Source: a virus. Taken from it: a stretch of 51,157 nt of DNA. Location: the IMG/VR virus record IMGVR_UViG_3300011969_000001; one strand, 5' to 3'. The notes under the pieces were generated by a model. It ran no database searches and was not told where the DNA came from. It worked only from the letters and a program-made list of their open reading frames with translations. A program made the translations under genes and the position numbers. Positions 1 to 51,157 of the stretch are shown here, in pieces; within the stretch, counting starts at the first letter, position 1, and every line of letters begins with the position of its first letter.

Positions 1-156
1 TTTCAAAAATTAGATGACATTTAAGTTATTTTGTAGTATTTATAACAGAAATCACGTAAACCACTTAGTTCACGTAGTTACGTTATACCCTACAGTATAC
101 CCATTATTATTTATTTGTACAGAGTTATTTATTTCAAGTAAAGGTGGGATTAGTAA

Positions 157-1158
157 GTGGCAATAATTACTTCTGAATTTGAATTTGACGTAGCAGATTA
201 CTTAGAGCTACGTGGAATAAACTATAAAAAATCGGGAAATAACTTTATGATGTCCTGCCCCTTCCACGAGGATAAGCACCCAAGCTTTGGGATCAATATC
301 TACAATGGAAAGTACCACTGTCTCTCAGGATCTTGTAATGTACATGGGAATCTGCCAATGTTCGTTAAAAAGATTGAAGGGCTTGCTTCATATGATGCTG
401 CTGAATCTTGGTTACGTGGAAATTATGGCATCAACCCAGACGAAATTGATAAACCATTTGACTTGATATTCAGAGGGGGTACAGATGAAGAAGAAGAGAT
501 CAATTATGTCCCTGAAGAAACACTAGCACTTTGGGATTTCAGGCACCCCTACCTCGAGGGTCGGGGAATTTCAGATATTTGGCAAAGAAGGTTTCGAGTC
601 GGGTACGATCCGAACGGACAGTGTATCACACTGCTATGGTATGATCGGCTCGGCAGATGTGTTGGGGCCAAGAAAAGATCGGTCACAGGAAAATTCTTTT
701 GGACCTACCATTTGAGCACGATTGGACCAAACAAGATAACTCTTTTCGGCATTAATCATGTCTACAGAAAAATGTCCAAATCAATTGTTATAGTGGAGAG
801 TGAGATTGATGCCCTCTATTTATGGCAGAACGGATATTCGGCTGTAGCATTGGGAACTTCTCACATAACTAAGGCTCAATTACTGGAATTACAGAACTGC
901 CCTATAGAGGAAATAATTATTGGAACTGACAATGATGAGGCTGGAAGAACTATTTGTGAGGAGATGATAAGGAAATTATTTTGGGTCCCGAGTCTGAAGA
1001 TCCTTGACTGGTCTAGGTTCCAGGGTTTCAAGGATGTAAATGAACTTGATTCTAATCAAATAAATGAAATAGTTAGCACGGCTTTAAGTTCCACAGAATA
1101 TGTACTGAAATCAAAGGAAACGACACAAATTCCACACACTTTAACAATGGTGTTCTAG
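157..1158 (+). CDS. dnaG: DNA primase (CHC2 zinc finger + Toprim)
   Basis: CPFHEDKHPSF...YHC...C zinc finger; Toprim motifs IVESEIDAL and GTDNDEAG, plus FKDVNE. Confidence 0.92.
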   Translation: MAIITSEFEFDVADYLELRGINYKKSGNNFMMSCPFHEDKHPSFGINIYNGKYHCLSGSCNVHGNLPMFVKKIEGLASYDAAESWLRGNYGINPDEIDKPFDLIFRGGTDEEEEINYVPEETLALWDFRHPYLEGRGISDIWQRRFRVGYDPNGQCITLLWYDRLGRCVGAKKRSVTGKFFWTYHLSTIGPNKITLFGINHVYRKMSKSIVIVESEIDALYLWQNGYSAVALGTSHITKAQLLELQNCPIEEIIIGTDNDEAGRTICEEMIRKLFWVPSLKILDWSRFQGFKDVNELDSNQINEIVSTALSSTEYVLKSKETTQIPHTLTMVF

Positions 1159-1167
1159 AACGTCATA

Positions 1168-1176
1168 TGCTATAAT
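1168..1176 (+). promoter_or_regulatory. Host sigmaA-type extended -10 promoter upstream of the phage sigma gene
   Basis: TGcTATAAT at 1168-1176, about 70 nt before the CDS; no clear -35. Confidence 0.55.
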
Positions 1177-1246
1177 ATACTTATAAAAGAAGATCAAGTG
1201 TTCGGTGTAAAAAAATAAGCAGAAGCAAAAGAAAGTAGTGTGTAAA

Positions 1247-1987
1247 ATGATAAATGTTGACCAAAGTACCTCCCTTGACGGGTTAGACCCTCTCGTGAAA
1301 TTGTTCCAAGAAAGTGGTGAAGGAAGGTACTTTGACCTTATGCTAACCCAGTGTAAAGGGTATATACAGGGACGTGCCATTAAAGCATCTTTACAATTTG
1401 GTCTTGAAGCTGAAGATTGTGAGTCAACCTTGTTGGAATCACTGTGGAAATCTGCTGAAATGTTTAACCCAGAAATGGGAGTCTCTTTTGCTCAGTTTGC
1501 AAACGTAGGGTTTAAAAAGAATTTGACCTGGCTCTTTGGTAGAGAAAATCGAGACAACCACTTCTTTGGCCCCTGCACAAAAAGTGATTTATTTGAAGAG
1601 GCAGCTATAGCAAATAAGTCATTTCACATGTTTTATATGGATGGGGGCTTAAACCTAGAAGAAAAAGGAATTAAAGTGCCAATGACGTGGGACTTGTCTG
1701 ACCCACGAATGGATGTAGAAAATTTGATCTGTGAACAAGATGCTGCACGACAGTTAATGGAAGAAATTAAAAAGGTTGATGAAGTTGCTGGAGATGTGGC
1801 TGCACTGGTAGCTGTCGGTCGTGATCCAAGAGAGACTGCTGTAATAATGGGTTACGTACCTGAGGGGACTAGCCAAAGAACTGCACAACTCAACTGGGTC
1901 AGACGTAAGTTGAGAAAATGTATTCCACCGACTGAAAGGCATTACTTCCAAATGGGCATTCCTATTCCTATAAAAATGAGAGCATAG
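1247..1987 (+). CDS. Phage-encoded sigma-70-family factor
   Basis: Region-2-like segment EAEDCESTLLESLWKSAEMFNPEMGVSFAQFANVGFK and a C-terminal HTH-like segment; ATG 1247 (GTG 1238 possible). Confidence 0.75.
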   Translation: MINVDQSTSLDGLDPLVKLFQESGEGRYFDLMLTQCKGYIQGRAIKASLQFGLEAEDCESTLLESLWKSAEMFNPEMGVSFAQFANVGFKKNLTWLFGRENRDNHFFGPCTKSDLFEEAAIANKSFHMFYMDGGLNLEEKGIKVPMTWDLSDPRMDVENLICEQDAARQLMEEIKKVDEVAGDVAALVAVGRDPRETAVIMGYVPEGTSQRTAQLNWVRRKLRKCIPPTERHYFQMGIPIPIKMRA

Positions 1988-2009
1988 TACTTAGATTAAA
2001 GCAGTAAAC

Positions 2010-2035
2010 AAGCTTCCTTTCATGGAGGCTTTTTT
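2010..2035 (+). terminator. Intrinsic terminator after sigma gene
   Basis: AAGCTTCC-TTTCAT-GGAGGCTT followed by a T run. Confidence 0.75.
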
Positions 2036-2070
2036 ATTTGCCCTTTTTTAAAAAGAATTTACAGCAGAGA

Positions 2071-2107
2071 GTGACAATCTGACTAATCCTGCTAATGGTT
2101 CGGTGTA
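2071..2107 (+). promoter_or_regulatory. Phage-specific bipartite promoter-like motif, copy 1
   Basis: GTGACAAT (2071-2078)-N15-AATGGTTCGGTGTA (2094-2107); intergenic, before SSB. Confidence 0.8.
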
Positions 2108-2184
2108 AGGAGGAGTTGGGAGCACAGAGAAAACTGAATATAGAACGAGGAAAAAATAAAAAACGAAATGAGAGTGTATTAAAA

Positions 2185-2829
2185 ATGACAGAACAAATTA
2201 ACTATTTTATTGCCGAGGGCAACGAAGCAAAGCTACAAGCCGAAGAAACATCTAATTTTGGTAAAAAGAACAGCTACGTTAAATTGAAAGCTGGCGAGTC
2301 CATCCGAGTTATCCTGTTAGACAAAGATTTCGTCAACTATGCCGGACACGGTGATTACAATCAAAAGATTCCTTCCCACGTCTGCACGGCTCCTCGTCCT
2401 GGAATGGCATGCAAGTCCTGTGATGCCGACATTAAACGGTCTATCAAATATTTGGTACCACTCTATGACGTGGATAAAAAGGAAATTGTTCTCTTCGACA
2501 CAAGCAAGAAGCATGTAGCTGCGGTCTACAGCATCATTGACACATACGGTGAGGACGTAAATGATGAAGTGTTTTTGCTGAAACGCTCAGGCAGTTCTGC
2601 CCAAGATACTGCTTATAGCTTCATTCCCCTCCCTCCGAAACAAAAGGCTGGACTCGCTTTACCAGCTGACATGAAGGTATTTGTGTTAGGCAGTCAAGAA
2701 CGATCCGACTTCTATGCCGGAATCTTACGTGCTCCATCGGAAGAATACTTGGCTAAGATTATTGCTTCAATCCCAATTGAGGTTCCAACAACTGCTGCTG
2801 AAGGTCAAGGCAAAGAATACGATTTCTAA
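2185..2829 (+). CDS. Single-stranded DNA-binding protein (gp32-like)
   Basis: YVKLKAGESIRVILL, H..C..C..C zinc ligands, C-terminal YDF; start moved to ATG 2185. Confidence 0.7.
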   Translation: MTEQINYFIAEGNEAKLQAEETSNFGKKNSYVKLKAGESIRVILLDKDFVNYAGHGDYNQKIPSHVCTAPRPGMACKSCDADIKRSIKYLVPLYDVDKKEIVLFDTSKKHVAAVYSIIDTYGEDVNDEVFLLKRSGSSAQDTAYSFIPLPPKQKAGLALPADMKVFVLGSQERSDFYAGILRAPSEEYLAKIIASIPIEVPTTAAEGQGKEYDF

Positions 2830-2848
2830 TATTGAGGATGAAAGGATC

Positions 2849-3136
2849 TTGGAACTCATTACTCGTAGAACTAAACAGCTAATAGTTCATAGCTATCTGT
2901 ACTACCGACTAAATGAGTCCAAGATTCCCGATTCCACTTTCGATCATTGGTGTGATGAGCTTGTTAAACTGCAAGCCAAGTACCCAGAAATTGCAAAAAA
3001 GAACCCCTACTGGGACATTGGGCAAAAGTTCGATGAATCCGGCAGTGGGTTCTTCATTACTCAATACCCAACAGCACTGATGATGGATGCAGAGATTTTC
3101 CTTCACGGATTCGGAGGAACAAAGGAGCTTAAATGA
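2849..3136 (+). CDS. Stand-alone homologue of NAD-dependent DNA ligase domain Ia
   Basis: HSYLYYRLNESKIPDSTFDHWCDELVKLQAKYPE resembles the LigA N-terminal helices; start probably TTG 2849 (GAGGA upstream). Confidence 0.65.
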   Translation: MELITRRTKQLIVHSYLYYRLNESKIPDSTFDHWCDELVKLQAKYPEIAKKNPYWDIGQKFDESGSGFFITQYPTALMMDAEIFLHGFGGTKELK

Positions 3137-3393
3137 TGAGTACAATCGTGTTAAAAAGTGGTCTTATGAAGATCACAAAAATAGTTAAAAAGAGTCAAGC
3201 AGGAATGTTCAAGAACCTAAAGGTCGGGGACATTATCGAATGCTCAGTAGACGTTGCTTATGCAGGACGAAACGGTGGTTCACATGCTACGTATATGGAT
3301 GTTAGAAATGTTCAAACAGGAGAAAAGACATCAAAATCCTTCAATCAATTACCATCTATCTTAAGTCAGTTTGAATTTGAGCCTACATTTTAA
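3133..3393 (+). CDS. Hypothetical protein
   Basis: ORF with RBS AAGGAG, overlaps previous stop. Confidence 0.7.
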   Translation: MMSTIVLKSGLMKITKIVKKSQAGMFKNLKVGDIIECSVDVAYAGRNGGSHATYMDVRNVQTGEKTSKSFNQLPSILSQFEFEPTF

Positions 3394-3411
3394 AACGAAA
3401 GGATGATAAAA

Positions 3412-3666
3412 ATGTTCAACGGACAAATCGAGAAAAAAGCAAAGAAAATTACCAAAACGAGAGGTGCAGTTACTGACACTCTGAAAATCTTCTCCACCAC
3501 GATTGACGAACTGAAGGCTCACAAAGCAGATTTGGAAGCACATGCAGTCGAGCATGAGGAATTAGCTGCTACTCTCAAGCAAGAAGCAGCAGACCTTAGG
3601 GACGAAGCTGATTCGATCAACACGGTACTGGGCAATATCACTGCTCTTTTTACGAGAAAAGCATGA
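3412..3666 (+). CDS. Hypothetical coiled-coil protein
   Basis: RBS GAAAGGA; heptad-like helical sequence. Confidence 0.7.
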   Translation: MFNGQIEKKAKKITKTRGAVTDTLKIFSTTIDELKAHKADLEAHAVEHEELAATLKQEAADLRDEADSINTVLGNITALFTRKA

Positions 3667-3797
3667 GTGCCCCCACTGCCCCTCAATGGATAAGCAGTGA
3701 AGAGTTGCACAACATGGGTGGGAGATGGGTACGGATCACAGGCACAAGGACTCACCTGAACGGCAAGATGGATTATTTAATCGAGTTTATGAATTAA
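3663..3797 (+). CDS. Small hypothetical protein (44 aa, not in ORF track)
   Basis: ATGA overlap with previous gene; MSAPTAPQWISSEELHNMGG...; fills the gap. Confidence 0.5.
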   Translation: MSAPTAPQWISSEELHNMGGRWVRITGTRTHLNGKMDYLIEFMN

Positions 3798-3816
3798 TAA
3801 AAAGGAGGAAGTTTAA

Positions 3817-4314
3817 ATGGCATTAACGACAGAAACAGTACAAACAACCACAACCACAAGTAAGAGCAAGGTAACCCTAGGTATAGGTGATATTGTCTTT
3901 AGCCCCTGCTTATTCTCAAATGGGGACGGTAAATTAATCTTTCAAGAGTTAAATAAGCCTTTTGGAATAGGGGAACGTATTTCCCCAAGACAAGCAGACG
4001 AGCTTGCCACTGGAAATGAGCTTGAACTTACATTCCTAAGCATTAAGTCAATTGACGTTCTTATGTCAGTTTTAGAGATGGTCAAATTTCAGATGCAGGA
4101 TGACCAAGAGGCTAAAGCTCCAAAAGTAAAGATGGCAAGAGTGCTCCGTACAGGAGAGATTGTACAGTATAAGTTGCAAGGAGAATTGACTGTTGAAGAA
4201 CGTAAAGCATCTTGTTGTAGTACCTACGTTGGAAACGAAATAATGATTGAGCCTCGAGAAGGAAGCCCTTGCTGGAGATATATGTATGATAGTGAAGTAG
4301 AACTTTTAAGCTAA
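3817..4314 (+). CDS. Hypothetical protein
   Basis: Strong RBS AAGGAGG; 165 aa. Confidence 0.75.
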   Translation: MALTTETVQTTTTTSKSKVTLGIGDIVFSPCLFSNGDGKLIFQELNKPFGIGERISPRQADELATGNELELTFLSIKSIDVLMSVLEMVKFQMQDDQEAKAPKVKMARVLRTGEIVQYKLQGELTVEERKASCCSTYVGNEIMIEPREGSPCWRYMYDSEVELLS

Positions 4315-4338
4315 CAGTGAAAAGGAGGGTGGCACCAT

Positions 4339-6689
4339 ATGGCACCAGGAAAAGGTATCATAGACGATGTGCTTTTAGCTTTTGAGAAGCAAGAGGCAAA
4401 GACGAAGAAACGAGCATCAAAGGTCCCTAAGCCAGTAACCTTAGCTTCGGAAATCGAACGGTTGTCTCTCCTTAAGTGGAAAGATGACCGTTCAATTTTT
4501 GAGTCTGTGGCTAATGCATTGGCTAGTAAAGAATTGGAATTTCCAAATAGAAAAATGAAGAAAGACGATATCTACGAGTTTTGGCAAGTGCTTGAGTATA
4601 GACGAAGAGAAAAGCTGAAGCAAGAGATCAGAGAGTCTAAGCCGGATAACTATCACATCATCCAAGATCAAAAAGCCTGGGCACAAATGCAACGATTACT
4701 CTTCCAAGAGGAAGAAGTAGCTTGGGATACGGAAACCACAGGTTTGGACTATTACGAAGACAAAATAGTTGGCATCAGTGCTTATCTGCCAGAATCTGAC
4801 GTAGCTTTCTATATTCCGTTTAGGCATACGACAGGGGAAGTGCAGCTCTCCGAACAACAAGCCCTGGCTCCGATCAAACAGTGGTTGGAAACACCAGGAA
4901 ATAGGAGCATTTGGCACAATTACAAGTATGATGCACATCTTCTAAGTAATGACGATATCATTCCTGCAACCCCTTATTGGTGCTCTCAGATTGTGGCTCG
5001 TCTGACTCAATGAACACGAGTCGGCAGCCCTCAAGACCCAGTATGACAAGTACATTGCCAAGACTGGGAAGGTAGTAATGTTTGCAGACATCATAGACCC
5101 AGGTCATATGGCAGAGACGGACATTCTCTTATCGGGAGTATATGCCTGTGGAGATCCCCACAAGACTTATTTATTACAGCAATTCCAGAAGCCTTTCATT
5201 GACAGTGTCGGGGGCTTAAGTAACATCTGGTACGATATCGAGTCTAAATTGATGGAGATTGATGTACGGATGGAGAGAGTCGGATTACGTCTAAACATCG
5301 AAGAGTTACATCGGATTGAAGCTGAACAGTTGCCTAGGATTGCCCAGGCTGAGAAGGATATGCTCACATCATTTAAGATCGATGCAGACTTCCTAACCAA
5401 GATGTCTGAGGTGACTGGCAAACCAGCTGAAGAGTTCAATTTTAGCTCAAACGATCACTTGGCATACCTCATTTATGATGTGCTAGAGGTTGGACCAGAG
5501 ATTGCTAAACGGTTAGGTAAGACTGCTCGATCCACAGCAGCTGACGTTTTAACTGCAATTCTGGAGAACATTCCAGAGCTAGAACCTATGAAATTGTACA
5601 GGGAGCTTTCAAAGCTGGTCTCTACGTATGCCCACAAGCTACCAGAAGCTATCGAGGTAGATGGTAGGCTCCATAGTCAATTTGACAGTCTCAGAACGAA
5701 GACTGGTCGATATGCAAGTTCTGAATACGGAAATAAGGGTAAAAAGAAGGGTACAAACTTTCAAAACATCCCTGCACGTACAGAATTAGGCAAGTCCATT
5801 CGGAAATGTGTTATTCCTGACGAAGGTTGTCTATTAATTTCCTCAGATTTGAGCCAAATTGAGCCAAGAGTGATCAGTCACTACCTATACACATGGTTCA
5901 ACGACAGTAGCATGAGGGACCTGTATCTTGCAGATCTTGACCTTTATACAACGATGGCAATGAAGGTTTTCAGTTTAGAACACGATCAGTGCATGGACAA
6001 AGCTAAGATTTATAATGCCGATGGGTCGTACTGGGAGCCAAGGAAGCTGATGAAGACAGGTGTGCTGGCAGGGCTATATGGGCAAACAGCACGAGGGTTC
6101 TCATACAAGATGGGAGTATCCGAAGATGTAGCTAATATGTTCTTTGCTGGTCTCTACAGTCAATTCCCAGGCATTAAGCCGTTTCGGGAGAAAGTATTGG
6201 CTGGGCTGAGACGGAATGGATATTCGGAAACTCTTGATGGTAGAAAAAGACGATTCCCAGAATACCGAAAGCAGTATGCTGAAATGCTTCAACTGCAAAA
6301 GAAGTTCTGGAACACAATGTCAGACGGTGAGAAAGGCTCGTTTGAAAGACTTACGAAAATGGTGTGGGGCTGCTGAACGAGAAGCAATTAATGCCACCGT
6401 GCAAGGAACGGCTGCTGATGCTCTTAAGAAGAATATCATCAAGATGGCTACCTTGTGCAAAGAAAAAGGTTGGCTTTATTTACTCTCAATCCACGATGAA
6501 TTGATGCTCCAACTGCCGAAGAAAGACGTAACGATGGAGAATATGATACTGATCGATGACGTGATGACTAAGACTGTTGTATTTAGCTTGCCTCTCAAAG
6601 CAGATTTGGTCATTGAACCTAGATGGATGGAAGAGTATGGGTTGGACGAATGGGACTTTGAAAATTGTAAACCGAAGGAGTTTGCTTAA
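4339..6689 (+). CDS. polA: Family A DNA polymerase (3'-5' exo + pol), interrupted by two +1 frameshifts near 5005 and 6366-6369
   Basis: WDTETTGLD (ExoI), HNYKYD (ExoII), SSDLSQIEPRV (motif A), KTGVLAGLYG (motif B), AEREAINATVQGTAAD, IHDEL (motif C) spread over three consecutive frames. Confidence 0.9.
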
Positions 6690-7010
6690 ATGAATTGTGA
6701 TTGTTGTGGGAGCAAATTAGATTATAGGAGTGAAAGAAAAATGACATCTGAAGAATATAAGGAATGTGTTGAACCAATTGAAAAAGAAAAATGTAATTTT
6801 GGAGTAGCTATTGCACTGCTAAAGATGGGATATAAAGTTGCCCGACAGGGATGGAATGGCAAAGGAATGTGGTTAAAGTTGCAAGTTCCCGATGCTCATT
6901 CAAAAATGAGTTTGCCGTATATCTATATGTTTACTGCTGATGGGCATCAAGTACCTTGGTTAGCAAGTCAGACGGATATACTTGCTGAAGATTACGTGGG
7001 GGTGGAGTAA
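6690..7010 (+). CDS. DUF2829 / Tad2-like (Thoeris anti-defence 2-like) protein
   Basis: NFGVAIALLKMGYKVARQGWNGKGMWL...PYIYMFTADG..VPWLASQTDILAEDY is the DUF2829 signature. Confidence 0.8.
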   Translation: MNCDCCGSKLDYRSERKMTSEEYKECVEPIEKEKCNFGVAIALLKMGYKVARQGWNGKGMWLKLQVPDAHSKMSLPYIYMFTADGHQVPWLASQTDILAEDYVGVE

Positions 7011-7295
7011 ATGAGCCTGACCACACTTGACCGACTTAAATACGATTTTTGGGTAACTGCTGATCGGCAGTTTCTTTTTTTTACTGAAATGAGTGACTCC
7101 CATCTGAGAAACACGATTGCAATGCTAATTCGTAAAGCCCCTGAGTTGCAAGAGGAGGCTGATAAAACGTATAGGCTTACTCAAACCACTAAATACACAT
7201 TCAGTTATAGGCCTCTTCACCCTCAAAAATGGTTGAGTCAGCAAAGAGCTTTCATTGGACTAATTGCAGAGAGAAAACGGAGGAAAGCATTATGA
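7011..7295 (+). CDS. Hypothetical phage protein
   Basis: WVTAD...EMSDSHLRNTIAML motif common in phage small proteins; operon-packed. Confidence 0.7.
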   Translation: MSLTTLDRLKYDFWVTADRQFLFFTEMSDSHLRNTIAMLIRKAPELQEEADKTYRLTQTTKYTFSYRPLHPQKWLSQQRAFIGLIAERKRRKAL

Positions 7296-7459
7296 AATTA
7301 AAGTTCACAGTTGAAATAGAAGTTGACGATGCAGTTGCTGAGTTGCCCCAATTTTTGAGGGACAAAGCAAACAATTTCAGTGAAATTAAAGGTGACATTA
7401 TTGATCTGCTAGTTGGTAGTTTCGATGAAATTCCCATAATCACTGAATTTGAATTTTAA
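7292..7459 (+). CDS. Small hypothetical protein
   Basis: ATGA overlap, RBS GGAGG. Confidence 0.6.
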   Translation: MKLKFTVEIEVDDAVAELPQFLRDKANNFSEIKGDIIDLLVGSFDEIPIITEFEF

Positions 7460-7482
7460 TAGAAGAAAAGGGGAATCCCACT

Positions 7483-7776
7483 TTGAAAATTATGAGTCGT
7501 GAAGAGATCGGTGAAATGAACGAGGAAGCTATGTTTTTGGGCATTGAATTTGACGGTGCCATTGCCGGATATGTAGAACAGTTTGGGACCCCTGTTTTGG
7601 CCTTATATGATCGTGACAAAGTGATCTCGATTCTAGTACAGCAGGGCATGAAGGACCAAGAAGAGGCTGCTGAATGGTTTGAATTTAATATACTCGGAGC
7701 ATTTGTTGGTAATAGCACCCCAGCATTTGCTTCGTTTTTTGAAGAGGAAAAGGAGACTGAAGATGCATCTATTTAA
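7483..7776 (+). CDS. Conserved hypothetical phage protein
   Basis: FDGAIAG...LYDRDKVI...EEAAEWFEFNILGAFVGNSTP pattern. Confidence 0.7.
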   Translation: MKIMSREEIGEMNEEAMFLGIEFDGAIAGYVEQFGTPVLALYDRDKVISILVQQGMKDQEEAAEWFEFNILGAFVGNSTPAFASFFEEEKETEDASI

Positions 7777-8599
7777 TGAGCAGGAACCAAGAGTACCAAA
7801 ATCTCCAAAGTCTCCACGTAAACCTAGAGTTCCAGTAGCCCCAGAAGCTCCTGTAGTAGATAGACCTAGAGATTTATCAGATGAATTTGCAGACCAGATG
7901 GAAGACTTGTATAGCATTCCTCAGACAAGATATCCGAGACGTGAGATAAAGTTCAGTCCATCCGGCTTAACGAAATGTGACCGAGAGCTATACTACATCA
8001 ACACTAATGCAAAGGCTGATGAAGCAGAATCTCAGATTGGTTGGAGGGCTAGGATTCCTCGTAACGGAACTGGCACTCACGAAGTCATGCAAGCTGATCT
8101 CAAAACGATGCACACGAAGCTACCAGAGAATAAGCTGCCTTGCCGATTTAAACTACTAGAAACTGAGATGGTGCTTCGGAAAACCTTTGATGTGGGAGGC
8201 ACGATGGTCACCCTTTCTGGTCGGTTGGATGGTCTCATGTTAGACATGGAAACAGGCTTAAAGTTCATTTGGGAGTACAAAACGAAAGATAAGCTAAGTA
8301 ATCTGACCAAGATCAAAGATCCTCTTCCTTACGTGCTGCAGTGCATTTCATATTCAGCCGTGCTAGAAATTTACGACTGCATAATTCACATTGAGTCATT
8401 GCAAAAACCACAGTGGGGCCGTATAGAAGCTAAGGATAGCAAGTACTTCCATGTTGTTGTAACCCCAGAAATGGTAGATCGATTACTTCAACGGTTGGCA
8501 AGAATTGTACGTGCCATTGAAGCTAAAAAGCCTCCTGCAAAAGATCCAGAAAAGTGCCTGTTCTGCTCCTACAAAACAACTTGTGGGAAGGGGAGATAG
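7763..8599 (+). CDS. Cas4-like PD-(D/E)xK exonuclease with Fe-S ligands
   Basis: FSPSGLTKCDRELYY, SGRLDG...WEYKT, Q...Y, C-terminal CxxCx5C; ATG 7763 with RBS AAGGAG. Confidence 0.8.
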   Translation: MHLFNEQEPRVPKSPKSPRKPRVPVAPEAPVVDRPRDLSDEFADQMEDLYSIPQTRYPRREIKFSPSGLTKCDRELYYINTNAKADEAESQIGWRARIPRNGTGTHEVMQADLKTMHTKLPENKLPCRFKLLETEMVLRKTFDVGGTMVTLSGRLDGLMLDMETGLKFIWEYKTKDKLSNLTKIKDPLPYVLQCISYSAVLEIYDCIIHIESLQKPQWGRIEAKDSKYFHVVVTPEMVDRLLQRLARIVRAIEAKKPPAKDPEKCLFCSYKTTCGKGR

Positions 8600-8600
8600 T

Positions 8601-9011
8601 ATGCCAGCACCTATCATTTACCCTTTTCACACCGAGGCCAGTGTTACTCATAGAGTGCTGGTCTCGATTCCTTTTGATTACAATTACAGCAAGAACAAAA
8701 TTGAAGGTCGTACCAGAAGTGGAAAGACCTACCCCTTGCCGGAACACAAACAGTTGAGAGAGTATCTTAAGTCAGTGCTAACCCAGGCCTGTGCAGGGAT
8801 CGAATGGAAAAAGAAGCAGAAGTATTATCTAAGCTACTATTGCCAAAAGCCTTCTAATCGTGGTGATGCCATTAATTTCTTAGAGGCATTTGCAGATGTG
8901 CTTAAAGTGGTGATCGGTGTGGACGATAATTACTTGGTGGTCGAGAATATAGATTTTGAAGTCATAAAGAACGGCATCGACAACAAGATATTTATTTCTA
9001 TTTCACAGTGA
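8601..9011 (+). CDS. RusA-like Holliday junction resolvase
   Basis: KPSNRGDAINFLEAFADVL...GVDD resembles the RusA DxDN..K...D.L...DD motif. Confidence 0.6.
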   Translation: MPAPIIYPFHTEASVTHRVLVSIPFDYNYSKNKIEGRTRSGKTYPLPEHKQLREYLKSVLTQACAGIEWKKKQKYYLSYYCQKPSNRGDAINFLEAFADVLKVVIGVDDNYLVVENIDFEVIKNGIDNKIFISISQ

Positions 9012-9044
9012 CAATTTGAATAAAACAGGCAATGGTTCGGTGTA
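9008..9044 (+). promoter_or_regulatory. Phage-specific bipartite promoter-like motif, copy 2
   Basis: GTGACAAT (9008-9015)-N15-AATGGTTCGGTGTA (9031-9044), before RNR. Confidence 0.8.
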
Positions 9045-9078
9045 GAGACAAGTCGAGTAGAAAGTAGGAGGTAAATAA

Positions 9079-11913
9079 GTGTATCAATTCAAGAGCAAAG
9101 ACTTAGAGTTTGGACGTGGCTCATTAGCCGAATTAATCTCATATGACCGATATGCAATCACGAGCAACGACATCTTCAGTGCAAAAATTGGAGATGTCGT
9201 TATTTTTGTCAAAGAAAGAGGTAAAGAAACTCAGCTTGTAGGAACGATCTTGCACCAACTGTCTGAGATAGGATGCTTAGAAGTAGAGGCCCATGATGGA
9301 TCAGGCAAGTACACAGTCCTTTATGAGCATGCCAGACTAGTACAAGAAACAAAACCTAGTCAGATGTGGTCACGATGGGCAGCTGGATCAGCTAGTGTAG
9401 AGACCTTCAATAAGAAGGACATTGAATCTGAGTTTCGTTGGTTGCTTGATGGGTATCGGTACGTGCCAGGGGGACGAATCCAAAATATGCTGGGCCAAGA
9501 GTTTACAGGGTTCCATCTTACAAAATCAAACCTATCTGCTTACAATTGCCTTGTGTTGCCATCTCCTAACTGTAGTGAATTTAACACTCCTTTAGAAAAT
9601 TGGATAGAGATTCTGCATATTGCAAAGAAAGAAGCAAATGCAATGGCTTTTGGGTGTGGATGTGGTCTAAATATCAGCTCCGTTCCAGTGTCAATCCCAG
9701 GTCCAGACAGCTTCTGTGCTCCTACATTCTTCCTACCCAAAACACATTCAGAATATGAGGGTCTAAACTTAGATAATTTCTCGAATGGAATCGTGATTGG
9801 TTGCCCAACAACTCAATTGATTCAAGTAATTAAAGTTGAGGATTCTAGATTCGGAATATTTGATGCCCTCATGGAGATGGTCAAGTTGATCTATGAAGAT
9901 AAGCATGTTCTGGTGGACTTCTCAAACCTAAGGGCAAAAGGTGCATATGTGAAAGGGATCGATGGAACTTCGTCTGGAGCAATCTCTTGGATGAAGCTTT
10001 TTGATTTTGTAGTTGGGTTATTAACAAAGCAAAGTGTAAATGCCGTGGAGATCGGTGAGCTTTATGCTTTGGTGCCACACTTGATCAGTCAGGGGGGCCA
10101 ACGTAGAGGAGCATTGATGTTGGTCATGAACGTGGATCACCCGAACATCCTTGAGTTCATAATGGCAAAACAGACTGCTGGACGGTTAACTGGGGCTAAC
10201 TTATCAGTCAATTTAACAGATGATTTCATGGAGGACGTAGACTTCGGGTATCCCGAAGCAAACGAGCTGTTTGATCAGATTTGTGAGTTGGCCCACAAGT
10301 CAGCCGAGCCTGGGGTCCTCTTTATGGATCGGGCACAGGCACTTTCTAATACCAGCTACTTCGAGGACATTGATGCTGTAAATCCGTGTGCTGAAGAACC
10401 TTTGCCCCCCGATGGGGTCTGTAATTTAGCTCACTTGAACCTCCCAAGATTTCTCTTCAAGCAACAACACAATGGCAAGTGGCAGCTCGACTACACTGCA
10501 CTGAATCGAGCAATCATTGCAGGGGTTCGGTTCAACGACAATATCATCGATTACACCCCTTACTTCGATGAAGATATCAAAGCAGTACAGATGGGTGACC
10601 GAAGGATCGGCATGGGTACGATGGGGCTGGCAACAGTCTTGATCTACATGGAAATAAAATATGGGTCCCTGGAAGCAGAAGAGTTTTCGGAAATGCTGAA
10701 TGGGTTTATTGCTAGAACAGCTTATCAAGCAAGCATTGATCTAGGGAAAGAAAAAGGCAATTTCTCAAATTATGATCCTACTCAAATATCACCTAGTTCG
10801 TTTCTCTGTAAGATCACAAAAGGGATGGGGGGCATTCCACTATCCTTGAGAAATGCAGCTCTTCTCACTCAAGCACCGACTGGATCCACTGGGACGGTGA
10901 TCGACAATTTACCTGACTATGAGTGTGCAACAGGGATTGAACCCTACTATGCATTTGATTATTTCCGTGCAAGTAGAGTTGGAACGACTGTACGACAAGA
11001 GGTTGGCATTGCAAAGAGATGGAGAGCAGAGCATCCAGAAGAAACAGAACTTCCGTCATATTTCGTTGGAGCTAGTGAAATTACACCAAAAGAACATGTT
11101 TTGATGCAAGCTTCGATTCAAAAGTACGTGGATGCAGCTATCTCTAAAACAATCAATATGCCAGCCGATGCCACTGTTGAAGACGTGAAACAGGCTTATC
11201 TTCTAGCCTACGAAACAGGATGCAAAGGAGTCACAGTTTATCGTGATGGTTGTAGGGCAGGGCAAGTGCTGGCAGTGAAAGAAGAAAATGCCAAGCTTGA
11301 AGATCTGACCATGAGTACAGAGGCTCAAGAATATGCAAAGAAGGATGTTGAATTTACTTCTACTGTTGTAAAGCTGATGGAGGAAAATATTGTGAAACTG
11401 ATCGAGACAAAAGAGTTCAAGAAACGTCCAAAAGTGCTGAGAGGATTGACCGTGAAACAAGCAACTCCACTGGGAAAGATGTATGTCACTCTGAACACTT
11501 CGGACGGCATGGACATTGAAGAAGTTTTTGTTCAGCTTGGTCAAGTTGGTTCAGACATTAGAGCAATTGTGGACAGCTTGGGAATCCTCTTAACCCTAAG
11601 TTTATCAGATCGGTTGTCTAGCCTCCCACAAGAACAGAAGCTCAAATGGTTGACTAGCAAGCTGATCGGCATCAAAGGAAGCAATCCTATTGGGTTCGGT
11701 CCAACACGAGTTGACAGTCTGCCGGATGCTATCGGAAAAGTGCTGAAAGATTATTTAGAACAGGATTACATCAAAACTCAGGAAGATCTCGATGCTGAGA
11801 AGGTTGACATAGGAACTGCTGATGATATCTGCCCAGATTGTGGAGCAGCTGCCGTTCGTAGGATTGAAGGCTGTGAAAAATGCACCAACTGTGGAGCAAG
11901 TAAATGTGGGTAA
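9079..11913 (+). CDS. nrdJ: Class II (B12-dependent) ribonucleotide reductase with TSCPD domain
   Basis: QGGQRRGA, NPCAEEPL, VCNLAHL, APTGS, VDAAISKTINMP, CKGVTVYRDG, C-terminal CPDCG...GCEKC..CG.SKCG; no beta-subunit gene nearby. Confidence 0.9.
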   Translation: MYQFKSKDLEFGRGSLAELISYDRYAITSNDIFSAKIGDVVIFVKERGKETQLVGTILHQLSEIGCLEVEAHDGSGKYTVLYEHARLVQETKPSQMWSRWAAGSASVETFNKKDIESEFRWLLDGYRYVPGGRIQNMLGQEFTGFHLTKSNLSAYNCLVLPSPNCSEFNTPLENWIEILHIAKKEANAMAFGCGCGLNISSVPVSIPGPDSFCAPTFFLPKTHSEYEGLNLDNFSNGIVIGCPTTQLIQVIKVEDSRFGIFDALMEMVKLIYEDKHVLVDFSNLRAKGAYVKGIDGTSSGAISWMKLFDFVVGLLTKQSVNAVEIGELYALVPHLISQGGQRRGALMLVMNVDHPNILEFIMAKQTAGRLTGANLSVNLTDDFMEDVDFGYPEANELFDQICELAHKSAEPGVLFMDRAQALSNTSYFEDIDAVNPCAEEPLPPDGVCNLAHLNLPRFLFKQQHNGKWQLDYTALNRAIIAGVRFNDNIIDYTPYFDEDIKAVQMGDRRIGMGTMGLATVLIYMEIKYGSLEAEEFSEMLNGFIARTAYQASIDLGKEKGNFSNYDPTQISPSSFLCKITKGMGGIPLSLRNAALLTQAPTGSTGTVIDNLPDYECATGIEPYYAFDYFRASRVGTTVRQEVGIAKRWRAEHPEETELPSYFVGASEITPKEHVLMQASIQKYVDAAISKTINMPADATVEDVKQAYLLAYETGCKGVTVYRDGCRAGQVLAVKEENAKLEDLTMSTEAQEYAKKDVEFTSTVVKLMEENIVKLIETKEFKKRPKVLRGLTVKQATPLGKMYVTLNTSDGMDIEEVFVQLGQVGSDIRAIVDSLGILLTLSLSDRLSSLPQEQKLKWLTSKLIGIKGSNPIGFGPTRVDSLPDAIGKVLKDYLEQDYIKTQEDLDAEKVDIGTADDICPDCGAAAVRRIEGCEKCTNCGASKCG

Positions 11914-11926
11914 AGGAGGGGTAAAA

Positions 11927-12187
11927 ATGTGTGATTGTGTCGAGCACCTAGAAAGTCTCTGTAAGACTAAATACCTAGAAAATCACCCAAAAGTAGTTGA
12001 CCCATTTGTCGAGTTTGAAAGCAAATCAATTAATCTAACTGATGGGACAGTTAAGTTATGTGCCCCGGTAATCATTCAATACCAAGCTGGTAAACGGGCT
12101 AAGCATGATCGAATTAACATGATGTTTACTTACTGCCCATTTTGTGGGGAAGACCTTAGTAAAAGCAAAAAGGAGGCAACAACATGA
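11927..12187 (+). CDS. Small putative Zn-binding protein
   Basis: N-terminal MCDC and C-terminal YCPFCG; RBS AAGGAGG. Confidence 0.7.
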   Translation: MCDCVEHLESLCKTKYLENHPKVVDPFVEFESKSINLTDGTVKLCAPVIIQYQAGKRAKHDRINMMFTYCPFCGEDLSKSKKEATT

Positions 12188-12450
12188 AGATCGATATTAA
12201 CGAAAAATACCGTATTCAATCGGACAGTGTTCAGATCATGGTGATCCAGAAGGGCATCATTAGGAAAGCTGGGAGTGATAACCTTGGTAAGGAATCAACG
12301 TCCACTCTAGGGTACTTCAGGACGATACAGCAAGCCATTAAATGCATCTTACATCAACAAATATTAGACTCTGATGCAACTACCTTAAAGCAGCTCAGGG
12401 CAGAGATTTTGAGGTTCGAGGCAGAAATAGAGGCTGCTATTAAATTTTAA
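12184..12450 (+). CDS. Hypothetical phage protein (DUF5405-like)
   Basis: INEKYRIQSD...LGYF.T...A...I..Q.I..SDA.TL pattern. Confidence 0.6.
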   Translation: MKIDINEKYRIQSDSVQIMVIQKGIIRKAGSDNLGKESTSTLGYFRTIQQAIKCILHQQILDSDATTLKQLRAEILRFEAEIEAAIKF

Positions 12451-12460
12451 AAAAGAAGGA

Positions 12461-12664
12461 GTGATCTTGATGGCTAGTAATAATAACGGACGTGGAGGTA
12501 TTAGTTTCACAGGCTTGTTGGCAATCGTTTTCATAACCTTGAAGCTGATGAACTATATTCAATGGCCTTGGTTCTGGGTGCTTGCACCCATCTGGGGGAG
12601 TGCAATAATTGTCCTTTTGATAGTGGTTGTGGCAATTATTGTAGCAATTGCTAACGAAGGATAG
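12461..12664 (+). CDS. Small two-TM membrane protein
   Basis: GGISFTGLLAIVFITLKL...WPWFWVLAPIW, two hydrophobic segments. Confidence 0.75.
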   Translation: MILMASNNNGRGGISFTGLLAIVFITLKLMNYIQWPWFWVLAPIWGSAIIVLLIVVVAIIVAIANEG

Positions 12665-12678
12665 GGGGGGGAACTAAG

Positions 12679-13041
12679 ATGAAAACTTGGGAAGTTTACA
12701 AATATGCATTGGAAAATCCGAAGGCTAGATTTAAAAAGGCTACTAGTGAGTTAATTTATTTCTTTAAAAATGGAGAACCAACATTCATTGATAAATATGG
12801 TACAACGTCAAGCTCATATGACTTAATTCAACTTAACGATCATGAGTGGGAAATAGTCGAAGAGCCAGTCTCCTGGCAAGAAGCTATGCAAGCTTGGATT
12901 GAGGATAAAAACATTCGGATTGAGTATGGGGGAGAAACGTATAAACAGAGTCATGCCAACAAGCTAGGGTGTTTTAAGGGTAATGAAAAGGGATTTCCAC
13001 ACTCATTTTTCAGAACAGGGAAATGGTACATTGAATCGTAG
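12679..13041 (+). CDS. Hypothetical protein
   Basis: G-rich RBS; 120 aa, possibly two similar modules (VSWQEAMQAW). Confidence 0.7.
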   Translation: MKTWEVYKYALENPKARFKKATSELIYFFKNGEPTFIDKYGTTSSSYDLIQLNDHEWEIVEEPVSWQEAMQAWIEDKNIRIEYGGETYKQSHANKLGCFKGNEKGFPHSFFRTGKWYIES

Positions 13042-13053
13042 GAGTTGAACGTA

Positions 13054-13579
13054 ATGAAGCACTACAAATTCTTAATGAAAGATAAATTCGATGGCAGCTT
13101 AAGTGAGGGTAAAGTAAGTGCCCCCACCTTGGCAGGAAGCCTGGTCTAAGCTTTCTCCTTTAATGATAGGAAACAAAATTCTAGACATTGACGATCTTGA
13201 CGATGCAGATGAAATGGAAGAGGAGGAACAATCAAACATGTCTATCTTACATCTAGTTAAGCCAGGGGAACAGCCTCCTGAGGTAGTTGAAGAGACTGAA
13301 CAAATGTACAAAATTACTTTTGCATTCCTTGCTGGCAACCCAATGACCGTACTAGCCAATGAAGAACTGAAGCAAGACATAAGCAGTTGGTTTAACGGCT
13401 TAGATGAGGAAGAGATCACATGCACCCTCAATGTTTCTGGCATAACAGTGTGCTTGGATCGAATGTTTGTTGGAGCACTTTTCATAGCAAAATTTGATGG
13501 GGAGGATGAAGAAGATGTTAGTACCATTGAAACCGACAGTACAGTTACAGAAGGGGCCAATGCCGATGGAAATTTATGA
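13054..13579 (+). CDS. Hypothetical protein with a +1 frameshift at about 13121-13130
   Basis: RBS AGGAG + ATG 13054 gives MKHYKFLMKDKFDGSLSEGKVSAP, which joins the 13118 ORF (WQEAWSKL...) if one base is removed. Confidence 0.6.
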
Positions 13580-14336
13580 TGGATATCGGAAAGTAACTAA
13601 TGAAGAGTTCGACCAGATCTACTCAGGTGAAATTGACAGTCCTATAAATGAATATCTGATCAAAGGGGAAGAGGTGTTTCGTGCAGACGGATCTCCTCTT
13701 TCTTTTCACTTGTGCAAAGGTTTTAAACCTAAGAATTTGGAGCAGAGAATTGCATTTGATCTATTAGATAACGACAACATTCCAATCAAGTTTTTGTACG
13801 GAATTGCCGGTTCAGGGAAGACCAAAGCTGCCCTCCAATATGGATTAATGAAGGTCAGTCAGTACAAGTACGATGGGCTGTTTGTAGTGAGGCATCCGAT
13901 CTCTGTCGGTGAGACGTTGGGACTCTACTCAGGGAACAAAGATGACAAAATGAAGAATTGGATCAACCCGATCATCGACAATTTATCGGGTGGGGATGTA
14001 ACTCTAGATGCCTTGCTGGGGCAGGGGAAATTGCATTTCGATGTCCCAGGTGACATGCAAGGTCGGGACTTAAAAAACCTATTCATCGTGATTGACGAAG
14101 CACAGCAATTGTCCCGAGAGCAAGTCAAAATGCTTGGCTCACGAGTGTCTTCTGGATCTGTGATCGTGTTCTGTGGAGACGTTGACCAGACTTTTGACAA
14201 TCGATTTAAAGGGGACAAGAATGGCCTTTCCTTTGCTATCAATGAGCTGAAGAATGAGCCTGAAGTTGGTATCGTCCATCTCACAAAATCCGTCAGAGGT
14301 CGTGTGGCAGAACTGTTTGCTAGTCTGAGAGTTTAA
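13560..14336 (+). CDS. phoH: PhoH-family ATPase
   Basis: GIAGSGKT Walker A, MQGRDL, IVIDEAQQL, GDVDQ, LTKSVRGRVAE. Confidence 0.9.
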   Translation: MPMEIYDGYRKVTNEEFDQIYSGEIDSPINEYLIKGEEVFRADGSPLSFHLCKGFKPKNLEQRIAFDLLDNDNIPIKFLYGIAGSGKTKAALQYGLMKVSQYKYDGLFVVRHPISVGETLGLYSGNKDDKMKNWINPIIDNLSGGDVTLDALLGQGKLHFDVPGDMQGRDLKNLFIVIDEAQQLSREQVKMLGSRVSSGSVIVFCGDVDQTFDNRFKGDKNGLSFAINELKNEPEVGIVHLTKSVRGRVAELFASLRV

Positions 14337-14356
14337 AAAAAGAGGAGGAAAATTAA

Positions 14357-14509
14357 ATGGAAATGATCATATCGTTATTAATCTACTTGTTAGCTTCAGC
14401 AGCCTTGGTCTCCGTGGGAAGCATCTTCGGACTGGTAATCAACATCTTCCAGGCCTTTGCAGTTTGGGTAGTCTTTTCACTAATAATTCATATTGCAAAA
14501 AACTTTTAA
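14357..14509 (+). CDS. Small membrane protein (50 aa, not in ORF track)
   Basis: RBS GAGGAGG; MEMIISLLIYLLASAALVSVGSIFG... strongly hydrophobic. Confidence 0.65.
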   Translation: MEMIISLLIYLLASAALVSVGSIFGLVINIFQAFAVWVVFSLIIHIAKNF

Positions 14510-14515
14510 AAGTGA

Positions 14516-14552
14516 GTGACAATCGATCAAAGTGAGGTAATGGTTCGGTGTA
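14516..14552 (+). promoter_or_regulatory. Phage-specific bipartite promoter-like motif, copy 3
   Basis: GTGACAAT (14516-14523)-N15-AATGGTTCGGTGTA (14539-14552), before dUTPase. Confidence 0.8.
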
Positions 14553-14558
14553 GAGAGG

Positions 14559-14595
14559 ATTCGGGTGGGACTGTTAATTCAGTTTCCACCCGAAT
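14559..14595 (+). other. Stable hairpin in the dUTPase leader
   Basis: ATTCGGGTGG (14559-14568) pairs with CCACCCGAAT (14586-14595); followed by ATTTT. Confidence 0.7.
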
Positions 14596-14635
14596 ATTTT
14601 AATTCCAATTATTTTAATTTGAGGAGGAAACAAGA

Positions 14636-15061
14636 GTGAATGTTGTACGAATTAAGCTGTTGAACGAAAAAGCCGTAATACCGACTTATGCCGATCCAGG
14701 TGCCTCAGGGTTTGACTTCTACTCCACATCAGAATTAATACTCCCAGTCAATAGTTCAGGAATTGTAGGCACCGGAATTTCCTTTCAAATCCCCTTCGGG
14801 TACGAAATTCAAGTAAGAGGGAGATCAGGAATGGCATTCATAAATGATATCCTTGCCCACTTTGGAACAATCGATGAGAGTTACCGAGGGGAAGTCAAAA
14901 TCAAACTTTGGAATTTAGGAAACGAGCCATTCCCGATCAAGGTCGGACAACGAGTTGCACAAGGAGTGCTTGCCCCAGTAGAACGAGCAATCTTCTTAGA
15001 AGCTTTTGATCTAAGCAACACACAGAGAGGAATTGGTGGAATTGGCAGTAGTGGAGAATAA
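14636..15061 (+). CDS. dut: Trimeric dUTPase
   Basis: ASGFDF, RGRSG, GTIDESYRGE, RVAQGV, RGIGGIGSSG motifs. Confidence 0.95.
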   Translation: MNVVRIKLLNEKAVIPTYADPGASGFDFYSTSELILPVNSSGIVGTGISFQIPFGYEIQVRGRSGMAFINDILAHFGTIDESYRGEVKIKLWNLGNEPFPIKVGQRVAQGVLAPVERAIFLEAFDLSNTQRGIGGIGSSGE

Positions 15062-15323
15062 GCTTGAGGATTTCCTAGACCTTAACATTGAAGATGATGC
15101 CGAAATTGTAGACATTCTTCATTATAGGAAACCTGTGGTATCTGCCTTGGACTTGGGTGCAGTATTTGAGTTTGTTAAGGAATGGAACGAATCCTACTGT
15201 GAGGAAAACAATCTTTGCCCAGAGTGCCGTTCACCTCTAATTAACAATTTCACTATGGAAGAGTACTGGGGATCGATGATAAGAGTGCCGGACGGAACGA
15301 GCTGTATTAACGGTTGTTGCTAA
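15033..15323 (+). CDS. Hypothetical protein with Zn ribbon
   Basis: CPECR...C...C; start codon uncertain. Confidence 0.6.
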   Translation: MVELAVVENKLEDFLDLNIEDDAEIVDILHYRKPVVSALDLGAVFEFVKEWNESYCEENNLCPECRSPLINNFTMEEYWGSMIRVPDGTSCINGCC

Positions 15324-15357
15324 AACGAAATGAATAAATGAAAGGTGGAAAATAACA

Positions 15358-17322
15358 ATGGAAAAATTATTTACTAAATCCTATGCAGAGGCTCAGATCA
15401 GAAATTTGGAGGCAATGATTAATGCCAGCATGGACGAACTTGACTTCTTTGTAGGCCTGTTGGAAATGATGATTGAAGCTCCTGGGGTTGAAAAGACCAA
15501 GCAAGAACTTCTCGAGGATGAACTAGCAGAATTGATTGAACATAGTGGGGCTGCAGTTAGCTTTGTTACGGATGACAATATAACAATAGCCGTGTTAACC
15601 GAAAAGGAAGGCAGCCCTTTCTACCCTTTAGTTGGCATTGCCAAGTGTGACCCTACGGATGAATTTAACCAAACAGTTGGAAGCCTCATTGCACTCAAAA
15701 GAGCATTAGGCATGCACATTGATCCTAGCCAGTACGGTGAGGAAAAGGTTGTGATAAAGGAAGTTGCTCCAGACTGTGATACTTGCAAATCCCTGAAACT
15801 AGACGTTGATCAATTCCCTTGTAACCTCTGCACAATTATGAACTCAGGCTGGCAAGAACAAGGTGATGACTTTGATCGTGAAACTGAACCTGAGGTTGAG
15901 GTTGAAGAATTGATCGAGAAGGATTGTGACAATTGTAAGCACGAAGATGTGGATCTTTTTCAATCTCCTTGCTCTAGGTGTAATTCCAACTACTCTCTTT
16001 GGGAAGATCCAAAAGAGGTAGAAGTTGAGAAGGGTTGCTACAATTGTTCATTTAAAGATCTTTCAGTGCTCAAATCTCCTTGCAGTGTGTGTTGTGATTT
16101 ACGAGGATATGCTCTCTGGTTAGCAGAAGGGGAAGCCATTGAGCCTGTACCTGAAGTAGAGCCTGTGCCTGAAAAAGACTGTGATAATTGTAAACATATC
16201 AAGTTAACTGGTTGGGAAGCCCCTTGCTCCTCCTGCATTGGATCTACTTACCCTGGCTGGGAAGCACAAGAGGAACCTACGGAAATTGAAGATGAGGACG
16301 ATGAGCACTTTTGTTCCGAGTGTAAGCATGCAGCCGTGCCTGTGCTAAGTTTTCCATGCATTGATTGCCACAGGAATGCTAATTGGGAACAGCCTGAAGA
16401 AGCTGTAGAAGAAAAAGTTGTGGTTAAGGTTGAAGTTGAGATTGAGAAACATTGCATGAACTGCCTCTTTAAAGACTTTTCAGGGCACGAAGAGCCTTGT
16501 AATGATTGTGACTCTAACTATTCTTGCTGGGTGCCAGAGGGGAAACCTGTTGAGAAAATAGACGATGAAGGCACTATAGACAATGTTGAAGCTCCAAAGG
16601 TAGATTGCAACACATGCAAAAATGATCATACTCCTGTTCACCAAGCTCCTTGCCGAGAATGCCTACAGAGCACTAGTGGAGAGCCAATCCTCTGGGAAGC
16701 AATTGAAGCAAAAGAAGCTAATCCTTACACTGAAGTAGATGGTTTCGGGCTGTGTCATACCTGTAAATATGATGCAGATTATAAGAATGATGTTATAGAA
16801 ACCTGTGAAGTTTGTCTTATGAGGAACTTAAGTGGAGAAAATTGGGCACCAATTGAAGAGCAAAAAGAGAAAGTTGCTCTTACTACTCAAGTTGGGCATG
16901 GAGAGTGCTTCTATTGCAAAGATTACCATACCAGTATGGAAAACACTCCTTGTGATAAATGTACCCATATAGAAAATGGAAAAACTGATTCTTGGGTTTC
17001 TAAGGAAGTCCCTGAAGAAGAAGAAGCTCCTAAAGTAGAAAAAGTTGACTACACGGATATGAAATATTATGGTAGTTGCTCTCAATGTAAGCATTTTTTG
17101 GTCGATGAGGAAACTGCTCCCTGTAATGATTGTGAACACATTGCAAATGGAGATACAGATTCTTGGAGACCAGAGGTGGAAAAGCCCGACTTCTCTAATT
17201 GTTCTGGGTATGGTCGTTGCTCTAGTTGTGAGCATGATCTGCTCCATCAAAGTGCTGCCCCTTGTAATGGTTGTGTGCATATAGACGAGGGAGACGATGA
17301 TGCTTGGAAGCCTTCCGTATGA
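15358..17322 (+). CDS. Large acidic protein with 11 CxxC-x11-PCxxC-W repeats
   Basis: Repeats counted by eye; N-terminal GIAKCDPTDEFNQTVGSLIALKRAL module. Confidence 0.85.
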   Translation: MEKLFTKSYAEAQIRNLEAMINASMDELDFFVGLLEMMIEAPGVEKTKQELLEDELAELIEHSGAAVSFVTDDNITIAVLTEKEGSPFYPLVGIAKCDPTDEFNQTVGSLIALKRALGMHIDPSQYGEEKVVIKEVAPDCDTCKSLKLDVDQFPCNLCTIMNSGWQEQGDDFDRETEPEVEVEELIEKDCDNCKHEDVDLFQSPCSRCNSNYSLWEDPKEVEVEKGCYNCSFKDLSVLKSPCSVCCDLRGYALWLAEGEAIEPVPEVEPVPEKDCDNCKHIKLTGWEAPCSSCIGSTYPGWEAQEEPTEIEDEDDEHFCSECKHAAVPVLSFPCIDCHRNANWEQPEEAVEEKVVVKVEVEIEKHCMNCLFKDFSGHEEPCNDCDSNYSCWVPEGKPVEKIDDEGTIDNVEAPKVDCNTCKNDHTPVHQAPCRECLQSTSGEPILWEAIEAKEANPYTEVDGFGLCHTCKYDADYKNDVIETCEVCLMRNLSGENWAPIEEQKEKVALTTQVGHGECFYCKDYHTSMENTPCDKCTHIENGKTDSWVSKEVPEEEEAPKVEKVDYTDMKYYGSCSQCKHFLVDEETAPCNDCEHIANGDTDSWRPEVEKPDFSNCSGYGRCSSCEHDLLHQSAAPCNGCVHIDEGDDDAWKPSV

Positions 17323-17801
17323 AAGCTGGAGATGTATTGCTATTCATTGGGGGAAACGACTTAATCGATGAGGGCATACGGCTTGAAGAAGGGTCAAAGT
17401 TCACTCATGCTGCCCTTGCAATTAGTGAGACGGAATTTGTAGAAGCATGGTGGACTGGAGTGAGAAGGAGAAGCATCTTAGAATACAACAATGTTTGTGT
17501 ATTCACTCCAATCCCCCCTTTAAGTGTAATTCAACAGGTTGAAATCATCGGGTATGCACTGGGAAAGATCGGGGAGGAATACAACTTCCTTCAATTACTA
17601 GGGTTCTTAATCGAGAAGATCATGCACATCAAGTATAATCCTTTCAGATCTAAGCATAAGACAATCTGTAGTCAACTAGTAGTGCAAGCTTACTTCGATG
17701 CACTCGGAATTGAGTTATTGCCCGACATGGAAACTTACAGTGCTGCCCCAAGTGATCTAGCAAACTCTGAACTACTAAGACAGGAGGATTTGAACGTATG
17801 A
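17319..17801 (+). CDS. Permuted papain-like NlpC/P60 (YiiX/YebB-like) protein
   Basis: GDVLL...FTHAAL...VEAW...Y...ICSQLV (His before Cys). Confidence 0.75.
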   Translation: MKAGDVLLFIGGNDLIDEGIRLEEGSKFTHAALAISETEFVEAWWTGVRRRSILEYNNVCVFTPIPPLSVIQQVEIIGYALGKIGEEYNFLQLLGFLIEKIMHIKYNPFRSKHKTICSQLVVQAYFDALGIELLPDMETYSAAPSDLANSELLRQEDLNV

Positions 17802-18397
17802 ACGTAATTATGATTGACCATAATGCCCAAGGCATGGAAACTATGATTGCTTCTCTAGGTATATGCAGAGGAAACGACTGCACATTAAAAACCTTGGAAG
17901 GTGCATTGGTTGCAAAGCCTGTGCCCCATATGAGTGTGCTGGAGTTCGGTTGGGCTTGCTTAAAGGTAGAAGGAGTCAGTGTGAAAACTAGACTTCAGGT
18001 ATTAAGGAGTAGAATGTTCAGCACGATGGAACGTAGTACACGAGCAATTGACATGAGTGAAGCTGAATGCATTACTCCAAAAACAACTATGCTTTACCCT
18101 AAATATGATAGGGCTTACGTTAAAGCTTTTAATGAGTATGAATCTTTAATCAAGATCGATTCCTTAGAAGATGCTTCCTATATGCTTCCCTTAGCAACAG
18201 AAACAGAGTTCTTCTTAGCTGGCAATATACGTGTATGGTATGAATATTTTCAGAAACGTCTTTGCAAGAAGCACGTTCAAGATGAGCATTACCGTCTTGC
18301 ACTGAGAATGTGGCAAGTTTTATGTTTAGCCTTCCCGATACTACATTCAGCACATCCTTGTGACAATTGTGGAGCTTGCAAGGTCGTGACTAAATGA
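17798..18397 (+). CDS. thyX: Flavin-dependent thymidylate synthase-like protein (divergent)
   Basis: HMSVLEF, R.R-x7-S (RSRMFSTMERS), ASYMLPLATETE, NIRVWYEYFQKRL..H.Q.E...LA. Confidence 0.75.
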   Translation: MNVIMIDHNAQGMETMIASLGICRGNDCTLKTLEGALVAKPVPHMSVLEFGWACLKVEGVSVKTRLQVLRSRMFSTMERSTRAIDMSEAECITPKTTMLYPKYDRAYVKAFNEYESLIKIDSLEDASYMLPLATETEFFLAGNIRVWYEYFQKRLCKKHVQDEHYRLALRMWQVLCLAFPILHSAHPCDNCGACKVVTK

Positions 18398-18924
18398 AAG
18401 ACATCTTCCTAATAGGAAAGGCTGGATCGGGCAAGGACACTGTATCTGAGATCCTAGAAGAGCTTTATGACTACAGACTAGTAGCCTTTGCTGATGACAT
18501 TAGGGCTGAGTACACTCGTTTCTTCCCAGAGAAAAATCCCAGAACCGATCGGGCAAAGCTTATCGAGATCGGTGAGACCTACAAGAAGTTGTACAGACAG
18601 AACGTGTGGACTCAGCTTCTAGTGCAGAAGATTGACAATAATTATAACACTGCTGATAGAGTTGTGGTCACAGATGGTCGGCACAAGATCGAGTATAACA
18701 CCTTCGTTGGTGGGTTGGATTACGTTCCAATCTTTATTGACTGCCCTGAAGAGATCCGATATGCACGATTACTTGCAAGGGATGGCACTTTGCAAGAGGA
18801 AGCTTTGAAGCTAGAGTGCCAAGACCTTTGGGAAGCTCCTGCATTCGTATTAGACAATTCAGGCACATTAGAACGGCTAAAAATAAACATAGAAGCTTTG
18901 GTAGATAAAGCAATTGGTCGGTAG
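18394..18924 (+). CDS. Deoxynucleoside monophosphate kinase-like P-loop protein
   Basis: IGKAGSGKDT, FAD.I, VVTDGR, LDNSGT. Confidence 0.8.
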   Translation: MKDIFLIGKAGSGKDTVSEILEELYDYRLVAFADDIRAEYTRFFPEKNPRTDRAKLIEIGETYKKLYRQNVWTQLLVQKIDNNYNTADRVVVTDGRHKIEYNTFVGGLDYVPIFIDCPEEIRYARLLARDGTLQEEALKLECQDLWEAPAFVLDNSGTLERLKINIEALVDKAIGR

Positions 18925-18974
18925 AAATACTGGCCTCTTATTTTTTTTACTTAAAATGAAGGAGATGACAACAA

Positions 18975-19484
18975 ATGATAGCAAATTGTGACTCTTATCG
19001 TATGGATAACCGAACAAAAGCTGAGTTTGCCAATGACATAGAAGTTGGATCAGCTGCTGAACTAGCTATTGTACAACGCTATGTTCACTATATGCACCGA
19101 GTATACGGAATTGAGCTAAGAATCACTGATAACGGTTGTGGGAATGCCGGACAGTTCTTAGAAGGACACCAAGTTAGTACAGCTGCTGATTATCTAATAG
19201 AAGGTAAACCTGTAGAAATCAAGTTTAATAACCGCATGCTTACCACGTTCAGAGCGAAAGTATCCCAGATCGAAAGTTACTACCGACAAGGTGCAGCCAT
19301 CATCTGGGTTAATGGTTACCTAACAAAAACTCCAGTGTTCACCTATATAAGTAAAGAGAAATTAATGAGCATTATGTTAGCTGGCACTGAAACTCCATTT
19401 GAAGGTTGGGGTGGCAAGATGTGCTACACGCTAAATAACGCGGATTTTGACTGGTACAACTTAGACGAATTGGGAGGTAAATAA
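18975..19484 (+). CDS. Putative PD-(D/E)xK nuclease-fold protein
   Basis: G..AE...ADYLIEGKPVEIK. Confidence 0.5.
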   Translation: MIANCDSYRMDNRTKAEFANDIEVGSAAELAIVQRYVHYMHRVYGIELRITDNGCGNAGQFLEGHQVSTAADYLIEGKPVEIKFNNRMLTTFRAKVSQIESYYRQGAAIIWVNGYLTKTPVFTYISKEKLMSIMLAGTETPFEGWGGKMCYTLNNADFDWYNLDELGGK

Positions 19485-19485
19485 A

Positions 19486-19692
19486 ATGGCAATTCAATGT
19501 AACCCAACACTTATTCAAAATTCACAGACGAACGAATGGTACATCGTAACTAGTTGGCACAAGAAAGGCCATCCGAAAACTAAGTATAATATCACTCCCC
19601 AGATGCACCACGTCATTGGCACTGCAATTGATTCTTTCGTGAAGCACGTAGAGGCAGAAGCCAAAAAAGCAGGAGAAGGAAAGGAGGAATAG
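19486..19692 (+). CDS. Hypothetical protein
   Basis: RBS GGAGG; operon-packed. Confidence 0.65.
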   Translation: MAIQCNPTLIQNSQTNEWYIVTSWHKKGHPKTKYNITPQMHHVIGTAIDSFVKHVEAEAKKAGEGKEE

Positions 19693-19695
19693 GTC

Positions 19696-20214
19696 TTGTT
19701 AAGAAAGATTGGACGTTTGGCAGTAGTGCTGATTATAACAGTTTCAGTGGCTTCTGTCTCTGTTCTGCCTTTGGGAAACGATCAACCGAAAGCAACCCCA
19801 CCAATTAAGCCCATTCAAGTAATAGCAATAGTGCCGACTATAGAAGATATCAAACCGATCAGAACTAAATTGCCCAAGATGGAACAACAACCATCCAGAT
19901 CAGCCAAGTCTAATGTCCATATAAGAACCTTCATGGTTACAGCCTACACAGGCACTGACTCAGGAGAAGTTGGGAACAGCATTACAGCTTCAGGCAAAAA
20001 AGCAACTGCCTATAAGACTATAGCAGCTCCCTCAGATATACCGTTTGGCACGGTCCTAATTGATACAAAGACTGGCATTCATTATCTCGTTGAAGACCGA
20101 GGAGGAGCTATCAAGGGTTCTCACTTGGATCTGTATGTAGGGCATAGCAATGTTCGTGAAGCAAAGAAATTCGGAGTTCAATATAAAACCTTTGAAGTAG
20201 TTCTACCAAAATAA
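19696..20214 (+). CDS. 3D-domain cell-wall protein with N-terminal membrane/signal segment
   Basis: VTAYT..TASGK..IAAP..IPFGT..VEDRGGAIKG..LDLY. Confidence 0.85.
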   Translation: MLRKIGRLAVVLIITVSVASVSVLPLGNDQPKATPPIKPIQVIAIVPTIEDIKPIRTKLPKMEQQPSRSAKSNVHIRTFMVTAYTGTDSGEVGNSITASGKKATAYKTIAAPSDIPFGTVLIDTKTGIHYLVEDRGGAIKGSHLDLYVGHSNVREAKKFGVQYKTFEVVLPK

Positions 20215-20237
20215 TAAGAGAGAGGAAGCAAGAGCAA

Positions 20238-20555
20238 ATGCAAGCACTGGACGTAGAAATTGAATACACGAAAGCAAGTGTTCAAAACATTCTTGAGCAC
20301 TTTTTTTCTTTTCAGAATGCCATTGAACGTGGTAATACAGATGCCGTCTGCTTAATTGCAGACATGAAGGAAGCCACAAAGAAGGCTAGATTAACTGATC
20401 AACAGAAGAGAGTATACCTTTTACGGTTCCTACAAGAGTACACCCAGGAAGAGGTTGCTGCCACAATGGAGATCAGCCAGCAAGCCGTTTCAAAGCATAT
20501 TGAACTTATAGTACTGAAGATTTATAGAGAGCTGAACGGAGTGGCTGCACAATGA
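20238..20555 (+). CDS. Sigma-70 region-4-type HTH transcription regulator
   Basis: LTDQQKRVYLLRFLQEYTQEEVAATMEISQQAVSKHI. Confidence 0.75.
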   Translation: MQALDVEIEYTKASVQNILEHFFSFQNAIERGNTDAVCLIADMKEATKKARLTDQQKRVYLLRFLQEYTQEEVAATMEISQQAVSKHIELIVLKIYRELNGVAAQ

Positions 20556-20713
20556 CTAAAAGTAAGACTATAACAATTACTGAGAAAAGATATATAGAAT
20601 TATCAAAGGCAGAAGATAAGCTGATAGCTTTAGAATGTTATGGAGTGGATAACTGGTCTGGGTATGGGGATGCAATGAGCTCAATGGATGAGGAAGAGGA
20701 GGAACAGCATTGA
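20552..20713 (+). CDS. Small phage protein (53 aa, not in ORF track)
   Basis: ATGA overlap; LIALECYGVDNWSGYGDA motif seen in phage small proteins. Confidence 0.7.
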   Translation: MTKSKTITITEKRYIELSKAEDKLIALECYGVDNWSGYGDAMSSMDEEEEEQH

Positions 20714-21021
20714 TCTTCTTCACCGATCCGAACCATTCCACCAGTAAGGCCAAGATGAAGTGGAGAGAGCTTCGGATGGCTGCTGATCCTGAGATGACCG
20801 ATGAAGAACGAATCAAGTTAGTAAATGATTATGTAGAGGAGCATCGGAAAGAATACGGTAAATTTCCACCTCCTCCTGTGTTAGAAAGGGCTGCAAACTT
20901 TATCTTGAGGAACTACATCTCACTGAAGACTGAAGAGTACAAGATCATTTCGGTCTATACAATGGAACGTCAACGGAGCAAGGAACAACAGATGTACGAA
21001 GATTCATACGAATATAAGTAG
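20710..21021 (+). CDS. Hypothetical protein
   Basis: TTG start with RBS GAGGAGG. Confidence 0.65.
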   Translation: MIFFTDPNHSTSKAKMKWRELRMAADPEMTDEERIKLVNDYVEEHRKEYGKFPPPPVLERAANFILRNYISLKTEEYKIISVYTMERQRSKEQQMYEDSYEYK

Positions 21022-21036
21022 GAAACAGTGGGCCAC

Positions 21037-21065
21037 TTGACATTCTTTATTCTTTAAACTAGAAT
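21037..21065 (+). promoter_or_regulatory. Host sigmaA-type promoter
   Basis: TTGACA (21037-21042)-17 bp-TAGAAT (21060-21065). Confidence 0.8.
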
Positions 21066-21094
21066 GTAAGAAGTGAAAGGTGGTCTGGGGCACC

Positions 21095-21331
21095 ATGATT
21101 AGGACAACAGTTGCTGAGTTATCAGAAGAAAAAGGCCTCCCATCCCATGTATTGCTGGGAGAATTTTTAGGACTGCATCGTCAACATATTGCTAAACTGA
21201 TTCATGAAAAAGGAACAACCCCTCGAATAGAGCTGGAGACAATCGAAAAGCTTTGTCGTGGGTTTAATGTAATGCCGAATGAACTGTTCTTGATCACAAA
21301 TGAAGATGGATCCCCTTGGAAAGCAGAATAA
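21095..21331 (+). CDS. XRE/Cro-C1-type HTH regulator
   Basis: LGLHRQHIAKL...RIELETIEKLCRGFNVMPNELF; ATG 21095. Confidence 0.8.
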   Translation: MIRTTVAELSEEKGLPSHVLLGEFLGLHRQHIAKLIHEKGTTPRIELETIEKLCRGFNVMPNELFLITNEDGSPWKAE

Positions 21332-21382
21332 AAAAAAAGATGCCCCTCCTTCCGTTAATCATACGGAGAGAGGGGCTTTTTA
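21330..21382. terminator. Bidirectional terminator between the convergent arms
   Basis: A8-GCCCCTC..TCCGT-loop-ACGGAG..GAGGGGC-T run. Confidence 0.85.
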
Positions 21383-21398
21383 CGTTTATTATCCTTTA

Positions 21399-21824
21399 TT
21401 AGCCGACAGGGGTCTCTACTGGAGCTTCTACTGGGACAGTAATAGGAACGAAAAGGGATACTGGGTCTAAGCTATAATCGTGAGTGAGGGGTACTGGCTC
21501 AACTGGAGCAATGGCAAGGTCAAACTCTTGCTTCATCATGAAGACTGAGCTTTCTAATAGATGATCAATCTGTTCTCCACTGATAGCACCTTTAGCCATT
21601 TGTGACAATCTCTGTTCGGCAGCTTTCTTTTTCTCTATGGCACTAGCACTGCCCATCGTTTGCTCAACAGCTAGGACTGCAATGCTTGCCATAGATGCAT
21701 ATTTGCTGAGATTTTCTCGAGATATTTTGCTCAACAATCCTTTTACTATAACAGGAATCAGTACAGATACACCGAGGCCGATCAAGCTTTGAAGAGTCGT
21801 GAGAATCAAAGATGAAAAATCCAT
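21399..21824 (-). CDS. Holin (LL-H-like)
   Basis: One N-terminal TM, A..AV.AVEQ, KK..A, I..L.ES.V..M; next to endolysin. Confidence 0.75.
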   Translation of the reverse strand: MDFSSLILTTLQSLIGLGVSVLIPVIVKGLLSKISRENLSKYASMASIAVLAVEQTMGSASAIEKKKAAEQRLSQMAKGAISGEQIDHLLESSVFMMKQEFDLAIAPVEPVPLTHDYSLDPVSLFVPITVPVEAPVETPVG

Positions 21825-21826
21825 TA

Positions 21827-23086
21827 TTACTTACCTCCAAACATTTTATTAAGGAATACACTGGTTTGATTTAATAGCACAATGAAGTCAGGGTCGTTAA
21901 TAACGTCTGTGATATTAACCCCTGGCAACACTGGAATTACTGGAACAACTGGAATGACTGGTACTGGCACAACAGGGATTACTATAGCCACAGGAACCTC
22001 AGGCACCACTGGAGCTATTGGAACAACTATGGGTACATTTACCTCTGTAATAAGAACTGGAGGAGCAGGGGTAACTACAGGGACCACCACTACTGGAACA
22101 ACGATTACAGGGACGGATATTGACCAATTCTTGCTATCCTTAACACAGGTCAGAACCACCATTTGTCCAGGGAAATTAGACTTTGCATAGAGAGTAGCTT
22201 TCGTGATCCCAGTCAGAGCAGTAACTTGCTTGCCCCCGACCATTACACGGATAACTTCTTCTTCATAGTTCAAGGCAATAGGGGTAACGACTACAGGCAC
22301 AACTACAGGCACCACAACGACTGGAACAACAGGAACAGGTTTTGCAGTGAAGGTTACATATTGGCTAGAAACCCAACCTTGTTTTCCGTTATAATCAACT
22401 TCATACCAGTTCGGCACTACGGCAATAGTATTACATACAGCACCGTATGGAATTACAGCTTCAACGGCTGAAGAAGTGCCAGCACTTGCTCTTTGATTCA
22501 GACCAGCTTTGGTCGTGATAACGAGGGTACCAATTGAATTTGTTGCAACGGTCACTGAAATCACTCCTTGCATTTTTTGATATTCAGTAATTACGTCAGC
22601 AACCACGTTTGTCCAAGTCTTTCCGTGAGTAGCTAGGTAAGCAATCGGATCCGTATGATCAGTCTCTTTCCACTTTGCACTTACTTGAGCATGAGACATT
22701 AGAGTTCCGTTATTGGTAACTCCTAGCTTTCTAGCAAATAGCAAGTAAGCTAATAGCCAAACGTATTTAGCATAGGCAGAGGCAAACTTTCCAGCATCGG
22801 CAGATTGGCAAAGCTCTACTTGAACGAACCCTGCGTGATTTGCTGTGTGACCTCCTCCATATGAAACATAGTCCGTGCTGGCTACTTGCTCAATCTTCAC
22901 ATCATCAACGAAGAAGTGAACGAAGGCCGACTTCCAAGTCGTAAGCTCGTAATTACGTTCTCCATCAGCACTGTCCCCTGTATTAGCTGTAGAATGTGCT
23001 ACAACTCCGACATACTTACCCACACCGCCATCGTAGGCAATCTTGTCTAGACCTGGGATTAAATTTACTACTATTGGAAATGTCAT
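21827..23086 (-). CDS. Endolysin: N-acetylmuramoyl-L-alanine amidase + SH3b + Val/Pro-rich tail
   Basis: VVAHSTAN, AFVHFFVDD, QVELC, SHAQVS..DHTDP; SH3b WYEVDYNGKQGWVSSQY. Confidence 0.9.
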   Translation of the reverse strand: MTFPIVVNLIPGLDKIAYDGGVGKYVGVVAHSTANTGDSADGERNYELTTWKSAFVHFFVDDVKIEQVASTDYVSYGGGHTANHAGFVQVELCQSADAGKFASAYAKYVWLLAYLLFARKLGVTNNGTLMSHAQVSAKWKETDHTDPIAYLATHGKTWTNVVADVITEYQKMQGVISVTVATNSIGTLVITTKAGLNQRASAGTSSAVEAVIPYGAVCNTIAVVPNWYEVDYNGKQGWVSSQYVTFTAKPVPVVPVVVVPVVVPVVVTPIALNYEEEVIRVMVGGKQVTALTGITKATLYAKSNFPGQMVVLTCVKDSKNWSISVPVIVVPVVVVPVVTPAPPVLITEVNVPIVVPIAPVVPEVPVAIVIPVVPVPVIPVVPVIPVLPGVNITDVINDPDFIVLLNQTSVFLNKMFGGK

Positions 23087-23116
23087 TGATTTTTCCTCCT
23101 TTAGATTCCGTTATAC

Positions 23117-23141
23117 AAAAAAAAGCACCTCTGAGGATGCC
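23117..23141 (-). terminator. Putative terminator upstream of endolysin
   Basis: GCATC-loop-GGTGC + T8 on the - strand. Confidence 0.5.
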
Positions 23142-23198
23142 TTGTGTTGAGTCAGATCATATGGGTCGGTATGATTGTACCTTGCGTTTATGGGCGTT

Positions 23199-23849
23199 TT
23201 AGAGGAATTTCTCGAATGTGCTAAACCAGTCCATCAGATTGTAACAATGCTGAACGGTCATTCCTGCCCATTGAAGGTCAGTGATTTGTCCGTTTCGCTT
23301 TAATGCAGGAAGGTAGTCCATGCTGGCAAAGAAAGCATCATCGGCAATCTTCCGGCAACGGTTAGGTACACTTCTCATCGGGTCAGGCTTATACCTTTGG
23401 ACAAGTTCTGCAACTAATCCTTGATGATATTCGATCCATACGGAAGACAAATCTTCAAATTTGGTATGGTATTTGTCCCAGGTGCTTTCATTAACGTGGC
23501 AGTAAGTTGCTAAGTCAACAATGAAGTGGCACCCTTTGGCAATGTTGTACCGGACAACCAGATCGTTCCCCTGCTTAGAAGCTTCATTTACCCCAGCACT
23601 GTAGAGGGACAGTTCTTCTAAGATATTGCTGTCCCCGATCTTGTGCAAATCTCTTCCTTTAAGGTACAGTTTGAGACAGTGCCCACGATGCAACGATTGG
23701 TTCTCTCCGAACGTGTCCCCTTCGTATGGGATGTCGGCAGCTTCTAATAAAAGGTCAAAAGAGAAGTCTGTCAAAAACTTCTCTTTGTAAGATGCTGGCA
23801 TTGCGTTAAATGCGATCTGCACTGCCAGTGTATGAAATTTCTTGTCCAT
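23199..23849 (-). CDS. Zn-dependent phospholipase C / P1-nuclease-fold protein
   Basis: FHTL near N-terminus, AADIP, GCHFIVDLATYCHV, YHTKFE; ATG 23849 with RBS AGAAAGGA. Confidence 0.6.
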   Translation of the reverse strand: MDKKFHTLAVQIAFNAMPASYKEKFLTDFSFDLLLEAADIPYEGDTFGENQSLHRGHCLKLYLKGRDLHKIGDSNILEELSLYSAGVNEASKQGNDLVVRYNIAKGCHFIVDLATYCHVNESTWDKYHTKFEDLSSVWIEYHQGLVAELVQRYKPDPMRSVPNRCRKIADDAFFASMDYLPALKRNGQITDLQWAGMTVQHCYNLMDWFSTFEKFL

Positions 23850-23905
23850 AATAGTGTCCTTTCTTTGTTTAGATTGCTCTGTCGTTAAATGCGTCTTTAC
23901 CGAAG

Positions 23906-25450
23906 TTACGACAACGATACTGTAAAGATATGTGACAATGTGCTTGTTGTTGCAATGCAAACTAAAGACAATATATCCAGTTGGTCAAGAACAACATTCG
24001 ATAATGGAAAATTAGTGGTATTCCAAACAACTGTACCTACACCATTATTTGCACTAAAGTTTATAGTAGCAATCTCTAGGGTTTGGGTTGTATCCTTAAA
24101 TAACCGTAAGGTAAAAGCATATGGGTAATTCCCTACGGCAGCATTGACCGCAAGAGTGCTTATTTTTTTACGATATGGTGCTACTAGCATACCAATAGTT
24201 TGACCGTTAATATTAGTACCTTGACCAATAAAGGCAAGATTTGGTTTAACTTTTTTACGGTAAATCCTCACCATACCTTTTACTACACTAGCATACCCTG
24301 TAAAAGTCATATTACCGAGTCTAGTATTTAATGCACTTGCATTACTTGAAACATATTGAGATAGTTCATACACTATCCCATCGCCAATTCTTAAAATATC
24401 CCCACCAATTATTTCATCTGCCCTTGTTCCATCCCAAGCTAAATCGAGGTAATTAGTGCCTATTCCGATTAGATAGCCATTAGCAATTTCATCATATGAA
24501 CCACTCTCTAACGCTCTCGGATAAACTAAATAAGGTTTTGTCAAGTTTTTACTCTGTGCATCTGTTATTAAATCATCTCTTGTTGGTATTCGTACACCGA
24601 TTTCATTGGCGATTAATCTTCCGAGTCTTGGATAACCGATTCCCGAACTAGGATGTATTTGATTATCCATTAATGGATTCAGAGCAAGGGTAGTGCATAC
24701 TCTCCCAAACAAGAGTGTTTGAGTATCTAACACATCTACTCTTGGGTATTTATTTTTAAAATACATGTAAGCATTATACAAAATATCTGTATATGCTTGA
24801 GCAGATGCTAAAGGACTAACAAATCCAAATGCTCCAACGTCATCAGTCAGAAAACTATTAGGCATTCTTAACAAGATGTAACCTTTAGTCTGTTTTAATA
24901 ACTGCTGAATTGCTGTGTCAAGCATATCAATTATTTGTTGCTGATTGCTTACACCAACTCTTACGTCATTAATGCCATAACTAAATATATACATGTCAGC
25001 TTGTTCATTTATTACTTCTGTCGTTCCAGTTGCAAGGTAATTTAACAAAGTATTCCCGTTGTGTCCGTGATTAACCAATGTAATACCCTCTAAGCTGTCT
25101 CCACTGCCCGTATAGTTATTTATAATTGTGTTCCACAGATACATTGCGGCTGTTGTGTTATCTGTCGTACTATCACCAACACAGCATATTTTTTTATTGC
25201 GATTGAATTGTAAGTCTCTTAGCCATCCACTCAATCCTGCTTTTTCAGATTGTGCCGCATTATCTGCCAACTGTGCATCAACGCTTGTGCTAACACTATC
25301 CAATTCAGCTTTCTTTGCAATCTCAATATTGCCAGTATCACTACCTATAAACAGACACTTATCATCGGTAGTGAACCCTAATTCAGCTACATCAAATTGA
25401 GGAGTGTTAATACCAAGTCCACGTCTAAATTGTATTTTTCTTCCTGCCAT
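23906..25450 (-). CDS. Receptor-binding/tail spike protein with SGNH hydrolase domain
   Basis: N-terminal RKIQFRRG..ELGFTTD..LFIG anchor; VGDSTT, GHNG, YGIND, IHPS. Confidence 0.75.
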   Translation of the reverse strand: MAGRKIQFRRGLGINTPQFDVAELGFTTDDKCLFIGSDTGNIEIAKKAELDSVSTSVDAQLADNAAQSEKAGLSGWLRDLQFNRNKKICCVGDSTTDNTTAAMYLWNTIINNYTGSGDSLEGITLVNHGHNGNTLLNYLATGTTEVINEQADMYIFSYGINDVRVGVSNQQQIIDMLDTAIQQLLKQTKGYILLRMPNSFLTDDVGAFGFVSPLASAQAYTDILYNAYMYFKNKYPRVDVLDTQTLLFGRVCTTLALNPLMDNQIHPSSGIGYPRLGRLIANEIGVRIPTRDDLITDAQSKNLTKPYLVYPRALESGSYDEIANGYLIGIGTNYLDLAWDGTRADEIIGGDILRIGDGIVYELSQYVSSNASALNTRLGNMTFTGYASVVKGMVRIYRKKVKPNLAFIGQGTNINGQTIGMLVAPYRKKISTLAVNAAVGNYPYAFTLRLFKDTTQTLEIATINFSANNGVGTVVWNTTNFPLSNVVLDQLDILSLVCIATTSTLSHIFTVSLS

Positions 25451-25501
25451 TGTATCCTGCACCTCCATAAATTCTGTTCAGTTTTCTAATTGTTTAGACA
25501 T

Positions 25502-25526
25502 AAGAAAAACGCCCCGAAAGGCGTTT
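25502..25526 (-). terminator. Intrinsic terminator
   Basis: AAACGCCT-TTCG-GGGCGTTT + TTCTT. Confidence 0.75.
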
Positions 25527-25572
25527 GTGATAAATAAGAATCTATGTCGTATAATAATGCGTCAACTACGAC

Positions 25573-28008
25573 TTAGAGTAGCAATGCCTTAATGAGCTTA
25601 TTGCCTCCGCTAGATGCTGTTGTTTCCGAGCATACCGCCGTTCCGTTTGTTTCTGTGGATGCTTCAAATAAACCTGTTGTGAAATTGAATTGAAGATAAT
25701 CACCTTTAGTAACTGCCGAAAGCCCAAATAATACTTTAACGGTCTTTCCCTTAATAGCCATCCACCCAAATTGTCCCGCGATAATATCTTGCAATATTAT
25801 ACCATTTAATTTATTACTAGTTGGGATTTTAACTGCAACTTGCTTAATGCTTGAATTGAAATAATCTAAAACAACTGCTTGCCCTCTTAGCAATGTAACA
25901 CCAGTTGAATTATAAACTTTAGAATCATACCATCCAGTAGCGTGGTAGTTACCAGCTAATCTGGTATCGTCCACCCAAAAATAAGGGATATCAGAAGCAA
26001 TGTGCAAATCTACATTATAAGGAACTAGTAAAGGGTCTGATACAGCAACAGAGTCTCCAGGTGGTATATAATACCCTGCTGTGGATCTTATTTTTAACTG
26101 ACCATCTAGCAAATTAGTTTTACAATCAATAAGTTCTACAGTGTCTATTTGGCTAGATCCTAAGTCTTGAACATCTAATATGTGGCAGTTAATACATTGC
26201 ATCCTCTTAATGGATAACTTATGTGGTGCTGTCTGATTCTGGATATTATGGTATAGAACACCGTGGATCTTTTCTGTTGCGGAATCAAATCTGTACCCTG
26301 TAGTACCAACATATTCACAAATAATATCTTCAAAATTAATGTTTTGGTTTGCCCTTAGACCTGTTCCTAGGAAACAACCATCATGATGAATTAGTCTTAA
26401 ATTAGTAAAGTTAGCCGTGTAGATTCCTACATTATCGGCGTGAATACAATACTTTGCATCATTTGTGTGTATCGTAAGGTTTTTAACATTGCAATTTACA
26501 GTCAAGAATATGCCACTTTTAATAGTCCATGCTGGAACGTCTGTGGGAGGGGTTAGTGTTCCGTCACCCCGTATGATTACTCCGTCTCTGCTTTCGCCCT
26601 CTAAGTGAACATAATCCCTCATTAGAAGATTTATCTCGTTGTATGTGCCATTTTTAATAAATATATTGAATTGGTTATTGATAGAAGGGCTTACGCACGC
26701 TGCAATTGCTCCTGCTATCGTTGTATAATCGCCACCTGTACTCGCTACTGTGTATTTTGTAGCAATAGCAGAAGCGGAAGTCTTTTCATTCCCTAGTACA
26801 AAACAATGGACAGATCCAATATTTAAAGTTCCAGCTACAGCAAATGTTGAATATAATGTAGCCCCTGTGCTATCCCACAAAACAGGTATTATTATTTCGA
26901 TAGTTTTTTCTATGCCTAATGTATTTAATAAAGTAGTACTTACGGACGTATTTGGGTTGCACCAAGTAGTTGGAGTAGCTCTTTGGTACACTAGTAATGT
27001 GGTATCTATATTACTGGCATACGTCACAACTATTCTCATTTTTCTTGTGACATCTTTTTGATAGAGGGTTGGCAATATCTCGTCTAACATTATGCCACCA
27101 ATGTTAGTGTCGCCTCTAACGATTTCTAGATAATTGTTGCCTTCTTTAAACAGTCCTGCATTTGCTTTCCAAGTTTTTGTTGATGTACCTGTAACTGTTC
27201 CATACCAATTAATCAACGTTTCAAAGGTAGGATTAAAACCAAACTTTTGTTGTGAATAAAATTCTTTTGTGATTGCTAACGGTAAATCTTCCACTTTCAT
27301 TACAGGAGGAATAAATTCGATTCCAGTGTTAGGGGTAGTTAATATGATTTTATATGCTTCGTAGACGGTTTTGACTGTACCTGTTTCTAACTGGACTATA
27401 GCAAGATTGACATCGTCTACTTGAATCACGCCATACGCCGTATTTGCAGGGGTCACAAATGTTGTAGTCATGGCACTGATACCGCTAATATAAACTTTAC
27501 TTGCGTCCCAAAAACTTATGTTTGTAATTCCTAGTTGTGCATAATTAGAAACAGATGTCATTGGCATATATTCACTTAAATTCTTTCCAGCTTGTGTATT
27601 ACTTCCACCAGTAAGCGGATTCTGATATTTCCCTACTGTGATAGCGTTTTGGTTAAATTTATTCTTACCCACCGTAAAGCCCTTTATCTGTTGACCTACC
27701 AAAGTATTATTGGCAGGGATAGGACTATAGGTAATAGGTGTAACTCCTGTCATTTGTGCAAGTGTTTCAGTATCAAAATCTGTTGTGGCGTTTAATTTTA
27801 CTACCTTATCTCTTTTTAATGCTACCTCAACTTTTGTCGCACTCTCAGCCTTATCCGACAGACGGTCACTCTCTTTTGCAAGCTGAACATTCCCAATAGC
27901 ACTTCCAATAAACGGTTTTATACTATCAGTTGTGATTGCTGGCTCACCTATATCCAAGATAGGTAAATTAGCTTCTGGTCCACGTGATATCTGTATCTTG
28001 CGTCCCAT
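25573..28008 (-). CDS. Receptor-binding/tail spike protein with pectin-lyase-like beta-helix
   Basis: Same RKIQISRG..GEPAITTD..FIG anchor; TVASTGGDYTTIAGAI..IFIKNGTYNE. Confidence 0.75.
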   Translation of the reverse strand: MGRKIQISRGPEANLPILDIGEPAITTDSIKPFIGSAIGNVQLAKESDRLSDKAESATKVEVALKRDKVVKLNATTDFDTETLAQMTGVTPITYSPIPANNTLVGQQIKGFTVGKNKFNQNAITVGKYQNPLTGGSNTQAGKNLSEYMPMTSVSNYAQLGITNISFWDASKVYISGISAMTTTFVTPANTAYGVIQVDDVNLAIVQLETGTVKTVYEAYKIILTTPNTGIEFIPPVMKVEDLPLAITKEFYSQQKFGFNPTFETLINWYGTVTGTSTKTWKANAGLFKEGNNYLEIVRGDTNIGGIMLDEILPTLYQKDVTRKMRIVVTYASNIDTTLLVYQRATPTTWCNPNTSVSTTLLNTLGIEKTIEIIIPVLWDSTGATLYSTFAVAGTLNIGSVHCFVLGNEKTSASAIATKYTVASTGGDYTTIAGAIAACVSPSINNQFNIFIKNGTYNEINLLMRDYVHLEGESRDGVIIRGDGTLTPPTDVPAWTIKSGIFLTVNCNVKNLTIHTNDAKYCIHADNVGIYTANFTNLRLIHHDGCFLGTGLRANQNINFEDIICEYVGTTGYRFDSATEKIHGVLYHNIQNQTAPHKLSIKRMQCINCHILDVQDLGSSQIDTVELIDCKTNLLDGQLKIRSTAGYYIPPGDSVAVSDPLLVPYNVDLHIASDIPYFWVDDTRLAGNYHATGWYDSKVYNSTGVTLLRGQAVVLDYFNSSIKQVAVKIPTSNKLNGIILQDIIAGQFGWMAIKGKTVKVLFGLSAVTKGDYLQFNFTTGLFEASTETNGTAVCSETTASSGGNKLIKALLL

Positions 28009-28532
28009 TAAAATTCACCTCCATCTAAAGCTACTTCTGTGAAAGTATCCCCGAACATTCCAGCATCAACTGGGCTTGTGGCTTCTAGGAGTGACTCAGC
28101 AAGTTGGGCATCGTACTGAGCCTGTAGATCTAACATTTTAGCGTCCAACTCAGGAATTACATTGGCACTTATCAACCCTGTGCCATTGTCTAAGCTATCT
28201 AGAACAGTGAACGAGAACTGTGCAGTGCTTAGCCGATTCCCATTTAGCGAAAAGCTGATCTCGCCTTTTACAGTTCCTACGGCAGCTAAAGTTTGAGATA
28301 GCAACTTACATTCCAATGTCCCACTTGGACCATCTAATATAGTAACCCCTGTAGTTTGGTCTTGAATTACGAGTGTAAAATCTGGTTTCATGAAAGCTAC
28401 TCTAACACTCTGACCTGTGATATCAACAGGCCAAATTGAATCCAATATAGTAAACTCAATCACACTATTACCATTATCATTTTGAACAAAATCTGCTGTC
28501 AATACAGATACCTGTTTGAAATCCAAGTTCAT
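28008..28532 (-). CDS. BppU-like baseplate upper protein N-terminal domain
   Basis: FVQNDNG...DITG..V.V.FMKPD.T.V...LA.VG.V.GEI. Confidence 0.7.
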   Translation of the reverse strand: MNLDFKQVSVLTADFVQNDNGNSVIEFTILDSIWPVDITGQSVRVAFMKPDFTLVIQDQTTGVTILDGPSGTLECKLLSQTLAAVGTVKGEISFSLNGNRLSTAQFSFTVLDSLDNGTGLISANVIPELDAKMLDLQAQYDAQLAESLLEATSPVDAGMFGDTFTEVALDGGEF

Positions 28533-28582
28533 TTTGTATCGGTTTTCTATGATAAACGCCTCCCTAACTTATTTTTGAGCAT

Positions 28583-28607
28583 AAAAAATACCCCTGACCG
28601 TGGGGGT
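28583..28607 (-). terminator. Intrinsic terminator
   Basis: ACCCC-loop-GGGGT + ATTTTTT. Confidence 0.6.
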
Positions 28608-28626
28608 TGATTTCCTTAAATTTCTA

Positions 28627-28938
28627 TTAACCGATCTTGAATGTAATGTGGAGCATCTGCTCCAGCAACCAAATCGTAAAAACTGATCCTGTGGTCAACA
28701 ATGTCCAAAGAATTTTCTGTTTCCCTGCCTGTAGCTTCTTGATTTCATCATCGACATCTTTTCGGCATACAGTACAATCTGCTTTCATAGCAAACTCAGA
28801 TTTACTACGAGCACCCTCTAGCTTCATTTCCATTAACAAGTTGTAGAGGACATCGATCTTGCTTTTAACCTCTGCAATTCCCCGAACTTGCTCCTCCAAT
28901 GTGGATACACGTTCTAATAAATCCTTATCCTCTGACAC
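28627..28938 (-). CDS. Coiled-coil + C-terminal TM protein (XhlA-like)
   Basis: ERVSTLEE coiled coil, C-terminal hydrophobic helix. Confidence 0.6.
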   Translation of the reverse strand: MSEDKDLLERVSTLEEQVRGIAEVKSKIDVLYNLLMEMKLEGARSKSEFAMKADCTVCRKDVDDEIKKLQAGKQKILWTLLTTGSVFTIWLLEQMLHITFKIG

Positions 28939-28989
28939 TGCATTGCCCTCCTCCTATTGGTGCTTCTATAAAACAAAGACCCCAACAGG

Positions 28990-29556
28990 TTACCCTGCAG
29001 GAGTCATTAACCAAACAATGCTATCTAATACCTCTACTGTGCTTGCACTCATTACAGCCCCACCACTATTTGTTAATGCTTGGGATTTACTATGCATACC
29101 GAATTTCCACATTGTTAGCTCCGATCCAAACTGTTGTAATTGAAGCTTAGTGTGAAAGACCACTTCCCCATCTTTAAGGGTAATTGCTAGAGGGAAAGCA
29201 GCATCTGGGATGAAACCACTTTGCAGTGAGGAGAATACCTCTACCCAAAGCTTTTGACTTTCTTCACTGTAATCATAAATGTGGGATACCCCTGTGCAGG
29301 ATGAAGCAAATCCATCTAGCATATTTTGTTCGTAAGCTTGCTTGATTTGCTCTATTTTTAAAGTCTTCAGATGGGCTAGAACATATTCTTCAGATTTACC
29401 CTCCCCCCATACTTTATTGACTGAATCCCATTGGGGATGGTGAAACCCTGGTTCAGCTTGAACCTCTACACAATCCCCAGGGGTTAATTCGTCATCTTCA
29501 AGCAATATATCTTCAATGAACATTCCATTAGTATCAATTCTATGAACCATTTTCAT
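28990..29556 (-). CDS. Tail fibre assembly/chaperone protein (DUF4376-like)
   Basis: RIDTNGMFIED..PGFHHPQWD..W.EG; follows tail fibre. Confidence 0.6.
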   Translation of the reverse strand: MKMVHRIDTNGMFIEDILLEDDELTPGDCVEVQAEPGFHHPQWDSVNKVWGEGKSEEYVLAHLKTLKIEQIKQAYEQNMLDGFASSCTGVSHIYDYSEESQKLWVEVFSSLQSGFIPDAAFPLAITLKDGEVVFHTKLQLQQFGSELTMWKFGMHSKSQALTNSGGAVMSASTVEVLDSIVWLMTPAG

Positions 29557-29626
29557 ATGAGAACCTCCTTAGATTAAATTACCAAGTCGGGAAGCAAACT
29601 CCATCAAAGCTATATTGGATCACCTC

Positions 29627-30487
29627 CTATACCTCTGCTCTGAGGTGGATGTTGTGTAATGAAACCCAAGTATTTGAACCTGTCATTTGGGCTACAGCAC
29701 CATCAGAACCTACGACAACCTCTGAGAAAAGATCAGCTCCTACACAAGCAAACGGAGTGTAACCTGAAGGTCTGCACCCTGCAGGTAAAGTAAAAATAGT
29801 TCCAGCTCCACTTTTCACCATTCCAGCCAGATGAACAATACCAAAATCATCTTTGTAGTATGAAGCTCTTGGATACTGAGGGTAAGCACCATAATTTACC
29901 CAAGCACCTAACATAGTGGGGATAATCCAAGGCTTGGGGGTCAGGTAACTTCCACCTATAGCTAAAGTTGTCCCTGTCGTATTTAACGTAGGGACACTTG
30001 CTGGCATTGCTGCTGAACCAGTACTTGCTGGCATGCCAGTTCCCCTAGTAGCATCGAGCATGTTGTCAGCAAAAGTTCCACCAACAGGGTTCGTGAAGAA
30101 GCCAACGAACTTTTCCGTTCCAGTGGCTCCTGCTCCTGCCGTTCTATAAATAGCTATGCCAATAACAGGGGCTGTAAAGGCTGGAATAGTCACGTTTACT
30201 ATTTGGTTTGAAGGAGTAATCGTAGATTCTGCCCCTGCTACAAATCCACTCATGTAATAATTTACAGCTGAGTCTTTCCACCCAGTTACACTAACTAATT
30301 GATACTTGACAGCAAGGGTTACTACCCCTACTGCTCCAAGGGCTAGTGTTGGAGCTACTGGGGCTGTAGTTACGTTAGCTAAATTAATAGCACCCATATC
30401 TGCTTGACCAGTCATAACCAATCTGAACTGATCAATATCAGCAGCCATTGGTGCTGTGCCTGGGTTCACAGTTTTAAAGTTTGACAT
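29627..30487 (-). CDS. Tail fibre protein
   Basis: C-terminal WVNY..YYKD.FGIVHL.G..KSG..IFTLP.G.RP tip domain. Confidence 0.75.
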   Translation of the reverse strand: MSNFKTVNPGTAPMAADIDQFRLVMTGQADMGAINLANVTTAPVAPTLALGAVGVVTLAVKYQLVSVTGWKDSAVNYYMSGFVAGAESTITPSNQIVNVTIPAFTAPVIGIAIYRTAGAGATGTEKFVGFFTNPVGGTFADNMLDATRGTGMPASTGSAAMPASVPTLNTTGTTLAIGGSYLTPKPWIIPTMLGAWVNYGAYPQYPRASYYKDDFGIVHLAGMVKSGAGTIFTLPAGCRPSGYTPFACVGADLFSEVVVGSDGAVAQMTGSNTWVSLHNIHLRAEV

Positions 30488-30516
30488 TATCTAACTCCTC
30501 CCTTATATTTGGGCAT

Positions 30517-30556
30517 AAAAAAGCACCCTAAAGAGAGTCCTTCAAAGGTGCTTTTT
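30517..30556. terminator. Bidirectional-type terminator
   Basis: AAAAAAGCACC...GGTGCTTTTT. Confidence 0.8.
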
Positions 30557-30566
30557 CTTTGCTAGG

Positions 30567-31046
30567 TTAGTTTCCTATATGAATGACAGACCACTGCACC
30601 GTGACCGTATCCCCAGTGAGTTTTACAAAGCTTGGTAGTTGAACATGAGCAAACATTGAATTGTTAACATCAAAAAGCCCTGCCTCTGTCCACGTACCTA
30701 CTGCTTCACCTGTGTTGTAAGTTACTGAATACTGACTCGTGTAATTGAGCCAGACGGTACTAAAGTCAAGGTTCTGGATACCTGTTCCTGTCATTGGAAT
30801 CCAAAGGTTAGTGTCTGAGGGGTCAGGACTTGTCATTGGAGGAGTTGGATTACCAGTCCCCACTTGAATCTTAGAGGGGACTGTTGGTACGACATAATTA
30901 GCAGCTGTTGGTCCGACCCACATATTAGCAGCCTGTGCTCGTGCAAAGTTGGTTATTTGATTTTTAAATAAATGCTCTGTAATTATTCCATGCTCATCCG
31001 TCTTAGTAATCTTCACGTACCCAAAGGCTGTTAAAGAATCCATCAT
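30567..31046 (-). CDS. Minor tail/baseplate protein
   Basis: KNQIT..., QVGTG, WTEAGLF, position in tail module; RBS GGAGG. Confidence 0.6.
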   Translation of the reverse strand: MMDSLTAFGYVKITKTDEHGIITEHLFKNQITNFARAQAANMWVGPTAANYVVPTVPSKIQVGTGNPTPPMTSPDPSDTNLWIPMTGTGIQNLDFSTVWLNYTSQYSVTYNTGEAVGTWTEAGLFDVNNSMFAHVQLPSFVKLTGDTVTVQWSVIHIGN

Positions 31047-33040
31047 GAGTAAATCCCTCCTTGGTTCCAATTAAAACTAGTTTGTGGGGTTAGGTTGAGA
31101 TCCCCATTTAGGGGCAACTTCATTACTGTAGTTGTATCTGTAAATAAAGGGGAAGCCGTAAGAAACCCTGCTAACACTTCTAAGGTAGTCAAGGATCGAG
31201 TAAACACTGTTATATCTTGCATCACAGAATCTAATGAGTAACTGAGTCCATCACTGTAAACCCCGAAGTATGCCGTAGAGGAAAATGCTGTAGAAAGAAC
31301 TGGAGAAGGGACCGTAACAACAACCACTCCATCCACGAGTAAATCACAAGCCCCAGCTGACCATCGGACAGTAAACATATGCCAACCAAGAGAAAAGTCT
31401 GTGATGGTTGAGGTGTATATAGCTGTGCCAGCATTGTTGCATACCTTTACTGCCCAAGTTGCAGTGTTTTGAGAGTGATACACCCTAAAGGCATCAAATC
31501 CCCCAGCATTTAAGATTGAAAATAGAGCTGGGTATATTGCAGGGACTTGACGTTGAGTGTTTGCAGTTACATTAACCCACATGTTGATCGTCCCTGCCGT
31601 AGGAGAGAATCCTGTAGTAGGAACGGTTAGTGCCTCTGCAATACGAGTAGATGGGAGTGAGACACTATCATTACGATGATGACTTGTTGCATATGCTTTA
31701 TTCTCTAGCTGTAAACCACCGTAACTTATCATAATCCCTCCAAGTAAAGGAGGTCTTAGCTTAATGATTATTGAGGTAGCAGTTTCTCCTGCAGGGAACG
31801 TACCTTTAATCGTAAACTGTTGAGGGACGTTTGCTACATTAAAGGTTAGTATAGATGCCCCAAGTGGGGATCCTAGCCCTCCAGAAGCCATCGGCCCTAA
31901 CATCCCTAATAGGGCAATATCCCCTTCTTGGGTACAGGAGGCAATGAACGTCAAAGTCCAAGTTGTACTTGCAAGGGAAGACCCAAAACTAGCAATAGGA
32001 GACTTGACGTAATTATCAGTAGCAGACTGCACATTATGGGTTACTTGAAGTGAGTTACTACCAACGGAAGAAACTGCAGGACCAACTCCCAACACGTTTG
32101 ACAAAGCTGCATTGTTTTGGCAGACCCAACCTAAGGGCACTGGTCCCCAAAGTGATGAGCCACTGGCTATGATACCTGTGTCACATTGAAGACCAAAATT
32201 AAACCCTTGAGACAAATCCCCTGTGCCAGATAGAGTCCCTAACAAAGTTCCCCCAGTATTAGTTAGATATAGCTTTGCTGTAACTACGTTGGCTGTGCTG
32301 ATGGATACTGTAATACAGTAGAGGGTGTTAGCTAACTGTGAAAAAGCTACACTTCCTAATGAAGTATCACTAGTTGCACCAGTAGGTCCGTCCCCAATAA
32401 TGTCATCGATAGAGAAGTACCCAGAGCTAATTCCACACTCATAATAATTGTATTCATCTATCATTACTAAAATTGAGCAACCACTAGTGTTAGTCGTGGT
32501 TTTAAAAGTGGCTTGAAATTGCAATGGCACACTAGCTCCTCCAATAGTAGCAGCCAATGGCTTCCAAGTATTATTACCAACTTCAAGCCTACTCTCTGAA
32601 ACAGAACCACAAGAAGTAGCCCCTGCTGCCCCAAAGGTAAATGCCCCTGCAACCGTTACCCAAGCAGTATTGTTATTTTGCAAAGTATCTGAAAATAGTG
32701 CTTGAGTGACACTGTCAATTGCCACAAAGTCAGAATTTAGAATGTAATTAACTGTGGCTTCCTCAACCAATAGTCCTTTACCAAAAGGTGCAGGAGTGTT
32801 AACAAATCTAGGCATGTCTGGTAACACAGTTTTTCCATCGATATTGTTTGTGATTGATGCTCTGGTGAAGGTAGCCTGTGTCCCTGCTAACCAAGTGTAG
32901 GGGCCTACTGTTTTTTTAAGGGAAACATTTTCTCCTAACTGATTCTGCTCAGTGGGGGATTGGAACTTTTGCAGTACTATGTTGGAAGGATCTGTATCGT
33001 CTTGACTGTTCAAACTCAGAGATTCAATAAGCTTTACCAT
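31043..33040 (-). CDS. Tail protein with LamG/concanavalin-like domain
   Basis: GLLVEEATVNYILNS, GTINMWV, WHMFTVRWS...LLVDG; start 33040 or 33061. Confidence 0.7.
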   Translation of the reverse strand: MVKLIESLSLNSQDDTDPSNIVLQKFQSPTEQNQLGENVSLKKTVGPYTWLAGTQATFTRASITNNIDGKTVLPDMPRFVNTPAPFGKGLLVEEATVNYILNSDFVAIDSVTQALFSDTLQNNNTAWVTVAGAFTFGAAGATSCGSVSESRLEVGNNTWKPLAATIGGASVPLQFQATFKTTTNTSGCSILVMIDEYNYYECGISSGYFSIDDIIGDGPTGATSDTSLGSVAFSQLANTLYCITVSISTANVVTAKLYLTNTGGTLLGTLSGTGDLSQGFNFGLQCDTGIIASGSSLWGPVPLGWVCQNNAALSNVLGVGPAVSSVGSNSLQVTHNVQSATDNYVKSPIASFGSSLASTTWTLTFIASCTQEGDIALLGMLGPMASGGLGSPLGASILTFNVANVPQQFTIKGTFPAGETATSIIIKLRPPLLGGIMISYGGLQLENKAYATSHHRNDSVSLPSTRIAEALTVPTTGFSPTAGTINMWVNVTANTQRQVPAIYPALFSILNAGGFDAFRVYHSQNTATWAVKVCNNAGTAIYTSTITDFSLGWHMFTVRWSAGACDLLVDGVVVVTVPSPVLSTAFSSTAYFGVYSDGLSYSLDSVMQDITVFTRSLTTLEVLAGFLTASPLFTDTTTVMKLPLNGDLNLTPQTSFNWNQGGIYS

Positions 33041-33061
33041 TGCTCCTACGTCATTGGGCAT

Positions 33062-33095
33062 AAAAAAAGACCCCTTTCCTAGACTAGATAAGGAC
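33062..33095 (-). terminator. Putative terminator
   Basis: Imperfect hairpin + T7. Confidence 0.45.
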
Positions 33096-34548
33096 TGTTG
33101 GCAAATTCTATTTGATTTCTAACCATGAAGTTACCATTAATGTTGTTTACTATTGTCTTAGTTACTCGGAGAACATACATCTTTGTGTTTATTCCACCCA
33201 TTCGTTTCCTTGTCACCAAGGTGAATGACTGCCCTGCTCTCCAACCAGAGGTGTATGATTCAAACGATCCAGTAATTTGTGGAACACCATATTTCTGTAC
33301 TAGTAATTGGGCTTTAGATTGAGGGGCTGCAATTGTACTATTTGTTAAGGATTTATCCTCTTGGGAATACTCGTAAACTCCGTCTGAACCCTCAACTGCA
33401 GCAATAGCAACTTGGCTCATAGCATCCTGTCCCATGTATATGACATCTTTCATATAATAAAAATGAGCAGCTACAATCTGGCCTGTAGAAACTGGGGTCA
33501 TGCTTCCGTCATAGTTTGGTATTCGTAATAAATGTTGTGTATAGTGTATATAGGCTGTTTGAAGGCCCCCTGGTTGGTTAGGTGCTCCATCAACAATGTC
33601 CTTCTTCATAGTCATTGGAACCCCCAAGGTAGCAACCCCTGTGGTTTGGAAGGAAATATCTGCATTGTAGTTAGCCACGTTCATGTAGACTGCTACGGAG
33701 ATATCATTTTTAAGTGAACTCACACGATAGCCGAGGGACCACTGAACAGTGGTATCATCCCCAGGAAAGGATAAATTAAGGGAGTTTGCACTTCGGGTCT
33801 TAAACCCTCGAAGGAAAATACGATTATAAACTTGTTGACCATCCTCAACTAATTCCAAATCTCCATAACTAGCTAGGTCGTTATCCACGTCCAAGACATT
33901 GTTAGGTAATGGACTTTTAAGTTGTTCAAAAGGGTAGAAGTGAACGTCCTTGTAGTAATCAATATAAAATCCATACTCTAATTGATCTGCAATATTCTTA
34001 ATTGCATTGGACGGTGTAGTGTAATTGAAGTACTGAGGAACAATTTGGTTTGGGGTTGGCATCACATTGTTACAAGTGAACCCTGGGCAATATTGTTTCA
34101 CGATCCGATTAACGATCCCATCACCGTTACCGTTGGTCACTGAAATATTCATGTTTGCTGCATCACCAGGCACAAGGGCTAACAGTTGACTTCTAGTTCC
34201 TGCTACATAATATTGGGAGTACCATTCAACCACTAAGTGCCGATTAAACCAGTGCTCGTAGGATTTGACTACGACATTGTACATTAAGCTTGGTCCCTCA
34301 GTGGTCTCAGATATTTGAACTACGACTCCTCCAAAATCACGAGCTAATTCAACCCCCGATGTCGTATCAACGGTAGACCAAATAAACTCTTGCCCAGCAA
34401 ATGGTCTTGGCAGTTCTCCGTCAAGTTGCAAGGTAAGCCCAGCACTATCACTGGTCATTACAACATTGTTGTCTACGTGGACACTTCCGATATCAATGTA
34501 ACTTGTGTAATCGATCCCACCAATCGTTAACAGGATCTTACTTGCCAT
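33079..34548 (-). CDS. Minor tail (tail tip/hub) protein
   Basis: First gene after tape measure; YGFYIDYYKDVHF, YNRIFLRG, GWRAGQ. Confidence 0.65.
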   Translation of the reverse strand: MASKILLTIGGIDYTSYIDIGSVHVDNNVVMTSDSAGLTLQLDGELPRPFAGQEFIWSTVDTTSGVELARDFGGVVVQISETTEGPSLMYNVVVKSYEHWFNRHLVVEWYSQYYVAGTRSQLLALVPGDAANMNISVTNGNGDGIVNRIVKQYCPGFTCNNVMPTPNQIVPQYFNYTTPSNAIKNIADQLEYGFYIDYYKDVHFYPFEQLKSPLPNNVLDVDNDLASYGDLELVEDGQQVYNRIFLRGFKTRSANSLNLSFPGDDTTVQWSLGYRVSSLKNDISVAVYMNVANYNADISFQTTGVATLGVPMTMKKDIVDGAPNQPGGLQTAYIHYTQHLLRIPNYDGSMTPVSTGQIVAAHFYYMKDVIYMGQDAMSQVAIAAVEGSDGVYEYSQEDKSLTNSTIAAPQSKAQLLVQKYGVPQITGSFESYTSGWRAGQSFTLVTRKRMGGINTKMYVLRVTKTIVNNINGNFMVRNQIEFANSPYLV

Positions 34549-34622
34549 TAAGGTATCCTCCTTTAATCGAGAAATAGTGTTATATATTTAGTTGCCTTGT
34601 AAGGGCAAATTATGAACAATTT

Positions 34623-34654
34623 AAAAGGAAAGAAGAGACCTTTCGGCCCCTCCC
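34623..34654 (-). terminator. Putative terminator after tape measure
   Basis: GGGGCC-GAAA-GGTCTC + pyrimidine/T-rich tail. Confidence 0.45.
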
Positions 34655-34656
34655 TA

Positions 34657-37600
34657 TTAATTGACCATTGCCATTTGCAATCGTAACTGCTTTGCAATGT
34701 CTTGACCTATTTGTGCTCCATTTTTACCGACTCCATTGACGTTAATCGTGTAAGTGTTATTCTGGGTTTTGTTACCTCCACCACCACTGCCACCACCCAT
34801 GTTGACCATACGATTCATCGAGGATTGATGTGGGGTGATCTTTGAACCGTTTGGAACTTTGATTAACTCTGGGCCATCTTCACCGACCCAAGATTCTCCA
34901 TTACTATTACTGAAGAAATCCGTACCTTGAGCATTCCTTTGAGCACCAGTAGCTTTTCCTGTATTGGCACTACCACTGTAGTCAATGGTTTCTTTATACC
35001 CGAGAGCTTTGTTGATATTAGCATTGAGATTTGCAACCCAGCTGCTTGAATTAGCAGCTAGATTTGAAAAGAAGGATGACATGTTAATTCCGAACCTTTG
35101 CCATCCTGTAAGCATAGCTCCAGTGGTCAAGTTCACCTCGTTAACAAGCCCTGGTCGTTCATTTTGCAGAGCAAACATAGTATCGTTGTAAGTGCCAGTA
35201 ATCTGGCTCAGAACTCCTGTGTGCTGTTTTGTAGCACTGTCTATTGCATCAGAAGCTTGCTGGTTGGTCATAGTGTGAAGCACGTCTCTGTTCCGTATAA
35301 CCGTGGCAACAATGTCTTGATACTTTTTATTCTCTTGGTCTGTAGCACCGTTTCTAGCAGCAGCAGCATTTTTAAGAGTGTCACTAGCAATCTTAGCTGT
35401 TACTTCTCCGTGATCAGACTCTAGTATTGCAAGAATAGCTTTCTGCTGTATTTCACCCTCTGAGAGTTCCAGTACGGCACCTTTGGTCATAGCTTGGAAG
35501 TCTCGGATTAGTTGCTCTTTCATATCGTCAGTGACTTTGATTCCAGCCTTAGACATTTCAGCCACTTTATCAGACACATTTTTGTTCATTGCATCAGCTT
35601 CAGCAGTGACCCCTAGTTTCTGTCTATTAGCAGTGTCAACCATGCTATTATAAGTTGCTTCATCGATTACCTTTGAGTCCTTAAACAGCTTATTGGCACT
35701 GGCTATTTCTTCCGTGTACCGAGACTTGGCTGTAGTAATGACCTTGTCGTGCATGTCTTTAGAAGCAGCAATTACATTAGCAGCTGTATCTTTTGAGATG
35801 GCTCCACCTTTGATATCAAGTTCTTCTAATTGTGTCAAAACACGATTGGACATTGTAACAACAGAAGCTACTGACTCATTGGACATTTTTGTAATGTCGT
35901 TAGTGTAGTCTGATCCCCAGAAGAAGGTCTTAATTTTTCCTCCTAAGTCAGCCATAGTGTTAGCAGTCTCGTTAATGAAATCTTGGAACGGTTGGAAGTG
36001 TTGGTACAATTCAAATAAGGCAACCCCTACACCAGCAATTATCCCTACTATTGGCAAGAACCCTAAGGCCAACCCACTAGCAGCAACCTCGGCTCCACCG
36101 ACTGCAACCGTAGCACCCTCAGTAGCTACAGCTAATACACCAGTTGCTCCAGCTAATCCGTCTGTAGCAAGTATTGCTTCTCCATTGGCAAGCACAGTAG
36201 CCCCAGTAGCCACGTTTAACTCTTCACGAGCAATTGCTGCTCCTTCAGAAGCTACACCAGAAGCACTAGTAGCAACCGTAAGTTCTGTGGTTGCAACAGT
36301 AGCAGCAGGAGTTCTTGTGAGCAAATCACCTAATGCAATGTGGAAGAATTTAAACATTGCTACAGTATTCATGAAGGCTCCACTGAGCAGTAAGGTTACC
36401 CCTGTGAGAGCACCAGCAGAAACAACGAATGTTTGCATAGGTTCTGATAAACCACTGAACCAATCGATCATCTTCTGACCTTCAACGACTAATTTCTCTA
36501 CCACTGGAAGGAGGGCAATCCCGATTGTTTTTTGCATGGTCTCAAAGTTAGACTTCAAAACTTGCATACGACCAGCAGCATTGTCCATCTTTGCAGCCAT
36601 CAACTCGTGAGCAGAACCTGTTTTGTTAACATCCCCTGTCAAGGTGACTAACTCTTCATCCGTTGTGTGAAGGATTGCCTCCATGCCCCCGAGAGATCTC
36701 ATTCCGAACATGGTTTTCATTGCTACTTCTGTTTGCATAGGGGACAGTTTCCCCATTGATTCCTGCAGGATATCGTGCATATCTGCCAAGCTTTTTACTT
36801 TCCCAGAAGCATCAAAGAACTTGTTTCCTCCGTCTTTAGTGATGATTCCTAGTTCTTTCATCTTATCGATTGCTGGGCCAGTTCTTCCGGGTAAATCAGC
36901 AAGCATTGCCCTTAGCATCGTACCTGACTGAGTACCTTTGATCCCTGCTTTTGCCAGTAATGAGAGTGCTGTGGAAACGTCCGTCAACGGTAAGCCAAGG
37001 CCCCCAGCAAGAGGTCCGACATACTTCAATGTATCTAGAAATTCACTCATTGTCATACGAGCATTGTGCATGGCTCCAGAAATCATGTCTCCGACTTTGC
37101 TGAATTGCTCCTCAGTCGTTGCACCAAACTGTTTAACAGAGGGGCCATACTCATTCAAGATATCGGTCATTACGTTTGCAGTATCAATTAATGAACTATC
37201 AGTTGCACCAGCAACATCCTGCACCGTTTTAATGGCACCACCCATAATGTTTGAGTAGTTGACTCCTTGCTTTGACATAACATACATTGCATCAGCCAAG
37301 TCATTTGCCGAGAATAAACCAACTTTTCCTAACTCAAGAGCTTTGTTAGATAGGTCTTCTACCTCTTTAGTAGTTAGTTGGGTGGCAGGGGTTAGTCGTT
37401 CATTCAAAGTGGCTGTGATAGAGCTTACTGAGTGTTCAAAGTCAGCCCCAGCTTTAATGGACTCTACAAAGAACCCTGTAACTTTTCGTCCAACACCTTC
37501 AATAGTAGAACCTACCATCTGTAAAGAAGCAGCCTTTGACATTGAGCCGAAGCTTTCAGCAGCAGTTATTGCAGCTCTCGAAACTTCAGACTCAGCAGTG

Positions 37601-38283
37601 ACGGTCCGAGCAAGAGCAACATTAACTCCAGTGATCTGCTCATACATGCCTTTCCATGTGCTACTGTTTTCCTCACCAAGTAATCGAGTCAGTCCTGAGA
37701 GAGTGGAGTCCTTCTCGATGATCCCCTGGAGGGCAGTTTGGATCTCCTTAGAGGACATTACTACAGTTTCTCTCCACTTATTTACGGAGGCAACTAGAGG
37801 CCCATCTGTCTCATTTTTTATAGCAGTTAAGTTGCTTACCACTCCAACTCTCATCTCGGTGGTTGCTTGATATACACGTTTCATATCGGATGTAGACATG
37901 TCTGCAAAACCATTGGCTGCAGCCCCTGCACCTTTGAAAGCTTCTGAGTTTGCTCTAGACCACTCTAATAAAGCATCCCGAGTGAGATAGATCTCTTCAC
38001 GTTCTGTTTTCTGAGTTCCGGTTATAGCTTCACTCGATGCAATGGCTGCTTCCGAAGTAGCTTTCATGCCGTCTTGCATTGCTTTCGTAGAACCTGACAC
38101 GGTCTCACTTGTTGCCGTGAAAGACTCAGCTGTAACCTTCATAGCTTCTTGAACTGGCTTTACAGTCTCAGAAACGACCTTCATGCTCTCCATTACTTTG
38201 GCAGCAAACTCTTTAAAGATTTGGGAAGCCTCGTCTTTGGCAGTGATTATCAGTCCTAATTTTGCACTTACTTCAGTTGCCAT
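34657..38283 (-). CDS. Tail tape measure protein (TP901-type core)
   Basis: 1208 aa helical; GIKGTQSGTMLR, DNAAGR, WVGEDGPELI. Confidence 0.92.
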   Translation of the reverse strand: MATEVSAKLGLIITAKDEASQIFKEFAAKVMESMKVVSETVKPVQEAMKVTAESFTATSETVSGSTKAMQDGMKATSEAAIASSEAITGTQKTEREEIYLTRDALLEWSRANSEAFKGAGAAANGFADMSTSDMKRVYQATTEMRVGVVSNLTAIKNETDGPLVASVNKWRETVVMSSKEIQTALQGIIEKDSTLSGLTRLLGEENSSTWKGMYEQITGVNVALARTVTAESEVSRAAITAAESFGSMSKAASLQMVGSTIEGVGRKVTGFFVESIKAGADFEHSVSSITATLNERLTPATQLTTKEVEDLSNKALELGKVGLFSANDLADAMYVMSKQGVNYSNIMGGAIKTVQDVAGATDSSLIDTANVMTDILNEYGPSVKQFGATTEEQFSKVGDMISGAMHNARMTMSEFLDTLKYVGPLAGGLGLPLTDVSTALSLLAKAGIKGTQSGTMLRAMLADLPGRTGPAIDKMKELGIITKDGGNKFFDASGKVKSLADMHDILQESMGKLSPMQTEVAMKTMFGMRSLGGMEAILHTTDEELVTLTGDVNKTGSAHELMAAKMDNAAGRMQVLKSNFETMQKTIGIALLPVVEKLVVEGQKMIDWFSGLSEPMQTFVVSAGALTGVTLLLSGAFMNTVAMFKFFHIALGDLLTRTPAATVATTELTVATSASGVASEGAAIAREELNVATGATVLANGEAILATDGLAGATGVLAVATEGATVAVGGAEVAASGLALGFLPIVGIIAGVGVALFELYQHFQPFQDFINETANTMADLGGKIKTFFWGSDYTNDITKMSNESVASVVTMSNRVLTQLEELDIKGGAISKDTAANVIAASKDMHDKVITTAKSRYTEEIASANKLFKDSKVIDEATYNSMVDTANRQKLGVTAEADAMNKNVSDKVAEMSKAGIKVTDDMKEQLIRDFQAMTKGAVLELSEGEIQQKAILAILESDHGEVTAKIASDTLKNAAAARNGATDQENKKYQDIVATVIRNRDVLHTMTNQQASDAIDSATKQHTGVLSQITGTYNDTMFALQNERPGLVNEVNLTTGAMLTGWQRFGINMSSFFSNLAANSSSWVANLNANINKALGYKETIDYSGSANTGKATGAQRNAQGTDFFSNSNGESWVGEDGPELIKVPNGSKITPHQSSMNRMVNMGGGSGGGGNKTQNNTYTINVNGVGKNGAQIGQDIAKQLRLQMAMVN

Positions 38284-38305
38284 TCTCTATAATTCACTCC
38301 CTCCC

Positions 38306-38500
38306 TTAAGCCTGGGATTTCTGATAGGCATTCTCCCTTTGCAGAAAAAGAAAAGCCAGCTCGATTTTGTCTGCTGGCTGTTCGTCTAATTCTGTATAAG
38401 TCCATCCCATCGAACGGATGAGGGAGAACTCTGCATACTCAAGGGGCACTTTATCGGTGTATCCCCTGAGAGCTGAGTCCACCCTCGTTATTAGTTTTTT
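38306..38500 (-). CDS. -1 frameshift extension of tail assembly chaperone (gpT-like)
   Basis: Slippery A AAA AAC at 38494-38500 just before TAA; -1 frame open: KLITRVDSALRG...MGWTYTELDEQPADKIE...QA*. Confidence 0.85.
   Translation of the reverse strand, partial: KKLITRVDSALRGYTDKVPLEYAEFSLIRSMGWTYTELDEQPADKIELAFLFLQRENAYQKSQA
38345..38379 (-). terminator. Terminator-like hairpin inside the chaperone extension
   Basis: AGCCAGC-12 nt-GCTGGCT + TTTCTTTTT. Confidence 0.5.
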
Positions 38501-38811
38501 CTGCTTACTGCTGCCGATTTCAATTCAGAGAACTTCAAGGTAACTGCTTCAATCACAACAGATGGACAAGTTTTGACAGTCTCTTCCGTCAATGGGAACA
38601 CCAAGAGGGCACCATCTTCGTCTTCGATGTTTCCACTCTTGATGATGGCAATAGCAACCATTTCAGCTACGTCAAGCTGAGAAGACGAACTTACATCGGA
38701 AAGAACGATTGTGGTGATCTGTTTTTGTAAGCCCCAAGATAAGAACTTAGGTTCTTTAATTTCTACGAATTGACCATCACCAAGAGCTTCAATATCTACA
38801 CGAATTGCCAT
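38491..38811 (-). CDS. Tail assembly chaperone (gpG-like)
   Basis: Between tail tube and tape measure; slippery site at 3' end. Confidence 0.8.
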   Translation of the reverse strand: MAIRVDIEALGDGQFVEIKEPKFLSWGLQKQITTIVLSDVSSSSQLDVAEMVAIAIIKSGNIEDEDGALLVFPLTEETVKTCPSVVIEAVTLKFSELKSAAVSRKN

Positions 38812-38840
38812 AACAAATAAACCTCTTTCTTTTCTTTAGA

Positions 38841-39758
38841 TTAATAAACGGCTACTGGGCTTTTGACTACGATGGTTGCATTTCCTGCATCCGTGGTGTT
38901 GTAGTAAGCATCAAACTCTAAGTCACAACGTACAAACTCTTGGCTCGTGTCAATGCTTGCTTTCTTGATATCACACATATTAAAGGTGAAAGTGAGGGCT
39001 ACGTTGACCCCTTGAGTAAAGGTCAAGACGATTGGAATATCTGCAGCACCGAGTAAATTCATTTCTGCCTCATCCTCGATATCGAACGTGAGCTTTCCAG
39101 ATATTTCAATCCGACCAGCAGATGCTTTTGAAGGAGCAGCACTGTTGTTTGCTCCATACAGGAGTTTACAGTCTCTCTTGATGTTGATTTCTCCACCGAC
39201 TAGGTTTAGGTTAGCAACGGCATTGACTGTGAGGGAACCTGTATAACCAAGGTGAGGAGCTACTGTGGTGTAAGTAGCAGTAGTAGTAGATACGACTGCT
39301 GATTTCAGGCCGATATACTTAGCATCCATTGTGAGTAGACCTTCTGTATCAAACTTGAAGGACAGATCTGAGATCAAGGAACCACCATAACCATGTTCTG
39401 CCACACCGTTGAAATAACTGAGGGTCAAAGAAGGAGGCATTGCATTTACAATTTTAAAAGTGTGAATCCACCCAGGAGAAGAACCTGTAACCACGTCTTG
39501 TCCGAAGATCCCTTTGAGGAAATATCCTACAGCATCAGCATAGGCATCACACGAGATATCAACTGAGCTAGATGTTACTCCGTCATAAACCTGGAACACT
39601 TTTGCAAGGTTAGCACGTCTACCCTCATCATTGATCTTTTTAACATCGTCCTGAGGTTTCACACTATTTACAGGAACCCAGAAGGTAGGAACTACTTTGG
39701 TACCATATACAGTTTCAAAGGCAAATCCCAGATGCTGGAGGGCTGCTAATTTTGTCAT
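38841..39758 (-). CDS. Major tail tube protein, paralogue B
   Basis: G.A.ET.YG, YIHTF, GRIEISGKLT; paralogue of 39792-40706. Confidence 0.85.
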   Translation of the reverse strand: MTKLAALQHLGFAFETVYGTKVVPTFWVPVNSVKPQDDVKKINDEGRRANLAKVFQVYDGVTSSSVDISCDAYADAVGYFLKGIFGQDVVTGSSPGWIHTFKIVNAMPPSLTLSYFNGVAEHGYGGSLISDLSFKFDTEGLLTMDAKYIGLKSAVVSTTTATYTTVAPHLGYTGSLTVNAVANLNLVGGEINIKRDCKLLYGANNSAAPSKASAGRIEISGKLTFDIEDEAEMNLLGAADIPIVLTFTQGVNVALTFTFNMCDIKKASIDTSQEFVRCDLEFDAYYNTTDAGNATIVVKSPVAVY

Positions 39759-39791
39759 TATTTATTTATCCCCTTTCAAGTTCACCTTTGA

Positions 39792-40706
39792 TTAGTAAGC
39801 TACAACTGCATTTTTCAAGATAACAGTACAGTTTCCTGCATCAGTAGCATTGTAGTAAGCATCAAATTCGAGATCTGCTCTGACAAATTCTTGTGAAGTA
39901 TCTATAGAAGCTTTTTTAATGTCTGCTATTGAAAATTGGAATATCAAAGATACGTTAGCACTTTGAGTAAAGGTCAAGACGATTGGAATATCTGCAGCAC
40001 CGAGTAAATTCATCTCGGTCTCGTCTTCCAGGTCAAACGTGAGCTTTCCAGATATTTCGATACGTCCTGCTGAACCCTTGCTAGGAAGTTGAGTACCGTT
40101 AGCCCCATACAGAAGTTTGCAATCCCTCTTAAAATTGATCTCACCACCAACGACATTCGTGTTCCCAGCTCCACCAACTGTTAAGGTTGCTTGGTATCCG
40201 AGGAAAGGAGCTACAGATGAATAAACAGGAGTGGTAGTAGTTACAGTAGTGGATTTCTGACCGATGTATTTAGCATCCAAAGTCAAGAGGCCTTCTGTAT
40301 CAAACTTGAAGCTAAGGTCACTAAGCAAAGATCCACCATAACCGTGCTCGGTTACACTGTTGAAATAGCTGAGTGTAGTGGAAGGTGCCATTGCATTTAC
40401 AATTTTAAAAGTGTGAATATATGGTCCTGCACCAGAAGGTGTATCTTGACCTAGCATTGCTTTCAGGAAATAACCGAGTGCATCGGCATAGGCATCCATG
40501 CTAATATCAACACTGGATGAGGTAACTCCGTCATAGACCTGAAAGACTTTAGAAAGACTTGCACGTCTACCTTCATCATTAATTTTCTTTACATCATCCT
40601 GAGGTTTTACGGAATTAACTGGGAACCAAAACATTGCAGCAACCTTAGTCCCAAAAACAGTCTCCATTGCAAGACCCATGTGTTGCAGTGCAGCTAATTT
40701 AGTCAT
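39792..40706 (-). CDS. Major tail tube protein, paralogue A
   Basis: As above; RBS GAAGGAGG. Confidence 0.85.
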   Translation of the reverse strand: MTKLAALQHMGLAMETVFGTKVAAMFWFPVNSVKPQDDVKKINDEGRRASLSKVFQVYDGVTSSSVDISMDAYADALGYFLKAMLGQDTPSGAGPYIHTFKIVNAMAPSTTLSYFNSVTEHGYGGSLLSDLSFKFDTEGLLTLDAKYIGQKSTTVTTTTPVYSSVAPFLGYQATLTVGGAGNTNVVGGEINFKRDCKLLYGANGTQLPSKGSAGRIEISGKLTFDLEDETEMNLLGAADIPIVLTFTQSANVSLIFQFSIADIKKASIDTSQEFVRADLEFDAYYNATDAGNCTVILKNAVVAY

Positions 40707-40732
40707 TATTTATCCTCCTTCAATTTTGAGTA

Positions 40733-40918
40733 TTATGCTTCTGGGTCAACTGGAGCTTCTGGAGCAACTAATTCATCTAGGGCTTCTGCATCATCAACTA
40801 AAACAAAAAGGGCATTATCAAAATCGTCTTCGACTTCAATAACGTCCCCTGGCTTTACGGAAATTCCCAGTGAGGGTAAATTTCCATCATATTCAGCCAT
40901 GTACTTTACACTTTTCAT
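40733..40918 (-). CDS. Small virion-module protein
   Basis: RBS GGAGG; VKPGDVIEV. Confidence 0.65.
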   Translation of the reverse strand: MKSVKYMAEYDGNLPSLGISVKPGDVIEVEDDFDNALFVLVDDAEALDELVAPEAPVDPEA

Positions 40919-40932
40919 ATAGGTCTACCTCC

Positions 40933-41382
40933 TTATTGAATGCCGTGGACCGTCATAACAACATCGAACTTCTTAACCCCAACTCGGAAAATTGTGTTCC
41001 CCTCGATCATCTGGGGAGCACTGGTATGAGTCTCCAGATCCTTTATGGCACTTCCATCAACGACTCCACCAAGGTTAAAGTTTAATCTCAACTGTACGTC
41101 GATAGCATCGAGAATATCATCAAAGATCTTTTCCCCATCTTCTGCTTTCGGGTAGTTGTCGATCATGATTATCTCTAGTAATGCAGTGTAGTTCAGTCTC
41201 CGTTTTCCCAATGGAGCAGGAGCTGAGACTTGATTTTCCTTGTTGTCTGGAAGGTAAATCGTGATCACAGGAGTTAAGCTGTTAGGGGTTAACCGTTGCC
41301 GAGCTGTAAACACGGATTTGACGTTTGGAATATTTCCATTCAAAGCTGTTTTGATTGCATTTTTAATTGCTTGCCGACCCAT
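40933..41382 (-). CDS. Tail terminator/completion protein
   Basis: Size and synteny; IKTAL...TPVITIY. Confidence 0.65.
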   Translation of the reverse strand: MGRQAIKNAIKTALNGNIPNVKSVFTARQRLTPNSLTPVITIYLPDNKENQVSAPAPLGKRRLNYTALLEIIMIDNYPKAEDGEKIFDDILDAIDVQLRLNFNLGGVVDGSAIKDLETHTSAPQMIEGNTIFRVGVKKFDVVMTVHGIQ

Positions 41383-41907
41383 TTACCTCACCAACTCTCT
41401 GAGGAATCTACCCATAAACTGATCACTGTATCGAGTCATGTTGCTCTCTGTGGCTAACCATTTTGCCGTTTTAACAGAGAATTGAACAGGCCACTCTGGA
41501 TTAAAGTGCCCGACTCCGTGGAATGTTTTACTCATAGTGATGCTGTCTGGGTTTCCTCGTTTACCAATAGGCCAGGACAGTCCATTCTTACGAGACCATA
41601 CTGCATTTGGACCTCCTGGGGAGCCTACATCCAAGTAGTTTCCATAGAAGTTTCCATCGAACGTAACTGCAAATCCGTTACCGATCATAGACACATCTTC
41701 ATGAATACTAGCTGCCATAGCTCCTGTACCATGAGTGGATCCAGCCCAGACTGACTTGGCTTTTACGAACGGCTTTATGTGCTCTCTAGCATCACTACCC
41801 ATCGTGTGAGCCAACCCTTCCATAAATAACTTCCAGTGTGGTTCTGCAGCAATGAATCTCTCCATTAAGACAATTCCGCTTCGATCAAGTTCTAAAGTAA
41901 AGGGCAT
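41383..41907 (-). CDS. Neck/tail completion protein (HK97 gp10-like)
   Basis: TGAMAASI, YG.YLDVGS; synteny. Confidence 0.6.
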   Translation of the reverse strand: MPFTLELDRSGIVLMERFIAAEPHWKLFMEGLAHTMGSDAREHIKPFVKAKSVWAGSTHGTGAMAASIHEDVSMIGNGFAVTFDGNFYGNYLDVGSPGGPNAVWSRKNGLSWPIGKRGNPDSITMSKTFHGVGHFNPEWPVQFSVKTAKWLATESNMTRYSDQFMGRFLRELVR

Positions 41908-42776
41908 TAGCTGATCACTCCTCGAATAAACGGACGAAGCATTTCTTTAGCTATATTTACATCGGTGCCTGTAGTTTGCTTTATGCCTTGCATAGTCTGT
42001 TCTCCCATGCTGATCGACATTGATCCACGTTCCTTTATTAGATAAGCCGTGAGTAAGATAGTTGCCTGTTTTACAGAATCGGGCAGAGCAGATACAGCAG
42101 TGCCTTTTAAATGAGCAAACATTGTTGGAGCTGTCAAGTTGACGATGTTTCCAACAACAGATAGGATCGTGACATCTTCAGTGAAATCTGAATCATAGAT
42201 TGTCAACGTCTGACCTACCATTCCTGTAGCATTCTGTACAGTTATTGAACTGGTCCCTGCCGTTGCACCTACATTTAGAATCGTGTTCGGGTATCCATTC
42301 ACATAGGTGTACTGAACAATTACGGGGATGTTCTTTAGGTCCCATTTGGCATAAGGAGTTCTATAAGGGATGATCGAGAAAGGTTGCACCCCTTCTGGAC
42401 TGATCATTGCTTGGCTCAGATTGTAGATAGTGAAGTATCTTTGAAACACAGATATGTCTGTTATAGTCAGTGGTACCCAGCCATTGATTGGGGACATTTT
42501 GTACTGTACAGAGTCTACTAACGTGATGATCGGAGTCATATCTGGATGGATTCTAATTAATCCAGAACCATTCATATAGACTTCTTTCGTCTCTGTGTTA
42601 CTAGTGGCTTCCAGAGTAGGCATCTTACATATTTGGTTGATCCACGAACTAGCTCTTCTAATCACGTTGGTCAATTCAGCATCGTTCTTTGTTTGAGAAG
42701 CCCCAGGGATTATATTGGAGCAGTCAATTGCCGTGGGGGAATTTTTAAATTCTTGAACCGTCAAATACATTGCCAT
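41907..42776 (-). CDS. Head-tail adaptor protein (gp6/gp15-like, with insertion)
   Basis: YLTVQEFK, IRRAS.WI..IC, QYTY..GY, LPDSVKQATILL. Confidence 0.65.
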   Translation of the reverse strand: MAMYLTVQEFKNSPTAIDCSNIIPGASQTKNDAELTNVIRRASSWINQICKMPTLEATSNTETKEVYMNGSGLIRIHPDMTPIITLVDSVQYKMSPINGWVPLTITDISVFQRYFTIYNLSQAMISPEGVQPFSIIPYRTPYAKWDLKNIPVIVQYTYVNGYPNTILNVGATAGTSSITVQNATGMVGQTLTIYDSDFTEDVTILSVVGNIVNLTAPTMFAHLKGTAVSALPDSVKQATILLTAYLIKERGSMSISMGEQTMQGIKQTTGTDVNIAKEMLRPFIRGVIS

Positions 42777-42794
42777 TAAGCATTTCCTCCCTCC

Positions 42795-43244
42795 CTATTT
42801 TTTGTATTTGCCAATTACGAGTAACGTGGATTGGCTCAATGGGAGGTGCCATTCTGTTGCATCTTCATCATCGAGTAAATCGGCAATCTCTTGAACTGCC
42901 TGACAGATTTCCTCAGGGATCTCCACAGCACCAGCAGTATAAGTCACACGTACTTTTTCGTAAGGCACTTGAAATACTGAAGGAGGAATATCTAAAACCT
43001 GTCCTATTTGGCAAATAATTTCGATAGGGATCTCAGTCCATCCGTTGATCCTAAGTTCATCAAACTTCAAGAACCCTTCACATAACAGAATTTCCACTGG
43101 CAAGCATCTAAGTTGGATCTGACTGCCAGTGTTTTTCCCAAAGGTGTGAACTTCAGTGTGACCAGATACGGCAAATGAATGACCAATTAATCGTTCAAAC
43201 ATTGCCTCTGCTTCTAGATGCTCACCTTCGATATAACGTCCCAT
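42795..43244 (-). CDS. Second head-tail adaptor-like protein
   Basis: AEAMFERLIG, VRVTYTAG..EIPEEICQAV..IA. Confidence 0.6.
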   Translation of the reverse strand: MGRYIEGEHLEAEAMFERLIGHSFAVSGHTEVHTFGKNTGSQIQLRCLPVEILLCEGFLKFDELRINGWTEIPIEIICQIGQVLDIPPSVFQVPYEKVRVTYTAGAVEIPEEICQAVQEIADLLDDEDATEWHLPLSQSTLLVIGKYKK

Positions 43245-43472
43245 CTATTCCACCGTCTTTGCAATTCCAACTTCTACAAGTTCAGCTGCTTCTTCAGCAG
43301 TCACTTCAGCAGACCCATCTTCAAACTTTGTGATACCAAGCTTGTGGGCAATATAATCGATCCCTTTACGAATATTTAGTAATTCAAGCTTAATCATGCT
43401 CATAGCTTCAGGGGCAACTTCCACAACTGCATCTAGAGCTACTTCAGTAACAACTTCTTTAACTTTAGCCAT
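43245..43472 (-). CDS. Small head-module protein
   Basis: RBS AAAGGAGG; follows capsid gene. Confidence 0.65.
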   Translation of the reverse strand: MAKVKEVVTEVALDAVVEVAPEAMSMIKLELLNIRKGIDYIAHKLGITKFEDGSAEVTAEEAAELVEVGIAKTVE

Positions 43473-43496
43473 TTGTTGATCCTCCTTTTACGTTTT

Positions 43497-43529
43497 AAAA
43501 AGTGGGGTATGCCAATTAAGACACACCCC
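43497..43529 (-). terminator. Intrinsic terminator after major capsid gene
   Basis: GGGGTGTGTC-TTAATT-GGCATACCCC + ACTTTTT. Confidence 0.8.
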
Positions 43530-43540
43530 GAGAGATTAGA

Positions 43541-44545
43541 TTATTTTTGGATATTTCCGATTACGTGGGCATAGGAAGCTCCCTTAACAACAGGTGCTCC
43601 GAATTGAACAGCTGTGTAGGTCTCGTTCAGGTTTTGGAGAGTTCCGAGTTGGAACAAACGAGGGGTCTTGGATCCGATGTAATGATACTCAACGAGTGAC
43701 TCACAAAGGATAATAAATGGGTAGTTGTGTTGCCCAACAGGAGCAGCAGCACCGAAGGAATCCATTCCCAAGAAAGGCTCAGGGATTAAAGGCAGAGTAC
43801 CGAGAGCAGTACGGATTGCAGAAACTGAGAGGCCTACACCTACTTCTGTAACATCAGATTCCATGTAACGAGTTACAGTTCCGATTGCATTCTTAGCTTC
43901 TTTTTCGAGCATGTCGAGAGCCAAAGGATTGATGTAGATTGAGAATTTTTGTCCGAGCAAGTTGTACTGGGTAGAAGCTGCCATCGTAGCACATTGGGTA
44001 CGAATGCTGTCGATGATTGAAGCAGCAGTTAAAATCGTTTGAACAGTTGTGATTTGGTTCATGAGACCAACATACTGGATTCCACCGTTGCCCACGACTC
44101 CACCGTTCACTGTGTCAGTACCATTCCAGAGAGCTTGTGCATGGAGTAATTGCATGGAAACAAGCATGTCGGACAAATCTTTTGCTTTCAACTCTGGGAA
44201 AACAGCTTGTTGTCCAACAGTCTCCATGTCAAAGAGGGAATAGGTCAATTGAGCAGTGATACCTTTGATTTGGACTGCCTTCTCCACACGAGTTGGGGAG
44301 CCATCGGCTGCCGAAATTGTCCCACCACCGAGTCCACCAGTTGCCGAGAACTGAGCTGATTGGATTGCAGTTTGCTCGAAGAAACGGCTAGGAGATCCAA
44401 CTGCAGGAACGTGCTGGATACGACCAGAGAGGATAGAAGTACGTTTGACGATGTCCGTGATTTCTTTTTGGAACTCGGGGACTAGGATGGCTCCTGTGGA
44501 CATTCCGTCATTGGCTGCAGCTTGAAAATCTACGAATTGTGCCAT
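43541..44545 (-). CDS. Major capsid protein
   Basis: 334 aa after protease; GAILVPEF, ALWNG, GLMNQI; synteny. Confidence 0.85.
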   Translation of the reverse strand: MAQFVDFQAAANDGMSTGAILVPEFQKEITDIVKRTSILSGRIQHVPAVGSPSRFFEQTAIQSAQFSATGGLGGGTISAADGSPTRVEKAVQIKGITAQLTYSLFDMETVGQQAVFPELKAKDLSDMLVSMQLLHAQALWNGTDTVNGGVVGNGGIQYVGLMNQITTVQTILTAASIIDSIRTQCATMAASTQYNLLGQKFSIYINPLALDMLEKEAKNAIGTVTRYMESDVTEVGVGLSVSAIRTALGTLPLIPEPFLGMDSFGAAAPVGQHNYPFIILCESLVEYHYIGSKTPRLFQLGTLQNLNETYTAVQFGAPVVKGASYAHVIGNIQK

Positions 44546-44586
44546 TTAAGTTAACCTCTTTCATTCTTTTATTTTTTTTACTAATT

Positions 44587-44618
44587 AAAAAAGACACTCC
44601 CGATTTAACGGAAATGCC
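44587..44618 (-). terminator. Intrinsic terminator directly upstream of capsid gene
   Basis: GGCATTTCCG-TTAAAT-CGGGAGTGTC + T6. Confidence 0.75.
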
Positions 44619-44652
44619 AAAATTGGTTTATTAAGTTGTAACGAGTGAGCTT

Positions 44653-45789
44653 CTACTTCAGTTCTTTAGCACGAAGTTCCCACTTAAGGGCTACTGCTTC
44701 AGAAGAGGATAAGTCAGTACGTGCATCAATGGTTGCAATTTGAGCTTCATAACTATCTGCATTGGCCTCGAAATTAAACTTCGCAGCCAACGTGGTAGGA
44801 TAAGCAAAACCCTTATGTGTGTGTTCTTGAACTGCTATAGCTTCTGCTTTCAGATCAGCTAGTTCAGCAGTAAGTGCATCTAAGGAAGCTTGTAGATCAA
44901 CAGCCATTGCTTGGAAATCGACTGTCTCTTCAACTACGACTACTTCATCAGCTAGTATAGCATCTTCTATAACTGCTTCTGCCTGTAGCTCTACAACCTC
45001 TTCCACGACTGGCTCGATCACTTCTTCAACTATAGGCTCGATGACAGGCTCAACGACTTCTTCAATCACAGGTTCAGCGATTGGTTCTACAACTTCTTCG
45101 ATGACTGGTTCTACTACAACTTCTTCTGCAATAACCTCTTCGGCCTTTGCTGTCAAAGTGTACTTAGCTTCGATGCTTTCCATAACCTTTGCAATAATTT
45201 CTTCGATTGGCAAAACGATATCCTCCTTTTTTCCTTCTTCTTCAGCTTGGGCTGCTAGGGATGTTTGTGAGTAGGCTGCTTTCTCTGCCAAGAGTATTGC
45301 TGCACCTGAAAACACAATGTCTCCACAGACCACAAGGACAGGCTCACTGTTATATATCCCATCCATAACTGGGGTGTTGATTGTCTCATAAGAGAACCCC
45401 AAGTCAGACTGAAACTCTTTGATGTCTGATGCTTCATCGGGAAAATCATGGGCATACACGTATCCACTCACATAAACTGGAACCGATCCATTCAGCAAGG
45501 ATTCTCCAGCCCAGGCTTCCTCGATCACTCCGATCTTATATTTAGCAACGTGTTTGTCCATCATCAGTGGGTCGAAGTCAACTGCCATCCCTTTCAGTGA
45601 AGCTAGTGAGGGGATCCCGAACTCACTTGGAATCATTACTTTCTTTCCTTTAGAACCACCAACTGCTTTGTCAGAAGGGATATCGAAATACGTCAAAAGA
45701 CCAGAGAAGGGCATACGATTCGGATGGGCTAAGTCACCTAAGTGGAAGCCAACCCCAGCTTGAAGAGAAAGTTTAAGATTCTTTTTCAT
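44653..45789 (-). CDS. Prohead protease/scaffold with acidic EEVVEP repeats
   Basis: Between portal and capsid; GFSYE, FSGAAIL; about 6 (E/I)EVVEP-type repeats near 44990-45140. Confidence 0.75.
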   Translation of the reverse strand: MKKNLKLSLQAGVGFHLGDLAHPNRMPFSGLLTYFDIPSDKAVGGSKGKKVMIPSEFGIPSLASLKGMAVDFDPLMMDKHVAKYKIGVIEEAWAGESLLNGSVPVYVSGYVYAHDFPDEASDIKEFQSDLGFSYETINTPVMDGIYNSEPVLVVCGDIVFSGAAILLAEKAAYSQTSLAAQAEEEGKKEDIVLPIEEIIAKVMESIEAKYTLTAKAEEVIAEEVVVEPVIEEVVEPIAEPVIEEVVEPVIEPIVEEVIEPVVEEVVELQAEAVIEDAILADEVVVVEETVDFQAMAVDLQASLDALTAELADLKAEAIAVQEHTHKGFAYPTTLAAKFNFEANADSYEAQIATIDARTDLSSSEAVALKWELRAKELK

Positions 45790-45809
45790 TTCTTTCTCAC
45801 CTCCCTTCA

Positions 45810-47237
45810 CTATTCTTTTTTAGGAACATCTTTAGCAATTGGGGTTCCTTTATGAAGATCATCTTTAGCAGGGGCACTAGCTCCGGCTACACCGTTAGCT
45901 CCTTTTTGAGCTTTGGTTGTTTGATCTGCACCAAGAGTAGGAGCAATAGGATCGGGAATTGGTGGGGCATACTTCTTTATGATCCAAGCTCTGTATTCAC
46001 TCAAAGTCATATCTCCAGGGGAGTGACCAAGCTCTTTATCATTAGGAAGTGGTGCATTTCCCATCTCATTACGAGACTCATTAATGGTCATACTGTCATC
46101 TTGCAAACGGACTTGATGCAGTACGGCTAATGCCTTCACATCGTTCTGGCTAGTAGTATAACGGAATTTGAACTCAGCTACATCGAAGATACCGAATCTC
46201 CGTAAGAAGTAATTGTTCATAGCTTCTTCAATACTGTTTGCTACTGGACGGACTGCTCCATCATCGGTAACCGAGTCCAGGGAATCTCCAGTACTCTTAT
46301 TCATGCTCCCGAGGATACCCATTTTCTGAGGATCAAGGCCGAAGGTATTTGCAACTAAAGTGATCAAATGTTGTTGGTGTTTTAGGAATAATGATTCGTC
46401 ATTCGATGCCCCGAGATCCAAGGTAGTCGGTGATTTTGTTCCTCCCATGATTGGTAAGGAATTACGACCTTCAACGTCATCTTTGAAATACATACGAACT
46501 TCTTTGACGAACTCTGGATCAGCATCTTCTCCTAGATGAAGCATTTTTTTCGGATGAGCTGAACTAGCAACCCCTCCGGCATATGCCATTGCATTTAGCA
46601 AATACTCGACTTCCTGGGCACATACTGACATTGGGCTTAATCCGAAAGGTTCACTTGTACGAGAATCAAACTTAATCACGAACAATTCACTAGGTAGGAA
46701 ATCAACTTGTGCTCCGTTACGAGCAAACTGTGCATACTTCCGGCTCTTTGGGCTACCGTCCCAATCCATATAAACTTGGAAAGAAGCAGCATCACTCGGG
46801 AATAGTAGTAATGGATGTTCGGGGTTTACACTCCAATCCTTCACGACCACTGTGCTCCAGCCGATTACCAGCATATCTTCGATCATCTTTTCACAGAACG
46901 AGGACCAAGTATCGTCTCCGTTAGGTGACTCAAATACGTTGTTCAGAGCTTGAATGATCTGCTTTTGCTTGGCAGTAGCTTTCTGGCCCGACTTAACTTC
47001 AATCCCACATTCCAATCGACTCACTTGAGTTTTAATGAATCTAATAGCACGTCTGGGAACTGAAGTTTCAGACAATGCTCGTAATTTAACGTAATTCATT
47101 TCTGCTCTAGAGCTAGAGCTTCCACCATGATTCTGTACAAACGATCCCCAGAAATATGGATTAGCTTGGCCTTTCTGTTCGGGAATACGTCCCAACATTG
47201 CATCGGCAGCTGCTCTCATTCTTTCAACGAAGGTCAA
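45810..47237 (-). CDS. Portal protein
   Basis: GLSP, FGLDP..MGI, MTINESR..MG..PL. Confidence 0.9.
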   Translation of the reverse strand: MTFVERMRAAADAMLGRIPEQKGQANPYFWGSFVQNHGGSSSSRAEMNYVKLRALSETSVPRRAIRFIKTQVSRLECGIEVKSGQKATAKQKQIIQALNNVFESPNGDDTWSSFCEKMIEDMLVIGWSTVVVKDWSVNPEHPLLLFPSDAASFQVYMDWDGSPKSRKYAQFARNGAQVDFLPSELFVIKFDSRTSEPFGLSPMSVCAQEVEYLLNAMAYAGGVASSAHPKKMLHLGEDADPEFVKEVRMYFKDDVEGRNSLPIMGGTKSPTTLDLGASNDESLFLKHQQHLITLVANTFGLDPQKMGILGSMNKSTGDSLDSVTDDGAVRPVANSIEEAMNNYFLRRFGIFDVAEFKFRYTTSQNDVKALAVLHQVRLQDDSMTINESRNEMGNAPLPNDKELGHSPGDMTLSEYRAWIIKKYAPPIPDPIAPTLGADQTTKAQKGANGVAGASAPAKDDLHKGTPIAKDVPKKE

Positions 47238-47260
47238 TAGCTTCGGCCTCCTTTCTTAAT

Positions 47261-48931
47261 TTAGATGCTTGAAATTGAACCTCTACCTGACTTCTTTCGG
47301 TCCTGTTCAATTATTTGAGAGAGGCAATCCAAAATGTCATCATTTTTCACTTTTGGGAAGTACCTCAACTGGTCTCCTAGCTCCCCTACAAGTTGTGTAG
47401 CAGAGAATCGTATATAACCATTAGTTACGAGAGGCTCAATAGAACTGATCCTCATCTCTTTTTTGACTGTGCTCTTATACTCACGGACCGACAAATAAAG
47501 GCCAGCAACTGCTGACCGTTTTTTTACTTCATCACTGAAGAACTGTTGAAATTGTATAGCCTCAACGGATACCCACTTGTAGTTGTAGAGCTTTGCTTTG
47601 TTTAGCAGATCATCAATGATTTGATCGGGTGCTCGTTTCCGGCAATCTACATCCAACACATAGTAAATTCCCGTTTTCGACTTACCAACAGTGAGAATAG
47701 CCGAGGGATCACTACGTTTCGTTTCTTTAAGTGAGGGATCGACACCCCCGATGATGGTCAGCTCATCAATGTTGAACTCGTTGATATCATAGGTGGTGTA
47801 ATGCTTAAAAACTTGTGTCTCGGTATCAATAGGAATATTTTGAAGCTCTGTTGAAAAGGAATAAGGATTGACTGTCCTCTGAACCATAATTTCATACAAG
47901 GGCATTCGTTCGGGCCACAGCACTTCTGCACCTTGGTTCATTGCTTCCAGATTATCCTCGTAATACTGCAATGCTTTTTTACCAGCAATTCTAGTAGCTT
48001 CCATTGCATCTTTACCATCAAGCCTGGAGTGATAGATCTTTGCCCAACGATCCCAGAGGTCCATGTTGTCTGGATAGCTGACTAGTGCTCGATACATCTG
48101 TGCATCCCACTCGGGTCGAGTGTTTGCCAGGGTTGCTAATAATGATTGATAATGAAGAACCGTTCCTACAATTATTTGACAAGAATCTTTAGGAGAACCA
48201 ATGTTACCCAAAGTTTGGTCAAACCAAGTTAATGTTTTTGCAATTTGTTCTGGGGTACTAACGTCACTAGGGCCTTCAAGGTCATCACCTACGATGTTTG
48301 GACGATGGGCCAAGTATCTCGTACCACGAAGACTGCCTCCAGTTCCTGCAGCCATTACCTTGATCAAATGCCCAGGATTTCCAGCTATAATTTCAAGTGA
48401 GTTCCACGTCTTTGTAGTGAGATCACCGAAGTCCTCTCGAATCCTCTTGTTCTCCTCTAAGGAGTTCTTCACCGTATTGAGCTGAACGGATGCGGTCCTT
48501 TCGGTATCACCAAGCAGGATCCAGTAGTATCTACCAACATCTTCGGCATAACAGATAAGCCAGCAGATGCCGATGTTAGAGATGAGGGTAGATTTACTAT
48601 GAGAACGAGGTGCCACAATCAACTTTTTACTAGGCACTCGACTCATGGCAGCCTCTCGAAAAGTAGCAGCTAATTCCCAATGAAATGGAGGGGACGGAGT
48701 GTGCTCTTGCAAGAGGTCACTCGTCTCACTACCTTTAAAGTAGGAAAATGCAAACGACATAATGTCCTGAAATCCATTCTCCATTCGTTGCATCATGTCT
48801 AGATCCAACAGAGCTTGCCGATATTTGACAAGATCTTCTTTACCGAGGCTTCCCGAAGAGTCTAGTTGCTCGTACAGGTTGATCTTCTTTTTTAGAAGAG
48901 CTATAGCTGCAATCCGATCACAAGATTTCAT
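47261..48931 (-). CDS. terL: Terminase large subunit
   Basis: APRSHSKST, LRG..RP.IVGDDLE, GVDPS, DDILD. Confidence 0.92.
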   Translation of the reverse strand: MKSCDRIAAIALLKKKINLYEQLDSSGSLGKEDLVKYRQALLDLDMMQRMENGFQDIMSFAFSYFKGSETSDLLQEHTPSPPFHWELAATFREAAMSRVPSKKLIVAPRSHSKSTLISNIGICWLICYAEDVGRYYWILLGDTERTASVQLNTVKNSLEENKRIREDFGDLTTKTWNSLEIIAGNPGHLIKVMAAGTGGSLRGTRYLAHRPNIVGDDLEGPSDVSTPEQIAKTLTWFDQTLGNIGSPKDSCQIIVGTVLHYQSLLATLANTRPEWDAQMYRALVSYPDNMDLWDRWAKIYHSRLDGKDAMEATRIAGKKALQYYEDNLEAMNQGAEVLWPERMPLYEIMVQRTVNPYSFSTELQNIPIDTETQVFKHYTTYDINEFNIDELTIIGGVDPSLKETKRSDPSAILTVGKSKTGIYYVLDVDCRKRAPDQIIDDLLNKAKLYNYKWVSVEAIQFQQFFSDEVKKRSAVAGLYLSVREYKSTVKKEMRISSIEPLVTNGYIRFSATQLVGELGDQLRYFPKVKNDDILDCLSQIIEQDRKKSGRGSISSI

Positions 48932-49394
48932 ACTCAGCCTCGATCACCGTTGGGGGCAGTGCTTTCTGGGAAGAAGCCAGGACTTTCCGTTTCAACTCTT
49001 CAATTTCTGTAAGTAACACGTCTTGAGTCAAGCTTAAAGTCTGTTCTACAGAGAGATTCAAGTTGCCCGAAACTTCCTTCTTGTCGATCAATTTTCCTCG
49101 GTTCTTGAGCACAAGCTCCATTGCCCGAGTAGACCCTTGCCGGACTGCCTGTTTAAGCTTTCCGTACAATTCTACTGTGAATGCTTCCATAGAAAGCTCA
49201 GAATAATAGAGCAACAGATCAATGAACAGTGGATCGTTTTGCCATCTGAAGATCGTTCTTGTATCAACCCCACACTCAGAAGCAATGTTAGCCATTGTCA
49301 TTCCCGACTCATCTTTAGTGGCAATGAGCTGTGCTCCGAGGATCCTCTCAGGAGTGTAATTGTCTAGATTGATCGTTGGCAGCACAGCCACCAC
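48918..49394 (-). CDS. terS: Terminase small subunit (phBC6A51-like HTH)
   Basis: IA.ECGVDTRTIFRWQNDP.F; directly upstream of terL. Confidence 0.75.
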   Translation of the reverse strand: MVAVLPTINLDNYTPERILGAQLIATKDESGMTMANIASECGVDTRTIFRWQNDPLFIDLLLYYSELSMEAFTVELYGKLKQAVRQGSTRAMELVLKNRGKLIDKKEVSGNLNLSVEQTLSLTQDVLLTEIEELKRKVLASSQKALPPTVIEAEYEIL

Positions 49395-49411
49395 CTCTTT
49401 TCCGAATCTAT

Positions 49412-49618
49412 TTATAAGACCTCTTCAAACGAGCCTTCGTAATCACACACATCCAACGTCTCAGGCATTGTTAGCCCTCCGTAGAACTCACAGATGTGCA
49501 AGACTGGCTCATCAGTGGTCCTTGTGTGATGTCTACATACGGTACACCTGGGCAATATGAAATTGTATTTGGCTTCTTGGCTGAACCCTAACTCATCAAG
49601 AAACAGATTTTTTCTCAT
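49412..49618 (-). CDS. Small Cys/His-rich hypothetical protein
   Basis: CTVCRHH..HIC..C; RBS GAAAGG; track start 49675 overlaps a tRNA. Confidence 0.55.
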   Translation of the reverse strand: MRKNLFLDELGFSQEAKYNFILPRCTVCRHHTRTTDEPVLHICEFYGGLTMPETLDVCDYEGSFEEVL

Positions 49619-49648
49619 AAAGATTTGACCTTTCATTTGTAAATTAAT

Positions 49649-49725
49649 TGGTGGGGGCAGATGGATTTGAACCACCGATTATACGGATCAAAACCGTATG
49701 CCTTTGACCTCTTGGCAATACCCCT
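49649..49725 (-). tRNA. tRNA-Gln(UUG)
   Basis: Cloverleaf; TACGG-TTTTGAT-CCGTA anticodon arm; TTCAAAT T-loop; CCA encoded. Confidence 0.93.
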
Positions 49726-49735
49726 ATGTTTTGTT

Positions 49736-49812
49736 TGGTAGGAATGGGTGGGATCGAACCAACGACCTGTCCCTTATAAGGAGACTGCTCTAACCTAACT
49801 GAGCTACATTCC
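49736..49812 (-). tRNA. tRNA-Ile(UAU)
   Basis: GTCTC-CTTATAA-GGGAC; A73; CCA encoded. Confidence 0.9.
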
Positions 49813-49818
49813 TAAGTT

Positions 49819-49893
49819 TGGCAACAAGGAGTAGGAATCGAACCCACGTCAGAAGTTTTGGAGACTTCAGTTCTACCATTGAACTATCCTGTT
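49819..49893 (-). tRNA. tRNA-Trp(CCA), one extra base in acceptor stem
   Basis: GAAGT-CTCCAAA-ACTTC; G73; acceptor AACAGGA vs TCCTTGTT. Confidence 0.88.
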
Positions 49894-49898
49894 AAGTT

Positions 49899-49973
49899 TG
49901 GAGCCAACTGTACGACTCGAACGTACATCTAATTCCTTACAAGAGAATCACTTTTCCATTAAGCTAAGTTGGC
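49899..49973 (-). tRNA. tRNA-Thr(UGU)
   Basis: GCCAACT/AGTTGGC acceptor; ATTCT-CTTGTAA-GGAAT; CCA encoded. Confidence 0.92.
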
Positions 49974-49982
49974 AAAATAAGG

Positions 49983-50077
49983 TGAAGTAGAACTTGAGTT
50001 GCACAAGTAACCGAATGAGCCGTAGTTATGCATACGTTCACAACAGACGTGCCCTTCAGACCCAACTCGGGACTCCA
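49983..50077 (-). ncRNA. Degenerate tRNA-like element with long extra arm
   Basis: D-arm CCCGAG..AAGGG, T-arm ACTTG-TGCAACT-CAAGT, weak acceptor and anticodon stems, no CCA. Confidence 0.45.
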
Positions 50078-50448
50078 TAATTAATTTAGTAAAGGGCACC
50101 TCCACGATACGTAGGAAGTGCCTTTCGTGTCGTTTACGGCCTGACGAGGCTTAAATAAGCTCCTTCTGCACATTTTCTAGGCAGAGAGGAGCAAAGTTGG
50201 CAATATAAGGTGGTCAGTAGCCTTTCGGCTATACGATGACACTGACCAGATCCCAGTTAGTTCAGTAGGTCTAACAACCTCTATTGGGCATAGTAAAAGC
50301 CGACCCCAGATCGTAGGGCCGGATTCTCCTTCTACACTTGGTAGATGAGCAAAGTCAAGAGTCGTTGCTTGCAGGATGACCGTAGTCAACAACTGATCGG
50401 TAATGTCCGATATTCGTATACTCTTGACACTTGGAAACAATGTTTAGC
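50078..50448 (-). ncRNA. Candidate large structured ncRNA
   Basis: At least 8 helices tile the region, with GAAA and cUACGg tetraloops on the tRNA strand. Confidence 0.7.
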
Positions 50449-50520
50449 TCGGAGAGGTTGGAGTTGCACCAACGACACGACACCTCACGATGCCTTGCTC
50501 TACTACTGAGCTACTCTCTG
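50449..50520 (-). ncRNA. Pseudo-tRNA with GNRA-capped anticodon arm
   Basis: Normal D-arm GCTC/GAGC; GGCATC-GTGA-GGTGTC; T-arm GTTGG-TGCAACT-CCAAC; no CCA. Confidence 0.7.
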
Positions 50521-50527
50521 ATGTTGT

Positions 50528-50599
50528 TGCCGAAAGAAGGACTCGAACCTTCATCTGCTAGTCCTTGACCAGCTGTTTTCCCAGTTAAACCATTTCAGT
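50528..50599 (-). ncRNA. Pseudo-tRNA with non-canonical anticodon loop
   Basis: D-arm GTTT/AAAC; GCTGGTC-AAG-GACTAGC (C33, AAG); canonical T-arm GAAGG-TTCGAGT-CCTTC; ends A-ACA. Confidence 0.7.
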
Positions 50600-50673
50600 A
50601 TGAAACTAAGGCACCGTCTAAGGGCACAGTGCTTACCCTCCAATTAATATTGGGCATTGGCAGTAATGGACAT

Positions 50674-50724
50674 AAAAATAACCACCCTTCACTTCAGTGG
50701 TAGCTAAACACTGAACTTGGGTGG
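50674..50724 (-). terminator. Long hairpin + T-rich tract in late leader
   Basis: CCACCC..TTCAGTG-loop-CACTGAA..GGGTGG followed by TTATTTTT. Confidence 0.55.
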
Positions 50725-50920
50725 CTGAGATAAAGGAACAGGCTGTGGGCCTTTTCTTGCCTTAGCCCTTTTGCTTTACCTCTTCACTAACATAGGCACG
50801 AAGTATGGGTTTCTACAACTAGTGAAATAAAATAAATATATTTTTTATTTTTCTAGATATTGAGTGACAATGCAACTTTGGTGGCTATACATTATAATAA
50901 CGATATCTATTATCTAAGGG

Positions 50921-50958
50921 TATATACGTAATAGTAACGTATATATACGTACAGTAAC
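50921..50958. repeat. Direct repeat TATATACGTA(AT/C)AGTAAC x2
   Basis: Copies start at 50921 and 50942, 21 bp apart, in a non-coding region. Confidence 0.6.
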
Positions 50959-51157
50959 TTTACATGACGTATATTATCGTTAGACAGTAGCCCCCCCCTC
51001 TTCTTCTGAGTGAATGAGCAGTATCCAATCGGGGGTCATCATACTATACTTTAGAATGTACCTAGAGGAGCTGGAAGCCACTTTTAAGCTGTTTGATTAC
51101 TGCTCTAGGGTGATTGTGCCTGTTAGGTATTCAGCTGGCTTGTATGGTGTCCCACTC

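What the first reader, a model, noticed from the sequence alone, without database searches (positions are those of the whole stretch)
49983..50599. Candidate undescribed large structured RNA framed by tRNA mimics at the head of the late operon
Seen (- strand, 50078-50448): 9-bp helix 50420-28/50354-62 enclosing ATCGG-6-CCGAT and TGAC-UACG-GTCA; TCTAC/GTAGA; CCGGCCCT/GGGGTCGG; GTTAG/CTAAC; TGGTCAG/CTGACCA enclosing TAGCC-GAAA-GGCTA; GCTCCT..AGGAGC; GCCT/AGGC; GGCACTTCC/GGAGGTGCC. Tetraloops and G-U pairs favour the tRNA strand. There is no credible ORF. Two pseudo-tRNAs precede it; a tRNA-like element and four real tRNAs follow. Palindromes GATC and TACGTA lie in loops. Known: GOLLD and ROOL are large ornate RNAs of Bacillota phages found near tRNAs and can self-assemble. 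Inference: a GOLLD/ROOL-like or new RNA, possibly excised through the tRNA mimics by RNase P/Z, acting as a scaffold or decoy, or in cis as the late antiterminator.
Basis: partly seen in the sequence, partly recalled or inferred. Interest (0 to 1): 0.85.

Follow-up and report, generated by a model that had tools for sequence, protein, structure and literature searches.

The report
Orphan structured RNA inside tRNA array
A 370-base, gene-free, strongly folding stretch sits between odd tRNA look-alikes in a phage's tRNA cluster, but it matches no known RNA family and has no relatives in anything searched, so it is an unproven one-off candidate and not a GOLLD/ROOL-type RNA.

Summary
The stretch folds better than shuffles (z -4.6 on the tRNA strand, -2.4 on the other). 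It ranks 6th of 395 same-size windows of this phage. Two non-decoding tRNA look-alikes precede it. A weak tRNA-like piece and four canonical tRNAs follow.

I found no homologue. The only other copies are 99.9-100% identical metagenome contigs. Ten relatives of the phage carry other cargo, or only tRNA-Ile, in this slot, while the closest one keeps the same late promoter and leader terminator. That argues against an antiterminator role.

A 23-nt repeat shows that part of the stretch arose by duplication of the neighbouring junction between the tRNA-like piece and tRNA-Thr.

Best reading: a lineage-specific structured spacer RNA in an acquired tRNA array, cut out by tRNA-processing enzymes. A function of its own is unproven, because there is no covariation and no expression data.

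The parts
50905..50995 (-). Late promoter/operator-like region with TATACGT-type repeats, shared with relative L001
   Evidence: blastn match to L001 3092-3150; alignment A2
50673..50724 (-). Leader terminator-like hairpin plus U-run, upstream of the tRNA array
   Evidence: Read from the sequence. The homologous hairpin in L001 has the same loop and changed, still pairing, arms. It was not picked up by the simple terminator scan, which allows loops of 3-8 only.
50526..50600 (-). tRNA look-alike 1: good cloverleaf, anticodon loop with C at position 33, AAG anticodon but a short variable loop, no encoded CCA
   Evidence: ARAGORN; Rfam tRNA 49.7 bits; sequence reading
50449..50520 (-). tRNA look-alike 2: the anticodon arm is a 6-bp stem capped by a GUGA tetraloop, the D-loop lacks GG, the T-loop is UGCAACU, no CCA
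   Evidence: Rfam tRNA 35.3 bits; ARAGORN only with -ps. Its T-arm recurs in many phage tRNAs.
50078..50448 (-). ORF-free structured core (371 nt), the finding proper
   Evidence: z -4.6 on the - strand, -2.4 on the + strand; rank 6 of 395 genome windows; no Rfam hit; no tRNA even at relaxed thresholds
50354..50433 (-). 5' three-way junction: a 9-bp (+5) closing helix around the ATCGG/CCGAT hairpin and a hairpin capped by a C(UACG)G tetraloop
   Evidence: helix list; present in the MFE and centroid folds
50300..50322 (-). 9-bp G+C-rich hairpin followed by CUUUUAC; weakly terminator-like
50209..50248 (-). Minihelix: 8-bp acceptor-like stem, 10-nt linker, 5-bp stem with a GAAA tetraloop whose 3' strand runs straight into the acceptor-like 3' strand, then CC
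   Evidence: It aligns with the T-arm and 3' end of the tRNA-like piece at 49983-50077. It has the same build as minihelix elements in other phage contigs.
50190..50212 (-). Direct repeat copy 1 (21 of 23 identical to 49962-49984)
   Evidence: blastn E 0.002 against the whole window; local alignment z 4.9 against shuffles; alignment A1
50095..50192 (-). Three hairpins: 50192-50159 (12 bp with a bulge), 50150-50139, and 50122-50095 (9 bp, loop holding TACGTA)
49983..50077 (-). Weak tRNA-like piece: Tyr-type D-arm, T-arm with the UGCAACU loop, poor acceptor and anticodon stems, ends ACC without the final A
   Evidence: Sequence reading. Not called by ARAGORN or Rfam. In the MFE fold its D-arm instead pairs with 50260-50250.
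49962..49984 (-). Direct repeat copy 2: 3' end of the tRNA-like piece, U-rich spacer, and the first 12 nt of tRNA-Thr
49649..49973 (-). Four canonical tRNAs, each with an encoded CCA: Thr-UGU 49899-49973, Trp-CCA 49823-49893, Ile-UAU 49736-49813, Gln-UUG 49649-49725
   Evidence: ARAGORN; Rfam 52.7-62.9 bits
49412..49618 (-). Conserved 68-aa Cys-rich small ORF just upstream of terS
   Evidence: Called as a gene in the identical contigs L014 and L015. 77-79-aa ORFs sit in the same position in relatives; their homology was not tested.
48918..49394 (-). Small terminase (PF13022), then large terminase at 47261-48931

Best explanation
The stretch is a lineage-specific, non-coding, hairpin-rich spacer RNA inside a tRNA array that this phage lineage acquired. 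The array sits in a hypervariable cargo slot between the conserved late promoter with its leader terminator and the terminase genes.

It is transcribed on the tRNA strand as part of one precursor, and only when transcription passes the leader terminator. The tRNA-processing machinery then cuts it free. RNase Z, or another endonuclease, would cut 3' of the CCA-less tRNA look-alikes. RNase P would cut 5' of the next tRNA-shaped unit.

At least its 3' third was built by duplication and divergence of the neighbouring junction between the tRNA-like piece and tRNA-Thr. Its stable hairpins, including C(UACG)G and C(GAAA)G tetraloops, would make the released fragment or fragments long-lived.

I take it to be array-derived material whose role, if any, is local: spacing, folding or stabilising the precursor. 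I do not take it to be a conserved trans-acting RNA.

Shown: position, strand bias, absence of an ORF, structure signal, the internal repeat, absence from relatives, and no match to any Rfam family. Inferred: transcription, the processing sites, stability and role.
For: - No credible ORF and no protein-family signal. No remnant of the relatives' cargo genes.
- It is on the same strand as, and contiguous with, six Rfam-scored tRNA-type genes.
- Structure signal: z -4.6 on the tRNA strand against -2.4 on the other; top 1.5% of same-phage windows.
- A 23-nt repeat (21 of 23) joins 50212-50190 to the junction between the tRNA-like piece and tRNA-Thr.
- The slot is variable. L001 and L022 have only tRNA-Ile-UAU there. 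Other relatives carry a lipase, an NlpC/P60 gene or small ORFs.
- Promoter and leader terminator are conserved with L001, which lacks the stretch.
- The four canonical tRNAs encode CCA and the three look-alikes do not. This fits different 3' processing routes; the rule that RNase Z acts on CCA-less precursors in Bacillota is from my own knowledge.
- ORF-poor gaps of 300-800 nt are common in other phage tRNA arrays, with z from +0.8 to -4.0.
Against: - The structure signal, the two extra-stable tetraloops and the well-kept stems of the flanking look-alikes look more like maintained design than decay. That favours an RNA with a function of its own.
- Apart from the 23-nt repeat, no part of the core resembles a tRNA.
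- Known large RNAs do live in such arrays: ROOL and GOLLD were found in 2 of the 7 arrays scanned. The prior for a functional RNA here is therefore not small.
- No expression or processing data could be obtained.
Confidence: 0.45

Rival explanations
1. It is a new class of large, functional phage RNA. It would be excised from the array through the tRNA mimics and act in trans, for example as a scaffold, a decoy for tRNA-directed host nucleases, or a self-assembling particle as in ROOL/GOLLD.
For: z -4.6 with strand bias. C(UACG)G and C(GAAA)G tetraloops lie on the tRNA strand only. The three flanking tRNA look-alikes have intact elbows but no decoding loop. ROOL and GOLLD occupy the same kind of place in other phages (bioRxiv 10.1101/2024.12.08.627333). 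No Rfam match means that, if real, it is undescribed.
Against: There are no homologues, so there is no covariation. The sources searched were GenBank phages, plasmids, 401 Bacillota genomes, IMG/VR exact words, one JGI metagenome pattern, and about 1.2 Mb of fetched phage loci searched by blastn and nhmmer. The stretch is absent from all ten relatives of the phage. Part of it is a recent-looking duplication. Several coding windows of the same phage fold as well.
Confidence: 0.3
2. It is a scar of a mobile insertion or cassette exchange in the tRNA array, for example a decayed homing-endonuclease cassette or a recombination between two arrays. The 23-nt direct repeats would mark the joints.
For: Direct repeats at 50212-50190 and 49984-49962 flank a 205-nt segment and include the 5' start of tRNA-Thr. 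Earlier notes of this scan describe nuclease-linked nested tRNA duplications elsewhere; these are leads only.
Against: There is no nuclease or other protein remnant in any frame. The segment between the repeats is only 205 nt. The strong strand-biased structure is not explained by this reading.
Confidence: 0.12
3. It is a cis-acting late antiterminator or leader element that controls read-through into the terminase operon.
For: It lies between the late promoter and terS.
Against: It lies about 220 nt downstream of the conserved leader terminator, not before it. The closest relative keeps the promoter and terminator but lacks the stretch entirely, and the other relatives lack it too.
Confidence: 0.03
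4. It is a diverged member of GOLLD or ROOL, or of another Rfam family such as tmRNA or a group I intron.
For: Only the context: a phage, next to tRNAs.
Against: No match to any of the 4227 Rfam models, even at E<=10 on a 1.5-kb search. ARAGORN finds no tmRNA. Positive controls for ROOL and GOLLD were found with the same tool.
Confidence: 0.02

Closest known systems
T4 RNAC and RNAD (species 1 and 2 stable RNAs of the T4 tRNA region)
   Same: They are non-tRNA, non-coding RNAs in a phage tRNA region, and their function is still unknown (PMC9697503). That they are made from the tRNA cluster transcript is from my own knowledge.
   Different: They are far shorter than 371 nt (from my own knowledge). 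They are experimentally detected, whereas here there are no expression data. Sequence relationship was not tested.
ROOL (RF03087) and GOLLD (RF02032)
   Same: Large ORF-free structured RNAs of phages and prophages, often beside tRNA islands. GOLLD sometimes carries tRNAs in its linker. Both were seen here in other phage tRNA arrays.
   Different: No covariance-model match at any threshold. This stretch is shorter. There are no homologues, so there is no conserved ornate architecture, and no evidence of multimer formation.
tRNA-punctuated release of non-tRNA RNAs (MHV68 TMERs; E. coli 3'ETS-leuZ; mitochondrial tRNA punctuation)
   Same: tRNA-shaped modules next to a non-tRNA RNA provide RNase P/Z cleavage sites. 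The look-alikes here cannot decode, as with the viral tRNA-like parts of TMERs. All of this is from my own knowledge.
   Different: Those systems have mapped ends and known products. Here processing is inferred only, and the released piece is far larger than a pre-miRNA hairpin or a 3'ETS.
Ordinary phage tRNA arrays with ORF-poor gaps
   Same: Gaps of 300-800 nt without long ORFs between same-strand tRNAs are frequent in the 108 phage loci fetched. Some fold as well (z -3.6 and -4.0).
   Different: Some of those gaps are explained by tRNAs that ARAGORN missed or by small known motifs. This one holds no recognisable tRNA or motif.

Membership tests
GOLLD (RF02032) | Match to the family covariance model at or above the gathering score (150 bits) | tested here: not met
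   No hit at the gathering score or at E<=10. Positive control: L099 2703-3165, 212 bits.
ROOL (RF03087) | Match to the family covariance model at or above the gathering score (99.1 bits) | tested here: not met
   No hit at the gathering score or at E<=10. Positive control: L123 6757-7393, 286 bits.
GOLLD/ROOL | Phage or prophage location near tRNA genes | tested here: met
   It lies inside a tRNA array upstream of the terminase genes.
Any structured RNA family (general standard) | Diverged homologues whose helices are kept by compensatory changes | tested here: not met
   Only 99.9-100% identical copies exist, with no change inside the stretch. No other homologue was found in any collection searched.
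tRNA (RF00005), for the core 50078-50448 | Cloverleaf match | tested here: not met
   No tRNA hit in the core at E<=10 or with ARAGORN down to -ps70 on the tRNA strand.
tRNA (RF00005), for the flanking look-alikes | Cloverleaf match plus a canonical 7-nt anticodon loop with U33 | tested here: inconclusive
   The cloverleaf scores 49.7 and 35.3 bits. However, one element has C33 and the other a GUGA tetraloop in place of the anticodon loop. 49983-50077 is not scored as a tRNA at all.
tmRNA | tRNA-like domain plus a tag reading frame, detected by ARAGORN or the Rfam tmRNA models | tested here: not met
Stable non-tRNA RNAs of phage tRNA operons (T4 RNAC/RNAD type) | Lies in the tRNA cluster on the tRNA strand and is ORF-free | tested here: met
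Stable non-tRNA RNAs of phage tRNA operons (T4 RNAC/RNAD type) | Accumulates as a discrete processed RNA during infection | not testable with these tools
No host or isolate is known.
Cis antiterminator of the late operon | Conserved together with the promoter and terminator it controls, and placed upstream of that terminator | tested here: not met
   It lies downstream of the terminator at 50724-50673. It is absent from L001, which keeps the promoter and terminator.

The most novel reading that the evidence does not exclude
The 371-nt core is a new, so far single-lineage class of large phage RNA. It would be delivered by a 'tRNA-mimic cassette': non-decoding tRNA look-alikes kept only as RNase P/Z handles cut a structured RNA out of the late tRNA precursor, and that RNA then acts in trans, for example as a decoy for tRNA-directed defences or as a self-assembling scaffold.
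Probability: 0.28. Interest if true: 0.7.

Novelty: new member of a known kind. Interest (0 to 1): 0.35.

Why it matters
If the core proved to be a discrete functional RNA, it would add a third kind of large RNA, after GOLLD and ROOL, to phage tRNA islands. It would also show bacterial-virus use of disabled tRNAs as processing handles, a principle so far documented mainly in a herpesvirus and in engineered tRNA-guide arrays.

As it stands, the practical value is narrower. First, the candidate is not GOLLD/ROOL and not the late antiterminator. Second, the slot between the late promoter and terS in this phage group is a cargo site that has taken up very different inserts. Third, structured ORF-free gaps in phage tRNA arrays are common and mostly unexplained, so this one needs expression data or homologues before it can be called a gene.

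Tried and rejected
- Rfam at the gathering score and at E<=10: only tRNA hits.
- ARAGORN down to -ps70: no tRNA on the tRNA strand in the core.
- blastn against GenBank phages with the core and with the whole array: nothing, or only generic tRNA similarity.
- Plasmids: nothing.
- 401 Bacillota genomes drawn around the one related MAG: only 25-31-nt matches at chance level. One was inspected and is a promoter/Shine-Dalgarno region.
- IMG/VR exact words from five places in the core or its junctions: none, or 17-19-nt chance hits.
- The anticodon arm of look-alike 1 in IMG/VR: three chance hits in apparently coding sequence (no tRNA called there).
- JGI metagenome scan with the duplicated junction: two chance hits.
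- Relatives found through terL and terS (L001, L012, L017-L026): no homologue by blastn or nhmmer.
- tblastn of the relatives' cargo ORFs against the stretch: noise only.
- Pfam and PHROGs on the short ORFs: nothing significant (best E 0.099, below cut-off).
- This scan's own index: no look-alike on other DNA.
- No own genome is held for the window.
- I did not build a single-sequence covariance model. With nhmmer finding nothing at E<=10 in the loci held, it would not have added reach.
- The palindromic loops (GATC, TACGTA) as kissing sites: not beyond chance, and not pursued.

Full report
**What is there.**
On the - strand, the end of the window reads in this order:
- a promoter/operator-like repeat region (about 50995-50905);
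- an AT-rich leader;
- a terminator-like hairpin with a U-run (50724-50673);
- a tRNA look-alike at 50526-50600;
- a second look-alike at 50449-50520;
- 475 nt with no tRNA and no credible ORF (49974-50448), whose last 95 nt (49983-50077) look loosely tRNA-like;
- four canonical tRNAs (Thr-UGU, Trp-CCA, Ile-UAU, Gln-UUG);
- a 68-aa small ORF, the small terminase, the large terminase and the portal gene.

**The observation.**
Folding results are:

| Stretch | Strand | MFE (kcal/mol) | z vs dinucleotide shuffles |
|---|---|---|---|
| 475 nt (49974-50448) | - | -149.1 | -3.4 |
| 371-nt core (50078-50448) | - | -118.7 | -4.6 |
| 371-nt core | + | -112.5 | -2.4 |

The tRNA strand is therefore favoured. 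Two hairpins carry extra-stable tetraloops that exist only on this strand, C(UACG)G and C(GAAA)G.

Measured against the phage's own sequence rather than shuffles, the signal is real but less striking.
- With GC correction the core ranks 6th of 395 windows (z -2.2).
- The 475-nt stretch ranks 7th of 338.
- Five long clean stems compare with 1.4 +/- 1.2 in shuffles. Only 5 of 500 shuffles and 11 of 414 genome windows reach five.

The longest ORF (87 aa, TTG start) and the other short ORFs have no significant Pfam or PHROG match (best E 0.099, below cut-off). I count the observation as confirmed.

**Known families.**
A cmscan against all 4227 Rfam models found only the six tRNA-type hits, even with E up to 10 on a 1.5-kb search. 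ARAGORN found no tmRNA. On the tRNA strand it found no tRNA in the core at thresholds as low as 70%.

The negative result is meaningful because the same tool, run on phage tRNA arrays fetched for other reasons, found ROOL (L123, 286 bits) and GOLLD (L099, 212 bits). The stretch is therefore not a GOLLD or ROOL member.

**Homologues.**
None were found. The small terminase identifies four JGI contigs (L013-L016) that are 99.9-100% identical over this region. Their only differences lie outside it, near 51152 and 51044, so they give no covariation.

The next relatives (terS 66-81%, terL 64-79% identical) do not have the stretch:
- L001 has the same promoter region and a homologous leader terminator whose arms differ but still pair. 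It then has only tRNA-Ile-UAU, the small ORF and terS.
- L022 has tRNA-Ile-UAU followed by an NlpC/P60 gene.
- Others carry a GDSL lipase or small ORFs.
- The one related MAG prophage has no tRNA.

The space between the late promoter with its terminator and terS is thus a cargo slot, and the tRNA array with its 475-nt stretch is one lineage's cargo.

Searches outside the phage group also failed:
- GenBank phages and plasmids;
- 401 Bacillota genomes (the best hit was inspected and is a chance match);
- exact words in IMG/VR;
- one JGI metagenome pattern;
- blastn and nhmmer over about 1.2 Mb of fetched phage loci, mostly tRNA-rich;
- the scan's own index.

**Internal evidence of origin.**
A 23-nt segment at 50212-50190 is 21/23 identical to 49984-49962. 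That second segment comprises the 3' end of the tRNA-like piece, the U-rich spacer and the first 12 nt of tRNA-Thr. The match has E 0.002 against the whole window and z 4.9 against shuffles.

Upstream of copy 1 lies a 'minihelix' (50248-50209). It has an acceptor-like stem whose 3' strand continues directly from a 5-bp hairpin, as in a tRNA acceptor/T-arm stack, followed by CC. It aligns with the T-arm and 3' end of the tRNA-like piece.

At least the 3' third of the core therefore arose by duplication and divergence within the array. Outside the repeat, no part of the core resembles any of the seven tRNA-type units.

**The flanking look-alikes.**
Both upstream elements have good cloverleaf scores (49.7 and 35.3 bits), but neither looks able to decode. 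One has C33 and a class-I body with a Leu anticodon. The other has a 6-bp stem capped by GUGA where the anticodon loop should be.

None of the three look-alikes encodes CCA, whereas all four canonical tRNAs do. In Bacillota, CCA-less precursors are the substrates of RNase Z (my own knowledge). The arrangement therefore fits endonucleolytic release of whatever lies between them. This is inference and was not tested.

The identical 17-nt T-arm occurs in 108 IMG/VR contigs, 27 of them inside ARAGORN-called tRNAs of at least nine anticodons.

**Reference class.**
In the 108 fetched phage loci, ORF-poor gaps of 300-800 nt between same-strand tRNAs are common. Fifteen of them gave z-scores from +0.8 to -4.0, and two were at or beyond -3.4. 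Some are explained by tRNAs that ARAGORN misses or by small Rfam motifs, and two arrays hold ROOL or GOLLD elsewhere in the locus. The present stretch is at the structured end of a frequent, mostly unexplained class.

**Mechanism.**
My best reading (0.45) is as follows. It is a structured spacer RNA of an acquired tRNA array. It is transcribed only when late transcription passes the leader terminator. tRNA-processing enzymes cut it out. It is stabilised by its hairpins. Its role is at most local.

The main rival (0.30) is that it is a functional, undescribed large RNA delivered by tRNA-mimic handles. The strand-biased structure, the special tetraloops and the well-kept but disabled look-alikes speak for that rival. 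The complete lack of homologues, and the absence from every relative, speak against it.

Lesser rivals:
- A scar of a mobile insertion marked by the direct repeats (0.12). It lacks any protein remnant.
- The cis-antiterminator idea (0.03). It fails on position and on absence from relatives, the closest of which keeps the same promoter and terminator.

**Comparison with known systems.**
In kind it resembles the T4 RNAC/RNAD RNAs: ORF-free RNAs of a phage tRNA region, function unknown (PMC9697503). In context it resembles ROOL and GOLLD (bioRxiv 10.1101/2024.12.08.627333). The proposed release mechanism resembles tRNA punctuation, as in the MHV68 tRNA-like/miRNA transcripts (my own knowledge). 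Membership in GOLLD, ROOL, tRNA and tmRNA was tested and not met.

**Verdict.**
It remains an orphan candidate, and expression mapping or a deeper homology search would decide it. Interest 0.35.

Noticed in passing
window 50449-50520; loci L033-L140: The T-arm GTTGGTGCAACTCCAAC (T-loop UGCAACU, G where position 55 is normally U) occurs exactly in 108 IMG/VR contigs, 27 of them inside ARAGORN tRNAs of at least nine anticodons. Of 21 distinct such tRNAs, only 5 have GG in the D-loop, against 230 of 269 other tRNAs in the same loci. This looks like a recurrent alternative D-loop/T-loop elbow in phage tRNAs.
   Followed up: partly
L038 ~1997, L062 ~1974, L065 ~1170, L066 ~10964, L067 ~664, L094 ~4230, L111 ~7735 and others: About a dozen distinct 'minihelix' elements, intergenic in those inspected, sit in phage contigs with few or no tRNAs. 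Each has a 7-nt strand, an 8-15-nt linker (often AAGAGUAU), the same T-arm and the complementary 7 nt, followed in some by (A)CC, and sits behind a hairpin in several. They have an acceptor stem and T-arm but no D or anticodon arm. Window 50248-50209 has the same build with a GAAA loop.
   Followed up: partly
window 50673-51000 and L001 3090-3350: The late promoter/operator repeats and the leader terminator hairpin are conserved between the window and L001, with changed but still pairing arms and the same loop. The layout resembles lambda PR'-tR' (short leader transcript, antitermination needed for late genes).
   Followed up: partly
window 49400-51157 versus L001, L017-L026: The space between the ParA-like gene with the late promoter and terS is a hypervariable cargo slot. 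Depending on the relative it holds a tRNA array, a single tRNA-Ile-UAU, a GDSL lipase, an NlpC/P60 plus PG-binding gene, or small ORFs.
   Followed up: partly
L123 6757-7393; L099 2703-3165; L123 4309-4355: ROOL (286 bits), GOLLD (212 bits, with a tRNA inside the match) and a DUF3800-XI motif lie in IMG/VR phage tRNA arrays that were fetched by chance. They are useful positive controls.
   Followed up: no
L035 ~157, L039 ~3750, L054 ~749, L071 ~10657, L132 ~2854: A phage tRNA with an 8-nt anticodon loop (AUUGGUAA; ARAGORN reports the four-base anticodon 'tggt') is conserved identically in five contigs. It may be a frameshift-type tRNA.
   Followed up: no
window end 51099-51157; L013, L015: Three independent assemblies (the window, L013 and L015) break within about 100 nt of each other just upstream of the late promoter, while L014 reads through to a ParA-like gene. 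This suggests a strain-variable junction or a genome end there.
   Followed up: no
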